Source of the DNA: Basidiobolus meristosporus CBS 931.73
Lineage: Eukaryota; Fungi; Basidiobolomycota
DNA: 64,000 bases
Direction of reading: 5' to 3'
Assembly: GCA_002104905.1 (NCBI GenBank)
Contig: MCFE01000098.1
Coordinates: 62,001 to 126,000 of the forward strand
Below the pieces are notes generated by a model. The model saw only the letters and a program-made list of their open reading frames with translations, made no database searches and was not told where the DNA came from. The first letter of the stretch is position 1. Every line of letters starts with the position of its first letter. The position numbers were made by a program, and so were the translations under genes. Shown here one piece after another: positions 1 to 64,000 of the stretch.

Positions 1-339
1 CCCTTAACTAGTTGGAGAGATGGACAAGATTGAGTTGGTCTATGGTATTGGTGGCAAGGATAAGATGGTTGGAGGAGAGGAAGATTTTGGGAGGGAGATT
101 TTACAGACAAGCATGGGGTTGTGGAGATAAAGGAATTCTATGAGGAGGACGTAACTGATGAGGGCGTAAGGTTTGCATTCAAGATCTAAGAGTTCTATAT
201 TGGAGAGCATGGTTTTGTTGGGGAAGATGTTGCCTAAGATTTTGTTCTGGTAGTTGAGTTGGAGAGCTTTGGGGTAGCAACTATGTAGTGGAAGAGAATA
301 TTGTTGGAATATAAATCAAGGTAAGAGACAAGATCCACA

Positions 340-397
340 GATTTGACTTGATCTACAAGCTCTCCCACTCACCAAGTACAGCCAGTAATAACCCACA
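340..397 (+). repeat. Probable 3' (U5) end of a Gypsy LTR, related to the LTR end at 17405-17462
   Basis: GACTTGATCTACAAGCTCTCCC..ACCAAGTACAG..AGTAATAACCCACA matches the reverse complement of 17405-17462, where it is followed by a PBS-like TATTTGGTAC. Similarity is limited to ~55 bp. Confidence 0.4.
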
Positions 398-409
398 GTG
401 TTTTCTAAT

Positions 410-2760
410 AAAAATCAGTTGCTTATTGCACCCAACCCATCTTAGCATTACTTAACAGATTACCCACACATTGGGGCTGCTTAGCTTCCTAATACCCTAG
501 ACATAAGTGTCTCCATGTGCACATTTGTCCTCAGTATTTTCCAACTCTTCCTGGCTGTCCTCTATGTGTCAACTCATCAAATTCATGATGGACTTGAAGG
601 TATTATTCTTGATGAGATTGAGATATGGTAGGACCTGGAACTTGACTTCTCCGCCTATATCCCCATATATCTGCTCCATAGGAAACTCCCCAAAGATGAA
701 GCAAGGTCCAATATTCTCAACATACCAAGCAAGATGGAGTAGCAAATGGCTAAAGTAGTGGCAGAAAGCTACGCATTCAGCTCTATGTTTGTAGTAAAGC
801 CACCCAAATCCAATCACAAACTCTTTGAACATAAGCTGTAGATGTGTCAAGTTGGCATTGGTGATCTGCTTCTATATAAATATTCTTGCAATGTCCACAT
901 ATAACTCCCAATGCTTCCAATGTACTCTTGGTAGAAGTGGCCTCAGAAGACCACTTGAATAAACACATATCTAATTCATCTAGTCATTGCACCTGTACTG
1001 CTGCATATACATGTTAATGTGGATTGGAGCCTATGAGAAGTACTTAGGGTAGCAGATACTCTGTAAGTTTCTCCGGTACCTCATAGGGCTCATTTAGCTT
1101 GATATGCTCTATGGACAACTTGATCATCAGTATAGGGATATAGTTGAAAAGCAAATGCATTCCTGCCAGTGGAAAGCTTTTGCTCCAACAGATTCCCTCT
1201 ATCTTTAGTATCTCCAGTTTTCAATTAATTCCATATTCTGGCCAATGGCTTAGAGCTTGCCAACTTTGCTGCAATTGCATGCTTACTAATGTCGTTCTCT
1301 GTGTGGAAGGCTGATGTTCTTAGTGCTGGTGTTTGGGTAATAAAAATGTGTGTGAGTTATGGAGTAAATCCTCTGGATCTCACACACATAACAGCAATAC
1401 CATCCATTGTACCCAGAAAAGCTGGCTATCTTGCTGATGGTTGGTGTATATCCAATGCAGACTGTAATATATGCTTTTACCTGATAGCCATATACTATTA
1501 TCCTGCTCAAAAGCAAACAAAATTTATCCAGTAATGAGCACAGGTTGCTATTCAGGTTGGATGGAGATTTAGGCCCAGATACCAGTGAGACTACCATCAG
1601 ACTTCTGCTCTGATACCATAAGATAAGTGGCAGATTCAGGTTGATGAGAATCAGTGGCCAGCAGGATTTGCGGGTAAGCTACTTGTTTAATGAGAGTCCA
1701 TCAACAGCTAAGGTAAAGGCATGGTTGTACATACCTTCAAAGTAGCCCTTGTTTCTTAGCTGTTTGTAATGCTTGCCATCAAATAAATCTGATATGCTTG
1801 CACTTCATTGATACTGAGAGCACTACTTTATAGCTTCAAAATATTTGTTGGACTGCATGAGCTTCTTTATATGGAGTATTACTGGAATATATCTGGAGTG
1901 TGAACAATGTCTTCATACAATGGTGGCATTTTCTGATGGGAATGTCATGCAACTGTTAGCATATGTTTGAATCAGGACAGTCTCTGGGTCATAGGTTCCC
2001 AGCCACATGATGGTTATCCATTCATACCATGTACATGGTAAGTTACATCCCAGGAAGATTCTGGCAAGAAGTAGTAATAAATCCTCAGAGCTGCCATCAC
2101 TGATATTAGTGGAAATGTGACACTGCTCTAGCCATAACATCACATCATTCACCGGTCAATGGATTACTGGGCTCACTTGACTCTGTAAAGTATCCTTGGA
2201 ATTTTTTTCCATGGGTGTTGTCACATTGCATAATGGGATTTTGCTGGGCTCATGAAGGGTACAGTTGTTAGGGAAGATAGGCTCACAATCCATCAGTGAG
2301 CCTGCTTCCTTAGAGCTATCACTCTGCATGCTATATACAGAAGGCTGTGGTGAGCCTAAAGGAATCACAAACTCTCCTGACTTAGTTTGCGCAAGGTGAT
2401 AAGTACAGCCAGATGCAGCTATAGATGTATCAAGTGGCTGGCAAGATAGTATTGGTACAGTAGTGACTGGTGTATGATCAAATATGACTTGTGAAGCAAA
2501 ACACTGGCGTGATCCTTGTAATACTTCCTATGGTGTCTGCATGCTTTATGGCTGAGAAGCTTGCTACAATAGCCACATGGGCTTTTTTCACTTCTCTTAT
2601 GGTGTTGAATCAAAGTAGTCTTGTCCATGGGGCAAACAGTTTGACACACAACAATGTAACACTATTATTTCACTTTTTTGTCAATACTCATGTGAATTCA
2701 AGACGGTTGTGCATTTGGAACATTGCACCTACATGAATGTAAGATTCAATGATGGCCCAC
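410..2760 (-). mobile_element. Degenerate CACTA/EnSpm (Transposase_21-type) transposase region, copy 1
   Basis: ORF fragments LVSGPKSPSNLNS..LLDKF, SGYNGWYCCYVCEI and HLLLHLAWYVENIGPCFIFGEFPMEQIYG match fungal CACTA transposase motifs (GPxEP, GHxG..CxxC, HxxxHL..GP..FPxE). Many stops and frameshifts; no termini identified. Confidence 0.75.
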
Positions 2761-2769
2761 CAGAGTAAG

Positions 2770-5090
2770 CATTATAGATAAAGTGGTGGAACCACATATA
2801 CAGGTATATGTAACACTATTTCCCCTTTGGTTTGACTCACTTCCAAATATATACAATCAAAAAATAAAGCAAAGTTGTCTGGTACCCAACCAAACCTTGC
2901 TGCTGACAGCAGCATAAGAATGGTTGGACAACAGCTTGCTTTGACATTCAGTGCAACAAGCAGAGCTAAAACCAAAAAAGGCTCTGTGGACAGTGTGCCC
3001 ATGGAGGGGAGTAATGCAGACTCCTTAGGCACTCAGTTAAGCAAGCAATTGGGAATCTCTGCAGAGCTGCAAGCTGGCCACATTGCTGAGATGGATGAGA
3101 ATGTAGCAAAAGCAGTACCTTCAGTCAATGACCAGTAAGTAGCTGTCATAACATCATCACCACCTGTATTAGCAAGTATGTTGTCAGCCCATGCCAAAGC
3201 ATTAATGAGGCAGTTAGGTGCAGTGGCTGATAGGACAGATGCAATGGCCCAGAGAAATCAGGAGATAGCCTAGAAACAGGATGAGCCAATAAAAGGTGTA
3301 GTGTAATCAATATCTCAGGCAGAGAAAACAGTATCATTGCTGCAAAGAAGAAGCTTAAGTAGCCCAATGGCACAGCCAAGAATTGAGCCACTTCCTAATA
3401 TGAAAGCAGTGGAACACCATACAGTCTTTGAAGCACAACAACAGTGCCCAAAGATAAAGCCCACAGAAAAACCTATCACAGTTTGTGAGGAAGAAAATGT
3501 AGTATTTATACCAAAGCCAGAAATTCAAAGGACATTGAAGATCTGTGATGCTGCTGAGTGCAATGATGAATAGTGGGCAAATATTCAAGAGGCCATTAGT
3601 GTTGTAAGCATCTTAGAGATACTAGAAGTGATTCTGAGAACAAGTAGAGAATGTGGTTTTCACTTAATGATTTATGGAATGTCAAAGTGGTATTTATACT
3701 CTTACATGGTCTTGGCATTGCAAACACATAGAATACCATCAGGAAGGTCTCAAGCTCTTGTGTGCAAAGTTTGGGGCTTTTTGGACAACTTTGAGAATTT
3801 TCATGTTCTGGGTCCCTGATATTTTAGTCAAATTATGCCAGGTACATCCCAACAGGGATTTTGGTCAGTATTCTCTAGGATTTGGAGGTAATCATCTATG
3901 TGACTAGGTTAGGTGAATATTTAGGAGTTCCAAATTTCTACAACACTCCCACTCAGCTAAATGTTCATACTGACTAGTCATAATTTTGACCAAAGATATT
4001 CAAACTTGTCTCTGGCTAATGGTGTCGTGAATATATCTGCAATCATTTCATCTATAGAACAGTCAGTTAAATTAACCAAGTTATTCTCTATAACTTCATG
4101 TATGAAATGGTGTCTAATATATATGTGCTTAGTTCTAGCATGAAAAGTTAGATATCTACCTAATTGTGTACATCCTTGCTTATTATAAAATAAAGTAATA
4201 TGTATTTTTTAACATAAGCCTAAATCTTTGAAAAGTTTCCTTAACCACATTGCGTGTTTTGTACCTTTACAGGTAGATGGGTTTGCAGAGAAAGGCAATT
4301 TGTCTACCACAGCCTCCAAGTCCTCCATTGATGACAGAGTGGAGATCCCATTGACAGACAAAGTAGAAACATCAAGAAGTCAAAAGGCTATCACAATGCC
4401 TTTGGTGGAATTTTGGAACATTGATAGGCACACCAAGAGGTTGCAGCACTTCTTCATGAGCAGTGCTCAAGAAAACACACTTTAATATTGCAAGGTTTTA
4501 TTGCTAAGACTGGGAGATGAGGTGCTAGACCGTGCAGTGCTGGCTGAAGGCCAGGGAACCAGTGAATGAACAATGGCATAAAGCTGTAGGGTTCCTGCCA
4601 AAGTCATGGAAGCAGAGCATTACAGCAGAAGCACTTATAGAGTGGTGGATTTTTATGGAGTTACTTGTTGAGTGTGGGGTTGGGCTCAATGCTAATGTGG
4701 AGTATAGGGACTTGTACAGGTTAGCACAATTGGCAATTGTGATACAACTGAGTTTCAACTCAAATAAATTGATTTGTATGCATGAAGAAAACAAGAAATG
4801 GTTGAATCATGTAGTAAGGAGTGTGAAGCAGAGGCAATAGCCAACCAATGCACATAAACATAGGAGGTGATAGAGTGTCCAGGATCAGAAAGTGGGGAAA
4901 TTGGCAGAGAACCAATTGAAAGCCACTTTTGTATTGTTGCAATGAAAAATTTTGACTAAGCTATTTATGATATCAGGGATGCAATTATTTTTTGATGGAC
5001 TTTACATAGTGTCCTGATGGAATCTAAACCTCTTAGTCACAGGACATAAAGTTTGTGATGCCCTTTTGATAGGATCATCACCAGGGGGAT
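2770..5090 (+). pseudogene. Degenerate unknown-function ORF (family D, candidate second gene of the CACTA element), interrupted by a Copia fragment
   Basis: Homologous to 27390-27836 plus 31238-31760, 43140-43900 and 45300-45950. Consensus frame includes MPxVEFWNI.RHTKRLQHFF..PVNEQWHKAV..LPKSW..LMELLVEYGVGL. No recognised domain. Confidence 0.4.
3600..4273 (-). mobile_element. Ty1/Copia 3' fragment: LTR (3600-3945), PPT and RNase H C-terminus
   Basis: TG...CA LTR similar to 34543-34890. Adjacent CTCCCACT is the reverse complement of a PPT. The minus strand encodes TKHIYIRHHFI..MIADIFT, the Copia RNase H end. Confidence 0.8.
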
Positions 5091-5719
5091 AGGACTATAT
5101 ATCCTTTTTGGCAATATGGATGCTAAGAGTTATTTGCTCATACTGATACGGTTCTGGGGTGATGCACAGTAAGTGTGCCAAGATAGAAGTGTATGTAAGT
5201 GCATACTAGGATATCACATGGGGATATGCCAAGGATCAGCTGAGCATGTGACTAGGTCATGTGAGATGAAATTACTATACAAGGTTTTAAGCTATATATG
5301 TTCTAATAGGAAGCTTCCATAAAATATTCCATTGTGTAACATTGACTTGATACATGCAAGAAGTTGCTAGAATATAGCTGTTTAGAAGCAGATGGGATTT
5401 CTTTACCAACTTGAATTGACTGGATCATGAATGGCCAAGGATCTTGTGTGATCAACACAGTGTGGACCTATGCAGAGTGTGTCCTTAGGTGGGATGAAAT
5501 ACTTAATAACTTCTATTGATGATTAAATGCAATACTCATGAGTCTACTGCATGAAAATAAAGGGAGAATCTCTGTCTATGCTCAGAAAGATTAAAGTCAA
5601 GGTGGGGAGAAAAACAGGTGAAAAAGTCAAGAAAATATGCTCTAAAAATGGTGGAAAATATGCCTCAAAACTCTTCATCCACTTAGGCTAAATCCATGGG
5701 CTAGAGCATGAGACTACAT

Positions 5720-8240
5720 TTGTATTATTGAACTAATTACCCATGCATTAGGGCTGCTTAACTTCTCAATTACAAAGGCATAACTATCTCCATGTTCACA
5801 TCTGTCCTCAGTATATTCCAACTCTTGCTGACTATCCTCCATATGCCAGCTGTTCACATCCATGATGGACCTGAAGGTAATATTCTTGATGAGATTGGAG
5901 CATAGTAGTGCCTGCTACTTGACTTGTCTTCCTATCTCCCCACACATCTGCTTCATAGGAAACCTACAAAAGGTGAAGCAAGGTCCAATATTTGCAACAC
6001 ACCAAGCAAGATGGAGTAACAAATGGATACAGCAGTGGCAGAGATAGAAGCATTCAGCTTTATGTTTGAGGTTTAGCAGCTCAAATTTTGTCACAAACTC
6101 TTTGCACAAAAGCTGCAGATGCGCCAAGTTGGCATTGGTGTTCTGCTTCTGAATAAATATTTCAACAATGTCCACTTATGACTCCTAATGCTTCCAATGT
6201 ACACTTGGCTGAAATGGCTTCAGAAGGCCATTGAATACATACATATTCAGCTCATCCAGTCCTTGCATGTATTGTTGCATATGCATATGAATGTGATTGA
6301 AACCCATGAGAAGTACATAGGGTGACATATGCCCTGTAGTATCTTGCCAATTCTTTCAAATCCCTCTGGTATCTCAAAGGGCACATTTAGCTTGAAATGT
6401 CACATGAGTAACTGGCCATTTTTATTCAAATATTGTTGAAAAGCAAATACATTGCTCCCAGTGGAAAGCTTTTGCTCCAACAGATACCCTCTATCTTAAG
6501 TATCTCTGGTTTCCAATTAATTCCATGTTGAGGCCAATGGCTTATGGGTTGCCAACTATGCTGCATTTATATGCTGAATTCTGTATGTTCACTCTGTGGA
6601 AAAATAATGTCCATAGTGTTGGTGTTTGGATTATAATAATATGTGTGAGCTATGGAGTAAGTCTCCTGGATCTCACACATTTGACAGCAATACTGTCCAT
6701 TGTGCCCAGAAAAGTCAGCTATCTTTCTGACTGTTGGGGTATCTCCACTGCAATTAGTAATATGTGCTTTTATATAATGGACATTTACTGTTTTCCTGCT
6801 GGAAAGCATACAAAATTCATCCAGCAATGGATACAGGTAGCTATCCAGGTTGGACAGTGATTTAGGCCCAGATACAAGTGAGACTACCATCAGATCTTGG
6901 CTCTGATACCATTAGATAGGTGGTGGATTCAGGTTGATGAGAATCAGTGGCCAGCAGGATTTGCTGGTAGAGTTCTTATTTAACAAAAATACACCAAGTG
7001 CCAAGACAAAGGCATGGTCATACATACCTGCCAGGTAGCCCTTGCTTCTTAGCTGCTTGTAATGTTTGGCATCAAATATATTTGATATGCTTGCGCTTGA
7101 TCAATACTGAGTGTGGCACTTTATAGCCTCACAATACTTGTAGTACTGCATGAGCTTCTTTATATGAGGTATTACCAGAATACATCTAGGGTGTGAGTGA
7201 TATTTTCCCCCAACACTGGTAGATTCCTAACAAGTTGGACACCTTGAAATGGTGACATTTTCTGATGTGAACTGTTGTATCCAAGAGAAAAGTGTAATAA
7301 ACACTTGAATGAGTTAACTGAACCCAAGTGACAGCTAAGTGCAGAATCTTAGAATTGTCAAGGGTGACAGAAATATTAGCAAAGAAGTTCTGGTCTAATA
7401 TTGGTTGATGAGTTGGGCTATAAAGGCAACAGAGTTGGTTTGCTATGCTAGATATGCTAGACTTGGGTGGAAACTACAACAGAATTGTTGAATTTTTAAT
7501 TTTGCTGAGGCACAAGCTTAATTTTGTACAGACTCACGCTAAACCAAGAGGTTCAGTAAACTTTGTTTATATTTCTCAGATCAAGTCACATTAGTAAGCA
7601 CTAAAAGACTGGACTAATTGAAATCTGTTGGAGTGTTCATAGGTGCATAAGATAAATGAGAAATTGCATCATTAAACAGCTGATGTCTTGGCAACTGCTA
7701 AGAGGTTGGATAGATCTCAGATGACTAATCACTTGGAAAGGCTTAGCAGATCAGTTGAGGATGCAATGACCACATGAGAATTGATCAGTTGAGGCAGCTA
7801 AAAATAGATTCTGAGCAGTGATAAAATAAATCATTACTGGGATTGGTTATGTTTGGTTAGGGAAAATCAGTCAGGGTACTAGATTTTCTAGTGGAGTAAA
7901 ATAGGCTAAGTTCTGAATGTTGATGCACAACATGCACTCCATGCAACTGTTAACACATGCTGGTATCAGAACAGACTCTGGGTCATGTGCAGCCAGCTGC
8001 ATGATGGTTTTTCATTTATACCATGTATATGGTAAGTTGCATTCTGGGATGATTTTGGCAAGAAGTAGTAGTAGATCCTCAAAGCCCTCATTACTGATAT
8101 AAGTGGAACAGACCACTTCTTTAGCAACAGCATCATATCATTCACCAGTAGATGGATTACTGGGCTCACTTGATTCTGTAAAGTATCCATGGCATTTCTT
8201 TCTGGGGTGTTTTCCCATTGCATAATGGGATTTTGTTAAG
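5720..8240 (-). mobile_element. Degenerate CACTA/EnSpm transposase region, copy 2
   Basis: Collinear with 410-2240 (HLLLHLAWCVANIGP, GPKSLSNLDSYLYPLLDEF, GDTPTVRKIADFSGHNGQYCCQMCEI). Interrupted by a solo LTR. Confidence 0.75.
7273..7932. repeat. Solo LTR, family H
   Basis: TGTTGTATCC...GCACAACA termini. 5-bp TSD TGAAC/TGCAC. The CACTA host sequence is continuous across it. A second copy lies at 39312-40006. Confidence 0.8.
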
Positions 8241-9309
8241 GGTGATGGTGTACTTTGATCTGTGGTCCAAACTAATAACAGTGCAAGGGCCAATCCATTG
8301 GGGTGCAAATCATGGGCAAAACTTGAGGCCTGCAATGGTTTGGCTGTACCACACCTTATTGCATAGTTTACACTTCTGTCCCGTTGGTTTCTTGTTTTAG
8401 GGTGGAGGGGGAAGGTGCTTGTTGACATTGTCAAATACTTTTACGTATAGATGGGCAATACAGTGTATCAGCCATTCTACATAGTTGTTATGTGTTGTCA
8501 AGGGGACACCTTCCATTGTCAATCCAGCTTCTTCATGCCACTTGGGCCTTTGTCCATACAGAACTTTGTAAGTGGAGAAACCTGTTGTTTTATTTGGTGT
8601 TGTATGCACTGCTAGGAGTGCCAGTGGAAGCAGTTTGGCCTATGACAGGGGAAGTTCCTAGTGAAGCTTCTCTCATCATTTTGAACAAATGGGCCATGGT
8701 GTTGTTCAGGAAGGAGCCACCATTATTGGACAGGAGTATCTGAGGATATCTGTGCCAGCAGATGAGGTGTTCCAGAATGAATTGGGTGGTTGTCTTCTGA
8801 TCTTTGTTTCCAATGGCTGAGGCTTTGACCCACTTTGAGAAATAGTTGGTAGCAATTATTAAGTATTGTTCCCCTTTCATTGCTATCATAAAGGGGCCAA
8901 CAAAGTCAATCCCTACTCAGTGGAAGGGTAGGTCAACTGGTATTGGTGCAGTTGCCCCTATCTGCTGACTCTGGTTAAATTTTTTGCAGGTGGATCATCT
9001 TTATAATGTATTTGTGGCATCAATTATCATTTTTTTCCAATAAAACACCTTTCTTAACAACTTATATGTTGTTAGTGGGTTAGCATATCCTAATGATATA
9101 TATCTTTCTTGAATGAATTCTTCACAGACAGTTACTGGGGGTACCTCTACTCTGAACTGTCCTTGGAGGAACCATAATTGGTTTTTTGTACACTGTACTG
9201 ACACAATTTCCTTCAAAAGTACCTCTTCTGCTTGTTTGTAACAACATGTTTGGGGTACTTTCCCTTTCTCTTAAAGCAGATTACATCCTTGTAGTCATCA
9301 CTGAGGCGT

Positions 9310-10113
9310 TGTGGTGGTGTAGAGGTACTCCTGGGAGAAGCTACACAACTCAAGGTGTGTGAGGTGTCTGATGGGTGCAATAACCTCTTTGTCTAAACTG
9401 CTGGTGTCTTTGTCAATATGTTACTATGGTAAAAGCTCCTGCTTCTCTAGCTTCCTAGGTGCTCCAAGTGTCTCCAAAGGCCTCTGTGTGTCTTGTGCAC
9501 TACCCTGAAAAGCTCCTTGATGGCAGGTCTGAGATGTACTGTTGAAGGCAGGTGCAGTGATCAACTGCTAATCAATAAGGGAAAAGTGTTACTGATAGAA
9601 GGGATGATTTATTGATGAGGGATTGCTTTCCCTTAAATACTTTTCCTGATTGCCAAGTGATTACTAATGACAAGGTTCTAGAAGATTCTAGGTATCAGTG
9701 GAATTCTTGATGACATCACTATGAGCTAAAAATATGCCAAGAATGTCCTGGAAGGTTCTAAAAGGCACAGCACTCTCAACCAATCAGGAATCAGTAGTCT
9801 GTAACCTGTGCAACATAGAAATACCATATATGGTATTGAAATGGTAGAGATGGTAACATAGACCTAGGTCATGTGTCACAGGTACTGACGCGGGTACTTG
9901 CCTTATATAGATACATCTACTGATCACAAAGCTGAATAACATCTGGGATAACTAATGCTAATAACTAATCAGGGTAAACATCATATGGGGATAATACTGA
10001 TAATATGGGCAAAAGAAGAATGGGATAATACTGATAAGATAAAATATGGATAAGTATATCATAATGACTATATGAATAAACTTGTCTGTGGGAGGTATGT
10101 TTACCCTACCACA
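9310..10113 (-). repeat. 3' LTR of element A
   Basis: TGTGGTGG...CTACCACA. Near-identical to 12123-12926. Confidence 0.95.
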
Positions 10114-10123
10114 TCCACCCCCC
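10114..10123 (-). promoter_or_regulatory. Polypurine tract of element A
   Basis: GGGGGGTGGA on the minus strand directly before the 3' LTR. Confidence 0.85.
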
Positions 10124-10191
10124 ACTTGAGCTAAAAAGTTTCAGGGAACTTTTTAGCTAACCACTGTAGGTTTGGAGAACAAAGTGCTCTC

Positions 10192-12048
10192 TCAGTCTTC
10201 CTCAATGAAGCCACCTGTCCTTTCTTGAGATAGAAATCTACATGATGTCATTGATCGGATATTGTTTGAGTCCACACCACAGAAGGTTGCTGTTAGTCCT
10301 GGGCTCTCTGAGTATATAGTATACCATGCTGAACCATCTGGGTAGTTCACTGCAGTTGCTCTTGCTTTTACTTCCCATGGTCTTCCAAGAAGTAATTCAA
10401 AGTTAGCCTTTGCACAAATGAATACTGGGATCTCATGGGGTATTCCTTCAATGATGAGAGGGAAGCTGTGAATAATTCCTAAAAGCTTTGATTGCCCTGA
10501 GTTGGCATCCTTCATGCTCCAATTGATATTGGTGTCTATGGGCAATAAGTCTTTGCATGGTAGTTGTTTCCAAGCCTCCAAAGGCATCACACATATCTCA
10601 GATCCACTGTCTATATGACATAGGATTTCTTGATTATGCACAGTTCCTGTAGTTGTTGCAGTTGCCACTGAGTAGTAGTGTTTCTGGCTTTGATGCAGCT
10701 TACTGATATCTTGGCTTCCTTGAACTGTCCTGACCTGGTTGCCTTGATTTGCTTCAATTGGATGCTTTCTTATTCCAATATGCTCATCCAGAGTCTTTCT
10801 TACAGATGGTGATACACTGAGTAGCTCTCCAACCTTGATTGATATGTTGCTTCCTAGTATATGACTTGTCAGAGCCTCTGGGGTACCATTTTGCTTGACT
10901 CTAGGCTGCATGTGGTAGTTGTTGGCCTTGGCAGACTCTTGTAAAATTAATGGGGGTGATGCTTTCTTCTCAATCACAACTTCTGGCTCACATCTTGGTA
11001 CTTTTGTTACTGGGCCTGGATTAGCCATTTTTTCAGGATGGTATCTCTTTGAAGCATAAATTGAAGCTATATGATCTGGGGCCTCTCTGGGGTCCTCATA
11101 GTCAAAGTTCAGAACTTCAGCTGGATCAAAGTAGTCAGGATCTTCTTCTTCATGGAGGTGAACCTTTCTTGTTTGAGAGGTGACTTGCTTGTAGTGAACT
11201 CTCATTCCTCCTTGTCCAAATGCTGTGGATAATTTGTCACCATGCTTACTGACTATGTATCCCTGAGGACTATATAGGACATCACCTGTGGATAGTAATG
11301 ACTGAAGCTCTTGGCAATTTCTCTTGGAATGGTTGGCAGAGTCACACCACATGCATGTATATTTGACTTCTTTCTCTACTGGCTTCTGACCATATGCTTT
11401 GCTGGCAAGTAGCAAAGAGAGTTTCTCTAGTTGCTGTGTCAGCTCCTGAATTTGAGTGCTTTGATGGCTGGGATTAAGTATGTCTTGGCTCTCTTGGTTT
11501 TGTTCTGGGCTTGAAAGAAGCTTTCTGATTGGTGAGGTTTCTTCAGGGGCAAGTAGAATCTGCTTAGCTAACTGAAATGCAGGCAGTGAACTCATAGCTT
11601 TCACAGTAGGATTGTTTTCAATCCTTCTCACCAGGCCTTCTGGTAGTGCTCTGAGCAGATAGGCAGATAAAGTCAGATCTGTGATAATGCCTTGGGCTTT
11701 CAGTGACTCTCCAATTTGCTCAAGGCCACTCAAGTATTCTTTCAATGGTAGCTGCTTAAACTTGCTATAAGCAAAGTTCTCCAAGTCTTGAAGTGTGTAG
11801 TCAACTTGTCTCTCTCCATATTCATCAATCAAGTAGCTCTTCAAGAGGGTCCAATTTGTCAGCAGATCATTTCTTTCATATAATGAGAGCATGATCTCAT
11901 CAGTGCTGTAGGGGGGCATCTCTTCAGCCATAATGGCCTCAGGTATTTTGTGGGCTCTGCAGAAAAGCTCCCACCTCTTGATGAAAGCTTTAACTTTGGT
12001 TCCATCAAAGAAAGGAGTTCCTTGCATTCCTGGTAAAGGTAGATCCAT
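10192..12048 (-). CDS. Gag-protease polyprotein (618 aa) of a Ty3/Gypsy-type element
   Basis: N-terminal PFFDGTKVKAFIKRWELFC (fungal Gypsy gag type), zinc knuckle CMWCDSANHSKRNC, and aspartic protease HIDSGSEICVM...LLLGRPW. The ORF is uninterrupted. Confidence 0.9.
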   Translation of the reverse strand: MDLPLPGMQGTPFFDGTKVKAFIKRWELFCRAHKIPEAIMAEEMPPYSTDEIMLSLYERNDLLTNWTLLKSYLIDEYGERQVDYTLQDLENFAYSKFKQLPLKEYLSGLEQIGESLKAQGIITDLTLSAYLLRALPEGLVRRIENNPTVKAMSSLPAFQLAKQILLAPEETSPIRKLLSSPEQNQESQDILNPSHQSTQIQELTQQLEKLSLLLASKAYGQKPVEKEVKYTCMWCDSANHSKRNCQELQSLLSTGDVLYSPQGYIVSKHGDKLSTAFGQGGMRVHYKQVTSQTRKVHLHEEEDPDYFDPAEVLNFDYEDPREAPDHIASIYASKRYHPEKMANPGPVTKVPRCEPEVVIEKKASPPLILQESAKANNYHMQPRVKQNGTPEALTSHILGSNISIKVGELLSVSPSVRKTLDEHIGIRKHPIEANQGNQVRTVQGSQDISKLHQSQKHYYSVATATTTGTVHNQEILCHIDSGSEICVMPLEAWKQLPCKDLLPIDTNINWSMKDANSGQSKLLGIIHSFPLIIEGIPHEIPVFICAKANFELLLGRPWEVKARATAVNYPDGSAWYTIYSESPGLTATFCGVDSNNIRSMTSCRFLSQERTGGFIEED

Positions 12049-12101
12049 GGTCTTGATAATTTGTTCTTTCTTAAGTCTTCTAGGGGCAGTTCAGTCAAAC
12101 C

Positions 12102-12118
12102 CCCCACGTTGGGTGCCA
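12102..12118 (-). promoter_or_regulatory. Primer-binding site, tRNA-Lys type
   Basis: TGGCACCCAACGTGGGG versus the canonical tRNA-Lys PBS TGGCGCCCAACGTGGGGC: one mismatch, at a CpG. Confidence 0.85.
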
Positions 12119-12122
12119 AATA

Positions 12123-12926
12123 TGTGGTGGTGTAGAGGTACTCCTGGGAGAAGCTACACAACTCAAGGTGTGTGAGGTGTCTGATGGGTGCAATAACCTC
12201 TTTGTCTAAACTGCTGGTGTCTTTGTCAATATGTTACTATGGTAAAAGCTCCTGCTTCTCTAGCTTCCTAGGTGCTCCAAGTGTCTCCAAAGGCCTCTGT
12301 GTGTCTTGTGCACTACCCTGAAAAGCTCCTTGATGGCAGGTCTGAGATGTACTGTTGAAGGCAGGTGCAGTGATCAACTGCTAATCAATAAGGGAAAAGT
12401 GTTACTGATAGAAGGGATGATTTATTGATGGGGGATTGCTTTCCCTTAAATACTTTTCCTGATTGCCAAGTGATTACTAATGACAAGGTTCTAGAAGATT
12501 CTAGGTATCAGTGGAATTCTTGATGACATCACTATGAGCTAAAAATATGCCAAGAATGTCCTGGAAGGTTCTAAAAGGCACAGCACTCTCAACCAATCAG
12601 GAATCAGTAGTCTGTAACCTGTGCAACATAGAAATACCATATATGGTATTGAAATGGTAGAGATGGTAACACAGACCTAGGTCATGTGTCACAGGTACTG
12701 ACGCGGGTACTTGCCTTATATAGATACATCTACTGATCACAAAGCTGAATAACATCTGGGATAACTAATGCTAATAACTAATCAGGGTAAACATCATATG
12801 GGGATAATACTGATAATATGGGCAAAAGAAGAATGGGATAATACTGATAAGATAAAATATGGATAAGTATATCATAATGACTATATGAATAAACTTGTCT
12901 GTGGGAGGTATGCTTACCCTACCACA
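12123..12926 (-). repeat. 5' LTR of element A
   Basis: Near-identical to 9310-10113. TATATAA on the element strand lies next to the GGTACTGACGCGGGTACT motif. Confidence 0.95.
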
Positions 12927-13280
12927 GCGTACTTGGCAAATGGGATAGCAACTGAGGAAGTCTGCGTCCTGGTGTTTCTTGCAAGTGTATTGAATTATTT
13001 GAAGTTGTATTCTTGTAGTTGGAGGACCCAATGTGCTAGTTGACCAGAAAAGTCTTTAGTTTTCATCAGCCAGACCAGTGCACTGTGGTTTGGTACTATT
13101 GTGAATTGGAAACTATTATGTATGTGGGGAATTGTTTAATTGAATAAACAACAGCCAGATATTCTATCTTGGTAACATGGTAGTGATATTTATGTATTTG
13201 TTTAGCAAATGGCTCATGTAGCCAATTGGGTGAAATTTGCCAGGTTGGTGGTATTGTCCCAGTAGAGCGCCTATACCCAT

Positions 13281-14348
13281 TGTAGTGCGGTGACAGTGAC
13301 ACCCACTGACAGATCTGCTCATTCCCATATTTTCTACTTCCCTATATCTCTACTACACTTATTTTAGTTTTATCACATTTGTCTTACCTGATCAGTACTA
13401 TCCCATAAGCTGGTTGACTATCACACCTGCTTACCTTATTGCATAAGTTATCCCTCACTTTATGTAAGATTACTAGCTGTAAGTGCTTCTATATTAGACA
13501 AGTACCTGCGCCAGTACCCGTGATATGTGATCAACCCATGTCACCATCCCTACCACTTTCATACCATATATGGTATCTGTATGTTACACAGGTTTCAGAG
13601 TACTGATTCCAGATTGGTTGGAAGTGCTGTGCCTCTTAGAACCTTCCAGCACCTACTTAGAACATTCTTAGGTCATTCTGATGTCATTAATATTTTATTG
13701 ACATCTCAAACCTTCTGGAACATCATGATTAGTAATCACTTAGCCTGTAAGAAAATACATAAGGGAGGCTATCCCTCAACAATTAATAATCATCCCTTTT
13801 ATCCATATACCAACTTGTTGATTAGTGTGATTACTGCTACCTGCTACTACTTGGACTTCCAACCCCAGACCACAGGACACTCCCAGGAAACTGCGCTGAC
13901 AGCCAACTGACCTTAGAGGCAATACTTGTGAGGAATACTCAGAGTATGTATCTTTTGTTATATTTGATTCTTTCCCAAGTTTGTTCTTGTACAGGCAAAG
14001 ATACTTTTCTGTCTTTGTACTATTGACCACAGCTGCATTCTTATCAAGTCCCTGATGGTGGAGTTTACAGTTGTTTTGACTTTGAAAGCTTTGGTACATT
14101 GTTGTCTCAAAGAACACTGAACCCAGCACATACTTTTGTTAAGACACCAACTAAGTTGGGGATTGTAGTTCAATAGTTTTCCCTTGACAAGCTTGTGGCT
14201 TTATTCCCCATCACATTAGATTAGAGACAGAGCCCAAGTATTCCTAGCAAGCTTTTGCCAGAGGTTATTGCACACAGTAAACACCCCACACACAATACAC
14301 TTGAGAAGTGTAGGATGTATCTCTCACTTTGACCTATAAACCACCGCA
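13281..14348 (+). repeat. Solo LTR, family B (related to LTR A)
   Basis: TG...CA termini; reverse complement of the LTRs at 36018-38272. TSD CCAT/CCGT. Removing it restores the host RNase H frame D-G-S-L-T-G-I-G-A-L-L. Confidence 0.88.
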
Positions 14349-17300
14349 CCGTGAGACTTCCATCACAGTTGATGAAAAATATCACATCCCAGTTGGGAAA
14401 ATGTAACACTGGCAGAGACATCAGGGAATGTTTCAGCTGATCAAATGCTCTCTTTTGAGGCTCCAACCACACAAAACACTAGCCTTTTTGTGTCAATTTG
14501 TACAGGGGGGCTACCATCATTGCAAAGTTTTTGACAAAGCAGCAATAGCAGCCGGCTAATCCTAGGAATCCCAATACTGCATTGATATCTTTTAGTGCAG
14601 GTGTATCATGAGCAGCTTTTAGGAGTGAAGTAAATGTGTATATCCCATCTGCTGAGATCTTGTGGCCCAGGAACAACAATTGTGCATACTGGAAAGGACA
14701 CTTCTTGGGATGTAGTTTGAACTGGTTTGTGAGGAGGGCTGTCAGGATACATTGCACCTTTTATATATGTTCTTCTACATCAGGGGAATATGTCATAATG
14801 TCATCAAGATACACAAGAGTGCATTCCCATTGTAAATTTCTAGTACCTTGTCAATCATCCTTTGGAATGTAGTGGGAGCATTGCACAAGCTAAAGGGTAG
14901 TTGGTTCCATTTGTATAATCCAAATAATGTTATAAAAGTGGTTTTGGGTCAATCTTCCAGGGCTACTTCTACTTGCCAATACCCAGAGATTAAGTCAAGA
15001 GAGTTAAAATATTTAGCTCCAATTAATCTGTCAAAAAGGTTGTCTATTTGCGGAAGTGGATACACATCCTTCTGGGCAATGGCGTTCAACTTTTGGTAGT
15101 CAATGCAAAAACATCACTTTCCATCTTTCTTTGGGACTATCAGTACAGGGGAGGCCCACAGAGAATGGCTCTCTGTTATGATGTTGTCTTTTAACAAAGT
15201 TTCAACTGTCTTTTTGATATAGTCTGTGTCCATTTTCAAGCTCCTATAGGCTTTTTGTTTGATGGGTTATTTGCTGGCAAGGTGGATTTGGTGATATACA
15301 CCAGGTATATAGACAATTACTTGGTTCTTAGAGAATACTTGGGCAAGCAGGTGTATTACTTCTAGGAACTTGTCTTGTAACATAGGTGGTAGACTGGGGT
15401 CTACATCTAGTTTGGGGAGTTCCTCTTCTGGTTCCTTGTTTGTAGGCAGTCCTTGGTTGTTTCTGTTGACTTCCTCTAGGTTTAACAATGGCACTTCTCT
15501 AGGCAATGTCACCGCATTTTGCCAGTTATTAACCACTAAGCACTTCAGACTTTGCGTTTCAAATTTTAGTGGTATCCATACTTTGCGGATTGAGATTCCT
15601 TCCAGTCACTAGGATACCTTTGCTGCGGTTATCATTCTTCCACTTGTCAAATAAGCTATAGGTGTCTCTAATGAGATCACTGTCTCACTGGCTGGTGGTA
15701 TTTACATCACCTTTTGTGTAATGATCAGAGACTGTGACAGCGTCACCTCTTCAATTGTCACACTGTTGCTATGTGCTTTGCTCTCATTAGTGATATGGAT
15801 CAGTGTGATACTCTTGGTATCTCACCTGAGTTCAGATGCACTCTAGAGTATGTCCATCTTATGTTGGATAAAGCAACTCTTGCCAATAAGTAAGTTGTTG
15901 GCTGCAACAGGTAGGACCACAATATCTTAGTGTATAATCAAGTTGCCTAGCTGGATGGGCAATTAGGCACCACTCCTACTGTTGTGTCCAGTTGGTCATT
16001 TGCCAGCCATACTCAAATGGTGTTATTAGGGACTATATCTTAATTTAGACATTTTGCTAATGACTCTGACATGATCAATGTAGAGGATCCTGCGTCAATA
16101 AGGGCAAGAATCTCCATATTCTCTATACGTACCTTTATATATGTACCTTGATTTGGTTGTGTAGGTCTGTATGGTTGACATGAAGGGTTGTTATCTCCTT
16201 CAATCCCTCTATCAGTTTATTGACTAGAGCCAGCACAAGTCCCAGCAAATTAGTTATTGGGAGGGTTGCCTTGTTTTGCTCTAGTACCTTCATTATGGGG
16301 AATAGGCCATGGGAAGACATATTAGTGTACTTCATTTGCTTCCACACTTCTTCCTTAGGCTCATTCTATACTTCTTCACCTAATTCTGTGTTCTTTCTGT
16401 TTGACTGAACCTCTACTACCAGTTCCTTTGCCTCCTCTCTAGAAGAATCATGTTGACACTTCTTCTTCCGCACTTCAACTGTTCTGACTGGAAGGCTTAC
16501 ACCAAATGAGTTCTGTTGGCCTCCTAGAATGGGACTTTGTATTTTGATGCTTTGTTCTCTTTTGTGCCTGGTACAGGTTCTTGTCTGTACAGTTATTGCC
16601 ATTGTGAGCCTGGTGGCCTACTTCTCTGTATACATAGCATGGTTACAGTTGTTGTGGTTGTTCCATCTGCTGGGTCAGGGCTTGCACCTGGACCTCTCAA
16701 TCTACAACAGCTTCCCAGAGTTTATCACCTTCTTTGGGAACTTCTTGGACATTGTTGATCAAGAGTTCTTTGACCGTTTGCCATAATTCCTCTAACTCAT
16801 GGTCTTTTGGGGAGGCAATTTTTGTTTCTTACGGGGGATCCCTGTCCTTTGATCACTTGTATCACTATAGGGTAGCCCCCATAGTAAGATGACCCCTTGT
16901 AGTTGTTTGACCAACTCTTCCAATGGTTTACATCCCTGTTGTTCTTTGGATGCCATACATTTTACTTTGTCATCTAAGCCCATGATGTAATACATCATGA
17001 GCTGTTGTTTGGCAATTTTGTGCTTTGGGAGACATCAACTTGTTGAAGAGCCAGTTCAGTGTAGGCTTCATAGCTCTCACTGCTTTTCTTCTGTGAGCAA
17101 AGGAGAAGGGCTTTGTAGTGGTATCCCTCAGCCTATAGAAAGCATGCATTGTAGGCTTCTTCTAGTGCATCCCAGTTGTCTTTAAGTGCATCTGCCAACC
17201 CATAATGGCATTGCCATGCTCACCCTTCCATATGTCTTTCAAACTCCCTTACTTTCCTGTTGTTGTCCATCCTGCATCAACCTCAACTCTCTCAAGCTTA

Positions 17301-17507
17301 TCAAACCACTCAAGGACTTTCTCTCACTTTCCCTTGTACATTTTTAGTGATTGTTGCAGTCATTACCTCACTTCTGCATATTTCTGCAGAGACAGTACCA
17401 AATATGTGGGTTATTACTAACTGTACTTGGTGCATGGGAGAGCTTGTAGGTCAAGTCAGTGCCACTTGGTTCAGAATAGCTTCCAATGGTAGGTAGCAAG
17501 GTAGTAT

Positions 17508-20500
17508 AGACTTGTGTTTATTCTTGCCCATTGAGCAGGTAAATTCATGATCTTAGTAATTGGTCAATATGCTTAGCAAACACACAACCAATTGTGTAGG
17601 AGCAAATCAGATCAAATAGTTGCACTGGTGTTACAGATAATGTATGTATATCCAGCACGTTTATTATAGGGGCTCAGTCTCAGATGTGAGACAACCTTGA
17701 CATTACATGTATCAGAACTTAGCAATCACTGATTTGCAATGGCTTAAATTGGAGTGCAATAAAAACATGTTGTCAGTATCATGACAGGTGGTATCAATTT
17801 AATGAGATTGCATCAGCTTCTCCTAGGTTTTTTTCTCACATGGATTAATACTGAAGTACTTGGCAGAAATTCACTTTGCACACCTGAACTACTTCCATGG
17901 TGACTATCATCCTGTCTGCTTGTGTACTTAAAGTCAGTATTTTGCCTCCTAGTTTATGAGTACAATGCTGGAGCTTGGTGGTGCTGAATTGCCCCAGACA
18001 ATTTAATGGAACCAGTTTGAAGTGCCTCAAGCTGACACATACTTTTACTTGCCAAAGGCTCCAGTGGTGGAGGCACTTCATATGGGTGTAGATTGGACTG
18101 ACATGTGCTGGCATGCTGGCATTGAGGGGGATGGTACAGAATCCAGCAAGGCATGCAAGCAAGATATAGATGCAGTTGCTTGCGGTTTGTACTTTCCTAT
18201 TGAAGCTCACCTTCTGATTCCTCAAGGTATTCACTACCCTCAGTCTGATACTGGTGAACTGTTGCCTTGATGAGTCCTGTGTACATTGCTCTTGAAAGCC
18301 ACTCAGCTCCACTAGTATATCATAAGTACATTAGTCATTTGAGGCAAAAACTCATCAAATACATCTTTAGTTCCCAAAGTTAAAGCACCAACAGATGCAT
18401 CTGGCCCATACCATGCAAATTGCGCATGGAATTATTTGCAAGCAGCATACACATCAATACCCCTCACTCTAAGCTCATTCTTGATTTCAATACCTGTCTT
18501 GTTATATATCTGCATATATAAATCTGCAGGCATCTTGATGCTGCACTCATGTCACCACTGTTGATTCATATTCTTCCATCTCTGTTAACTCTCTGAGGAA
18601 CCCAGTGCTGCTAGATTAATGAGTATTGCCCAAATAACTGTCTGAAGGCACATCATTGACACTTGGGCCATACTAAAATCATTTGGCAATAACTCAAATG
18701 GATCCAATATTAACTTTCTGGTCTGGACAGCACTTGTAAGCTAGGGGATGGGTTTTATATGGTTTGTACTGAAAATGAGTTAAGACTTGGTATGGGGACC
18801 ATAGTGATGATATGGAAACTGATGTTATGATTTTCTACTTGAAGGTTTAAGTTGCATCAGTTGTTTTTTATTTCAATTAGTTATATGATTAGCCTATCAG
18901 TATATCAGTGTTATCTATCAAATCAGTAGCATTAGTTATGATATGAATCAGCATATCCTTATCAGACAGGAATAGATGTATTAAATAGGATCTTATTGGG
19001 TGATGATGACACAATCAAATAAGTCATCAGCCACAACCTACTTTAGGATATACAATTAGTCAGCAATTGATCTGGCAAAAATGTATTTAAGGAGCTGCTG
19101 GAACCACAATAAAATCAGTTCAAGTTTCATTGAATTCAATACTAGCTAAACTCCCTATTCCTCTACAACTCTTATACCAAGACTTGTAACATTGGTAGCA
19201 GCAATAACCTGAAACATCCCTCCTGAAGAAAGACAAAGCCTCCCTCAAGATGTCCAAAAATCAAGAATGGAAGAATGCTATGCAGCAAATCCTGGTCCAA
19301 TAGAAACAGTTACTCCAGATGCTTAGCCAGCAGCAATAAGGAATGACTTCCATGGCCTAAAGCCAGAAAACCCTGTCAAGAGCAACTTTAGTATGAAGTT
19401 CAACTGGTACAATGGTAGGGTCAATGAAAATGTGGAAACTTGGCTCTTCCAGATTTAAGAAGCTTTCAAGGCTAAGGGAGCTGGTCCAGAAAGCAAGTTA
19501 CATTATGCAGCCTCTTACCTGGCATATGCAGCTCTACTGTGGTACTACAACAAGATCAGGTCAGCCACCATGATGGGATGCTCTACAATCTCTACCTGGG
19601 ATGAGTTTGTGTTGGAAATTCAGGATGCTTTTGAACCTCCACACCAGCAGACACTACTAAGAAGAAAGCTGAAGACACTCAGACAGATATGAATGGTTCA
19701 AGAGTAAATCTATGAATATAGATGTCAATCTGGACAAATTGAAAGAATGGACCTCCTGGATCAAGTGGAATACTGTATTGATGGGTTGAATGCAAGAACT
19801 TGCAAGGAAGTGAATTATCAAAGACCCCAGATTTTTGAAGAAGCCATCAAGATTGCCATTAACTATGACTCAGCTCTGTTTGGAGTTGGGAAGCCCACAA
19901 TGACTAATCAGAGAGGCTACAATCACTATGAGACAAAACAATCAGAAGCTGTGCCAACAGAAACAGATGCTATGCAGAAGAATCCTACCTCAGAAGAATG
20001 TAAGAAGAAAGGACTTTGCTTTAATTGCCACCAGCAGGGACATATTGCAAAGTATTGCCCTCAGAGAAGAGATAAACACCAGCCATTAAGAACCCTCAAC
20101 CAAATTGAAGCCCTTGAGCAAAGTAACATGGAGGATGAGCTTGAAGCAGACTAAGAACTCACCTTCCATATAACAGAAGAATACCTATCTCAGATGATCT
20201 CATACTTGGAAAAGCTTTTATATTTGAATGGAGTAATGAATGGAGTACCTGCCAAGATCATGATTGACTCAGGAGTATTGCATGAGTACATGTCAGAGCA
20301 ACTTGCCTTGAAAGCTGGAATCAACTTAGAACTTATCAAGTCAACTCCAGTCTTAATAGCTGATAGGATCTCTCACACAATCAACTGTATTACTCAGCCA
20401 GTAAGGATGAAGATCAATGACTATGAAGAAGACCTACAGGCTTATATATTTGACCCACAGGCCTATTGATTTTGGAACTGCCAGTTTGACCTTGTACTTA

Positions 20501-23102
20501 GGAAAACCTGGCTATTTTGTTGTAATTGATCAATCAACTGGAGAACCCATGCTACCCAGACACAGAAAGACCTATGAGCTATTACCTGCCAGACTGGATT
20601 TCAACTTGGTTAATTCCAGTGTGTGTGAAACAAGTTAACTTAGCAGACAGAGCTCTGCAGAGCACTTAGAAAAGGTACCCATATGTTCCTCATGGCAATA
20701 TTACAGGAGGATTCCTCTATTCCAGTATCCCAGAAAGTCCAGACTCTTCTGAAGGAATAATTAGATGTATTTTGTGATGAACTTGTAGGCCTACCACCAT
20801 TCAGACGTGGATCATGCCATTGACACAGGAGATAGCCCTCCAGGGAGTAAGACATCTTACAGAATGAGTCCATTGGAGTTTCAAGAGATGAAGAAGCAAT
20901 TAGATCAGTTATTGGAGCAAGGATATATCAGACCCATCAAGTCACCTTGGGGAGCACCAGTACATTTTGTGAAGAAGGATGGAACACTTAGGATGTGCAT
21001 TAACTACAGAGCCCTCAACTCAATTACTGTGAAGAATAAGTACCCCATACATTAGATTGATGAGCTTTTGGAATAACTTAATGGAGCCACTATTTTCAGC
21101 AAGATTGACCTCATGTCAGGATACAACCAGAATAGAGTGAAGCCAGAAGACATCCCTAAGGCAGCATTCAGGACCATATAGGGATGTTACAAGTACCTAG
21201 TCATGAGTTTTGGCCTCACCAATGCCCCTGCAATGTTCATGACTCTGATGCAGACTGTCTACCAGGAGTACTTTGACAAGTTTGTGATAATCTACCTAGA
21301 TGGCATAATGTTATACAGCAAGACAGAAGAGGATCACATGGGGCACAATGAAATGGTCTTGAGGAAACTAGGAGAGAACAAACTATATGGCAAGTTAGCC
21401 AAGTGTGTATTATTCAAGGAACACATTGAATATCTGGGACATATAGTGACTAGCATAGGAGTGAGTTCAGACCCAAAGAAGGTTGAAGTTGTCAAGAAAC
21501 TGAAGCAGCCTCATAGCATATCAGAGCTCAGATCATTCCTTGCAATGGTTTCCTATTATTGGAGATTTGCCAAGTCCTTTGCAAGTATTGCAGCCCCTTT
21601 AACTGATATCCTCAAGAACAACAATACCTACAAGTGGGACATAGCTTGTGAGGCTGCCTTCCAGATGCTGAAGAGTGAAGTTGCTAAGCTGCCAAGCTTA
21701 GAAAAACTGACTTCAAAAAAGAGTTTACTCTGTGCACAGTTGCTTCAGATTATGCAATTGGTGGAGTGCTGAGTCAAGAACACAGGGGATAGGACTACCC
21801 AGTGGCCTTTGAATCCAGGAAACTGAACTCAGCAGAACAAAGCTTTCCAGTGGATGAGAAGGAGATGCTTCCTATATTCTACTGCTTGCAGACATGGAGA
21901 TGCTATACTGAAGGAGTCAAATGCACTGTGAAGACTGATCATGCCTTGCTCAAGTATATATTTACTCTGAAGGTACTCTCTAGAAGAGTGACAAGATGGA
22001 GTGAATACATTCAGCAATTTGACTTAGAGATTGTCTACTACCCTGGGAAAAGCAACATAGTTGCTGATGCCTTATCAAGATTAGAGCAGGTTGCACAACC
22101 CAACTTGATGCATGAATCAGACTGGCCTAGCCTATTACCAAAGTACTCGGAGGACCAAGCCATTTGTAATGAGGTGGATGAGGTGATCAGGCAGATAATC
22201 TGGGATGAAGCCAGCAAATATGTGGTACAGGATGAAACACTCTACCAAATTGTTGATGGAAGCCCTATTGCCTATTTCCCTTAAGTTGCTTGCCTGGATT
22301 TAATATGTAAGCTACACAATGGATATGGACATTTTAGGATTGAAGGAACCTATAGCTCTTTGAAAGCTAGAGCTTTGTGGCCCAGAATGAAACAAGATAT
22401 TAAGAAGCTTGGGAATACCTGCCCAAATTGCCAAATCTATCAAGGCCAGCCACAAAGAATTAACAAACTCTTTCCCTTGGAGCCAGTAAGACCATTTGAA
22501 AGATGGGGAGTTGACTTTATTGGAAGACTGCCATCTATCAGGAAATGCAACCATTGGATCCTAGCAGCAATTGACCATGCCACAAGATGGACAGTTGCTA
22601 AAGCTGTACCAATAGCCAGTGAACAACAAAGCACTCCAGAGAGAGGAGCATTCAGAACTCAGCAGATGGGAGAAATGTATTGCAGACTTAGCTTATATAG
22701 CAGAGGATTGTCAGAGCTTAGAAGGTATTACAGCTCATAGGAAGCCAAGTAATGACATGCTTAGCAGGAAGCAGAAGCTCTACAGTGAGATATTTAATCA
22801 GTATAGAGTGGCAATAGAGTATACATTTAAATATCCAAACAGTTTCAGCATATTGGCTGGTGAATACAGAGGAAAGCCATATATGGGAGAAAACAGAAGA
22901 ATAGGTAAAATAGTCATGATATTTGTCAATGCAGAGTATATTCATACAAGAAGACAACCACTGAGAGAAATCTGTATGGAGCAATTTGAAGAATAAATAA
23001 AGCAAAAAAAGCACTGTTCTGAGCAGCATTTGTAAGATGGAGTAAAATACCAGCAACTATAACCTACTACAGGCAGCAGGGTAGAAATCATGGGACAAGT
23101 AT
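17508..23102. mobile_element. Decayed, rearranged second copy of the PHIS transposon
   Basis: 17525-18820 is homologous to the ORF2 arm (28290-29830). 22627-23090 is homologous to the transposase C-terminus. Degenerate TIRs are AGACTTGT (17508) and GGGACAAGTAT followed by AAT (23092-23105). Confidence 0.6.
18823..22626 (+). mobile_element. Ty3/Gypsy element E (5' LTR 18823-19191, gag, PR, RT, RH, truncated INT)
   Basis: 369-bp TG...CA LTR followed by TTGGTAGCAGC. Zinc knuckle CFNCHQQGHIAKYC, PR MIDSG, RT FGLTNAPA..IYLDG, RH, and INT HHCC plus WGVDFIG. Multiple stops. Confidence 0.85.
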
Positions 23103-25597
23103 AATTTATGATCTATGTAGATTACCTCAAACATGTCCGAGTACCCCAGAAAGTTGGTTTGCATAAAGTTTATGAACATTGCCAGGGTATTTTTCAGGCT
23201 CAAACTCCTGACCACAAATTCACAATGTCTAAGTATGGTCCTGAATGCTGTCACAGGGATGGCCTCTTGTTTCTCTCTAATCTGGCTCTACATTGACTTG
23301 AGGTCAATCTTGCCAAATACAGAGGGTCCATTGAGCTGGCCCAAAGGCTCATTAATCCAAGGCATGGGGTACTTATTCTTCACTCTAACTGAGTCAAGGA
23401 CTTTGTAGTCAATGCACATTCTAAGTGTTCCATCCTTCTTTTTACAAAAAGTACTGGTGCTCCCCAAAGTGACTTGCTGGGCCCAATGTATCATTGCTCC
23501 AATAGTTGATCCATTTGTCACTTCATCTCTTCCAACTCCAGTGGACTCATCTTGTAACGTGTTGTGCTCATGGAGAGGGCTATATCCTGTGTCAATGGCA
23601 TGATCCACTTTTCTGACTGGTGGTGGGCTTACAAATTCATCTGAAAACAGGTCAGCATATTCCTTCAGAAGATTCTGTACTCTTGGGGAACTGGTGTAGT
23701 GGAATCATCCCATAATACCACTATGAGAAACATCAGTGTACCTTTACTAAGTGCTTCACAGAACTGTATCTTGCCAAGCTCACTTATATACAATATTGTG
23801 GAATTGATCAAGCTGAAATCCAGTTGAGCAGGTAGTAGTTTGTAGGTCTGGTAATCTTTTTGATTGGAGTGACATAGGTTCTCCAATTAATAGATGGAAT
23901 ACAGTTGAATAGCCATGTTCTTCAAACTACCTGATTATATTTGCCATTCCAAATATGTATACCTGTACTGATTGATGGAAATGCAAGCTTACTTTATGCA
24001 TCCCAGGTAATGAATTTGGTACTTACCTAGTGTTGGTATATCTGGTGGTCATACTTGCCAACCATTGAAAATCTCCAAAACCTTGTCTGAGGGCTGTTCA
24101 AGGCCTTGTTTGCAGACTGAGGCTCATCAACATAGGCTGAATAGTCATAGGCCAAACTTGTACCCACTTTGATGTAGCAAATTGTTATATATCAAGTATA
24201 ATAGCTTTCCTGAGTCTGAGGTCATCTGGGATAGGTATTCTTCTGTCATGTGGAAGGTAAGTTCTGAGTCTTCTTCAAGTTCATCCTCCATGTTACTATG
24301 CTCCATGGCCTCAATATGGTTAAAGGTTTTAGGTGGCTGGTGTCCATTTCTTCTCTGAGGGCAGTACTTAGCAATATGTCCTTGCTGGTGGCAATTGAAG
24401 CAAAGCCCTTTCTTCTTACATTCTTCTGAAGTAGGATTCTTCCAAATAGCATCTATTTCCATTGGCACTGCTTCTGATTGTCTTCTTTCATAGTGATTGT
24501 AGCCTCTCTTATTAGTCATTGTGGGCTTCCCAACTCCAAACATAGCTGAGTCATAGTCAATGGCAATCTTGATGGCTTCTTCAGTCATCTGAGGTCTTTG
24601 AGAATTCACTTCCTTACAAATTCTTTCTTTCAACCCATCAATAAAGTATTCAACTTGATCCAGAGGGTCCATTCTTTCAATTTGCCCAAGTAGACATCAA
24701 TATTCACAGATGTACTCTTGGACCATTCCTTTTTGTGTGAGTGTCTTCAACTCTCTTCTTAGTAGTGTCTGTTGCTGTGGGGGCTCAAAGGCATCCTGAA
24801 TTTCCAACACAAACTCATCCCAGGTGGAGATTGTAGAGCATCCCATCATGGTGACTGACCTGATCTTGTTGTGGTACCACTGCAAAGCTGCATCTGCCAG
24901 GTAAGAGGCTGCATAATGTAACTTGCTTTCTGCAGCAATTCCTCTAGCCTTGAAAGCTTCTTCAATCTGGAAGAGCCAAGTTCCCAGGTTTTCATTGACT
25001 CTGCCATGGTACCGGTTGACCTTCACACTCAAATTGCTCTTGACAGGGTTTTGCTGGCTTTGGGCCATGGTGGTCATTCCTTGTTGCTGCTGGCTAAGGA
25101 TCTGGATTAATTGTTGCTGCTGGGCCAGGATTTGTTGCATTGTATTCTTCCATTCTTGATATTTGGACATCTTGAGGGAGACTTCTTCTTTCTTCAGCAG
25201 GGATGTTTCTGGTTATTGCTGCTACCAATGTTACAAGTCTTGGTATAAGAGTTGTAGAGGAATAGGGAGCTTAGCTAGTATTGTATTCACTAAAACTTGA
25301 ACCGATCTTTATTGAGATTCTAGCAGCTCCTTATATCCATTTTGCCAGATTTATTGCTGACTAATTGTATATCCTAATGTAGGCTGTGGCTGATGACTCA
25401 TTTGATTGCATCATCATCACCCAATAAGACCCTACCTAATATATCTATTTCTGTATGATAAGGATCTGCTGATTCATTTGCTGACTAATATTACTGATTT
25501 GATAGATGATACTGTTATACTGATAACCTAAACAAATAACTAATTGATTTGACTAAAAGCTGATCTAACTTAAGCATTAAAGTGGCAGAAAATAACA
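23103..25597 (-). mobile_element. Second Gypsy E copy in opposite orientation (LTR 25229-25597, gag, partial PR, RT up to YIDH)
   Basis: Reverse complement of 18823-21310. Gag NRYHGRVNENLGTWLFQIEEAF and the same zinc knuckle. Cut at the RT YxDD motif by the PHIS terminus. Confidence 0.85.
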
Positions 25598-25619
25598 AGG
25601 CCAAGGAACAAGGTTGCCA

Positions 25620-27200
25620 CAGCAAAAACCAGCAGCTTCCTCAAGGGCTTGTCAGCAGCAGGACTGAAGGCTCAAAACAAGTGGCAAAGAAATGTTAGGT
25701 AGTTAGAAGAGTTCTGCTAAGAGACAGGCAGGCAGGTGCAGATGCACCAGTGCAGCATTTATCAAGGAGAGATTGTAGTTCAGTACAAGAAACACTTGGT
25801 AACAGTAGCAGTGAAGAACTTAACAGTAATGCAAACCTACAGCTTTCTCAGGAGCCCATCACACACATGACTGAAAGCTCCAAATAAGTGGTGAAGAAGC
25901 ATCAAGTTGCCATTAGAGTGCTGGCAAGGGGCAAGCTGGAAAAACAGATGCATAAGTGCAGCATTCATCACAAAGAAGATATAGTACAATACAAGAAGCA
26001 CTCAGGCACATTATCAGTGCAGGGCTTGAGAGGGATAAAAGCATGTGGCTTTCTCAGGAGCCCATCACCAGCAGGGCTGAAAGTTCCAAGCAAGTGGCAA
26101 ACAAATGGCGGGTTGCTGGGAGAGTGCTGGCAGGGGACAAGCTGGCAAACACAGATGCACCAGTGTAGCATTGATCAAGGAGAAAGCAGTGAAGAATAAA
26201 AGAAGCACTTAGTCAAAGTAGCAGCAAAGACTTAGAAGTGATATAGATGAAGGTAAGTAGAAAAAAGACTACACAAGCCAGAGACAGAGAAGTGTGCAAA
26301 AAAAGCTGCAGTTCTTGCCAGTTAATGCCATCAGCACAGAACAGGCTAAATCTCATCACAGCCAAGAAGAATTACCAACAAGACAAAAGCTGCTTTCTCT
26401 ATAGCTGGAAGCACAGCCAGTTGAGCTATACCTCACTGAGGTAGATGGGCCTGCAGAGAAAAGCAATTTGTGTACAACTGCCTCCACATCCTCAGGCTGA
26501 AAGCTCCAACAATGGACAAGAAAGCACCAGGTAGCCAGCAGAGTGCCAGCAAGGGACATGCAGGTAAAAACAGATGCATCAGTGCAGCATTTGTCAAGGA
26601 GAAAATGTAGCTCAATACAAGAAGGACTCAGTCATAGTAGCAGTGATGAATTGACAGTGATAAAAGCCTGTGGCCTTCTCAGAAGACCATCACAAGCAGG
26701 GTGGAAGGTTCTAAGCAAGTGGCAAAGGAACATTTGGTTGCTGAGAGAGCACTGGCAAGGGACAAGCAGGCAAACACACCCTTAGAAAAAAATAAGAAAT
26801 GGCCAGCAAAATACTGTCATAATATCAGCTTAATTCCAAGTTTCTCCAAATTGACAACTATCAATATCCCTGTTGGTAGCTGATGAGCAGGCAGGCAAAC
26901 AGGTTTTCCAGGAGGTCAACTGGCATCCATACAAAACTTGGTAATTAGCTGCCCATCACTTCCATCAGAAATTGCATTTGAGATTTTGATCCAGAAATGC
27001 TAGCTGAATACAAGCAAAAACCATTGAAATCAGCTATAAATCAGATGAATTCCAAGTTTGAAATTTTTCATAGGGATAGGTGCACCAGTGTTGCATTCAT
27101 CAATGAGAAAGCAAAATGAAATACAGGAGGTACTCAGTCAAAGTAGCAGTTAAGAACCTGGAGGTGTTAATGGTAAAGGTAGAGAGTGAAAAGTCCACCC
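25620..27200 (+). repeat. Diverged tandem array of ~207-nt (69-codon) units, 5' part of family D ORF
   Basis: (C/T)TTTCTCAGGAGCCCATCA-like anchors recur at ~25633, 25842, 26049 and 26673. Units translate as WLSQEPITSRAESSKQVA...LANTDAPVQHSSRRK.S.IQEALS.SSSE. Confidence 0.6.
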
Positions 27201-28579
27201 AAACCAGAGACAGGGAAGCATGAGAGAAAAGCTGCTGTTCTCACTGGTCATTGCCATGAGCCCACAGCTGGCTGAATCCCATCATAGCCAAGAAGGATTA
27301 CAACAAGAAAACAGTTGTTTCCACATGAATTTGAAGCACAACCAGTTAAGCTGCGCTCCAGTAAAGTAGATGAGTATGCAGAGACAAGTAATTTGTCTAC
27401 AAAAGCCTTTACATCCTCTGTTGTAGACAGAGTGGAGATCCTATTGACAAACAAAGTCACAAGTTAAAGAGCTCAAATACTATCACAATGCCAACAGTGG
27501 AATTTTGGAACAATAATAGTCACACCATAAGGTTGCAGCACTTCTTCAAGAGCGGTGCTTAAGAAAACACATTTGAATATTGGAAGGATTTATTGCAAAA
27601 ACAGGCATATGTGGTGCTAGATCTTGCAGTGCTGGCTGAAAACCAGACTTTATGGGAACCAGTAAATGAATGGTGGTAGAAAGCTCTAGGACTCCCACTA
27701 AAATCATGTAAAAAGGGCATTGCAGCAGAAATACTTATTGGATGGTAAATTTTAATGTAGCTACTTGTTGAGTATGGGGTTGGGCTTAAAGTTAGCATTG
27801 GGTGTAAGGACCTATGTAGGTCAAAACAATTGACAAAGACTTGTTCCATTGTACCATGCCAGGGTATGCGGCACAATCCAAGGTTGTAAAGAATGATTGG
27901 GCGCAATATTATTGCTACCAGAAGGCAGGATTGTTCTTGGATGATTTCGCACTATGCAGGACAATCTTGCACACTATGGCACAATCTGACATGATGAGGT
28001 TGGCATGGATGATTGTGCCAACTCGTAATGTTTGCATCACGTGCGCAATTGGATATTGCTTTAATGGCAGGTAAAATCCGGCATTTGGATATGTTTCTTT
28101 AATGTAAATGGAAATAAATGTGTATCACACTATAAACTACACTGATACTTACCATTTTGGTTACCCTCACTCCAATTGGACGGTATCTCAGTGGTTAATT
28201 GGTCCAAAAGTATCCTGAAGCTGGCAGCCCCCAATTGGCTCATTGACTACTGAAAAAGCTACCTGATTTGCCATCAAATATCCCATTTTGCCCATTGAGC
28301 AAGTCAATCCCTGATCCTAGTGATTGGACAAGGTGTCATAGCTAGCATGCAAGCAATCGTGTAGGTGCAAAACAGATCCAATAGCTGCACTGGTATTACA
28401 GATGACCTATATATATGCAGGGTGTTTATTTAAAGGGGTTCTGTCTCAAATGTGAGACAACCTTGATATTACTTATATCAAAGATTTGATGATCACTGAT
28501 TTGCGATGGCTTGATTTGGATTGCAAAAAAAAAGGGTTGTTGGGATCATTACAAATGTGAGCAATTCAAAGCAATTGCA

Positions 28580-29811
28580 TCATCTTCTCCTGGGTTTTTT
28601 TCTCACAGGGATTACTACTGAAGCATTTGGTAGTGACTCACTTTGCACACCTATACTACTTCCTGGCTGACTATCATCTTGGCTACTTGTGTATTTGTAG
28701 TCAGTATTTTGCCTCCTAGTTGATGAGTGCAATGCTGCAGCTTGGCCGCGCTGAATCACTCCAACTGAACCAACTGAACCAGCCTGTAGTGCCACGCGCT
28801 GACGTGTTCTTTTATTGGCCAAGGGCTCCGGTGGTTGAAGCACTTCATGTTGGTCATCATCAGTCAGTACACCAGAAGTAACTTGCTGATGGTCAGGCAA
28901 AATGGCATGCGCAGGCGCGCCTTGACGCGTTGAGATGGCCCTTGGCTGAGTTTGATGTGATGCCGCATGTTGATGTAACTTGGTCTGCTCCAATTGACTC
29001 GTGTCTAAATGAGCAGTTTGGTGAGTTCCAGTAGTTTTGCTCTGAAGCGCGTGCATTGACTTGACGTGGGGCATTCTGGTAAGGGTGTTGGCGTGGTCTG
29101 GACTGATGTGCGCCGGCGTGCTGTGGTTGTAAGAGATAGTAGGGAATCCAGCAAGGCGTGCTGGTGCAATCTGGACAATGTTGCTTGCGGTCTGTATTCT
29201 TCCTCCTGAAGCTCACCATCTGATTCCTCAAGGTATTCACTTACCCTCTGTCTGATACTTTGGAGCTGTTGCCTGGATGAGTCCTGTGTATATTGCTCTT
29301 GGAAGCCACTTAGCTCTACTAATATATCACGTAGTACATTAGTCATTTGAGGCAAAAACTCATTCAAAATCTCTTTGGTTCCCAAAGTTGAGGCACAAAC
29401 GGACGCGTCCGGCCCATACTGTGCAAATTGCGCGCAAAATTGTTCCCGCGTGGCTTCTTTGTCAAATCCCCTCACTCTCAGCTCATTCTTGATTTCAATA
29501 CTTGTCTTGTTATATATCTTTTTACATACATTGGCTGACATCTTGATGTAGAACTCATGCCACAGCTTTCTACTCAAATTCTTCCATCTTTGTTGACTCT
29601 CTGAGGTATCTAGTTCTGCTAGATTAATCAGTAGTGCCCAAATATCTGTATGAAGGCTCATCATAGACACTTGGGCCATACTAAAATCATTTGGCAAGAA
29701 CTCAAATGGATCCAACATCAATTTCTCCAGTCTGGACCGCGTCTGTGAGCTGGGGGATGGGTTTTGTCTGGGTTGTACTAAAGATGAGTTGAGGCTTGGT
29801 ATGGGGACCAT
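28580..29811 (-). CDS. PHIS ORF2, unknown function (268-aa open frame 29005-29811 plus an overlapping downstream frame ending RKKPRRR)
   Basis: A homolog exists in copy 2, with conserved ELSGFQEQxTQDSSRQQ and terminal RKKPRR. How the two frames join (intron or frameshift) is unresolved. No Myb/SANT domain recognised by eye. Confidence 0.55.
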
Positions 29812-30169
29812 AGCAACAGATTTGGATACTTATACAGCAGTATATTGGCATCTACCTGGTCTTATATGAAATATATATGAAAACTAATGTGATAGTTGAA
29901 TTTTCCATATATTATGCATGATGCATCTTGGATTGCGTTGACACAGATCAGATCACATCAATCACAGATTTCCTATTTGATTATAGACCTATAATTAAAG
30001 CATCAATGAAAGTACCAAGGCATTGTTTGCGGATGATTTTTGCAACATAATGATGGGATACATGGCAATTGATGGAGATTTAACCATAATGTATTAAAAT
30101 CAGACAAATAATGCGGATTGCGCCAAATTGATTCAAACCGCCTCCATACAATCATCCATCAATTTTAAT

Positions 30170-31054
30170 ATGACTTACTCATCTGAATGGTCTTTTCTCA
30201 TCAATCCCATCACTACCACTGGATTTCCTTTTGACACACTAGAGGAGATCTATTCCAAGTACTGTGGACCATCAACCCCAATCTACTCAAGGAGATCCCT
30301 GGTTAAGCTTCTTTGCTATTACAAGAACTATTGCCCTACAAGGTTTCATCCCACCATGCATGGCAACAAAAGTCCTAGAAGCTTTCATTCCCAGCTGACA
30401 GCAATGGAGAACCATCTTGCAGAGGGTATGAATGACTTAGAGCAAGCTTGGAATACTAGGTTCAGAAGCTCCAATAGACTTCCATATCCCAGAGTGTTCA
30501 GCAACAGGTTCCATATCAGGAGTATTTTTGATACCTTCCCAGTGAGGATTAACAGACCTTCTAGAGGGCAGAGGCACTTTTATTCTGGCAAGTACAAGGC
30601 ACACTGTGTGAAGTTTCAAGCACTGTCTGACATTGAGGGTAACATCATCTGGTTTAGTGGGCCATTTGCTGAAAGTAGGCATGACAAAGCACTCTGGGTA
30701 GAGAATCATCCTGAACTCAGTAGAGGGGAGAAATGTATGGCAGACTTAGCCTATATAGGAGAGGATTGTCAGAGATTAGGATGTATTACAGCTTATAGGA
30801 AGCCAAGGAATGGTGTGCTTAGCAGGAAGCAGAAGCTCTACAATTAGATATTTAATCATTTCAGAGTAAGAGTAGAGCACACATTTGGATATCTGAAGAG
30901 ATTCAGCATATTGGCAGGTAAATACAGAGGAAAGTCATATATAGGAGAAAATAGCAGAATAGGTAAAATAGTTAAGATACTTATTAATGCACAGTATGTT
31001 TATACAAGAAGACATCCACTGAGAGAAATGTGTCTGGAGCATTATGAAGAGTAA
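30170..31054 (+). pseudogene. DDE_Tnp_4 (Harbinger/IS5-like) transposase, 294 codons with one in-frame TAG at 30845-30847
   Basis: Motifs SIFDTFPV, YSGKYKAHCVKFQ, GPFAESRHDK, ADLAYIG and RVRVEHTFG. Copy 2 has GAG at the stop position. Confidence 0.85.
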
Positions 31055-32079
31055 ATAAAGCAAGGAAAGCACTATTCTGAGCAACATAAGTAAGATTGAG
31101 TAAAATTACCAGTAACTCTATCATACCACTGGCATCATGGTAGGAATTATAGTGCCAGATAGTGCTGTAGAGTGCCAGATTGATCTGGCACCATAAACAG
31201 GCTGGCACTATGTGGCACTATCCAACGGAACAAGTCTAATTAATTATAACCAAAGTTTCAACAGAAATAAATCAATTTATATACATAAAAAGTAAGAGAA
31301 TTGGCTGAGTCAGGAACTACAGAGTGTGAAAAGAGGCAATATCCAATTGATGTACACAAATATAGAAGGTAATTGAGCATATAGGATTGGAAAGCATGAG
31401 AATTAGCAGAGAACCAAGTAATAGCCACTCATGTATTGCTGTGATGAAAAATTTTGACTAGGCTTTTGTGAAATCTGGGGTGCATTATCTTGTAACAGTC
31501 TTTGCATGGTGTCCTGGTGGATTCACACCTTGTAGTCAAGGGACTTGATATTTGTGACAGCATTTTAAAGGGATTTTTTTCTCAGCTGGGGAAGCTACAT
31601 ATAATAACTCTGAAGGATGAAAGTGTTTGGGCTATCAGGCAAGCAATATATGTGGTACAAAGCTACAACTTTGCAGTGTGCCAATCAGACACAGGCACAG
31701 CACCTGTGAGAATCTCACATGATTTGATTGCTGGTTCAAAAGTTACATGCAATTGAAGTCATCATAGTAATCCTAGCAATAAAGGCCTAGTAGATATGAT
31801 ATTGGACTCATTGGATTATAACTCCTTAAATACTTCTTAGATGATCTATAATTTGAAAAACATGTTGGTGACTGAGTGTTTTGCATGACATAGTATTGTG
31901 AGGTAGATTGCTTGTCAGGGTCTTGAGCTTTTGTCCCTCAAAATTGGAAATACTTGAGCTTTCATTGGTGTGTTACAATTGCAAAAGGCAAATAAAGAAA
32001 TAAGTGCCATATTGGTCTTGAGATATTGTAGTAGTGGAATACTCTGTATTACAACACTTCATGTATCAAACTGTGTTTT

Positions 32080-32487
32080 CTCCTTGATATATGATGCTCT
32101 GATACATCTGTTTTAGCTTGCTTGTTCCTTGCTGGCACTCTCCTGGCAACCTGATATTGCTTTTCTGCTTATTTTGAGCTCTCATCCCTAGTTGTGAAGG
32201 CTCTTATGGTAGCTATTGGTTTTTAGCACTGCCAGGTCCTTCACTGCTACTCTGACTGAGTGCTTCTTGAGTGGAACTATGCTTTTTCCATGATAAATGT
32301 GGTGTTGGTATATCTGAGTCTGCCTGCTTGTCCCTTATTGGCACTCTCCCAGCTACCTGATGTCTCTTTGATGCTTGTTTATTGCTTATAGCTGGGCTTG
32401 AAACAGGCTCTTGAGGAAGCCACTGGCTTTTAGCCATTGCATCCTTGTTCTTCTGCCTTTGATAGTTTCTGCAATTCTTGATATAAT
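32080..32487 (-). repeat. Family D 69-codon repeat units, inverted fragment
   Basis: Translates as QWLPQEPVSSPAISNKQASKRHQVAGRVPIRDKQADSD..QEALSQSSSE, homologous to the 25620-27200 units. Confidence 0.55.
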
Positions 32488-32831
32488 AGACTTGTTCTGT
32501 TGGATAGTGCCACATTGAGCCACCAGTGCCAAATGATGCCATAGTATGCCAGAGAGGCCAAGTGAACCTATACTTGGCCACAGAGTGTGAAAAATAGTTC
32601 TGCATCTCCATGCAAAGCAGCCCCTGTGTTTCACCTATGATGGAAGAGAAAACCCATTTTTTGATGTTTTTTTGTGGATCAATGTTGTGCAGGATTTGTA
32701 AGAGCACAAAAGGATTGAAGACATGCATCAGGTGCTCAATACCCATGGCACTCTGAATCTAGCTCCTGTGGCTTGTAACATGTCACAACAATGCATGGAA
32801 TATCTTGGTCCACTGGTACTATCTGGCACTA
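32488..32831 (+). mobile_element. Single arm of the PHIS-derived foldback MITE
   Basis: Starts AAT|AGACTTGTTC and is collinear with 36860-37206. The second arm is missing. Confidence 0.75.
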
Positions 32832-34542
32832 CAAATGCTTTGTATAGATCTTACTTTAGGGCAAATAATTAAATATAGTGCCACAGAGGTCAGCATGCAA
32901 TTGCAGCATAGTTGGCACGCTTTAAGCCATTGGCCAGAATACAAAATTGATTGGAAACAGGAGATACTTAAGATAGAGGGTATCTGTTGGCGCAAAAGCT
33001 TTCCACTGGGAGCAATGCATTTGCTTTCAACAATTTACCTATACTGATGACCTAGTTGTACATGGGGCATTTCAAGCTAAACAAGCCTTTGAAGATACCA
33101 GAGAAATTTGAAAGAAATGGCATGATATTACAGAGTATCTTCTACCCTAAGTACCTCACACAGGCACCAATCAATATTTATACACATATGCAACAATACA
33201 AATGCAAGGACTGGATGAACTGGATATGTATTTACTCTGGTGGCCTTCTGAAGTCATTTTATCAAGAATACATTGGAAGCACTAGGAGTCATATGTGGAC
33301 TCTGTAGGAGTATTTATCTAGAAGTGGATTGCAAATGCAACTTGACACATCTACAGCTTTTATGCAAAGAGTTTGTGACTGGACTTGAGTGGCTATACTA
33401 CAAACATAATGCTGAATGCATAGATATCTGCTGCTACTGTATCCATTTGCTACTCCATCTTGCTCATGTCAAACCAAATAGTTTTATTTGCAATGAAGAT
33501 ATCCCAGCCTTCAGCAGGATAGCCAGCTTCTCTGGACACAATGAATGGTATTGCTGTCAAGTGTGTGAGATCCTGGGGACTTACTCATAACTCACACACA
33601 TTATCATTACCCAAGCGCTGGCACTGAGAGCATCATTTTTATGCTGAGAGAATGTACAGAAGTCAGCATGCAACTGCAGTAAAGATGACAAGCTATAAGC
33701 CATTGGCCAGAATATGGAATTAATTGGAAACTGGAGATGCTTTAGATATAGGGCCTCTGTTAGGGCAAAAGCTTTCCACTGGGAGCAATGCATTTGCTTT
33801 TCAACAATTTACCTATACTGATAACCAAGTTGTACATGGGGCATTTCAAGCCAAAGGAGTGCTTCACAATACCAGAGAAATTGAAAGAATTGGCAAGATA
33901 TTACAGAGTATATGCCACCCTAAGTACTTCACACAGGCACCAACCAATACTTATACACATATGCAACAATACAAATGCAAGGACTGGATGAACTGGATAT
34001 GTATTTACTCTGGTGGCCTTCTGAAGCCATTCCTACCAAGAATACATTGGAAGCATTGGGAGTCATATGTGGATATTGTTGGAATAATTATCTAGAAGTG
34101 GATCACTAATGCCAACTTGACATGTATACAGCTTTTGCGCAAGGAGTCTGTGCTAGGACTTGAGCAGCTATACTATAAACATTATACTGAATGCCTGGAT
34201 CTCTGCTGCTACTGTATCCATTCTCTACTCCATCTTGCTTGGTGTGTGGAGAATATTGAGCCTTGCATCACCTTTTGAGGGTCCCCTATGGAGCAGATGT
34301 GTGGGAAGAGTGGAAGACAAGTCAAGTTGCAGATACCAACATATCCCAATCTCATCAAGAATATTGTCTTCAAGTCCATTATGGATGTGATGAAATGGTG
34401 CATGGAGGACACCCAGGAAGAGTTGGAAAATACTGATGACAGATGTGCACATGGAGACATCTATGCCTATGGCATTTAGTAGCCATGCAGCCCCAATGCA
34501 TGGGTAGTAAGCCAAGTAATGCAAAGTTGGGCTAGGTGTAAC
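32832..34542 (+). mobile_element. CACTA transposase C-terminal fragments with an internal ~570-bp tandem duplication
   Basis: Reverse complement of 420-1400. Segment ~32880-33468 recurs at ~33660-34240 (CKDWMNWICIYSGGLLK appears twice). Confidence 0.7.
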
Positions 34543-36017
34543 TGTTGTAAGAGTCTTGGAGATATGGGAAGTGACTGGGATGACTAGTAGATTATGAGAT
34601 TTTCACTTAGTGATTTATTATATGTAAAAGTAGTATTTATGCTTTTACATAATTTTTGCATAAGAACACATAGAAACAGGTTAAGAAAGGACCCAAGAAC
34701 ATGCGTGCAAAGTTGGGGCTGCTTGGACAACTCTGAGAATTTTCATGTTCTGGGTATCTGGTATTTTGGTGAAAATATTTCAAGTAAATCACAACAAGAA
34801 ATTTGGTCTGTATTCTCTAGGGTTTTAAGGTAATGATCTAAGTGACCAAGTTTGGTGAGTACTTGGGTGGAAATACAAATCTTTACAACAATCCCATTCA
34901 GCTAAATGTTCATACAGATTAGTCCTAATTTTGACCTAAGATATTCAAACTTGTCTCTAGCAAATGGTTTGGTAAATATGTCTGCAATCATTTCATCTGA
35001 AGTACAGTATACTAAGCTAACTAAGCTATTCTCTATACCTACACATATGAAATGATGTCTACTATATATGTGCTTAGTACTAGCATAAAAAGTTGGATTT
35101 CTACCCATTGATACATCTTTGATTATCTTAAAATACAGTAATAAGTGTTTTTGGACTTAGACCTAAATCTGTGAGAAGCTTTCTTAACCACATTGCGTCC
35201 TTTGTAGCCTCACAGGATGCCATATACTCTGCCTCTGTGATGGAAAGTGCTACAGTTGGCTGCTTTCATGAATTCCATGAAATTGCTCCTTTACAGTAAA
35301 GAAAGGTGTATCCTGTGGTGGATCTTGTGTTTTTTACATATTGTTCCCAACCAGCATCAAAGTATCCCACAAGATTGTGTTCTGAACTCTTTTAAGTGTA
35401 CCTTATGCAGATATCAGCAGTTCCTATTATGTATCTAAAAATCCACTTAACTGCTGCAATATGATCAGATCCATAGTTCTGATTATGCTGGCTGACAATT
35501 CCCACTGAATATGAGATATCTGGACATGTTCCAAGCATGATATAAATCAGACTGCCAGCCATATATTGACAAGCAAAGTCAGGGCTTTCAGATGGCACCA
35601 AGTTCTCTTGATTTTGTTGAGATTTGACCAAGTTAAGGTTTGTCTCCACCGGGGTAGATACCAGTTTACAGTCTTCCATTTGGTACTTCTTTAGTATATT
35701 GTGAATATACTTGAGTTGGTGTAGGGTGATAGTCTGGGTACTTCTGTCTATGGAGAACTTTATCCCAAAGTAGTAACTGAGCTCTCCTAAATTGGATATC
35801 TTGAACTCTTTAGATAGGCCGGATTTAGTCACTTCCAGTGTTTTGAAGCTATTGGCAGCTATACTCAGATCATCCACATATAGAGCTAATAGTACTGGAT
35901 TTGCTCTATCTGGCTTATAGTATATGCTATAGTCAGCATTACTCCTTTCAAAACCCAAAGGTTCCAAATAAGAATCTATCTTGCAATTCCAGGTTCTTGG
36001 TGATTGTTTGAGACCAT

Positions 36018-38272
36018 TGTGGTGGTGTATAGGTTCAAGGGAGAGATACATCCAACACTTCTCAAGTGTTTTGTGTGTGGGGTGCTCACTGGGTGCAAGA
36101 ACCTCTGGCAAAAGCTTGCTAGGAATACTTGGGTTTTGTATCTAATCTAATGTGATGGGAAATAAAACCACCAGCTTGTCAAGGGAAAACTATTGATCTA
36201 CAATCTCCAACTTAGTTGGCATCTTAACAAAAGTATGTGCTGGGTTCAGCATCCTTTGAGATAACAATGTACTAAAGCTTCCAAAGTCAAAACAACTGTA
36301 AACTCCACCAGCAGGGACTTGATAAGAATGCAGCTGTGGTCAATAGTTACAAAGACAGAAAAGTATCTTTGCCTGTACAAGAACAAACTTGGGAAAGAAT
36401 CAAATATAATAAAAGATACCTACTCTGAGTATTTCTCACAAGTAGTGCCTCCAAGGTCAGTTGGCTGTCAGCGTGGTTTCCTGGGAGTGTCCTGTGGTCT
36501 AGGGTTGGAAGTTCAGGTAGCAGCAGGTAGCAGTGATCACACTAATCAACAAGTTGGTATATTGATAAAAAGGATGATGATTTATTGTAGAGGGATAGCC
36601 TCCCTTTTATACTTTTCTCACTGGCTAAGTGATTACTAATCATGGTGTTCCAGAAGGTTCCAGAGATCAATGGAAATCTTAATGACATCAGAATGACATG
36701 GGATAGTACTGATTGGGTAAGACAAATGGGATAAAACTAAAATGAGTGTAGTAGGGATATAGGGAAGTAGAAAATAAGGGAATGAGCACATCTGTCAGTG
36801 GGTGTCACTGTCACCCCACTACAGCGCAAGAACAAACTTGAGAAAGAATCAAACATAATAGACTTGTTCCGTTGGATAGTGCCACATTGAGCCATGAGTG
36901 CCAAATGATGCCATAGTGTGCCAGGGAGGCCAAGTGAGCCTAAACTTGGCCACAGAGTGTGGAACATAGATCTGCATCTTCATGCAAAGCAGCCCCTGTG
37001 TTTCACTCATTGCAATGGAGAAAATCCATTTTTTGACCTTTTTTTTTAGGTAAATGTTGTACAGGATGCGCAAGAGCACTAAAGGATTGAAGATAGGCAT
37101 CTGGTACTCAAAACCCATGGCACTCTGAATCTAGCTCCTGTGGCTTGTAACATGTCACAAAAATGCATGGCACTATCTTGGTCCACTGGTACTATCTGGC
37201 ACTATATTTAAATATTAGCCCCAAAGTAAGATCAATACACAGCACTTATAGTGCCAGATAGTACCAGTGGACCAAGATAGTGCCATGCATTTTTGTGACA
37301 TGTTAAAAGCCGCAGGAGCTAGATTCAGAGTGCCATGGGTATTGAGAACCAGATGTATATCTTCAATCCTTTAGTGCTCTTGCACATCCAGCACAATATT
37401 GATCCACAAAAAAACATCAAAAAAGGATTTTCTCCTGCATCATAGGTGAAACACAGGGGCTGCTTTGCATGAAGATGCAGATCTATGTTTTGCACTTTGT
37501 GGCCAAGTATAGGCTTGATTGGCCTCTCTGGCACACTATGGCATCATATGGCACTCATGGCTCAATGTGGCACTATCCAATGGAACAAGTCTAATAAAAG
37601 ATACCTACTCTTAGTATTCCTCACAAGTAGTGCCTCCAAGGTCAGTTGGCTGTCAGCATGGTTTCCTGGGAATGTCTTGTGGTCTGGGGTTAGAAGTTCA
37701 GGTAGTAGCAGGTAACAGTGATCACACTAATCAACAAGTTGATATTTTGATAAAAGGGATGATGATTTATTGTTGAGGGATTGCCTTGCATATATACTTT
37801 TCTCATTGGCTAAGTGATTACTAATCATGGTATTCCAGAAGGTTCTGGAGATCAATAGAAATCTTAATAACATCAGAATGAGCTAAGAGTATTCTAAGCA
37901 TGTGCCATAAGGTTCTAAGCAGCATAGCACATCCACCAATCAGGAATCAGTACTCTGAGACCTGCTTAACATAGGGATACCATATATGGTATGGAAATAG
38001 TAGGGATGGTGACACAGGTTGGTCATGTGTCACAGGTACTGGCATGGGTGCTTGCCCAATATAGAAGCACTTACAGCTAGTAATCTTACATAAAGTGAGG
38101 GATAACTTATAAAATAAGGTAAGCAGGTGTGATAGTTAACCGGCTTATGGGATGGTACTGATCAGGTAAGACAAATGGGATAAAACTAAGATAAGTGTAG
38201 TAGAGAAATAGGGAAGTAGAAAATATGGGAATGAGCACATCTGTCAGTGGGTGTCACTGTGACCCTGCTACA
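36018..38272 (-). mobile_element. Composite of family-B LTRs (36018-36823 plus a partial LTR 36828-38272) inserted in the Copia RT
   Basis: 4-bp TSD CCAT on both sides. Removing it restores KSLHGLKQSPRTW. GCGC lies at the internal junction. Confidence 0.8.
36860..37592. mobile_element. Non-autonomous foldback MITE (two ~346-bp inverted arms, 40-bp spacer) with PHIS TIRs
   Basis: Arms are 36860-37206 and 37247-37592. Perfect AAT TSD inside LTR B; the empty site is seen at 36401-36420. Confidence 0.88.
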
Positions 38273-39151
38273 CCATGTAGAGATTTTTTAAGCTTGCAGA
38301 CCAAATGGGGGTTATCTTAGTAAACAAGCCCATCAGGCTGGTCCATATACATTTCCTCCTCAAGTCCTCCATTCAAAAAAGCAGCTTTGACATCCATTTG
38401 ATGTATAAAAAACTTATATTTGGCTGCATTAGCCAATATCAATCTGATGGAATTAAACTTGGCTACTGGTGCAAAGGTCTCAGTATAGTCAAGTCCTTTT
38501 GTTTGAGAGTATCTGTTGGCTACAAGTCTTGCTTTGTATCTTTCAATTGTACCATCAGCCTTGTATTTTGTCTTGAAGACCCATCTGCATCCAATTGATT
38601 TCAGGATGATTGGTAATTTGACCAAGTCCCAAGTTTGATTTTCCATTATGGCCTGATATTCCTTAGTCATTGCAGATCTCCAAAGCTTTGTCTGAGTGAT
38701 ATTTAGTGCCTCTTTTGCAATCTGTGGCTCAACAATATGGACTGCATAGGCATAGGCCAAGTTTGTACCCTCATTGATATGGTACTTTGGGCTATCTCTT
38801 GTCCAGTTGGATCTCCAGGCATTTGATACTGGAATGATAACATCTGGGACATTCCTGGTCTCTGATTCAGGCTGAACCACAGTTGTAGAGTCCTCTGGGT
38901 TGAAGAAGTCCTCACTGTTTTGCTCTGATTCAATTGTGACTATTGGTGGACTTGATATAAGATTTTTTTCATCATCTGATGACATTTTTTGTAAAAATTT
39001 TGAATTTTAATCCAATAAAACATCCCTGCTCTTGATTGGCTTCTTTGCTTGGGTATAGCAGAGTCTGTATGCTTTACTCTCATTGCAGTGGCCCAAAAAT
39101 ATGCATTTTACACTTTTTGGATTAAATTTTGACTGATTTCCAGGCAGTTTC

Positions 39152-40200
39152 TGTTGTCAAGATTTGTAATTCCACCATTGTATTCACCTAACTTAGTCAC
39201 TTAGATCATTACCTTCAAATCTTAGAGATAACTGACCAAATTCCTTGTTGGGATTTACTTAGAATGTTTTCACCAAGATACCAGGTACTCAGAACATGAA
39301 AATTTGCAAGGTGTTGTATCCAAGAGAAAGTGTAATAAAACTCTTGAATGTTTTAGCTGAACCAAAGGGACAATTAAGTGCAGAATCATAGAATTGTCAG
39401 AGAGTGGCGGAAATATTAGCAGAAAGATTCTGATCTAATATTGATCTTGGATATAGCTGGGTTGGCTATAAAGACAATGATATTTGATTGCTAGGCAGGC
39501 TAGACTTGGTGTTCTTTGGAGTGCTAGATATACTAGGCTTGAATAGAAACAAGAACTGAATTGTTGGATTCTTATTTTTGCTGAGGCAGAATCTTAATTT
39601 TGTTGAGACACACTAAACCAAAAGGTTCAGTAAACTTTATTTATACTTTTCTGATCAAGTTGAATTAGTAAGCACCAAGGGACTGGATTGATTGAAATTA
39701 ATTTGGGTGTTCATAGGTGCATAAGATAAATGAAAATTACATCATCAATCAACTGATGTCTTGGCAACTGCACAGTGGTTGGATAGATCTCAGATGACTA
39801 ATCACCTGGGAAGGCTTGGCAGATAGGTTGATAACGTAATGACCATTTGAAAATAGATCAGGTGTGATAGCTAAAAATAGATTCTGAGGTGGGATAAAAT
39901 AAACTGTAACTGGGATTTGTTATGTTTGGGTTAGGGAAAATCAGTTAGGGTACTAGACTTTCAAATGGAGTAAAATTGGCTAAGTTTTAAATGTTGATGC
40001 ACAACACAAGGTTGTCCAAACAGCCCCAAACTTTGCGCACATGTTCTTGGGACCTTTCTTAACCTATTCTATGTGCTTGTAATGCCAAGATCATGTAAAA
40101 GTATAAATATTACTTTTACATTCAATAAATCATTAAGTGAAAACCTCATAATCTACTTGTTCTCTCAATCACTTCCAATATCTCCAAGACTTGTACAACA
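39152..40200 (+). repeat. Solo Copia-C LTR in inverted orientation inside the Copia integrase, containing solo LTR H
   Basis: TSD GTTTC on both sides. The sequence is the reverse complement of the Copia C LTRs. Confidence 0.85.
39312..40006. repeat. Solo LTR, family H
   Basis: TGTTGTATCC...GCACAACA with perfect TSD CAAGG. Homologous to 7273-7932. Confidence 0.88.
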
Positions 40201-43139
40201 GTTTCTTAGCATATGCTGTACACCCAAATATTCTTAGATGTTCTGCACTTGGTCTGATTCTCCACCATTGTCAGAGCATATTTGCTTGATTTTCACCAGT
40301 TTGTCTCTCCACTATGGCTTTAATCTCCCTGAACTTAGACAGAGCTTCTTCCTTTCCCTCCATGAAGTAGACCCACGTGTATCTTGTATAATCATCAATA
40401 AAAGTGATCAAACACTTCATCCCACTTAAGGATAAGTTTTGCATAGGTCCACACAGATCTGAGTGAATTAGATCTAATCTTTTCCTAGTTTTGATTAAAC
40501 CAGAGCTCTTGAATGGTTGTCTGGCTTGCTTCCCATATATGCTGGCTTCACAGTGCTCCAAATTAGCTGGGGGATCAATTCCTATTCCAGAAATTAGCTG
40601 ATGTTTGATCATTTTGCACAAACAATCAAAATTGATGTGTCCAAATCTCCTGTGCCAAAGCATTGATGTTTCTTCATGTAAGTTACTTATATTGGCTTCC
40701 AGATATGATGGAATATAAGTCAACTTGTATAAATTTTGATCTCTGATGCCTGAAGCAATATGAGCACCATTTTCATCAGCAATCCTGCATCCAAAATTGT
40801 CAAAGCTGAAACTGAGTTCTTCTACTGTGCCCTTGCTTACAGATAGTGGGTTCTTGGCTATTTCTGGTACATAGAATACTTCTCTAAAGGTCAGTGTATG
40901 GCTTCCTTCACTGCTTCTAAGGTTTACTTGGAGGGTTCCTTCTCCCACTGTATCAAGTGTTCTATGGTCACCCACAAACACCTTCTTGATTAGAATTTCT
41001 TGATATTGGGTAAAAAGTACTTTTTGGTGCATGAAGCATTGAGATGCTCCAGAGTCAATATACCACATCTGAGAATCCTTGTTTGTGGTGATGTTTAGTG
41101 CATATAAAAAGTCTATCTTAAGTTGTTGCAGCATTTTCATATTCAGGCTTTTTCTGTTGATTATCTCTCTTTTGAGACACTGGTCTGATGTGCATCCTTT
41201 CCTTTTACAGTAGTTGCAAAACAGATTGCTTAGCTGTGCCTTTGTAGGGACTTGGGTACCTCCTTTATTGGTTATCATTGCTTATTAAAGCATTATCTTC
41301 TTCCTTCTTATTGGCACTTGATTTTCTGAATTCTTCATCCAGGAGCCTTCCATATACATAATTTAAGGCCAAATCTTAAGTTCTGGACTTCAGGGCTGAT
41401 ACAAGGCCCTGGAACCTGTCTGTCAGGCCAATCAGGATGGCTACTATCAGATCCTCATCCACCAGCAGGGTGATTCTGCTAGACTTTTCATTTCTTCTCC
41501 TGGGAGCATCTTTGTAGTAAAGAATCTTTGTCTAAGATATATTTTCTTAGCCGCAGAACATGACTGGTAGGTGTTTTCCAATGCCTTCCAGGCATTCTTT
41601 GCCATTTTTGCTCTTGAGCAGTGAATTTGCAACTTGTTTTTAGCATTGAGGCAAATGCAGTTAAAGGCACTTTATTCCTTCTTCTGATACTCTAATGCTT
41701 CCTCTCCCACATTTTCAGGAGGGTATTCTCCTCCCATGAAAACATCCTAAAAGCCCCTTTCTTGTAGCAGCATCTTCATCTTCACCATCCATGCTTGGTA
41801 GTTAGATCCATCCAACTTTGCAGCAGAGGGAAAAACTTCAGTAGTAGCAGTGGTAGACATTGCAGAGAGTGACATCCTGGGGCTCATAACCTGGTGAAAG
41901 AGTCTTGGAGATATTGGAAGTGATTGGGAGAACAAGTAGGCTATGGGGTTTTCACATAATGATTTATTGAATGTAAAAGTAGTATTTATACTTTTACATG
42001 GTTTTGGCATCACAAGCACATAGAATAGATTAAGAAAGGTTCTAAGAACATGTGTGCAAAGTTTGGGGCTGTTTGGACAGCTTTGAGAATTTTCATGTTC
42101 TGAGTACCTGGTATTTTGGTGAAAATATTCTAAGTAAATGCCAGCAAGGAATTTGGTCAGTATTCCCTGGGATTTGAAGGTAATGCTCTGAGTGACTAAG
42201 TTAGCTGAATATTTTGGTGAAATTACAAAGCTTTACAACAGTTTACCAAAGTATGCCAGGTTTCATGTGGTCATGAGCTGGTTTCTTTACCATTCAGTAC
42301 AGAAATCACCCAAGCAAGAGCCAGAATGCACCTATAAGGGGGACTAGAATCCAGTAGGGAGAAGGAATATATTGGTTGAATACTAAAATGTTCTTTGCAG
42401 ATATTCAGGAGGTATTCATGGCAATAGTAGTGGCAACAAAGCATATGTCTGCAAGATGTATATGTTACCATCAATACAAGGTATATAGCAACTTTGCAAG
42501 TATCACACTAAAAACTGTAAAATTGAGGTGATAGAAGTGTGCCAATTGTAGCAGGTGTGTGCTTATGTAAAGGTTAGTAAGAAGGAGGCCATGGTATTTT
42601 TTGATTCAAACCACATGTGGAATACCCAAGGTAGTAGTGGGTCAGCAAATAAAGAGGGGTGATTCTATAGTGGAAATATGAATGGTATAGGGGGAGGTAG
42701 AAAAAGGAAATACCATTTGGTAAATTGGCACAGTAGAATCATACAGACCTAGCTGTAGGCTGCCATACTGCCATTGAAACACCATCAGTGGCTGGCTATG
42801 AGGCTGTCTAAACACCATCAAATTTCTTGCCATATAAAGTAATTGGATATACTGGCCTGTTAAATCTGCTCAAATAGATTTTGAGCACATCAAGACCATC
42901 ACAATGCCATGCAACTCTTGTAGAAAGTCCACCAAAACCCCATCAAGTTTTTGACTCTATTCAGCAGTAAGTATAGCAAAACACCATTGTGATCCCTTCA
43001 TAAGATTGTGAAGAAGGTCATTAATTCCAAGCTGCTGGCATTATGATGATCTCTTGGCAGGATCCTGATGGCTGATCTAGATTGGATCCACCCACAGGAC
43101 CAAGTTATTTTTCATAGAGTAACTTGTCTACCACTGTCT

Positions 43140-43900
43140 CCACATCCTCCATTGTAGACAATGTGGAGATTCTATTGACAAATAAAGCAACAAGTTCAAG
43201 AGCACAAAAGACTATCACAATGCCTACAGTGGAAGCTTGGGACATTAATAGGCCCACCAAGAGGTTGTAGCACTTCTTCAAGAGCAGTGCTCAAGAAAAC
43301 ACACTTGAATATTGCAAGGATTTATTGAAAAGACAGGCAGATGAGGTGCTAGACCTTGCAGTGTGGGCTGAAAGCCATGATGTATGTGTACCAGTGAATG
43401 AACTATGGTATGAAGCTGTAAGGATCCTGCCAAAGTCATGGAGAAAGGGCATTACAGCAGATATACTTATTGAATAATTTATTTTAATGGAGTTACTTGC
43501 TGAGCATGGGGTTGGGCTTCTTGTTAGTGTTGGGCTTCTTGTTAGTGTTGGGTATAGGGACTTGTATAGGTCAGTACAATTAGCAATTGCAATATGCAGT
43601 ACTTTCAACTGAAATAAACAATTTTTATGCATTAAAAGTTAGAGCATTGGTTGAGTCAGGAAGTAAGGAGTGAGAAAAGAGGTAATAGCCAATCAATGTA
43701 CACATATGTAGAGGTGATTGAGTGTCCAGGAACTGAAAGTGAGAGAATTGGCAGAGAACCAATCAAATGCCACTTGTGTATTTTTGTGATGAAATATTTT
43801 CACCAAGTTTTTTGTCAAATCTAGGGTGAAACTTTTCTCTACAATCTTTGCATGGTGTCCTGATAGGATCAATACCTCTTAGTCAAGGGATTTTAATTTT
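43140..43900 (+). pseudogene. Family D ORF remnant
   Basis: Collinear with 4300-5090. Contains a small internal duplication GTTGGGCTTCTTGTTAGT. Confidence 0.45.
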
Positions 43901-45176
43901 GTGATGGCCTTTTGACAAAATCATTAAAATTATTTTTTCTAGGGGGTTGTCTAGCTTGTTTCCAATATATGCAGGCTTCACAATGCCCCAAATCAAATGG
44001 GTGATCATTTTTTACTCTGGCAAATAGCTGATTTTTGATCATCTTGTTCCAATAATCAATATTGCCATATCCAAATTACCTAGGCCAAAGTATTGGTGTT
44101 TTTTCTTGCATATTACTTATATGGGCTTTCAAATACAGTGGAAGATAAGTCAACTTGTAGTGATTCCAATCTGTGATACCAAAAGGAATATGGGCACCAT
44201 ATTGATCGGTGATCCAGCATCCAGAATTGACAAAACAGAACTGAGTCCTTCTGCTACAGCCTTGCTTACAGATAATTGGTCTTAGCTATTCTGGTACAGA
44301 GAGTACTACATTAAAGGTAATTGTGTGACTTCCTTCACTGCTTCTGAGGTTTACTTGGATAGTTATTTCTCCAACTGCATGCAGTGTTCTATTGTCACCC
44401 ATCAGAGCCTTCCTAATTTGAATTACTTCATATTGGGTAAAAAATTCTTTTTAGTGTGTAGAGTGTTGAGATGCTGCAGAGTCAGTATCCCAAAGTTAAG
44501 AATCCTTGTTGGTGGCTATTTTTGGTGCAGATATGAATAGTCTTTCCTCAGTAACTGTAGCATTTCCATACTCAGGCTTTTTGTGCTTATGGTCTCCCAT
44601 TTTGAGGCACCAATGTGATGTGTGTCCCTTCCTTTTCAATAGCTGCAAGAAACAATGTTGTTGCTCTTTAAGGGTCTTAGGTACCTCCTTTGTTGGTTAT
44701 TTTAGCTTAGTACAGCATTTTCTTCTTCCTTCTTATTGATGCTTGTTTTTCTTAACTCTGTGTCCAGGAGTCACTACAGTAATAGCAGTAGTAGACATTG
44801 CAGAGCATTACATATTAGGGCTCATAACTTGCTGTATGAGTCTTGGAGATGTTGGAGGTGATTTGGAGAACAATAAGATTATGTGGTTTTCACTTGATGA
44901 TTTATTGAGTGGAAAAGTAATATGATAGTATACATGATCTTGGCATAACACACATATAAAATATGCTTAGGAAGGTCTCAAGAACATGTATGCAAAGTTT
45001 GTGGCTGTTTGGGCCACTTTGAGAATTTTCATCTTCTGGGTGCCTGATGTTTTGGTGAAAATATTCCAAGTAAATCCTGACCAAGCAATCTGGTTGGTAT
45101 TCACTAAGATTTGTATGTTATGATTTAAGTGACTAATTAGGTGAATATTTAGGTGGAACTACAAATTTTTACACCA
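43900..45176 (-). mobile_element. Truncated Copia C 5' portion (LTR 44830-45176, PBS, deleted gag, PR and pre-integrase remnants)
   Basis: LTR similar to 41892-42240 and PBS-like AGTTATGAGCCC. The interior is homologous to 40560-41290 with deletions. Confidence 0.75.
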
Positions 45177-45199
45177 GTAAGGAGTATGAAAATGAGACA

Positions 45200-45990
45200 A
45201 TAGCCTGACAATGTACACCAACACAGGGGATGATTAAGTGACTGGGGGCAGAAAGTAAGAGAAATGGCTGGGAACTAATCGGTATCAACCTAGGGGCCAT
45301 TGTGATGAAAAATTCTGACTAGGTTTTTGTGACATCTGAGGTGGATTGTTTTCCAACAGTTTTTGCATGGTGTCCTAATGGCATAAATGCCTTTGAGTCA
45401 TGGAGTTCAAATCTTGTGACAGCCTTTCAGCAGGATCAGCACAGTTGTTTTTCATAGGGCACATGGTACAAATGTACAACCAAAATACAGCTGGTAGCCT
45501 ATGATCCAGAGACTCTCATGATACTGCCATATGTTAATAGTTATATGGCTTTCTTATCAGAAAATGCTGCTATGGCATGATGTCCAACTTGCTAGAAATC
45601 CACCACAACTGGGGAAAGACATTGGTCACATTCTGGATACATTCTTGTAATACCCCCATCCAGAGAAGCTCATGCAGTCTGGCACATATTGTGAAGCTAT
45701 CAAGTACTGCATTTAGCATCAATCAAGTGCAAACATTAGTGATATATTTGATGGCAAACATTGCAAACAACTAAGGATTAGGGACTGTTGAGATGAGGTA
45801 TTTTGACTGAGTTTTTTGTGGAATCTGAGGCACAACTTTTCTTGGGCAGTTTTTACAGTGTCCTGATAGCATCAACACTATTTGGCCACAGGATTTAAAC
45901 TTTGTGATGAGGGTTGGTTGTTGGTCACAGGTACTCTTTCTGGGTTTCATTAAAAGCTCAACCATGGACTTGAAATCCCTCTCAGTGGAC
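45200..45990 (+). mobile_element. Scrambled CACTA transposase (45480-45780) and family D fragments at the edge of the TE block
   Basis: 45480-45780 is the reverse complement of 7050-7270 (DIFDGKHCKQL). Flanking segments match the family D motif FAWCPxGIN. Confidence 0.55.
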
Positions 45991-46719
45991 ACCTTCCTAG
46001 TTACAGGTCATAACCTAACATTCATGTAGATCTACCCTACAACAGCTCCCCGCAAAGCAAGCGAACTCTCTGTAGGAAACCCCTCCCCAAACAAGCCCTA
46101 ATCCAATTTTGAAGAGTCAACTTACCACCATATTCCAGCCTCTACTTGTCTCATGCATTAACACGTCCCATCTTAAGCAAACACTACCAGGGCAGCAACA
46201 GCCCGGATTTATTCAAGCAATCCATCCTACGGGAAGATCATGTGATGGCCGGAAATGAACCCACGTATGTCCCGATTTCCCATTCTCCGACATGTCTGGC
46301 ATGTTGGGGCCCTACTGAAGATGCGGCTACCCGTGCAACAAACGAAGATCGAAACGGTATTGGAAGGGACGGGAACCTTGAGGTGTCAGAGGGAACCCAT
46401 TCGATCACGCCATCGCTCATCACCAGGTGGCAAATCAAGTGATCCGAACTCACACACCGTTGTAACTTGACCAATCTCGGGAAGAATCAGGCGATTGGCG
46501 AGAGGGATCCCCGTCGTAGCTACCATGATACCAAACCCGGTTGGTCCAGCCGATACCCAGTTACCTTGGGTATTTAAGTTAATAATAACCGCGATGCAGC
46601 GTAAAAATATCAGCACACGACCGACGACTCGCGTCACTCATTGGCGAGGGGTTATTATTATCCTCACTCGGTAGGGGAATATATATAAGGTGCGTGACAA
46701 CCTACGGACTTGGGTAACG

Positions 46720-47576
46720 ATGGGCCGCAAGAAGATCAAGGTAACCCAGCCGACCTGCCTTCCTTTGGTATCCTCGACGATCTGATCCTTACCTTCGTCC
46801 CCAGATAAAAACCATCGAGAACGATCGGCAAAAGACCGTCACCTTCACCCGTCGCCGAAGCGGTCTGATCAAGAAGGCCCACGAGCTGGCGGTGTTGTGC
46901 GACTGCAAGGTTGTCCTGCTCATGTTTGACGCCAGGGATGCATGTCATATGGTACATTCTCTTTATCTACACTGTCTTGTCTATCTCATCTCACCCCGTC
47001 CCATGCGTCCGAGTAGTATTCATCCGAGGACGACCCGGAGGAGCTGATCCACAAGTACTACCACAAGGAGTTCAACACCGTCGAAGGGAAGGTAAGCGTT
47101 TGCTTTGGTTCGTCCGGTACGGGAATGGGCTGATGACGCTTTTCCAGCGCAAGGGCAGCAAGGCCAGACCTGAGGACAGGGACGCTCGCTCCACTGTGGT
47201 GAACGAATACCGGATCACCACCAACGGGGAGGGGTCGGAGAACATCCAGGTGAAGCAAGTGAGGAATCTTCACAACCCCGGGTCGATCCTTCTACCCCTC
47301 GAGCAGCCCGTAGTCGGCTCTTCCCAGCCCTTCATGCCGTTGCCACCGGCCATCCCTACCCTCGAGGACTACTCTATCATCCCGGTGGAGCATGAGGACA
47401 ACTATCACCATACCGATCCCGGATACCTGAATCAATTCGGAGAAGCTAGGCCCTTGCTGGAGTATCCCGCCACGGAATCCGAACCATACGGAGAGATGAA
47501 ATACTTCTATCAAATCCCAACCACCAGGCCGTCGCTCTACGAAGCCAACAGCTACCAGTCCCATCCGCCGTTCTGA
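46720..47576 (+). CDS. MEF2-type MADS-box transcription factor, 4 exons (46720-46740, 46805-46951, 47017-47091, 47148-47576), ~223 aa
   Basis: Spliced N-terminus MGRKKIK|IKTIENDRQKTVTFTRRRSGLIKKAHELAVLCDCKVVLLMFD..|YSS. GT-AG introns of 56-65 nt. TATA-like ATATATAAG at ~46681. Confidence 0.9.
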
Positions 47577-47685
47577 CCGGGCCCTGTTGGTGTATATAAT
47601 TGCTGTATACCTTCTTATCACTACATACGCATCGCTCTCGAGATATCTACCTAATAAATTCCCCTTATCAACAACCAGGTGGGAC

Positions 47686-49076
47686 TTACAAGCCTCTGAT
47701 GAATCTCCCCAACTTCTCGGTTTCTTCCCGAGCGGCTGCCTTGCAGTGGTCGGGGGTGGTCGGCTCGGGATCCCCCGCTCGGAACTCGTGTGGACCCTCG
47801 TCTAGCTTGTGCAATTCGTAGGAGTTCGGAGGTTGCGCGTGGGATTCTTTGGCAGGCATGCGATAGAACGATGAGCCAGTGACCTCACATCGGTGGGACC
47901 CAAACATCTTCCACACCGCCCACTGCATAAACCGAGCGTGTGTCGAAGGGCAAAGCCCGGGGGAGTGGATCTTCAATGGGGTCGAGTCATCCTCCTCCAC
48001 GCAATACGTGACAATCAGTCTCTCACGGACGACCAACAAGGAGTTGTGGAGCGCGGGGTCCATCAGGAACGCCACTAAATTAAGGACACCTAGGAGAGGG
48101 TTCTCAGCAGGGGCACTCGGAAAACATTCACTCGCTTCTTACCTGGCAGATCGGTGCCAATGACCGACCAGTAGTTGATTTGAGGATTCATCGAGTGTTG
48201 GAACTGCAACCACAGCTCCATCAAGATGAAGCCACCCTGGGTGATGATCGGGATGAGGGTGTAGAGGGCGATCCTGGCGACCAAGCGGTTGATGGTCTTC
48301 TGGGTCTTTCTGCGGCGTGGTTCGGTCGTCTCGAGCCCGCTCAACGAGTAGTTCCTATCGATGTTGGAGATCCTGCGTAGCCTCATCTCCAGTTTGATGA
48401 TCACCAGGGTCACCACCACCAGACAGTAAATCGACCCGGCCACCACCCAAAACAAGAAAGAGCCCCATTCCCACACCTTCGTACGCGTGCTGGAGTACCT
48501 CTTCCACCAGCACACCCCGACATTGTCGTCCCAGCCTACCCTCCCTGCGGCCCAAGCGGGGACGGTCGTGGCAAACGCAAGCGATGTGGACACCAGAAAG
48601 TAGATGCGCTCAAGGCTCGGGTGGTATGGTTTCTCGTGCAGAAAGACGTATTGCAGGTTGAATGCGATCATGCAGGTCAGGAAGATGTAGTAGTTGGTGA
48701 GAAAGATGATGGCCCTAGGAGGGGGTTAGTTCGGGTGGCCGCGGGAACGAGTCGACTTCACAGAAACCTACCAGGCGGAAAAGTCGCACGCAGGCCCGCT
48801 CACCGCAACGAAGGTGAACAGAATGTAGACGATCGCCTTGAGCACGTCCACCGCGGATATGGCAGCAGTCAGGCGTAGGGAAACTCGATCCATGAGCTTC
48901 GGCTCGAAGGCTCGGATCGAGAAGTAAATGACGAGCACCAGGGAGCCGCATATTATGGACGCGGAGTTCAGAACGACATTGATGATGGTCACCGCGCGGT
49001 TTTCATGATCCCCCTTCAACACAAGGTCGTAGCCCGGGTCGAAATCCCAGGAATTCAGCGAGGTCGTTGTTACCAT
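47686..49076 (-). CDS. GPCR-like 7TM protein (Git3/cAMP-receptor-like), 3 exons (49076-48772, 48714-48143, 48089-47686), ~426 aa
   Basis: Hydrophobic segments plus family-like motifs: RVSLRLTAAISAVD, TM3 Cys in GPACDF, GWDDNVGVCWW, LYTLIPIITQ, GVLNLVAFLMDP. Exon lengths sum to an intact frame. Confidence 0.8.
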
Positions 49077-49413
49077 GAGGAGAGAGACGGTGCCGTAAAA
49101 AAACTGGCTATCCGGCCCCGGTCAGGTAGTTATACTCTCTTGCCATTCGGGTCACACATGGTTCAATTGGCTGGCAGTGATAGAATTTAATCTTCGTTCA
49201 CCTTGCAACCCCATCGGCCAGTCCCGGTTACACAAGAGGACATTGGTCCAGAACTAACGTATGGAGGCTATCTGATGGCGATTTCTCTAGGAAGGCTATT
49301 GAGTGGTGATTTCTGGTGTTACCCGAAATACCAGTCTTGATGACGATTCGTGTGGTAATTCGTGTGGTAACGATGGTTTATTATTATTATAACAAAACGG
49401 TGGCAATCTAGAA

Positions 49414-52165
49414 CTAGTATTCTGCATAGCGCACTTCGCCATTATCCATCACCCATTCACAGTACTTTCTCAAGAACTCATCCTTCATGCCCACCGTCTC
49501 GCTATCGCCGATGACACAGAGGTGACGCTTCGGGCGGGTGATTGCCACATTCAGACGTCGGGAATCCGAGAGAAATCCAACCTCCCCGGAGTCGTTGGAT
49601 CGAACCATCGAGAAGATCACCGCTTCTATTGGACATCGTCGATTAAGTAAGCGAGCCAGCCACAAACAGATCTCGATCACCTACCTTTTTCTCGTCCTTG
49701 GAAGCCGTCCACTAAACAATGCCATTGGGTCAGTAGGGAAGTGTAGTCGATGTTATCATAGCAATGACCCACCGGAGCCTATTTCGAGTTCTGGATAAGC
49801 CTCCTTCAAGGCTAGCGTCAGCATCTTGACTTGGGCGTTGTACGGGGTGATCACGGCGATGTCCTCCTCGTGGAGCCCTGCTTCGATGAGACTTTTGACG
49901 TGCTCCACCACCACAGTGACCTCCCCCTCGTTGTATTTACTGTCGCCGTCCTTCTCGCTGTCCCCCGCCTCGGCCAGCTCGTTCATCCCCGCATGGGCCG
50001 TGTCAATGAACACCAGTGGGGCGAGGGTGTTGTCGGTCTCCTCGACGTCCGGAATCTGGCTGAGCAGTCGTTCACGGACCGACGCATGCGCCACCAGCTT
50101 GTCTTCGTAGAATTCCATCGAAGGGAATTTCATGATCATGTCGTGCATCCGATATTGCGTGGTCAGCATGTACTTCACCTTGCTTCCGTAAACAGCGAGC
50201 ATGCGATCAAACAGGGTGATCTCCAGGCTTTTTCCGGAGGAGGGGTCGGGTCGCTCGGTGGGGGAGGAGGGGTTGTTGCGATTGGATTTGAGGGACTTTA
50301 TGGTTGGCGGCAGCTGCAGATGATCCCCGGCCTATTCACAACAACAATGGTCAGGGATGGTTACGCACGGATCACAACTTGGATGGCGGTTACCAAAATC
50401 ACTTTCTCGGCCTTGAGAATGGCGATCCAGCATTCCTAATTAGATCAGAGAAGCATTGGTTAGTGCGCGAAAGGTGCGTAGTCCCGAGATCCCTGCTTAC
50501 AGCTAACAATACAAGTGGTTAGAGGGGATCCATGCTGTGACAAATGATTCCAATCCCACCTTCCAGCGCCTGTGTTGCTTCGTCAATGATCACAACGTCA
50601 AACTTCCGGTTCTTCATGGTCTTGCTTCCACACCTGCGACAAATCTCGCATTGTTATTCCCTGCAAAGACGGCCAAGTTGGAGGGGCCTTACCCATTCAG
50701 GGTGCTCAGGATCACCGGGGTCTCCTCGAGCAGCTCATTCACCACCCTCCCTTCCCGCTCCCTGAATTCTTTCTTGAGGTCCTTGAGCTGCTGGTAAAAG
50801 CCCTTTCTCTCGGAGCGGTTCCTCGACTTCTGAATACTCGCCATGGTCTGGTCCATCTCCTTCCGTATGTCGCTCACCAGTTGCCCTTGATCACACGTTT
50901 GTGTCACGACGTCGAGGGCGTGCTCCATCACTGCAGGCAAGATTCGCGCAGGATGGCCGACTCGCAGAATATTGATTCGGCATTTGGCCAGCCTTTCGAC
51001 CAGATTGTCGACCGAGATATTCGAGGGGCCACACACCAAGACCTTTTTTTCCTGCTTCACCAGCTGTCGGATGATCTCGATCAGCGTATACGTCTTACCC
51101 GTCTAGCCAGGTTGAAAGCGCTGTTTAGCCGCATGTCTTCACTAGGAAACATAAGATTACCTACTCCTGAGCACAATGGACATGAGTAAGTGGGCCGTAG
51201 CCGGGAAGCCATGATGAATCTCTAACCTGGCGGGCCGTGGATCAAGGCGATCTCGTTGGAATTCAGCCCGAATTTCACTGCTTCCTTCTGCGAGTCGTTC
51301 AGATTCTTGTCGAAGAAGGCGATTTTGTTGAATTTTGTCGAGGCTGATGGGGGCTGGAGATTGAAGAGAACCCGAATCAAACTGGTCTCCCGCGCTCGCT
51401 TGAGGTCCATCATGGCCCATTTCATTCTGAAATTGGAAGGCCTTAGCTATGGTTTGCATATGCATGTTTGCTATCGGTCTACCTTTCGTAGCTGATATTG
51501 TTGGCCAGCTTTGTTCTGATCGAATACCAATAAAAGTGGTGAGTGCCTACTCTATCCAATTAATAGTACGCTTCCACCATACATTTTACATCTGTCCTCC
51601 CATTCAACTGGTATCTCCTCCTTCACTGCTACGGTGATAACCGTATCCGTGACCTTCAGTACAACCCCGTCGACGAAAGGAATGGTTTCGTTGGGCTTCA
51701 AGGGTGCCCCGCTTGTAGAACCGGAGCCGGTGGTGACATTTTTGGCGACAGCAAGAGTAGTTCCGCTTGGGGTGTTTGCGGAAACGCGAAGATCTTCGGT
51801 GATTGCAATAATATCTCCAGAGCGGATGCGATGTGGTAGAAAGGCTGAGAGATGCAGGGGCGGCTCAAAGTCAACGACGCTTTGTAATAAGAAATATAAC
51901 ATGTAATAATAATATAAACTCCAGTTAGTCGACTCCTCTCAATCTCTAGACTACGATTGGTACTTCCAAAAAGCGAACATCAGATCTCGTACCTCTTTCC
52001 GCCAAGACCGGTTCGAAGTGCTGTAATGCGCAGACCACCCAAGGCAACTCCACGTCTCTGCAGCTGTTGTATCGATTTTTGACCTAGTAGTTCCGAGTTC
52101 TCATCGATTTCTAGTTGTCTTTCTTTTTCCAACAGGTCCAGTTGGTTCTTTACAAACGTCTCCAT
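49414..52165 (-). CDS. HCS1: SF1 UPF1-like helicase of the Hcs1/SMUBP-2 (IGHMBP2) subfamily, 12 predicted exons including two 2-nt micro-exons
   Basis: N-terminus FVKNQLDLLEKER..E..E and RTGLGGK. Motifs LNDSQKEAV, HGPPGTGKT, PSNISVDNL, IIDEATQA, AGDHLQLPPT, QYRMH, TPYNAQV, SVDGFQGREKEAV, RRLNVAITR. Confidence 0.9.
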
Positions 52166-52331
52166 TTCTAGTGCCCGCTTGGTGTATGGGGGAAATTGTT
52201 GTTAGAAACCGCTAAATAACCACAATAATGCAAGATATCAAATTTGGTGTGCATCCCATTTAGAAATTGTATTAACTGGTTGATTTTATTAGTATCTATG
52301 AAATCCAGACAATTCCCAGTGAATTCTGCAG

Positions 52332-55300
52332 TTACTCGCTATCCGACAATACAATGGCTGATCGCTTTCTCTTCGAAAGTGGACCTGGCCCGTCGCTTTG
52401 CTTACCCCGTCGTTTGGAGCTTCTTGTTTCTCGCTTGGTGATAACTGGGGATGGTTGTTCGTTCAGGGAGCCCAGCTCCTCCGCTGAGTTAGCCTCAATG
52501 TCTAGAAATACAATTAGTGAAAGAATCCGGAATGCTCCCAATCCCAAAACTAACTTACCGATCTCATCGATGTAGAAGACAGGATAGAGCTGCTGGAAGT
52601 CAAACGAATTCACAATGGTCTTGAGTGGAGCTGTGACTGGAGAATCTTTTAACAAACGCTCTTTACAGTGGATAAAATGTCAGTTCTTCTGAAAACTTGG
52701 GTGGCTCGGTTGTTGCGTCTAACATACCAGTAAACTCTTCCAGCGCACTCCCACTTAATTGAACACTCGACAGCCAAAGGTGCAGTGAGTCGAGATGGAT
52801 TTTGGAACGGTCCATTAATTCAGATTCGTCGTTCGCTCCCGCTTTGATTTCAGTGGCAATCTCAAGAAAGATGTCACCAAATGCCTGCGCCAGAGAGTCC
52901 GACCACAAGCGACTCCATTGCGTTAAACACGATCTGAAGAAAGGATCACTTCCACCGTCTCTGTGATTTCCTAGTGTAGACACGATCTGCTTGGTCGGGG
53001 GAACAGTACGGAGCAGGGCTAACAAGCCGTTCAGCGCCTCAGGGTTAGCTGGAAAGAAAACGTAAATAGGGAATTCGACATGAACAATCCATCAAAGCCT
53101 ACCATCTGCTTGTAGTTTATCAAATAACGAAGCAAAAAGCATCTCAACAAGCTCAGTTTTCCCGGCTATTTCAGCAGCGATGAGTTGCCAGACACAGATC
53201 TGCTCAAAGGTCTCCCATTCTAGGGTCGGTCCTAAAGATGGCAATGATAAGGGAGCTGGTCTTCGACCCTTTCGTGGACACTCTTACCAACTGATGTTTC
53301 GTAGTCTGACTGGCCGAACATGGTGAGCTCGTCAGAATTCAGGCTTGTCATGAGTTGATAGACCTGGCAACTGAAAGGTTAGTTATCAGGGCCCCAGATG
53401 GGCAAGGAAGCCAATTGTACCTGGGAAGGATCCATCATTGCAACGGCCAAATGCAAGAAGTCGGTGTTGCCAACACAGATTTCCGGGTATTTCTTGAATA
53501 TATACGGCAGAACTTCGTAAAACAGGTTGATTTGACTTTCTTGCAAGCTCTAAACACTAGCTGTCAGTCAACATGCCTATCGCCTATTGAGTAATGCTGT
53601 TACCATACCGTCATGTCTTTGAGTAGTTGCTCCTTCAATGGAGCATCCTCTACTGTGGCAAATGCGGTGTATTTGTCTAGCAGCACATTATCAAATTTGT
53701 TTTTAGAGCCGTGAACACTATGTCTAGATAGCAGTGGTCAGTTAACAGGAGCCTAGGACTTTCATGATCATCAACTCACTTAAATATGCACAGAATCCAT
53801 CGGAATCCCACTGCCTCGACTTTTCCGGAGATTTTGTTTAAAAGAGTCAACATCCGAGTTTCCAAAGCGGGATCTGATGAGGAGGTCCAAGCTTGATCCA
53901 ACAGAATACTTATCAAGTCTTTGCTCTCTTCATCCTGTGTAAAATAATCTTGGTCCAGATCGGTTAAGGTGGATTTTCTCACGGCTCTAGATAAAGAAGG
54001 GGCGAGGTTTTCGGGCGGGACAGCCTGTGGCGAGGTGTTCAGTCAAAATGAATTGGTAAACAATACGTGTTCTTGCGTACCGTCTTCGCAAATACTTCTA
54101 GAATCTCTTTCAAAAGAGTCTCGGATTTCTCGATCTCTTCATTTGTGGTGGCCTCTCTAAAATCTTTGAGCAGGTCACCGAAAAGCCATAAGCTGGCTTC
54201 ATCGACACTTTCTTCTTCTTCATCCTCCTCCTCTTCTCCTTCCCCTTCCCCTTCTTCTTCCTCGTTCTCTACATCCAAGCTTGCTTCATTCTCTGTCCCC
54301 TCTTCATACTGCTCCTCGGTTTCGAAGTCTTCATTTGCACCCTCTAAAACATCAGACTCTTGTTGGTTCTCCATCCCGTTGAAATCCATACTCATCTCGT
54401 CGTAGGGGTTGGAATTTTCGTTTTGATCGCCCTCAATAAACCCGGATTCATTGTTCTCTCCTTCGGTCAAGCCTAGAGAAGGGTTAATCAGAGGGGTCGT
54501 TATATTGGTCTATGATCAAAAGATCATCGCTACCTGAATAACTAGACGCTACATCTTCTTCTGCAGTCTCCTCTGCACCATTCTCTTCTTCAGGATCTTC
54601 TTGGAAGGCTTGTCCTAGTTGGCCAGTAAACGAGCTCTGGATATCCATTTGGAATGGATCTTTATCATCCTCGAATCCGCTAGAGGTTGCTTGTGGCTCA
54701 GAAGAATCAAGGGAGGGATTGTTGAGGCTGTTCTGATTGACCACATTTCCAAGTATTTGGCTGATTCCTTGTCGGACGCTTGAAGGTATCGCTGGATTCC
54801 CCAACATATTGTTAAACGACCGGATAACTCCCTTCTCCATGATCGTTTGCATGGCGGAGCGTACATGCAGTTTAATATCGTTGGCTTTTTCCGGGTAGTA
54901 TTCCTCTACTACAAATTGTAGAAACTCGAGTAGGATACTAGTAATGAATGCATACTTCTCCACGGATCTCTCCATCAGCAACACGGCGGGTTCTGAAAGC
55001 GATGGGTCAACAGGTGAGGGGTTTTGAATAAATTTAACTGAGGGCACGTACCGATGTTCATAATGTTGTCTATGTTAGGATCGTAGAACAGCCAATCGTA
55101 AAACAATGCTAACTTAGCATTGCTAGCGGCAGCATGAGACTACAAGCCATATCAGCATAGCTCGTCGTGTGAGAAAACAATGAATCTCTAGCGTACCTTG
55201 ATCCCTCTAATCAGCCCACCAATGATTACATATCTAGGCACAATATCCGACGCTAGGACTGCATTTGTGGGATGGTAAACGCCACATATGTATCGAATGA

Positions 55301-56811
55301 GATCACAATACAGCGTCTCGGAATCTGGCGTTGACAGGTAGCGGCTGATGAACCACTGAAGATTTCGCTGATGGCGGCCCCACCGTAACTAGTGTCAATC
55401 TAGAGGTTAGTTCCATGGTATTGTTGACCACCTCTACATAAAGACTCACGCTTTCCATGATGTGAAGAAGCTTAAGCTCCATATCAAACGTTAGTCTGCT
55501 TTGCAGATAAATCTTTGGAGTAGGTACTGAGAGAATGTGCCAAACACCTAGATTGCCGCATAGTAAATTAAGTGTCCAGCACCTAGGTTCAGCACCGCTT
55601 ACCTCGAAAGTGTGGACTTATCTTCTCGGGCCGATAGAAGAGGTCGATCCAGATCTGTTCGAACTCGGGGATGCGCGCTACATCCTGTAGAGCTCGAATT
55701 AGATCGCGCCCGATGTTGGAACACTCTATGAACTTTGCTCTGGTTAGCTGGTGGTTATCGAAGGTGAGCATCTGCCAGTGGAACGTGGCTTACTTTTTCG
55801 CGTAGCAGATACACGCAGAAATCTGTCTCCTTCTGCCGTAGCTCCAGATATTTCCCATGATCCAAGATCACTCTTATAAACGTATAAAAGGATGATGCAA
55901 TGACTACAGGAAATAGATTCATCCACTGTCTAGAGCACCCATCTTTGCTTAACAACTAAATCCTTTTTAAAGCCAAGTGAGACGAAGACCAACCTATTCT
56001 TGGAGAGTAAATCGACCATGGCTTCGCAGAATGACAGGTTCTTCTGTGTTACATCGCCACCTGGACAAATACGTGAGTAATCCAGTAAAGCCCCCATCAA
56101 TTGACCTCGACATCTCACCTCTGATTTGGCGGAGCAATATCGTATACAAACTGTCTATTCCCTGCACGTTCATTCCTGTCAGTTGATCAACCATCCATAG
56201 AAGCTTTGAAAGGTAACGCTCTAGTTAGCACATGGCTCCACTACAGGCAAAGATAAGGACCAACCTGGCTTCTGGTTTTGACATTCATCTTGCAAAATCT
56301 GGGCAGGGCTGCCAAGTACTTCAACTTCCCTACGATATACGCAAATCCATCTCTAACAATGAAATTGAGATATCTAAAATACTGGAAACCACTTTAAGGT
56401 TGAGGCCGGACAATTCTCTCTCGAGGCTGGAAGTTGGATATTACCTCGTTGGCGTTCGCACTATCCGATAGAATACCGTAGAGTAGACCTTTTGCAAGTT
56501 GCGCATGCTTGGTCATACTTTGCGAGGCCTGGCAGGTAGCCGGAATGTTGTCAACACGAGTCCCAGGTGAACATATTCAACTGAAGCAAACCTTTTCCTG
56601 CAATTCGTTATGTAGCTCGATCTCTGATTTTTCTGCTATGGTCGTCTTGAGCTCCTCAAAACAAGCAGCCATTTCCTACACGATCAAAATAATCAGCACA
56701 GCCCTTCACGAAACTAAGCTAGACAATCGAAGGTACTTTATCCAACGCATCTATATCATCCACTGGTTCTAGATCCAACAGAATGGAACAGATCTCACTT
56801 GTCGTTGTCAT
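52332..56811 (-). CDS. INTS3: Integrator/SOSS complex subunit 3 homolog, ~20 exons
   Basis: Spliced translation gives [77 protein letters not shown] and NPEAL, matching INTS3 motifs from memory. Long acidic insert and basic C-terminus. Confidence 0.88.
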
Positions 56812-57113
56812 GTTGCTTTACAGACAAACCTACGTGAGGAACAACGATAGAGTATGAATCGCAGATAGGATTGTTTCAGAATTGGAGGATTTTCAAATTG
56901 CCTACCAAATTTATCGAACAAAAGGATTGATCAATGTTGAAGTTGGATTATGTCCTCAGTCACATCGTTCAGGAGAATCGTCCCCAAGGGTTGGCAAATA
57001 TTTACCAGCCTTCGAGAGAGGTGGAGGGGAGAGATCGATTCTTTTTTATTGTGGACTTCTATCAAAACTCCGGCTTATATGATGGAATATTAAGGCTTCT
57101 CTGAGTTACGAGG

Positions 57114-58476
57114 TCACTGGGCTAGCACCTCACTGATTGCTGATTTGGAGTTGTCTTTGGGGGGACCGGCTCCATATTTCCACTTGGGATGAATGGGCTT
57201 TCGATGTATGAATACTTCAAACCCGTTCAACACTCCCCCCAACTGTAAAAACGCTGCAGCGAACACGTACACCCAAGCCTGATGATACCCTTTAAGTTGT
57301 AGTATCATGTGAATGATGGATGGAGTGAAGTGAAACACGTGAAGGAATAACGCTATTCCCAAATTCTCCGTATGTTTTCTATGTTTTTGCACGGCGTTCA
57401 TGATTGTCGTGCTGTAACGGTGGTTCGAGTTGATACTCAAAGTCCGCTTGACCTTATCTGGAGAAGGGACTTCTCGGCGTGCCTCAGCAGTAGTCTTGAA
57501 AGTCATATCATGTATGACCAACAGATAGCACACCAACACTACAAACAGAACAATGTAATGAACGCTAAGGAACAATTTCAGAAACACCCGGCCAGAGGAC
57601 GTATGTTCGTTCACTAAGCACCTTGTAGCTGTGAATGAATATTAATCGTTCGGAAAGTGGAGGCTTTTTGGCTACATACCAATACATATCTGGACCAAAG
57701 CTCCGGGTGTACACACCAGCAATGGCTGTTCCAAGGCAACTAAGGCCGCATCCTATCCAGACCTTCCAATCCCACCTGCCCAGATAGACATCAATTTTAC
57801 GAACCAGTTGTAAGTAGGTGACTACAGCAACGGTTCCAACAACCGTCATTTCTATGAAGGTTCCGAGATAAATGATGCCCCCTATAACGGCACAGGTCCT
57901 GGAGGACGGCAGCTCATCCCAGTACATGGTATCCGCCACCATGAACAGAGTGATGCATCCCAAGAACAAATCCAGGATCGCAATATAAAACGGGAATCGA
58001 ATGGAGGAAGATAGGTGTGGTTTCTTGGATTCATTTTGATTCCGATACTTGATCTCCTGGAAGTCAATGTAGGACATATATATGACTCCCGACGAAGCGC
58101 ATACATTCAACGTGGCGGTGATGGTGGTCAGCATGTAAAAGAAAATGGATCCATTTGGAGCGAAGTCTGAGAGGAAGTGGTTCTCACCGAGCTCCTCCAC
58201 GTTTGTGCCGTTGTGGGCCTGCTTGGGCTTGTGTCTCTCCTCGCCATGCCTTCTATGACCACCCCCGTGGCTAGTCTGGTTTTTTGGTTTCTTTGGGAGA
58301 TCGCTCTGAGGCTTAGGCCGACTTGAATTAGTGCTAGCAGCCGGGGTCACTGGCTCACGGCGACGAACGAGGTGTACTGAAGTGGAAGCATCCTGGACTG
58401 TTGAAAGAGATAGATTTTTGTATAATACAGTGCAAATCAGCAATAGTCCAACTAGAATATAGCCAATCCGAGTCAT
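57114..58476 (-). CDS. GPCR-like 7TM protein with an N-terminal signal/anchor and polar ectodomain, 2 exons (58476-57680, 57621-57114), ~434 aa
   Basis: SSIRFPFYIAILDL, RTCAVIG, GRWDWKVW, FGPDMYWC and LQLGGVLNGF..F resemble Git3/CAR-like receptors of early-diverging fungi. Confidence 0.75.
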
Positions 58477-58526
58477 ACAAACTAGGCCCTAATTGCTATG
58501 TTATGGCCTTCGTTAAAACAAATGGT

Positions 58527-58568
58527 GGGTTAAGTGGGTTAGCCGGGTTAGTTGGGTTAGTAGGTTAG
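58527..58568 (+). repeat. Five GGGTTAG-like units with ~9-bp period
   Basis: GGGTTAA-GT-GGGTTAG-CC-GGGTTAG-TT-GGGTTAG-T-AGGTTAG. Confidence 0.7.
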
Positions 58569-59051
58569 AAAAGGGCGGTGGAGGAGACAAAGGGAAAGCC
58601 AGGGCAGATCAAGTCCACATATATAGATAAATGCGGGTGAGAGCGTGTGTGGTGGAATATCAAGATACAGAACATCGCTATCGAAGACAATGGTATTTCC
58701 CATCAAACCAGATTCACACGCTCCAATGCATGGCGACAATGGTCTGCACGCGGTCTATCCGTCAGAGCATTATCAAGATGTCGCAAACAATCGAAGATAT
58801 TTCCCCTATGTGGAGCACAATCTCCCGCCCTGCATGAACGTTGATGCAACTCTAATCCTGGCATTGTACCTCTCCAGACAAGCGTGGCCTACGGTTGTAA
58901 TGACTTTATTGTGCTGGAGTGGAGTCTAGAAATCACACCAGTGTGATGCCCATTAGCCACACTCAACGATGAACATGAATCAAGAGAAAAATTACAGAGA
59001 TACGATGCATTTGATTTTCATTATATAACTGATATACAAGTAGCAAGTAGA

Positions 59052-60281
59052 TTATTGTATGTTGCACTTCGGGGCTGGTGACACTTCTCTGGCACCAGGA
59101 GACATGAGGTCCTCGATGTCTGCAGTCCCGCAGTCTGCATTGGCGCCTCTCTGGGCCTGGGTCTCGAGTACGAGTTGTCCGCATGCTCCGGAAACATCCT
59201 GGCCTTTTTCCTGACGAACGGTACAGCGAATGTTGTATTTGTTTTTCAACGTGTTCTTGAAATATTCTGTGCTCTCAGCTCCGGGGGCACTGAACTCAAT
59301 TTCTGGGCTGTAGATTGGGTTCCAGGGAATCAAATTCACCGTGACATCTCTGTCCCTGAGAAGCTCGCCGAGCTCGTCGATATGCTCCGGTAGATCGTTG
59401 ACACCGGATAATAGTACATACTCGATGAACACCTTATTCCCAGTCTTCTCCTGGTAGGTGTCAATGGCCCCCATCAATTTGTCTAGTCTGTATGACCGGG
59501 CACTAGGGACCAACTGCTCTCGGATTTCCTGGTTAGGGGCATGCAACGATAGCGCTAAAGACACTTTGGGCAAGTCAGTTGCGAGCTTCAGAATGTAAGG
59601 AATAACGCCAACAGTGGATACGGTCACTCTAGAAGGCTTGAGGCCAAAGTAACGAGAGTCAATCATGAGTTTGACTGCTTGGGTGACGTTCTTGTAGTTG
59701 TTGAGAGGTTCGCCCATGCCCATGAATACGACATTACGGATGTCCGCTTCTTTTCTCGCGTGCATCAGTTGCTCAACAATTTCGGCTGCGGTCAGATTGC
59801 CTTGGATTCCCATGGTTCCGGTCGCACAAAAGGTGCAGGCCATTTGGCAGCCCACCTGACTAGATATACACAAGGTGGCTCTTCTACTTGTACCATCAGC
59901 AACCAATTTTGGCTTCGTCTCCCCCTCCGAGGCCTCATCGTTCTCGGGGGCAGGCTTTAAACTTAACGGCTCGTAAAACATAATGACCGACTCCACTTCC
60001 AAACCGTCTTGCAAACGAACAACCAGCTTGATGGTGTCACCCGACTTGGAGACTTTCTTATGGATTACCTTACTCGTGCTGAGTACGTAGTTTTGGGACA
60101 GATAGTCCTTCGCCTTCTTTGGGAAATCCACAATCTCGTCATAGTCAGTGGCGGAGCGAAGAATGAGATTGGAATATAGGCTATGAAGATGCTGGGGGCG
60201 AATCTTCAACTCCTCGAACGCTTCTTCTACCGAAGCTTGGTCGAATATGGACTGGGGATTTAACACTCTTTTGGGTGGCAT
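59052..60281 (-). CDS. rlmN: RlmN-type radical-SAM RNA methyltransferase, intronless, ~409 aa (an upstream in-frame ATG is at 60347)
   Basis: CISSQVGCQMACTFCATG (CxxxCxxC plus the first catalytic Cys), NVVFMGMGEP, TVSTVG, LALSLHAPN, EYVLLSGVND, NLIPWN, and GACGQL (second catalytic Cys). Confidence 0.92.
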   Translation of the reverse strand: MPPKRVLNPQSIFDQASVEEAFEELKIRPQHLHSLYSNLILRSATDYDEIVDFPKKAKDYLSQNYVLSTSKVIHKKVSKSGDTIKLVVRLQDGLEVESVIMFYEPLSLKPAPENDEASEGETKPKLVADGTSRRATLCISSQVGCQMACTFCATGTMGIQGNLTAAEIVEQLMHARKEADIRNVVFMGMGEPLNNYKNVTQAVKLMIDSRYFGLKPSRVTVSTVGVIPYILKLATDLPKVSLALSLHAPNQEIREQLVPSARSYRLDKLMGAIDTYQEKTGNKVFIEYVLLSGVNDLPEHIDELGELLRDRDVTVNLIPWNPIYSPEIEFSAPGAESTEYFKNTLKNKYNIRCTVRQEKGQDVSGACGQLVLETQAQRGANADCGTADIEDLMSPGAREVSPAPKCNIQ

Positions 60282-60710
60282 GTTGTTCGACTGGACACGC
60301 TCGTCACGTATGAACTTTAAGGTTGGAAATTTTTTTATTTTTTTCATTTTCCAGGGATTTTTTCACCAGTGAGTGCATCCGTCCTGTGGGGATCATTGGT
60401 GGGGAATTCACATGCGGCGATTCGTGATGGTCCGACGCAATATTGATTGTGAGGATAAACCTTAAATCTCCGATGCGATTTCTCCTAGCCAGATTGAAAC
60501 ATACACACACACTTGGGCGTCAATGGCGCCAAGGCTCCGTGACTGTTTGTAGCTCTTGGTAGCTGATTTCTACAAATCATGGGCTACGGCCTGTTTGTCT
60601 CCACTTGGTACAGTCAGGTCAATGCAGATCATACGAATTTGAAGAGAGATGAAACAAAACTCCACCATCCTACCAATGAACATCAGGTGTTGCCCTTGGG
60701 ATGTATGGTG

Positions 60711-60734
60711 GTGCACGTCACCGAAGTGACGTCA
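60711..60734 (+). promoter_or_regulatory. Paired CRE/ATF-like motifs (CACGTCA and TGACGTCA) upstream of DUF4449-like gene 1
   Basis: Conserved with the same spacing at 63502-63525 upstream of the paralog, while the spacer has diverged. Confidence 0.5.
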
Positions 60735-60788
60735 ATCCGACTGCTCTATATAACCAGGAGAGGCCGTGATACAGCCAGCATTTCAACT

Positions 60789-62942
60789 ATGGACAACAAA
60801 CAGAACGAGCTTCCCCCTAGAGTGCACCATCCAGCATCCAAGGAACAAGAAGCGCTCCAGAAGAAGGAACACATTACCGAAGTGATTCATGCCGCGCAGC
60901 AGGGAAAACTCCCCACCACTGTACAGCTGACCGATGCCATTGAGCAACTTCAGGAGGATAATTCTCTTCACCATGCCTCAGCCAACATGAGCGCCTCTGG
61001 CCGAAGGGTGATGGCCGATACGGAAAACCTCTTGGACTCCACCAAGAGATTGTTGACCGAGAAGAATGCCGATGATCAGATCCAGAATATCATCTACCAC
61101 AGCACTCAAGGTGGAATGGCTGCCCGCTCCGGAAACGAGATCACCCAAACCAAAGAGCAACTCTCCGACACTGCAGGTCAAACAAAAGGCCTGCTCTCCG
61201 ATGGAGCGGAAAAGATCACCCGTGTTGGCTGGTTGCTTGTGACCTCATCCCAATTCCGCCGATTGATGAATGATGTGACATCCATTTTCCAGGAATTAGT
61301 TGCAAGCAACATCCCTAATCACCCAGAGCAGGAGGAGACCGTCAGAGACACGAGTAGTTCGAAGTACACCAACGACTCTGGAATTCCCCATGACCATGAG
61401 GCAACAGTTGACGAGGCAGGCGAACGTGTCCAAGAGACTTTGCAGAAGAGCGGCAAGCCACTCTATCAAAATGCGAAGGAGACGGTGAAACCGTACATCA
61501 AACAAGCTGAGGACGGGGATATGCCGGTGAAGGAGGCGGCTAAGGAATCGATCCAGGAAATGAAGCAGGGCATTCAGCAACGGTTGAAAAACGTACGTCT
61601 CTCATCGAAACAGGAAGATCACCTCATCAACCGCATGAGGAATGTCTTCCGGGAGCTCCAGGAAAACCCCGAGTTCCAGGAAGCTATCGATGAGCTATCG
61701 GATATCGCCAGCACCCTGAAATCCCATGGTATGGATGCACAGTCGCTTGTGGCAGAGACAGCACAAACTAAGAAAGAGGCGGGGGGTGATGACTTGACAA
61801 TCGCTCGAGCCAATGCCAAGGAACTAGTGGAGAACTTTGCCGGCAATAAGTCGCTTGATCCCTTGATACAGTCCATCAGCAAGCTACATAGCGAGTACTC
61901 TGTGGACGAGGAGCTGTCGGCGTTCGTCAGAGACTTGAAAGAGTTCATCCGTCGCTCCATTCGCGAGAGCCAGTTCACCGATCGACCAGAGTACAAGAAG
62001 GAGGTGAGCGGGTTCATTGACAAGGGACAAAACATCATGGACCGCAAGTACCGTCCACACTTCCAGCAGATCAGCAACGAGGTCACTAGCTTCAATACGG
62101 CTCTGCAGCACGATCGGACCACGCAGGCGTTTGCACGTGATCTGGAGAAACTCACGCAAGACGTGTTCCTCGATGAGAGCGGGAAGCCAACCATCAAGTA
62201 CGATCTTGTCAAGGACTTTGCCAAGCTGGTTCCGGTGATTGCGAAGAAACTGGAGTATCTTCCGCTACCAAGGGTGGAGAACTCGGACGAACAGTTTGAT
62301 GTGATACTCGACAACATTGTACTCAAGTGCTCAAACATCGCCCCTGACTACATTCATCTCAGAACAGACACCCTGGTAGACACCAATCCGGAAACCAAGC
62401 AGAACTTCCACAACAACGTCTACATCAAGTTCGCAAACATCCAAGTGGAGGCGAAGAACATGGCATTCTACTACAAGAAGAAGACGTTCCCCAAGATGAC
62501 TGACGTGGGATACATTGACCTCACGATGCCCGATGACGGCATTACCATGGACATGACTTTAAACACCACTCCTGCACCCGACCCGGTAACGGGGCGCAAC
62601 CATGTGTATGAAGTCAAGCAGGTGGGAACATCAGCCAAGGATCTGAAACTAAAGATTCACAACTCCAAGCACGATGTCCTATACAAACTGCTCTCACCGA
62701 TCATCAACTCCAAGGTCCGAAAGATCATTGAGGAGCAGGTTCCAATCAAAGTACACGAAACCATGATGAAGATCGAGGAACAGCTAGTGAAAAACATGGA
62801 AGAAAGCAAAGCGCGTATTGGCTCCAGCACTGACCCATCCAGGATAGATCCTGCCCAGCTAACCAAGGAGCCCAACCCTCAATGGGGATCTCAGGCTTTT
62901 GACATGCAGCAACCAACGGTGCAACACATACGTGAGCGCTGA
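60789..62942 (+). CDS. Uncharacterised fungal protein of the DUF4449/DUF5923 type, intronless, 717 aa
   Basis: Long helical region (GKLPTTVQLTDAIEQL, LVTSSQFRRLMND, VFLDESGKPTIK) followed by LPLPRVENSDEQFDVILDNIV and a beta-rich C-terminus. The family assignment is from memory. The start was chosen by alignment to the paralog. Confidence 0.65.
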   Translation: MDNKQNELPPRVHHPASKEQEALQKKEHITEVIHAAQQGKLPTTVQLTDAIEQLQEDNSLHHASANMSASGRRVMADTENLLDSTKRLLTEKNADDQIQNIIYHSTQGGMAARSGNEITQTKEQLSDTAGQTKGLLSDGAEKITRVGWLLVTSSQFRRLMNDVTSIFQELVASNIPNHPEQEETVRDTSSSKYTNDSGIPHDHEATVDEAGERVQETLQKSGKPLYQNAKETVKPYIKQAEDGDMPVKEAAKESIQEMKQGIQQRLKNVRLSSKQEDHLINRMRNVFRELQENPEFQEAIDELSDIASTLKSHGMDAQSLVAETAQTKKEAGGDDLTIARANAKELVENFAGNKSLDPLIQSISKLHSEYSVDEELSAFVRDLKEFIRRSIRESQFTDRPEYKKEVSGFIDKGQNIMDRKYRPHFQQISNEVTSFNTALQHDRTTQAFARDLEKLTQDVFLDESGKPTIKYDLVKDFAKLVPVIAKKLEYLPLPRVENSDEQFDVILDNIVLKCSNIAPDYIHLRTDTLVDTNPETKQNFHNNVYIKFANIQVEAKNMAFYYKKKTFPKMTDVGYIDLTMPDDGITMDMTLNTTPAPDPVTGRNHVYEVKQVGTSAKDLKLKIHNSKHDVLYKLLSPIINSKVRKIIEEQVPIKVHETMMKIEEQLVKNMEESKARIGSSTDPSRIDPAQLTKEPNPQWGSQAFDMQQPTVQHIRER

Positions 62943-63185
62943 AGTGCCGATTTTCTCGCGACCCGATTCTGACCAACAGATGAGTTCGCCTCGAGATGCC
63001 TGATTTTGTGGTACTTTCTTCTGTACATTCCTGACCTTCATCGTAAATAAACCTTGCGCATTTGCAGCGTTGTCTTGTCTTGATAGCTATTGGTAGAGTA
63101 GGGTTAATTTATTTGACAAAATTGCTCCAGGAATTGCCGCTTGTTTCAGTTTTACAATGGTCAAAAAGGCATCAAGGATAGTTAC

Positions 63186-63242
63186 ATATATATATATAGG
63201 CAGAGGGAGAGGGAGAGGGAGAGAGAGTATGTGTATGTGTGA
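63186..63242. repeat. Compound microsatellite (AT)n, (GAGGGA)n, (GA)n, (TATGTG)n
   Basis: Directly visible. Confidence 0.7.
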
Positions 63243-63501
63243 GGTAAGCGAAAAAGTAACACAAAGGAAGACAGTTGAATGCATGTAAAAATGGCGAAGG
63301 GAAGAGGGGGGTTGGTGGAATGTTTTTCTCTGGTCCGACGGTGTGGAGAGAGGATCTGGACTAACACTCTGGTATGTTGCTCAACTGAACACGCTTACCA
63401 CTTATGGCCTTTAAAGTTGGAATCTTTTTTATTTGTTTCATTTTCCAGGGATTTCTCACCATCTAGTGGAGATCATTGGTGGGGAATTTACATGCATGGT
63501 A

Positions 63502-63525
63502 GTGCACGTCACTTAATTGACGTCA
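63502..63525 (+). promoter_or_regulatory. Paired CRE/ATF-like motifs upstream of the DUF4449-like paralog
   Basis: GTGCACGTCA-CTTAAT-TGACGTCA, about 60 bp before the ATG. Confidence 0.5.
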
Positions 63526-63585
63526 ACCCGACTGCCTGATCTAACTGAAAGGCCGTGACACCGTGACACAATTAGCATTTCGGTT

Positions 63586-64000
63586 ATGGACAACAATCAG
63601 AACGAACTCCTTCCCCCTAAGGGGCCCTATCCAGCATCCAGGGAACAAGAAGCGCTCCAGAAGGATGAGCACATTACCGAAGTGATTGAGGCCGCAGAGC
63701 AGGGAAAACTCCCCACCACTGTACAGCTGACCGATGCCATTGAACAAATCGAGGAGGACATTTCACTGGACCATGCTTCGATCAACATGAGCGCCTCCGG
63801 TTGGAGGGTGATAGCCGACACGGAAAAATTCTTGAACTCTACTAAGAGATTGTTAGCTGAGAAAGATGCCGGTGACCAGTTCCAGAATGTCATCTACTAT
63901 GGCATCCAGGGCGAGAGGGCTGCCCGCTCCGGAAACGAGATCACCCAAACCAGAGAACAACTGTCCGACATAGCAGTCCAAACAAAGGGCCTACTCTCCG
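63586..64000 (+). CDS. Tandem paralog of 60789-62942 (runs off the window)
   Basis: MDNNQNELLPP...EQGKLPTTVQLTDAIEQI aligns with gene 1, and the frame is open to the window end. Confidence 0.85.
   Translation, partial: MDNNQNELLPPKGPYPASREQEALQKDEHITEVIEAAEQGKLPTTVQLTDAIEQIEEDISLDHASINMSASGWRVIADTEKFLNSTKRLLAEKDAGDQFQNVIYYGIQGERAARSGNEITQTREQLSDIAVQTKGLLS

Follow-up and report, generated by a model that had tools for sequence, protein, structure and literature searches.

A nearly CpG-free gag-protease retrotransposon within a CpG-depleted transposon compartment of Basidiobolus meristosporus

Hypermutation of repeats at TpCpG sites has been described in Microbotryum and in the rusts (PMC3318451, where the TpCpG hypermutation of Hood 2005 is cited), and in transposable element (TE) lineages of Microbotryum TpCpG is scarce at non-synonymous positions (PMC3318451). 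Horns et al. 2017 proposed that TE variants freed of hypermutation targets may be favoured by selection (PMC5381629). In Austropuccinia psidii, young insertions are richer in CpG than old ones, CpG being lost with age (bioRxiv 10.1101/2025.05.29.656941). B. meristosporus possesses CDCA7F, which according to the study concerned is accompanied by HELLS and nearly always by DNMT1 (PMC10538959). Our search of the literature for CpG depletion of Basidiobolus transposons found no report of it.

The locus described here lies in a 64-kb window (the whole stretch of DNA that was analysed) and is like the Microbotryum and rust system (PMC3318451, PMC5381629) in that the effect is restricted to repeats, consists of C to T changes at CpG and is strongest where a T precedes the CG. 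The idea of surviving TE lineages that have shed their targets applies here as well. It differs in three respects. Basidiobolus is an early-diverging fungus (Zoopagomycota), whereas the other system belongs to the Pucciniomycotina; all CpG contexts are depleted 10- to 100-fold, beyond TCG alone; and the shedding is essentially complete in a young and intact element, unlike in Microbotryum and the rusts. With the TE-targeted CG-methylation decay of A. psidii the locus shares a TE compartment that is CpG-poor, GC-poorer and rich in TG and CA, while the genes are spared. The element itself is the opposite of the A. psidii case, as an insertion with 99.6% identical long terminal repeats (LTRs) is already CpG-free, and the depletion therefore sits in the active lineage. 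The locus illustrates, cleanly and in an extreme form, a principle that was known from other hosts.

TR-GAG elements, which are known from plants, have LTRs, a primer-binding site (PBS), a polypurine tract and a single ORF with a GAG domain, and are devoid of reverse transcriptase (RT) and integrase. The Basidiobolus element, which spans 3617 bp on the minus strand (9310-12926; Table 1) and whose LTRs have the termini TGTGG...CCACA, follows the same plan of LTRs, PBS, polypurine tract and one ORF without RT or integrase, and is presumably mobilised in trans. It differs from TR-GAG elements by its intact aspartic protease and its fungal host; its gag ORF is intact and pol is absent. With 618 amino acids the gag-protease ORF is the longest of the 46-kb compartment in which it lies, the runner-up having 335. 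Alignment with relatives along the entire ORF showed that all invariant residues of gag and protease are present and that a GRPW motif (residues 555-558) is retained, and a Pfam search of the ORF gave weak matches only (DUF4100 and Asp_protease). RT, RNase H and integrase were not found in the element: the alignment stops where the relatives enter RT, and a gap of only 78 bp separates the stop of the ORF from the 3' LTR. The element is non-autonomous because these three are absent, and it is a young copy of a TR-GAG-like retrotransposon derived from Ty3/gypsy, with gag and protease only. No second copy of this gag-protease family was found within the 64-kb window.

Table 1. Coordinates of the element, its parts and the surrounding compartment (positions of the window)
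Feature	Position	Strand	Remarks
CpG-depleted transposon compartment holding the element (context)	1-46100	.	Nested transposons, CpG observed/expected (o/e) 0.07 overall
Target-site duplication GCGT, left copy	9306-9309	.	Same 4 bases at 12927-12930
3' LTR	9310-10113	-	804 bp; 801/804 identical to 5' LTR
CGCG (in ACGCGG), 3' LTR	9889-9892	-	Same motif as in 5' LTR
Polypurine tract AAGTGGGGGGTGGA (element strand)	10114-10127	-	Adjoins 3' LTR; read from sequence
Gag-protease ORF	10192-12048	-	618 codons and stop, 1 CG
Sole CGN codon, CGA = Arg598	10255-10257	-	Arg also in most aligned relatives
Protease catalytic D-S-G, residues 480-482	10603-10611	-	D480 and G482 invariant in alignment
Gag CCHC zinc knuckle (C232, C235, H240, C245)	11314-11355	-	Invariant columns in alignment to relatives
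PBS TGGCACCCAACGTGGGG	12102-12118	-	TGG-initiated, 17 nt, 4 nt past 5' LTR
5' LTR	12123-12926	-	804 bp, TG..CA termini; direct repeat with 9310-10113; 2 CG vs 31.9 expected
CGCG (in ACGCGG), 5' LTR	12702-12705	-	17 nt downstream from where TATATAAGG (12722-12714) starts; sole CpGs of the LTR
Target-site duplication GCGT, right copy	12927-12930	.	Same 4 bases at 9306-9309

The ORF, with a GC content of 42.8%, contains a single CG where 84.8 are expected (o/e 0.012), and the CGs of the whole element amount to six (9889, 9891, 12702, 12704, 12107 and 10256). An earlier note on this DNA had given one CG for the 1857-nt ORF and six for the element, with Arg encoded mostly by AGA and AGG, and these counts were all correct on recount, the Arg codons being AGA (18), AGG (4) and CGA (1). 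None of the 141 NCN codons of the ORF is an NCG, and a C at the third codon position is never followed by a G at the first position of the next codon, against 36 expected cases. This deficit is enormous compared to base composition, but it is not unusual compared to the local background: 18-20% of the 1857-nt stretches of the 46-kb compartment hold one CG or none, and the median is 3. The o/e of the ORF is nominally below the 0.05-0.07 of the compartment background.

Along the compartment, the CpG o/e per 2 kb ranges from 0.01 to 0.12, with the exception of the region from 28 to 30 kb, and the o/e of TG and CA is 1.2-1.6. Values of 0.04-0.11 were found for dead transposon debris, 0.04 and 0.11 for the 5-kb flanks of the element and 0.06 for its non-coding LTRs. 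The copia and Harbinger elements of the window have open stretches with no or one CG, in which Arg is encoded exclusively by AGA or AGG. At ~46.1 kb the sequence shifts within 250 bp to genes, with a GC content of ~50% and a CpG o/e of 0.7-0.95. The host ORFs of the window have a CpG o/e of 0.7-0.85 and use CGN for 44-69% of their Arg codons. One of the neighbouring genes encodes a radical-SAM protein with 85% identity to a protein of Basidiobolus ranarum, in agreement with a Basidiobolus host.

Over their 804 positions, the two LTRs show three differences (9618, A/G; 9859, T/C; 10100, T/C). None of these differences is a change from CG to TG or CA, and the CGCG is intact in both copies. As the differences are few and none is CpG-derived, the LTRs already had 2 CG instead of ~31 expected at the time of insertion. 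This supports the view that the CpG depletion is older than this insertion and is a property of the lineage.

The lost CpGs have left their transition products. In the compartment as in the ORF, the CpG deficit is matched by an excess of TG and CA, the 84 CG missing from the ORF facing a surplus of 82 TG and CA. When a paralogous pair was aligned (28.3-29.8 kb, with an o/e of 0.45, against 17.5-18.8 kb), CG corresponded to TG six times, to CA eleven times and to CG twice, and related LTR fragments show a matching CG/TG/CA pattern at homologous sites. The losses are also graded by context: in the TE compartment TCG has an o/e of 0.008 and the other contexts have values of 0.045-0.10 (ACG 0.045, CCG 0.07, GCG 0.10). 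This excess loss of TCG is a feature of the repeats and not of the genes of the window, where the o/e of TCG is 1.05. The element at 28-30 kb is intermediate, as it has lost TCG (0.08) and retained GCG (0.96). Transition products and context grading are the mark of a mutator that hits non-coding and dead DNA equally, as expected from mutation pressure combined with purifying selection. To account for a depletion of this extent, no selection on the coding sequence to be CpG-free has to be invoked.

The explanation that we favour, with a probability of roughly 0.7, is a CG-directed mutation process that has acted together with purifying selection over many transposition cycles, a concept already published for Microbotryum; the present state would have come down from the source copy. 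The observations behind this explanation are the counts, a loss that preceded insertion and extends over the region, the transition products, the preference for certain contexts and the contrasts that the element forms with host genes and with its relatives in other genomes. A mutator changing C to T at CG would be aimed at repeats and not at genes, either by deamination of methylated CpG or by RIP-like TCG hypermutation. Copies hit at harmful sites would drop out over many transposition cycles, whereas transposition would continue from copies whose CpG losses fell at tolerable sites, and from copies with AGA or AGG instead of CGN for Arg, and the active lineage would thus converge on a sequence without remaining targets. 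We infer the enzyme or enzymes behind this process, the part of methylation proper and the advantage that the shedding of targets would give to the lineage. Selection was needed to preserve the protein while the CpGs were lost. A signature of selective filtering within the ORF, in the form of a preferred synonymous decay route, was not clean, as synonymous and non-synonymous decay products are enriched alike (each ~1.4-1.5-fold) and the baseline of the host genes is similar. The ORF contains 3.2% His and 5.8% Gln, compared to 0.4-1.9% and mostly 1.5-3.8% (7.3% in one case) in its relatives, which hints at a decay of Arg codons but is confounded by the AT-rich genomes of the relatives.

The earlier note went further and proposed that the lineage had become CpG-free under selection. 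On this reading, positive selection keeps CG methylation off the body of the element, which thereby escapes silencing as well as mutation; we consider this rather unlikely. Such selection would agree with a heritable state that predates the insertion, with the position of the remaining CpGs at plausibly functional sites and with the ORF falling nominally below dead DNA in its o/e, and it is of the kind that Horns et al. 2017 had in mind (PMC5381629). The Arg codons also speak for it. AGR-only usage is not obtainable by deamination and needs transversions or the loss of CGN sites, and 22 of the 23 Arg codons of the ORF, among them those in columns where Arg is conserved, are AGR, so that deamination alone is insufficient. 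Genuine selection against CpG may therefore have played a part, and the codon usage fits selection among copies against CGN codons, since every such codon carries a constant danger of a harmful hit. However, the LTRs and the dead fragments are as depleted as the ORF, which lies inside the local distribution; the losses are TG and CA, with the context hierarchy typical of a mutator; and the promoter region of the LTR keeps a CGCG that methylation could still reach. The part of the proposal that concerns loss at the level of the lineage is sound, being borne out by the LTRs, the intact motifs, the simulation described below and the CpG-bearing relatives, whereas the data give no sign of selection for escape from CG-methylation silencing, which is not needed either.

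A phmmer scan of 1.84 billion representative proteins with the ORF yielded 656 relatives, the best with 28% identity (E 2e-39), and the best relatives were Ty3/gypsy polyproteins of Smittium and Furculomyces (Harpellales, Zoopagomycota). Those of Smittium culicis (OMJ18467.1), S. simulii (PVU90090.1) and Furculomyces boomerangus (PVU87237.1) are homologous to the ORF over its full length, in gag as well as protease, and the CCHC, DSG and GRPW motifs align; identity is only 22-29%, and they extend into RT, RNase H and integrase, whereas the ORF ends just past the protease. A length-limited protein word search with the ORF gave no match, none of the ORF and six other ORFs of the window was present in a public protein collection by exact look-up, and a scan of viral contigs found no relatives of the ORF. 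Eleven distant metagenome relatives (22-34% identity, GC content 37-45%) have a CpG o/e of 0.19-0.84 in the homologous part and use CGN for 19-67% of their Arg codons. The earlier note had conceded that its case would fall if relatives in genomes without CG methylation were equally CpG-poor, and these eleven, whatever their hosts and the methylation of these hosts, are not. As distant relatives elsewhere keep CpG, the CpG-free state is specific to this genome. We give very little credit to a CpG poverty that is intrinsic to the family or was imported by horizontal transfer from a CpG-depleted donor. Two distant relatives do have low o/e values (0.19 for L010 and 0.35 for L011), but most lie at 0.5-0.84 and use CGN codons freely for Arg. 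Moreover, the copia and Harbinger elements of the window, which belong to unrelated superfamilies, are equally CpG-free, and this implicates the host genome and not the family.

Slightly less credible still is a decay after insertion, or a single burst of hypermutation, that stripped this copy and left its ORF open by luck. CpG transitions give stops only at CGA codons, and an open frame is thus possible. When unfiltered CpG decay was simulated on CpG-normal relatives and on two host genes, 1.5-6.5 new stops arose in the relatives, with a probability of no stop between 0 and 0.12 (the upper value for one relative), and 3.0 and 0.5 stops arose in the two host genes, the probability of no stop reaching 0.5 for a host gene. 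Full decay in the simulation altered 3-9% of residues, whereas the invariant residues of the ORF are all kept. In the LTRs, the TG excess (+28) is far larger than the CA excess (+1.5), and strongly strand-biased mutation would keep the two copies alike; yet ~29 CpG sites per LTR would have needed identical conversion, with zero discordant sites and the same two CpGs spared. The ORF has an excess of both TG (+44) and CA (+38), which indicates that both strands were mutated.

An RNA-level CpG sensor similar to ZAP, of which we know no example in fungi, was dropped as a candidate, non-transcribed debris being equally depleted.

The CpGs that are left in the element, i.e. the CGCG of the LTRs, that of the PBS and that of one conserved Arg codon, are probably found where they are needed. 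The LTR CGCG stands beside the TATATAAGG TATA box and probably serves as a core-promoter element. In two diverged LTR relatives, the corresponding alignment columns read CTGCG and CATG; CGCG was therefore the ancestral state, retained in the live lineage and decaying in dead copies. The PBS holds one CG, at 12107, and matches at 16 of 17 positions what we take to be the 3' end of a metazoan-type tRNA-Lys(CUU) (tRNA-Lys1,2); at the one mismatch, the element strand has CA in place of CG, and the tRNA of the host may differ from this type. No tRNA gene was found in the window, and a search for other PBSs of tRNA-Lys type revealed only this one in the window and none in the fetched loci of relatives. 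After the second strand transfer, the tRNA is the origin of one PBS strand and genomic RNA that of the other. The statement of the earlier note that the PBS is templated anew from tRNA in each cycle, from which it would date the mismatch to after the insertion, is thus only half true, as it applies to the first of these strands and not to the second.

In this genome, a CG-directed defence has run out of targets in elements that nevertheless look capable of moving, and a low CpG content is therefore no sign that a transposon is old and dead. Age estimates, and TE annotation, that rely on the decay of CpG or GC would be misleading here. The CGCG adjoining the TATA box of the LTR offers a concrete candidate site for methylation-based control. 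It is possible, and we put it forward tentatively, that selection among copies has led the transposon lineages of Basidiobolus to lose all the CpGs they can do without, and that they are invisible to a CG-specific methylation or hypermutation defence while still amplifying, with young copies and intact ORFs. If so, CpGs would be kept only at the core-promoter CGCG and at the tRNA-templated PBS, and the arms race would have run to completion, in an early-diverging fungus from which no such defence has been described. Should methylation data show such copies to be free of 5mC, Basidiobolus would offer a convenient natural system for asking whether transposons can outrun a methylation or hypermutation defence by shedding its targets.

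The boundary of the CpG-depleted transposon compartment, which occupies the window from position 1 to ~46,100, is very abrupt: CG dinucleotides rise from 0-1 to 17-20 per 250 bp across ~250 bp, and the GC content rises from ~0.40 to ~0.52. Beyond it lie host genes, including an RlmN-like radical-SAM gene, whose top named match is in Basidiobolus ranarum (85%), followed by the green algae Myrmecia, Coccomyxa and Trebouxia (52-55%), with chytrid matches lower (42-44%). This ranking is taxonomically unusual for a gene in a fungus.

Within the compartment, one repeat copy was found in an intermediate state of CpG loss. Its TCG sites are almost lost (0.08) and its GCG sites untouched (0.96), and the older paralogue carries TG/CA at matching sites. 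A 268-amino-acid ORF within this copy had no Pfam match.

Features of the window
Feature	Position	Strand	Remark
Element, 3' LTR	9310-10113	minus	804 bp
Element, gag-protease ORF	10192-12048	minus	
Element, 5' LTR	12123-12926	minus	804 bp
Target-site duplication of the element	9306-9309, 12927-12930		GCGT
LTR fragments	13391-13803, 36523-36696, 37748-38065		73-78% identity to the element LTR
Paralogue of the repeat copy	17524-18823		
Tandem array	25613-26778		inside the compartment; period ~206 bp, copies 64-82% alike
Repeat copy	28288-29833		CpG o/e (observed/expected) 0.45
ORF in the repeat copy	29005-29811		
Compartment boundary	45750-46500		
RlmN-like radical-SAM gene	59052-60347	minus	

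The nearly CpG-free gag-protease LTR retrotransposon (the element) is flanked by a duplicated tetramer centred on CG, and the DNA around this target site contains CG at just ~3 per kb. The three LTR fragments are sister families; they have in common with the element LTR both the TATA box and the site of the CGCG motif, which holds the only CpGs kept in that LTR.

The protein encoded by the element ORF has a high content of His (3.2%) and Gln (5.8%): in the aligned relatives His makes up 0.4-1.9%, and Gln 1.5-3.8% in all but one of the nine, which has 7.3%. This comparison is confounded by the AT-rich genomes of these relatives. His and Gln codons are the G-to-A products of CGN arginine codons. 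The CpG-decay products in this ORF are symmetric between the strands, unlike those in the non-coding LTRs. On the plus strand of the LTRs, TG is in excess (81 vs 53 expected) without a matching excess of CA (44 vs 42.5), so that G-to-A changes predominate on the sense strand of the element. This asymmetry could be noise, or a step with strand bias could underlie it, for example deamination linked to cDNA or to transcription.

What the first reader, a model, noticed from the sequence alone, without database searches (positions are those of the whole stretch)
51165..51166. 2-nt micro-exon (GA) completes the Walker A glycine of the Hcs1/SMUBP-2 helicase
Seen: HGPP-G| ends at 51227 (phase 1) and TGKT starts at 51102 (phase 0). 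A single 124-nt intron shifts the frame, and the alternative sites I tested (the 6-nt exon GAGTAG, the acceptor at AAACAG) run into a TAA stop. CTCAG|GA|GTAGGT splits the gap into 60- and 62-nt introns, the typical size here, and restores GPPGTGKT. Established: exons of 1-3 nt are rare and usually missed by annotation. Inference: skipping would be an on/off switch at the ATP-binding site.
Basis: partly seen in the sequence, partly recalled or inferred. Interest (0 to 1): 0.8.

Follow-up and report, generated by a model that had tools for sequence, protein, structure and literature searches.

The report
Two-letter exon inside helicase ATP site
A DNA-helicase gene of the fungus Basidiobolus meristosporus can only be read in frame if two letters (GA), sitting alone between two short introns, are spliced in to finish a glycine of its ATP-binding loop. 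The same layout occurs in a second Basidiobolus species and in the distant fungus Phycomyces, and it breaks the public gene annotation in all three.

Summary
On the minus strand, exon 4 ends ...HGPP-G at 51227 (phase 1) and TGKT starts at 51102 (phase 0). The 124-nt gap has no single canonical intron that keeps the P-loop. CAG|GA|GTAGGT splits it into 60- and 62-nt GT-AG introns and gives GPPGTGKT.

- **Gene model:** the full 12-exon Hcs1/SMUBP-2-type model (676 aa) closes its frame only with this exon and a second 2-nt exon (CT, 50502-50501).
- **Conservation:** B. ranarum keeps AG|GA|GT at the same place (60/2/74), although introns and third codon positions are saturated. Phycomyces blakesleeanus has AG|GG|GT (62/2/70), a synonymous Gly change.
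- **Chance:** such a motif arises by chance in about 2-3% of shuffled gaps per species.
- **Other fungi:** among 80 environmental fungal loci, about 45 have no intron here and 32 have a single phase-0 intron. Three further loci have a single phase-1 intron. Basidiobolus and Phycomyces carry both.
- **Annotation:** all three public annotations fragment the gene at this site.
- **RNA evidence:** no RNA run was listed, so splicing is inferred, not shown.

Exons of 1-3 nt are already documented in fungi, so this is a new member of a known kind. The scan's first readers noted both 2-nt exons of this gene before, in a separate note on the second one and in a note from an overlapping window. The "on/off switch" idea has no support.

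The parts
49414..52165 (-). Whole Hcs1/SMUBP-2-type SF1 helicase gene: 12 exons, 11 GT-AG introns, 2031 nt CDS = 676 aa plus stop
   Evidence: Exon-by-exon phase tracking gives no internal stop and a total divisible by 3. Pfam PF21138 (1B domain), PF13086 and PF13087 match. The best solved structure is human SMUBP-2, 4B3F/4B3G.
51227..51426 (-). Exon 4 (200 nt), ends ...IALIHGPP + first G of the Gly codon (phase 1)
   Evidence: Same length (200 nt) in B. ranarum.
51167..51226 (-). Intron 4, 60 nt, GTTAGA...CTCAG. Candidate branch site CTTAC. CAG is the first AG after it.
   Evidence: Also 60 nt in B. ranarum, with an identical donor block.
51165..51166 (-). 2-nt exon GA, completing GGA (Gly) of GPPGTGKT
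   Evidence: It is the only canonical solution that restores Walker A. GA is conserved in B. ranarum and is GG in Phycomyces.
51103..51164 (-). Intron 5, 62 nt, GTAGGT...GGCTAG. Candidate branch sites CTAAA or TCAAC.
   Evidence: This phase-0 position is shared with 32 of 80 environmental fungal loci and with L003.
50693..51102 (-). Exon 6 (410 nt), TGKTYTLIEIIRQL...STLNG
   Evidence: Pfam AAA_11, 89 bits. 90% identical to the B. ranarum K7432_006086 fragment.
50503..50559 (-). Intron 7, 57 nt, after DEATQALE-G (phase 1)
   Evidence: The position is shared with Phycomyces.
50501..50502 (-). Second 2-nt exon CT, completing GCT (Ala) between ...QALE and ECWIAIL
   Evidence: Conserved in B. ranarum (69/2/74). 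Not present in Phycomyces or in 78 environmental loci.
50436..50500 (-). Intron 8, 65 nt, GTAAGC...AATTAG, branch site CTAAC

Best explanation
The window (Basidiobolus meristosporus CBS 931.73, MCFE01000098.1) carries an intact, selected Hcs1/SMUBP-2-type helicase gene. Two ordinary short U2-type GT-AG introns occupy positions only 2 nt apart inside the Walker A glycine codon: phase 1 inside GGN and phase 0 after it. The dinucleotide GA between them is therefore a genuine 2-nt internal exon.

Inferred mechanism: each intron is recognised on its own by intron definition, with its own donor, branch site and first-AG acceptor. The acceptor of intron 4 and the donor of intron 5 lie within one U1/U2AF footprint, so the two introns are most likely removed one after the other. 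This resembles a recursive-splicing ratchet point that leaves 2 nt behind. Inclusion is constitutive and obligatory, because joining exon 4 directly to exon 6 gives a stop three codons later.

Inferred origin: the layout is a retained (or re-created) combination of two intron positions that occur singly in many other fungi. It is not a regulatory device.
For: 1. Only the 2-nt exon restores HGPPGTGKT in B. meristosporus (60/GA/62), B. ranarum (60/GA/74) and Phycomyces (62/GG/70).
2. The change from GGA to GGG keeps glycine.
3. Between the two Basidiobolus species, third codon positions are 45% identical and introns 46-56%, which is saturated. Positions 1+2 are 90% identical and all ten compared exons have identical lengths. 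The block TCAGGAGTA.GT is nevertheless kept. This argues for purifying selection and against a pseudogene or an assembly indel.
4. The chance of a suitable AG|GN|GT is 2-3% per gap.
5. The gap (124-136 nt) is about twice the usual intron length of 56-67 nt. Fungi with a single intron here mostly have 46-65 nt.
6. Each of the two positions exists alone in other fungi. Phase 0 occurs in 32 of 80 metagenomic loci and in L003. Phase 1 occurs in L004, L087 and L088.
7. Eight of the 11 intron positions in this gene are shared with Phycomyces (read).
8. Public annotations break exactly here: fragments of 170/174/222 aa in B. ranarum, 187/169 aa in Phycomyces, and 79/222 aa in B. meristosporus.
9. 2-nt exons are shown by long reads in another fungus, with 57 in Coprinopsis (PMC12230235). 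A 1-nt exon with read support is known in Fusarium (PMC12940212).
Against: No transcript evidence: no RNA run was listed for this stretch, so neither the junction nor the order of splicing has been seen. The intron 4 donor GTTAGA is weak (T at +3) and its best branch-site candidate, CTTAC, is off-consensus. The micro-exon was found in only two lineages. Rhizopus and most sampled fungi lack it, so parallel gain at the CAG|G proto-splice site cannot be excluded.
Confidence: 0.85

Rival explanations
1. A single non-canonical intron. The exon runs two letters further (CCA GGT, also Gly), and an intron starting TA (AA in Phycomyces) and ending AG is removed in one step.
For: In all three species the two letters after CCAG are GT, so GGT would also encode Gly.
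Against: Those GT letters are simply the canonical donor. /TAGAGA and /AAGCAC match no known U2 or U12 donor class. This reading does not explain the conserved internal AG|GN|GT, or why the gap is twice the normal intron length.
Confidence: 0.04
2. The locus is a pseudogene or carries an assembly indel, and the apparent micro-exon is a coincidence.
For: Public annotations show only fragments. No RNA holder was listed.
Against: Three independent assemblies show the same arrangement. All exon lengths are identical between the two Basidiobolus species, with 90% identity at codon positions 1+2 against 45% at position 3. The 676-codon model has no internal stop. Chance of the motif is 2-3% per species.
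Confidence: 0.02
3. The micro-exon is real but alternatively skipped on purpose. Skipping gives a frameshift, a premature stop and decay of the message, tuning helicase levels.
For: Skipping gives a stop within 3 codons in B. meristosporus, 9 in B. ranarum and about 16 in Phycomyces (read). The intron 4 donor is weak and strikingly conserved between the two Basidiobolus species.
Against: There are no expression or isoform data. Any frameshifting exon behaves this way if skipped. In Coprinopsis, omitting an exon of 3 nt or less creates a stop in 63 gene models (PMC12230235), so the property is not specific. The same genome holds several other 1-3-nt exons in unrelated genes according to unchecked scan notes, which points to a genome-wide structural feature rather than gene-specific regulation.
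Confidence: 0.08

Closest known systems
Ultra-short (1-3 nt) internal exons in fungi and plants: Coprinopsis cinerea long-read annotation (57 two-nt exons; PMC12230235), Fusarium CYP621A 1-nt exon (PMC12940212), Arabidopsis APC11 1-nt exon (PMC4674806)
   Same: A 1-3-nt exon lies between canonical AG and GT, inside a conserved motif (again a glycine codon in Fusarium). It is needed for phase compatibility. The apparent intron is about twice the normal length. It is conserved in orthologues and missed by automatic annotation.
   Different: This case lies in the Walker A loop of a helicase. It occurs in early-diverging fungi, for which no such report was found in the searched library. It is shared between two phyla, and each flanking intron position is also seen singly in other fungi. 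Unlike the published cases, it has no read support yet.
Recursive splicing at ratchet points (zero-length exons, AG|GTAAGT) and RS-exons (PMC6224609)
   Same: A 3' splice site sits next to a 5' splice site, which implies stepwise removal of the flanking intron segments.
   Different: Here 2 nt stay in the mRNA and are coding. The introns are about 60 nt, not tens of kilobases. Stepwise order is inferred, not shown.
Stwintrons (spliceosomal twin introns) and the 1-nt intron-shift model (PMC5587772)
   Same: These are complex intervening sequences in fungi removed by consecutive splicing. Orthologues show discordant intron positions 1-2 nt apart, explained by alternative loss of one of two introns.
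   Different: No splice signal is interrupted by the other intron. The two introns are complete and lie in tandem, not nested.
Hcs1 (yeast DNA polymerase alpha-associated helicase A) / human IGHMBP2 (SMUBP-2) helicase core
   Same: 1B domain PF21138, AAA_11 and AAA_12 are present. Motifs GPPGTGKT and DEATQ are present. The best PDB match is 4B3F/4B3G, E 1e-31, against 5e-6 for Upf1.
   Different: At 676 aa it ends about 30 residues after the helicase core, like Hcs1, which leaves no room for the R3H and AN1 zinc-finger tail of IGHMBP2.

Membership tests
Ultra-short (<=3 nt) spliceosomal exon | Exon of 1-3 nt directly flanked by a canonical 3' splice site (AG) and 5' splice site (GT), each belonging to a complete intron of viable length with a branch-site candidate | tested here: met
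CTCAG|GA|GTAGGT. Introns are 60 and 62 nt, against 56-67 nt for the gene's others. Branch-site candidates are CTTAC, and CTAAA or TCAAC. In intron 4 the acceptor is the first AG after the candidate branch site.
Ultra-short (<=3 nt) spliceosomal exon | Required to restore reading frame and a conserved motif, with no alternative canonical solution | tested here: met
   Enumeration of all GT/GC-AG one- and two-intron solutions in three species. The whole-gene frame closes only with it.
Ultra-short (<=3 nt) spliceosomal exon | Conserved in orthologues despite diverged introns | tested here: met
   B. ranarum has GA and Phycomyces has GG, a synonymous change.
Ultra-short (<=3 nt) spliceosomal exon | Junction observed in transcripts | not testable with these tools
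   The look-up of sequencing runs listed no RNA run for this stretch and its cap is one call. Read laying could therefore not be used.
Hcs1/SMUBP-2 (Upf1-like SF1B) helicase | 1B domain of the SMUBP-2/HCS1 type plus the AAA_11 and AAA_12 helicase core | tested here: met
   PF21138 at 46 bits (cut-off 27), PF13086 at 89 bits, PF13087 at 117 bits, tested exon by exon.
Hcs1/SMUBP-2 (Upf1-like SF1B) helicase | Closer to SMUBP-2 than to the paralogous Upf1 | tested here: met
   PDB search with exon 10: SMUBP-2 at 1.4e-31 against Upf1 at 4.8e-6.
Stwintron | An internal intron interrupts the donor, branch site or acceptor of an external intron | tested here: not met
   Both introns have complete, uninterrupted signals and are separated by 2 exonic nt.
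Regulated (alternatively spliced) micro-exon | Both inclusion and skipping isoforms present, and condition-dependent | not testable with these tools
   No RNA data.

The most novel reading that the evidence does not exclude
The two introns 2 nt apart were already present together in the common ancestor of Zoopagomycota, Mucoromycota and possibly Dikarya. On this reading the 2-nt exon has been spliced faithfully for several hundred million years. The 'phase-0 only', 'phase-1 only' and 'no intron' states seen across today's fungi arose by differential loss. This locus would then be a living intermediate that explains an apparent 2-nt intron slide without any sliding.
Probability: 0.35. Interest if true: 0.6.

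Novelty: new member of a known kind. Interest (0 to 1): 0.45.

Why it matters
1. **Annotation.** An essential-looking helicase is absent or fragmented in the public annotations of three fungal genomes because of two 2-nt exons. Phase mismatch plus a double-length intron is a simple signal that could repair such models.

2. **Intron evolution.** Two intron positions 2 nt apart coexist in one gene, and each occurs alone in other fungi. This gives a concrete case for testing whether discordant neighbouring positions arise from gain and loss rather than from sliding.

3. **Splicing mechanism.** A 2-nt exon with about 60-nt flanking introns, conserved across phyla, is a compact natural substrate for asking in what order, and how faithfully, abutting splice sites are used.

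Tried and rejected
- **RNA evidence.** The look-up of sequencing runs on window:49300-52300 listed no RNA run. The cap is one call, so read laying was not possible.
- **Single-intron and other two-intron solutions, including GC donors.** All either delete or expand the P-loop, or hit stops.
- **U12-type or AT-AC intron.** The donors GTTAGA and GTAAGC do not resemble /RTATCCTT (direct reading).
- **Conserved RNA structure across the gap.** Folding z-scores were -0.61, -0.16 and -0.64, not different from shuffles.
- **Second word search with exon 4.** It returned only 3 hits, all of the single phase-0 type.
- **Literature on micro-exons in Basidiobolus, Phycomyces or Mucoromycota.** No listed paper combined these terms.
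- **Joined model.** All family, PDB and homology searches were made exon by exon by reference, and frame closure was checked by phase tracking.
- **Big representative-protein search.** Not used, because the protein's identity was not open.
- **Third word search.** Left unused. A long intronless query such as L032 would mostly have returned Dikarya relatives.

Full report
**What is in the sequence.**
- On the minus strand, the exon encoding ...NSNEIALIHGPP ends with the first G of the next codon at 51227 and is followed by GTTAGA.
- 60 nt further the sequence reads CTCAG | GA | GTAGGT (GA = 51166-51165).
- After another 62 nt it reads GGCTAG | ACG GGT AAG ACG, i.e. TGKT from 51102.
- The Pfam AAA_11 profile aligns to the upstream exon up to profile position 26 and to the downstream exon from position 28. 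Exactly one residue is missing, the fourth residue of GPPGTGKT.

**Is there another way to splice it?**
- I enumerated every GT/GC...AG single-intron and two-intron solution around the gap that stays in frame without a stop.
- In the window, no single intron preserves the P-loop. The few in-frame ones delete ALIHGPPG.
- Among two-intron solutions, only 60 / GA / 62 gives HGPPGTGKT.
- A frame-restoring AG|GN|GT with both introns of at least 40 nt occurs in 2.7% of shuffled gaps.

**The whole gene.**
- Tracking phases exon by exon gives 12 exons and 11 GT-AG introns. Nine introns are 56-65 nt, one is 67 nt and the first is 113 nt.
- The CDS is 2031 nt, or 676 codons plus the stop, with no internal stop.
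- The frame closes only if a second 2-nt exon (CT, 50502-50501, completing Ala between ...DEATQALE and ECWIAIL) is also included.
- Exon-wise searches identify an Hcs1/SMUBP-2-type SF1 helicase: PF21138 1B domain, AAA_11 and AAA_12. The best solved structure is human SMUBP-2, at 1.4e-31 against 5e-6 for Upf1.

**Source and public annotation.**
- The window is Basidiobolus meristosporus CBS 931.73 (GCA_002104905.1, MCFE01000098.1). Its public gene calls contain only a 79-aa and a 222-aa fragment of this gene.
- In B. ranarum (GCA_040143965.1) the orthologue is cut into three models of 170, 174 and 222 aa. The breaks fall exactly at the two micro-exon sites: the middle model starts MDHQ-TGKT... 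and ends ...ATQALE-GNIPIFVSC.
- In Phycomyces blakesleeanus (GCA_040209145.1) the model starts MVHQ-TGKT..., and no N-terminal part is called.

**Comparative test.**
- B. ranarum reads CCACCAG | GTTAGAG...(60 nt)...TTCAG | GA | GTATGT...(74 nt)...TGTTAG | ACT GGC AAA ACG.
- Phycomyces reads CCACCAG | GTAAGC...(62 nt)...ATATAG | GG | GTTAGT...(70 nt)...AAACAG | ACC GGA AAG ACC.
- In both, the same enumeration again leaves the 2-nt exon as the only solution that restores the motif. The GA to GG difference is synonymous (GGA to GGG).
- Between the two Basidiobolus species the ten compared exons have identical lengths. Codon positions 1+2 are 90% identical, third positions 45% and introns 46-56%.
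- Neutral sites are therefore saturated, yet TCAGGAGTA.GT is retained in the middle of the gap.
- This excludes an assembly indel or a pseudogene and shows selection on the junction signals.
- Chance per gap is 2-3%. That gives about 5e-4 for two independent lineages, and less if B. ranarum is counted as a third.

**Where the two introns come from.**
- In 80 fungal loci recovered from metagenomes with the exon-6 profile, about 45 have GPPGTGKT uninterrupted.
- 32 have one phase-0 intron (GGN | GT...AG | ACN, mostly 46-65 nt). None has a micro-exon. Two end at the contig edge and one has its intron elsewhere.
- L003 is also phase-0, with a GC donor. L004, L087 and L088 have one phase-1 intron, G | GT...AG | GN. 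A Rhizopus arrhizus fragment is uninterrupted.
- So each position exists alone in many fungi, and Basidiobolus and Phycomyces have both.
- By direct reading, eight of the gene's eleven intron positions are shared with Phycomyces. This fits retention of an old two-intron state.
- The phase-1 site is, however, a classical CAG|G proto-splice site, so parallel gain cannot be excluded.
- The second micro-exon is narrower. Phycomyces has only the phase-1 intron there, and 78 environmental loci have none.

**Mechanism (inferred).**
- Both introns carry complete signals: strong donors for intron 5 (GTAGGT, GTATGT, GTTAGT), and a branch-site candidate 8-30 nt upstream of each acceptor. In intron 4 the acceptor is the first AG after its branch site; in intron 5 an earlier AG lies only 2-3 nt after the CTAAA candidate, probably too close to be used.
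- With about 60-nt introns, recognition is by intron definition, which is established for fungi.
- The acceptor of intron 4 and the donor of intron 5 are 2 nt apart, so U2AF and U1 cannot comfortably occupy both at once. Sequential removal is therefore expected, as at a recursive-splicing site.
- Exon 4 and intron 4 both end in CAG. The -4 to -1 context of the intron 5 donor is therefore the same before and after removal of intron 4, and either order is feasible.
- No significant RNA structure spans the gap.
- Skipping the exon gives P-D-G-stop in B. meristosporus, and early stops in the other two species. It would be non-productive.
- Nothing indicates that skipping is used as a switch.

**Comparison with what is known.**
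- Exons of 1-3 nt are documented. Coprinopsis long-read annotation has 13 one-nt, 57 two-nt and 27 three-nt exons (PMC12230235).
- Fusarium CYP621A has a read-supported 1-nt exon in a Gly codon, found by the same phase-mismatch and double-length-intron logic (PMC12940212). Arabidopsis APC11 has a 1-nt exon (PMC4674806).
- Unchecked notes of this scan report several more 1-3-nt exons in this same genome.
- Stwintrons and their 1-nt intron-shift model (PMC5587772) are the nearest evolutionary analogue. Here the introns are tandem, not nested.
- No listed paper combined micro-exons with Basidiobolus, Phycomyces or Mucoromycota.

**Verdict.**
The 2-nt exon is very probably real (0.85), on comparative rather than transcript evidence.
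- It is a new member of a known kind.
- Its added interest is the cross-phylum conservation and the coexistence of two otherwise discordant intron positions.
- The regulatory-switch reading is unsupported.

Noticed in passing
window 50501-50502 (minus), with introns 50503-50559 and 50436-50500: A second obligatory 2-nt exon (CT, completing Ala after DEATQALE) in the same gene. It is conserved in B. ranarum (69/2/74). Phycomyces has only the phase-1 intron there, and 78 environmental fungal loci have no intron.
   Followed up: yes
window 49626-49684 (intron 11) and 49685-49711 (27-nt exon): The intron that creates the 27-nt exon VDGFQGREK in B. meristosporus is absent in B. ranarum, where ...GREKEAVIF... 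is contiguous (L001 about 7566-7610). This is an intron gain or loss within the genus.
   Followed up: partly
window 51216-51227 and L001 6012-6023: The weak donor of intron 4 and its surroundings (GGTTAGAGATT) are identical over 11 nt in the two Basidiobolus species, while the rest of the intron is about 50% identical. There may be extra constraint on this 5' splice site.
   Followed up: no
L086 (MCFE01000098.1), L001 (JASJQH010000258.1), L002 (JBDFSA010000003.1): Public annotations of all three genomes represent this helicase only as 2-3 unlinked fragments. Gene order (Ints3, helicase, a gene of 426-450 aa) is conserved between the two Basidiobolus species.
   Followed up: yes
window 1-46000 versus 46001-64000: There is a sharp composition step. 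GC is 38-43% with positive GC skew over the first 46 kb, and 45-53% in the gene-dense last 18 kb. Other first-reader notes place transposon ORFs at 9-13 kb.
   Followed up: no
window about 48090-49076 (minus): The downstream neighbour has hydrophobic, multi-pass-membrane-looking ORF pieces (MVTTTSLNSWDFDPGY......LVVVTLVIIKLEMRLRR...) split by at least one short intron. It was not analysed.
   Followed up: no

What the first reader, a model, noticed from the sequence alone, without database searches (positions are those of the whole stretch)
50501..50502. Second 2-nt micro-exon (CT), just after Walker B of the same helicase
Seen: the exon ends ..QALE G| at 50560 (phase 1), but the next clear exon starts in phase 0 with GAA TGC TGG (ECW) at 50435. 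Between them lies ..CTAAC..TTAG|CT|GTAAGC..CTAAC..TAG: a 57-nt intron, 2 nt, and a 65-nt intron, each with a canonical branch point. Inclusion gives DEATQALEAECWIAIL, matching the family consensus; skipping shifts the frame. Two such exons in one gene suggest the splicing machinery of this organism handles them routinely.
Basis: partly seen in the sequence, partly recalled or inferred. Interest (0 to 1): 0.8.

Follow-up and report, generated by a model that had tools for sequence, protein, structure and literature searches.

The report
Ancient two-letter exon in helicase gene
A DNA-helicase gene of the fungus Basidiobolus meristosporus can only be read in frame if two letters (CT), standing alone between two short introns, are spliced into the message; the same two-letter exon sits at the same codon in four other early-diverging fungi and breaks many public gene models, but such tiny exons are already known from other fungi and plants.

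Summary
On the minus strand the motif II exon ends ..GCG CTG GAA G at 50560. A 57-nt intron follows (50559-50503), then CT (50502-50501), then a 65-nt intron (50500-50436). The next exon starts GAA TGC TGG at 50435. Both introns are GT-AG with a CTAAC branch site. Including CT gives ..DEATQALE-A-ECWIAIL.., the spacing found in 116 of 116 homologues.

The gene is the Hcs1/IGHMBP2 helicase of Basidiobolus meristosporus CBS 931.73. I found the same AG|CN|GTAA layout in the same alanine codon in B. ranarum, Syncephalis fuscata, Lobosporangium transversale and Linnemannia gamsii. The introns around it are unalignable. Mucor and Umbelopsis have no intron here and carry the two letters contiguously. 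Jimgerdemannia keeps only the upstream intron.

Between the two Basidiobolus species both flanking exons change almost only synonymously in their own frames, so the frame must be restored. No RNA run was listed, so inclusion in mRNA is inferred, not shown.

The kind is known: 57 two-nt exons in Coprinopsis and one-nt exons in Fusarium and Arabidopsis. The scan had already noted the sister two-nt exon (GA, Walker A) in this gene. Verdict: a real new member of a known kind, with deep conservation and moderate interest.

The parts
49414..52165 (-). Whole Hcs1/IGHMBP2-type SF1B helicase gene: 12 exons, 11 GT-AG introns of 56-113 nt, CDS 2031 nt (676 codons plus stop).
   Evidence: Exon-by-exon phase bookkeeping found no in-frame stops. 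Single exons hit Pfam AAA_11 and AAA_12 above the cut-off and SMUBP-2_HCS1_1B below it. The best solved structure is SMUBP-2, 4B3F/4B3G, E=7e-32.
50560..50633 (-). Exon 7 (74 nt). It encodes ..CGSKTMKNRKFDVVIIDEATQALE (Walker B / motif II) plus the first base (G) of the alanine codon, and ends in phase 1.
   Evidence: Against B. ranarum there are 10 synonymous and 1 non-synonymous codon differences in this frame, and 0 synonymous in either wrong frame.
50503..50559 (-). Intron A, 57 nt: donor GTGGGA after a consensus exon end AAG, CTAAC branch site 16 nt from the acceptor, acceptor TTAG.
   Evidence: An intron at the same position and phase is present in B. ranarum, Syncephalis, Lobosporangium, Linnemannia and Jimgerdemannia.
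50501..50502 (-). The 2-nt micro-exon CT. It supplies bases 2 and 3 of the alanine codon (G+CT) between Glu and Glu-Cys-Trp.
   Evidence: Orthologous micro-exons read CT, CG, CG and CT, always Ala. The intronless Mucor and Umbelopsis genes read GAAGCG/GAAGCT directly followed by GAATGC.
50436..50500 (-). Intron B, 65 nt: strong donor GTAAGC, CTAAC branch site 24 nt from the acceptor, acceptor TTAG.
   Evidence: In all five species the donor starts GTAA (GTAAGC, GTAAGC, GTAAAT, GTAAAT, GTAAGT).
50394..50435 (-). Exon 9 (42 nt, phase 0), encoding ECWIAILKAEKVIL.
   Evidence: Against B. ranarum there are 5 synonymous and 1 non-synonymous codon differences.
49773..50331 (-). Exon 10 (559 nt), starting AGDHLQLPPT (motif III) and covering most of the AAA_12 domain. 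This exon was used as the search query.
   Evidence: The public 222-aa model P0270 starts inside this exon.
51165..51166 (-). The sister 2-nt micro-exon GA in Walker A (GPP-G-TGKT), flanked by introns 51226-51167 (60 nt) and 51164-51103 (62 nt). It is the subject of another finding.
   Evidence: It is also present in B. ranarum, Umbelopsis vinacea (GA) and Jimgerdemannia (GG). The two chytrids examined have only the phase-1 intron.

Best explanation
CT at 50502-50501 is a genuine, probably constitutive, 2-nucleotide exon of the Basidiobolus meristosporus Hcs1/IGHMBP2 helicase gene. Two complete short U2-type introns (57 and 65 nt) abut it. Splicing both out joins G + CT + GAA and gives the alanine that follows motif II (DEATQALE-A-ECW).

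Shown here:
- the anatomy;
- the need for exactly two extra bases;
- purifying selection on both flanking frames;
- the same arrangement at the same codon in five species of three subphyla, which makes it ancestral to Zoopagomycota and Mucoromycota, with later loss of one or both introns in other lineages.

Inferred mechanism: with introns of about 60 nt, fungi recognise introns across the intron (intron definition), so exon length does not limit recognition. The acceptor AG of intron A and the donor of intron B lie 2 nt apart, so the two spliceosomes can hardly assemble at once. The introns are therefore removed one after the other. Either order leaves a normal substrate for the second step. 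Intron B cannot use consensus exon bases at -2 and -1 (C and T/G) and has a strong intronic donor (GTAAG/GTAAA) in every species. Intron A has a perfect exon side (AAG|) and degenerate intronic bases. This is the compensation expected for real U1/U6 recognition. My weak guess is that intron B goes first.
For: - Anatomy and phases.
- No acceptable canonical single-intron alternative.
- Invariant family spacing D-E-x-x-Q-x-x-E-x-x-[CS]-W in 116 of 116 homologues, Ala the commonest residue at this place.
- Same AG|CN|GTAA at the same codon in B. ranarum, Lobosporangium and Linnemannia and Syncephalis, with exactly one AGNNGT per gap and always GCN.
- The second base varies synonymously (T/G) while the first base C is fixed.
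- Introns are 49-58% identical in gap-laden alignments, against 82-83% for the flanking exons, between the two Basidiobolus species.
- Synonymous to non-synonymous codon differences are 10:1 upstream and 5:1 downstream, each in its own frame.
- Intronless Mucor and Umbelopsis carry the two bases in place.
- Jimgerdemannia has intron A only, with CT fused to the next exon.
- Shuffle probabilities are 0.0001-0.008 per species.
- The 124-nt gap is twice the usual intron size of this gene (56-67 nt).
- The public models of Syncephalis (P0004) and Lobosporangium (P0227) contain the Ala, which only the 2-nt exon can supply.
- Precedents: 57 two-nt exons in Coprinopsis from long reads (PMC12230235), a 1-nt exon in Fusarium (PMC12940212) and in Arabidopsis APC11, with a sequential-removal model (PMC4674806).
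Against: There is no transcript evidence for Basidiobolus. No RNA run was listed, and no transcript-derived protein turned up in the protein searches. The donor of intron A in this species (GTGGGA) is weak. Splicing order and constitutive use are inference only. Glycine is tolerated at this position in some homologues, so protein conservation alone cannot exclude a non-canonical junction that yields E-G-E.
Confidence: 0.88

Rival explanations
1. A single intron of about 122 nt with non-canonical boundaries restores the frame without a micro-exon. Examples are GG..AG, TG..TA or GT..TT, giving E-G-E or E-E-E.
For: Gly and Glu occur at this position in a few homologues or models. Some public Mortierellaceae models read QALEEECW or QALEG...
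Against: It would need non-GT/AG or non-AG boundaries, and these differ between the five species. Meanwhile a canonical AG|CN|GTAA is conserved inside the gap in all five. A 122-nt intron would be twice the size of the gene's other introns. The synonymous T/G change in the micro-exon, with C fixed, is unexplained by this reading.
Confidence: 0.04
2. The micro-exon is used only part of the time. Skipping gives a frame-shifted, prematurely terminated message, so the site works as a splicing-level dosage switch for the helicase.
For: Skipping does shift the frame. The donor of intron A is weak in this species. Alternative use of 1-nt exons is described in plants (PMC8831610).
Against: Nothing here indicates regulation. 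The helicase is a conserved single-copy core gene. Several lineages replaced the arrangement by plain contiguous coding sequence, which argues against an indispensable regulatory role.
Confidence: 0.07
3. The gene is a decaying pseudogene, or the assembly has a 2-nt error inside one long intron.
For: Public annotation breaks the gene into fragments in both Basidiobolus species.
Against: All 12 exons are open and sum to a multiple of three. There is strong purifying selection on both sides. The same layout appears in independent assemblies of five species. The annotation breaks coincide exactly with the two micro-exons, as expected from gene finders that cannot model 2-nt exons.
Confidence: 0.01

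Closest known systems
Two-nucleotide and other exons of 3 nt or less in the long-read annotation of Coprinopsis cinerea (PMC12230235)
   Same: These are fungal internal exons of 1-3 nt (57 exons of 2 nt in 50 genes). Their omission breaks the reading frame, and they sit between short introns.
   Different: That is a Basidiomycota catalogue backed by long reads. Here the host is an early-diverging fungus, there is no RNA proof, and the evidence is conservation of one specific 2-nt exon across subphyla.
One-nucleotide exon of Fusarium CYP621A (PMC12940212) and of Arabidopsis APC11/VPS55 (PMC4674806, PMC8831610)
   Same: An ultra-short exon lies inside a conserved motif. It was deduced from a phase mismatch, from a gap twice the normal intron length and from intronless relatives used as length markers. 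The downstream donor is strong and conserved. Annotation is pervasively wrong. Sequential removal of the two introns is proposed.
   Different: Those exons are 1 nt and confirmed by RNA reads or RT-PCR. This one is 2 nt and unconfirmed at the RNA level, but it spans a much deeper divergence (Zoopagomycota to Mortierellomycotina) than the Fusarium case.
Stwintrons (spliceosomal twin introns) of filamentous fungi (PMC5639578, PMC12403724)
   Same: Two U2 introns are in direct contact and must be excised in consecutive reactions.
   Different: In a stwintron the inner intron interrupts a splice signal of the outer one, and nothing stays in the mRNA. Here each intron has its own complete signals and 2 nt remain as coding sequence.
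Zero-nucleotide recursive splice sites (ratchet points) of Drosophila, cited in PMC4674806
   Same: An acceptor AG is placed next to a donor GT, and removal is stepwise.
   Different: Ratchet points leave no exon bases and subdivide very long introns. Here 2 coding bases are kept and the introns are about 60 nt.

Membership tests
Ultra-short (3 nt or less) spliceosomal micro-exon | Internal segment bounded by a canonical acceptor AG upstream and a donor GT downstream, with each flanking intron carrying its own donor, branch site and acceptor. | tested here: met
   GTGGGA..CTAAC..TTAG | CT | GTAAGC..CTAAC..TTAG. The intron lengths of 57 and 65 nt fit the gene's range of 56-67 nt.
Ultra-short (3 nt or less) spliceosomal micro-exon | Its inclusion is required to connect the reading frames of the neighbouring exons and to restore the conserved protein sequence. 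| tested here: met
   Phase 1 meets phase 0. The only canonical alternatives delete motif II residues. 116 of 116 homologues keep the spacing. Both frames are under purifying selection.
Ultra-short (3 nt or less) spliceosomal micro-exon | Conserved in orthologues, with intronless orthologues carrying the same bases contiguously. | tested here: met
   Five species carry AG|CN|GTAA at the same codon. Mucor and Umbelopsis are contiguous here, and Jimgerdemannia is half-merged.
Ultra-short (3 nt or less) spliceosomal micro-exon | Present in the mature mRNA (cDNA, RNA-seq junction reads). | not testable with these tools
The look-up of sequencing runs listed no RNA run, so read laying could not be used.
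Hcs1 / IGHMBP2 (SMUBP-2) Upf1-like SF1B helicase | AAA_11 and AAA_12 helicase core domains plus the SMUBP-2/HCS1 1B domain. | tested here: met
   On single exons AAA_11 scores 87 bits and AAA_12 scores 117 and 60 bits. The 1B domain reaches only 19.5 bits on one exon, below the cut-off of 27. The B. ranarum fragment model carries PF21138.
Hcs1 / IGHMBP2 (SMUBP-2) Upf1-like SF1B helicase | The closest solved structure and the closest named relatives are SMUBP-2/Hcs1 rather than Upf1 or other SF1 helicases. | tested here: met
   4B3F/4B3G SMUBP-2 scores E=7e-32 against Upf1 at E about 5e-06. Relatives are named DNA polymerase alpha-associated DNA helicase A or SMUBP-2.
Stwintron | One intron interrupts a splice signal of another, and no base between them stays in the mRNA. 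| tested here: not met
   Both introns have complete signals of their own, and the two bases between them are needed as coding sequence.

The most novel reading that the evidence does not exclude
The two abutting introns form a regulated checkpoint rather than a passive relic. Ordered removal, or occasional skipping of the 2-nt exon, would tune the output of a replication-associated helicase through frame-shifted, decay-prone transcripts. This constraint would explain why the arrangement survived since before the split of Zoopagomycota and Mucoromycota.
Probability: 0.08. Interest if true: 0.65.

Novelty: new member of a known kind. Interest (0 to 1): 0.45.

Why it matters
The case shows that a 2-nt exon can be kept at one codon across three fungal subphyla, and that one gene can carry two of them.

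It is also a systematic annotation breaker:
- The helicase is cut into 2-3 false genes in both Basidiobolus genomes.
- 22 of 32 public Mortierellaceae models are wrong at this site: 11 lack the motif and 11 carry spurious inserted residues.

It offers a compact natural substrate of 57 + 2 + 65 nt for asking in which order two touching introns are removed under intron definition. It also gives a simple signature for finding more such exons in early-diverging fungi: a phase mismatch plus a gap twice the normal intron length. The general phenomenon is already documented in fungi and plants.

Tried and rejected
- RNA evidence: the look-up of sequencing runs listed no RNA run for 49400-52200 (cap 1), so read laying was never usable.
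- Transcript-derived proteins: I looked for unnamed Logan or ENA full-length proteins on mRNA-sized contigs in three word searches. None was from Basidiobolus or Mortierellaceae.
- All searches were exon by exon, by reference.
- Single-intron GT-AG, GC-AG and AT-AC solutions were enumerated and rejected, because all of them delete motif II residues.
- U12-type splicing was considered because this species is rich in minor introns (PMC10639083). It was rejected because neither donor resembles a U12 donor (the comparison with the U12 consensus rests on my own knowledge).
- Stwintron and ratchet-point readings were rejected because two coding bases remain.
- Deeper origin: two chytrids and Smittium lack the arrangement.

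Full report
**Observation**

Reading the minus strand, the exon that encodes ..FDVVIIDEATQALE ends with one extra G at 50560. It is followed by:
- a 57-nt intron (50559-50503, GTGGGA...CTAAC...TTAG);
- the two bases CT (50502-50501);
- a 65-nt intron (50500-50436, GTAAGC...CTAAC...TTAG);
- an exon that starts GAA TGC TGG at 50435 and encodes ECWIAILKAEKVIL.

I did the phase bookkeeping exon by exon, without joining the letters. It gives a 12-exon gene at 52165-49414 with 11 GT-AG introns. Ten of the introns are 56-67 nt long. The coding length is 2031 nt, a multiple of three. This holds only if both 2-nt exons are counted: CT here and GA at 51166-51165. The 124-nt gap around CT is twice the normal intron size of the gene.

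**Is a 2-nt exon needed?**

I enumerated all single GT-AG, GC-AG and AT-AC introns that would keep the downstream frame. There are four, and all delete conserved residues of motif II.

The spacing D-E-x-x-Q-x-x-E-x-x-[C/S]-W is kept in all 116 homologues that show the motif, out of the 150 best representatives. Alanine is the commonest residue at the position in question.

**Identity of the gene and the organism**

- The 186-codon exon 10 is 100% identical to a 222-aa model of Basidiobolus meristosporus CBS 931.73, and 80% identical to one of B. ranarum.
- Single exons hit Pfam AAA_11 and AAA_12.
- The best solved structure is human SMUBP-2/IGHMBP2, 4B3F/4B3G, at E=7e-32.
- Relatives are named DNA polymerase alpha-associated DNA helicase A, that is Hcs1.
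- Public annotation cuts the gene exactly at the two micro-exons. It gives three separate 'genes' in B. ranarum, and a 79-aa plus a 222-aa fragment in B. meristosporus.

**Comparative evidence**

I fetched the orthologous loci and read the same codon in each.

| Species (call) | Reading at the codon |
|---|---|
| B. ranarum (24) | GAAG \| intron of 69 nt \| CT \| GTAAGC intron of 74 nt \| GAATGTTGG |
| Syncephalis fuscata, Zoopagomycotina (34) | ..TTTTAG \| CG \| GTAAAT.. |
| Lobosporangium transversale (29) | ..GACAG \| CG \| GTAAAT.. |
| Linnemannia gamsii, Mortierellomycotina (29) | ..AATAG \| CT \| GTAAGT.. |
| Jimgerdemannia (34) | only the upstream phase-1 intron, with CT fused to the next exon |
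| Mucor lusitanicus, Umbelopsis vinacea (19, 34, 59) | no intron; GAAGCG / GAAGCT directly followed by GAATGC |
| Smittium, Polychytrium, Quaeritorhiza (19, 40) | no intron here |
| Cladochytrium (40) | a different intron, four codons upstream |

In each of the five gaps there is exactly one AGNNGT, and it always completes GCN, alanine. The first base, C, is fixed. The second varies synonymously (T or G). The intronless genes behave like cDNA length markers.

Between the two Basidiobolus species:
- the introns are 49-58% identical in gap-laden alignments, and the flanking exons are 82-83% identical;
- TTAG|CT|GTAAGC is unchanged;
- codon differences are 10 synonymous to 1 non-synonymous upstream and 5 to 1 downstream, each in its own frame, whereas in the wrong frames nearly all differences would change the amino acid.

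So both frames are translated, and two bases must be supplied between them.

In shuffles of each gap, an AG-CN-GTAA element that leaves two parts of at least 45 nt arises with probability 0.0001-0.008 per species.

The simplest history is that both introns were present before Zoopagomycota and Mucoromycota separated, and that one or both were lost later in several lineages.

**Annotation consequences**

The models of Syncephalis (P0004) and Lobosporangium (P0227) contain the alanine, and only the 2-nt exon can supply it. Among 32 Mortierellaceae models:
- 10 have the family spacing;
- 11 lack the motif;
- 11 carry spurious insertions. These begin with G, as if reading into intron A, or with A-V/A-S, as if reading CT and then continuing into intron B.

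**Mechanism (inferred)**

Fungi with introns of about 60 nt pair splice sites across the intron, so a tiny exon is no obstacle to recognition. The acceptor of intron A and the donor of intron B are 2 nt apart, however, so their complexes must clash. The introns are most likely removed one after the other, and either order leaves a normal substrate for the second reaction.

The donors fit real recognition. Intron A has the consensus exon side AAG| and degenerate intron bases (GTGGGA, GTAATA, GTAAAG, GTAGTA). Intron B has non-consensus exon bases and a strong GTAAG/GTAAA in all five species. The same feature is described for plant 1-nt exons (PMC8831610).

For the potato invertase 9-nt exon the downstream intron is reported to go first (cited in PMC4674806). 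I weakly favour the same order here.

**Comparison with what is known**

Exons of 1-3 nt are documented:
- 13, 57 and 27 exons of 1, 2 and 3 nt in the long-read annotation of Coprinopsis cinerea (PMC12230235);
- a 1-nt exon in Fusarium CYP621A, confirmed by reads (PMC12940212);
- 1-nt exons in plant APC11 and VPS55 (PMC4674806, PMC8831610).

This is therefore a new member of a known kind. It is not a stwintron or a ratchet point, because two coding bases remain. The new elements are this particular exon, its conservation across three subphyla, and its co-occurrence with a second 2-nt exon in one gene.

The sister exon (GA, Walker A) was already followed up by the scan (s1-206083). My loci confirm it in B. 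ranarum and add Umbelopsis (GA) and Jimgerdemannia (GG). The two chytrids have only the phase-1 intron there. The two micro-exons have different distributions, and of the species examined only Basidiobolus keeps both.

**Limits**

- No RNA run was listed for this stretch, so inclusion in mRNA, constitutive use and splicing order are not shown.
All searches were made exon by exon, by reference.
- Animals, Dikarya, Glomeromycotina and Phycomyces were not examined for this site, because the contig look-ups were exhausted.

Noticed in passing
window 51165-51166 (and L002:3828-4004, L008:1560-1812, L010:1108-1255, L011:1877-2195): The sister 2-nt exon in Walker A (G|GA|ACG) is also present in Umbelopsis vinacea (GA) and Jimgerdemannia (GG). 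It is absent from Mortierellaceae, Mucor and Syncephalis. Cladochytrium and Polychytrium have only the phase-1 intron in that glycine codon. The two micro-exons therefore have different phylogenetic distributions.
   Followed up: partly
L003:2984-5731 and L004:4275-5789: Public annotation splits this one helicase gene into three 'genes' in B. ranarum (170, 174 and 222 aa). In B. meristosporus it leaves only a 79-aa and a 222-aa fragment. The breaks coincide with the two micro-exons.
   Followed up: yes
Proteins P0225, P0230, P0238, P0393, P0395, P0396, P0398, P0403, P0407, P0409 and others: 22 of 32 public Mortierellaceae models of this helicase are wrong at the micro-exon site. Eleven lack the motif and eleven carry intron-derived insertions such as QALE-GST-ECW or QALE-AVSSS-ECW.
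   Followed up: partly
window 1-46000 versus 46001-64000: There is a sharp composition step. G+C is about 0.39-0.43 over the first 46 kb and 0.45-0.53 in the gene-dense last 18 kb. Other first-stage notes place transposon and LTR elements in the AT-richer part.
   Followed up: no
L005:2765-2796: Intron A of Lobosporangium transversale contains an uninterrupted run of about 32 A and is 164 nt long, roughly three times the Basidiobolus intron.
   Followed up: no
L003 and L004 flanks: Gene order around the helicase is conserved between the two Basidiobolus species. An Ints3-like gene lies upstream. Downstream lie an unnamed gene of about 430-450 aa and an SRF-type MADS-box gene.
   Followed up: no
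same genome, other pieces: Other first-stage notes report a 2-nt exon (AG) in a Ras gene, a 3-nt exon in a GGT gene, and 4-nt and 6-nt exons in a kinesin P-loop of this genome. I did not check them. If true, ultra-short exons are common in Basidiobolus.
   Followed up: no
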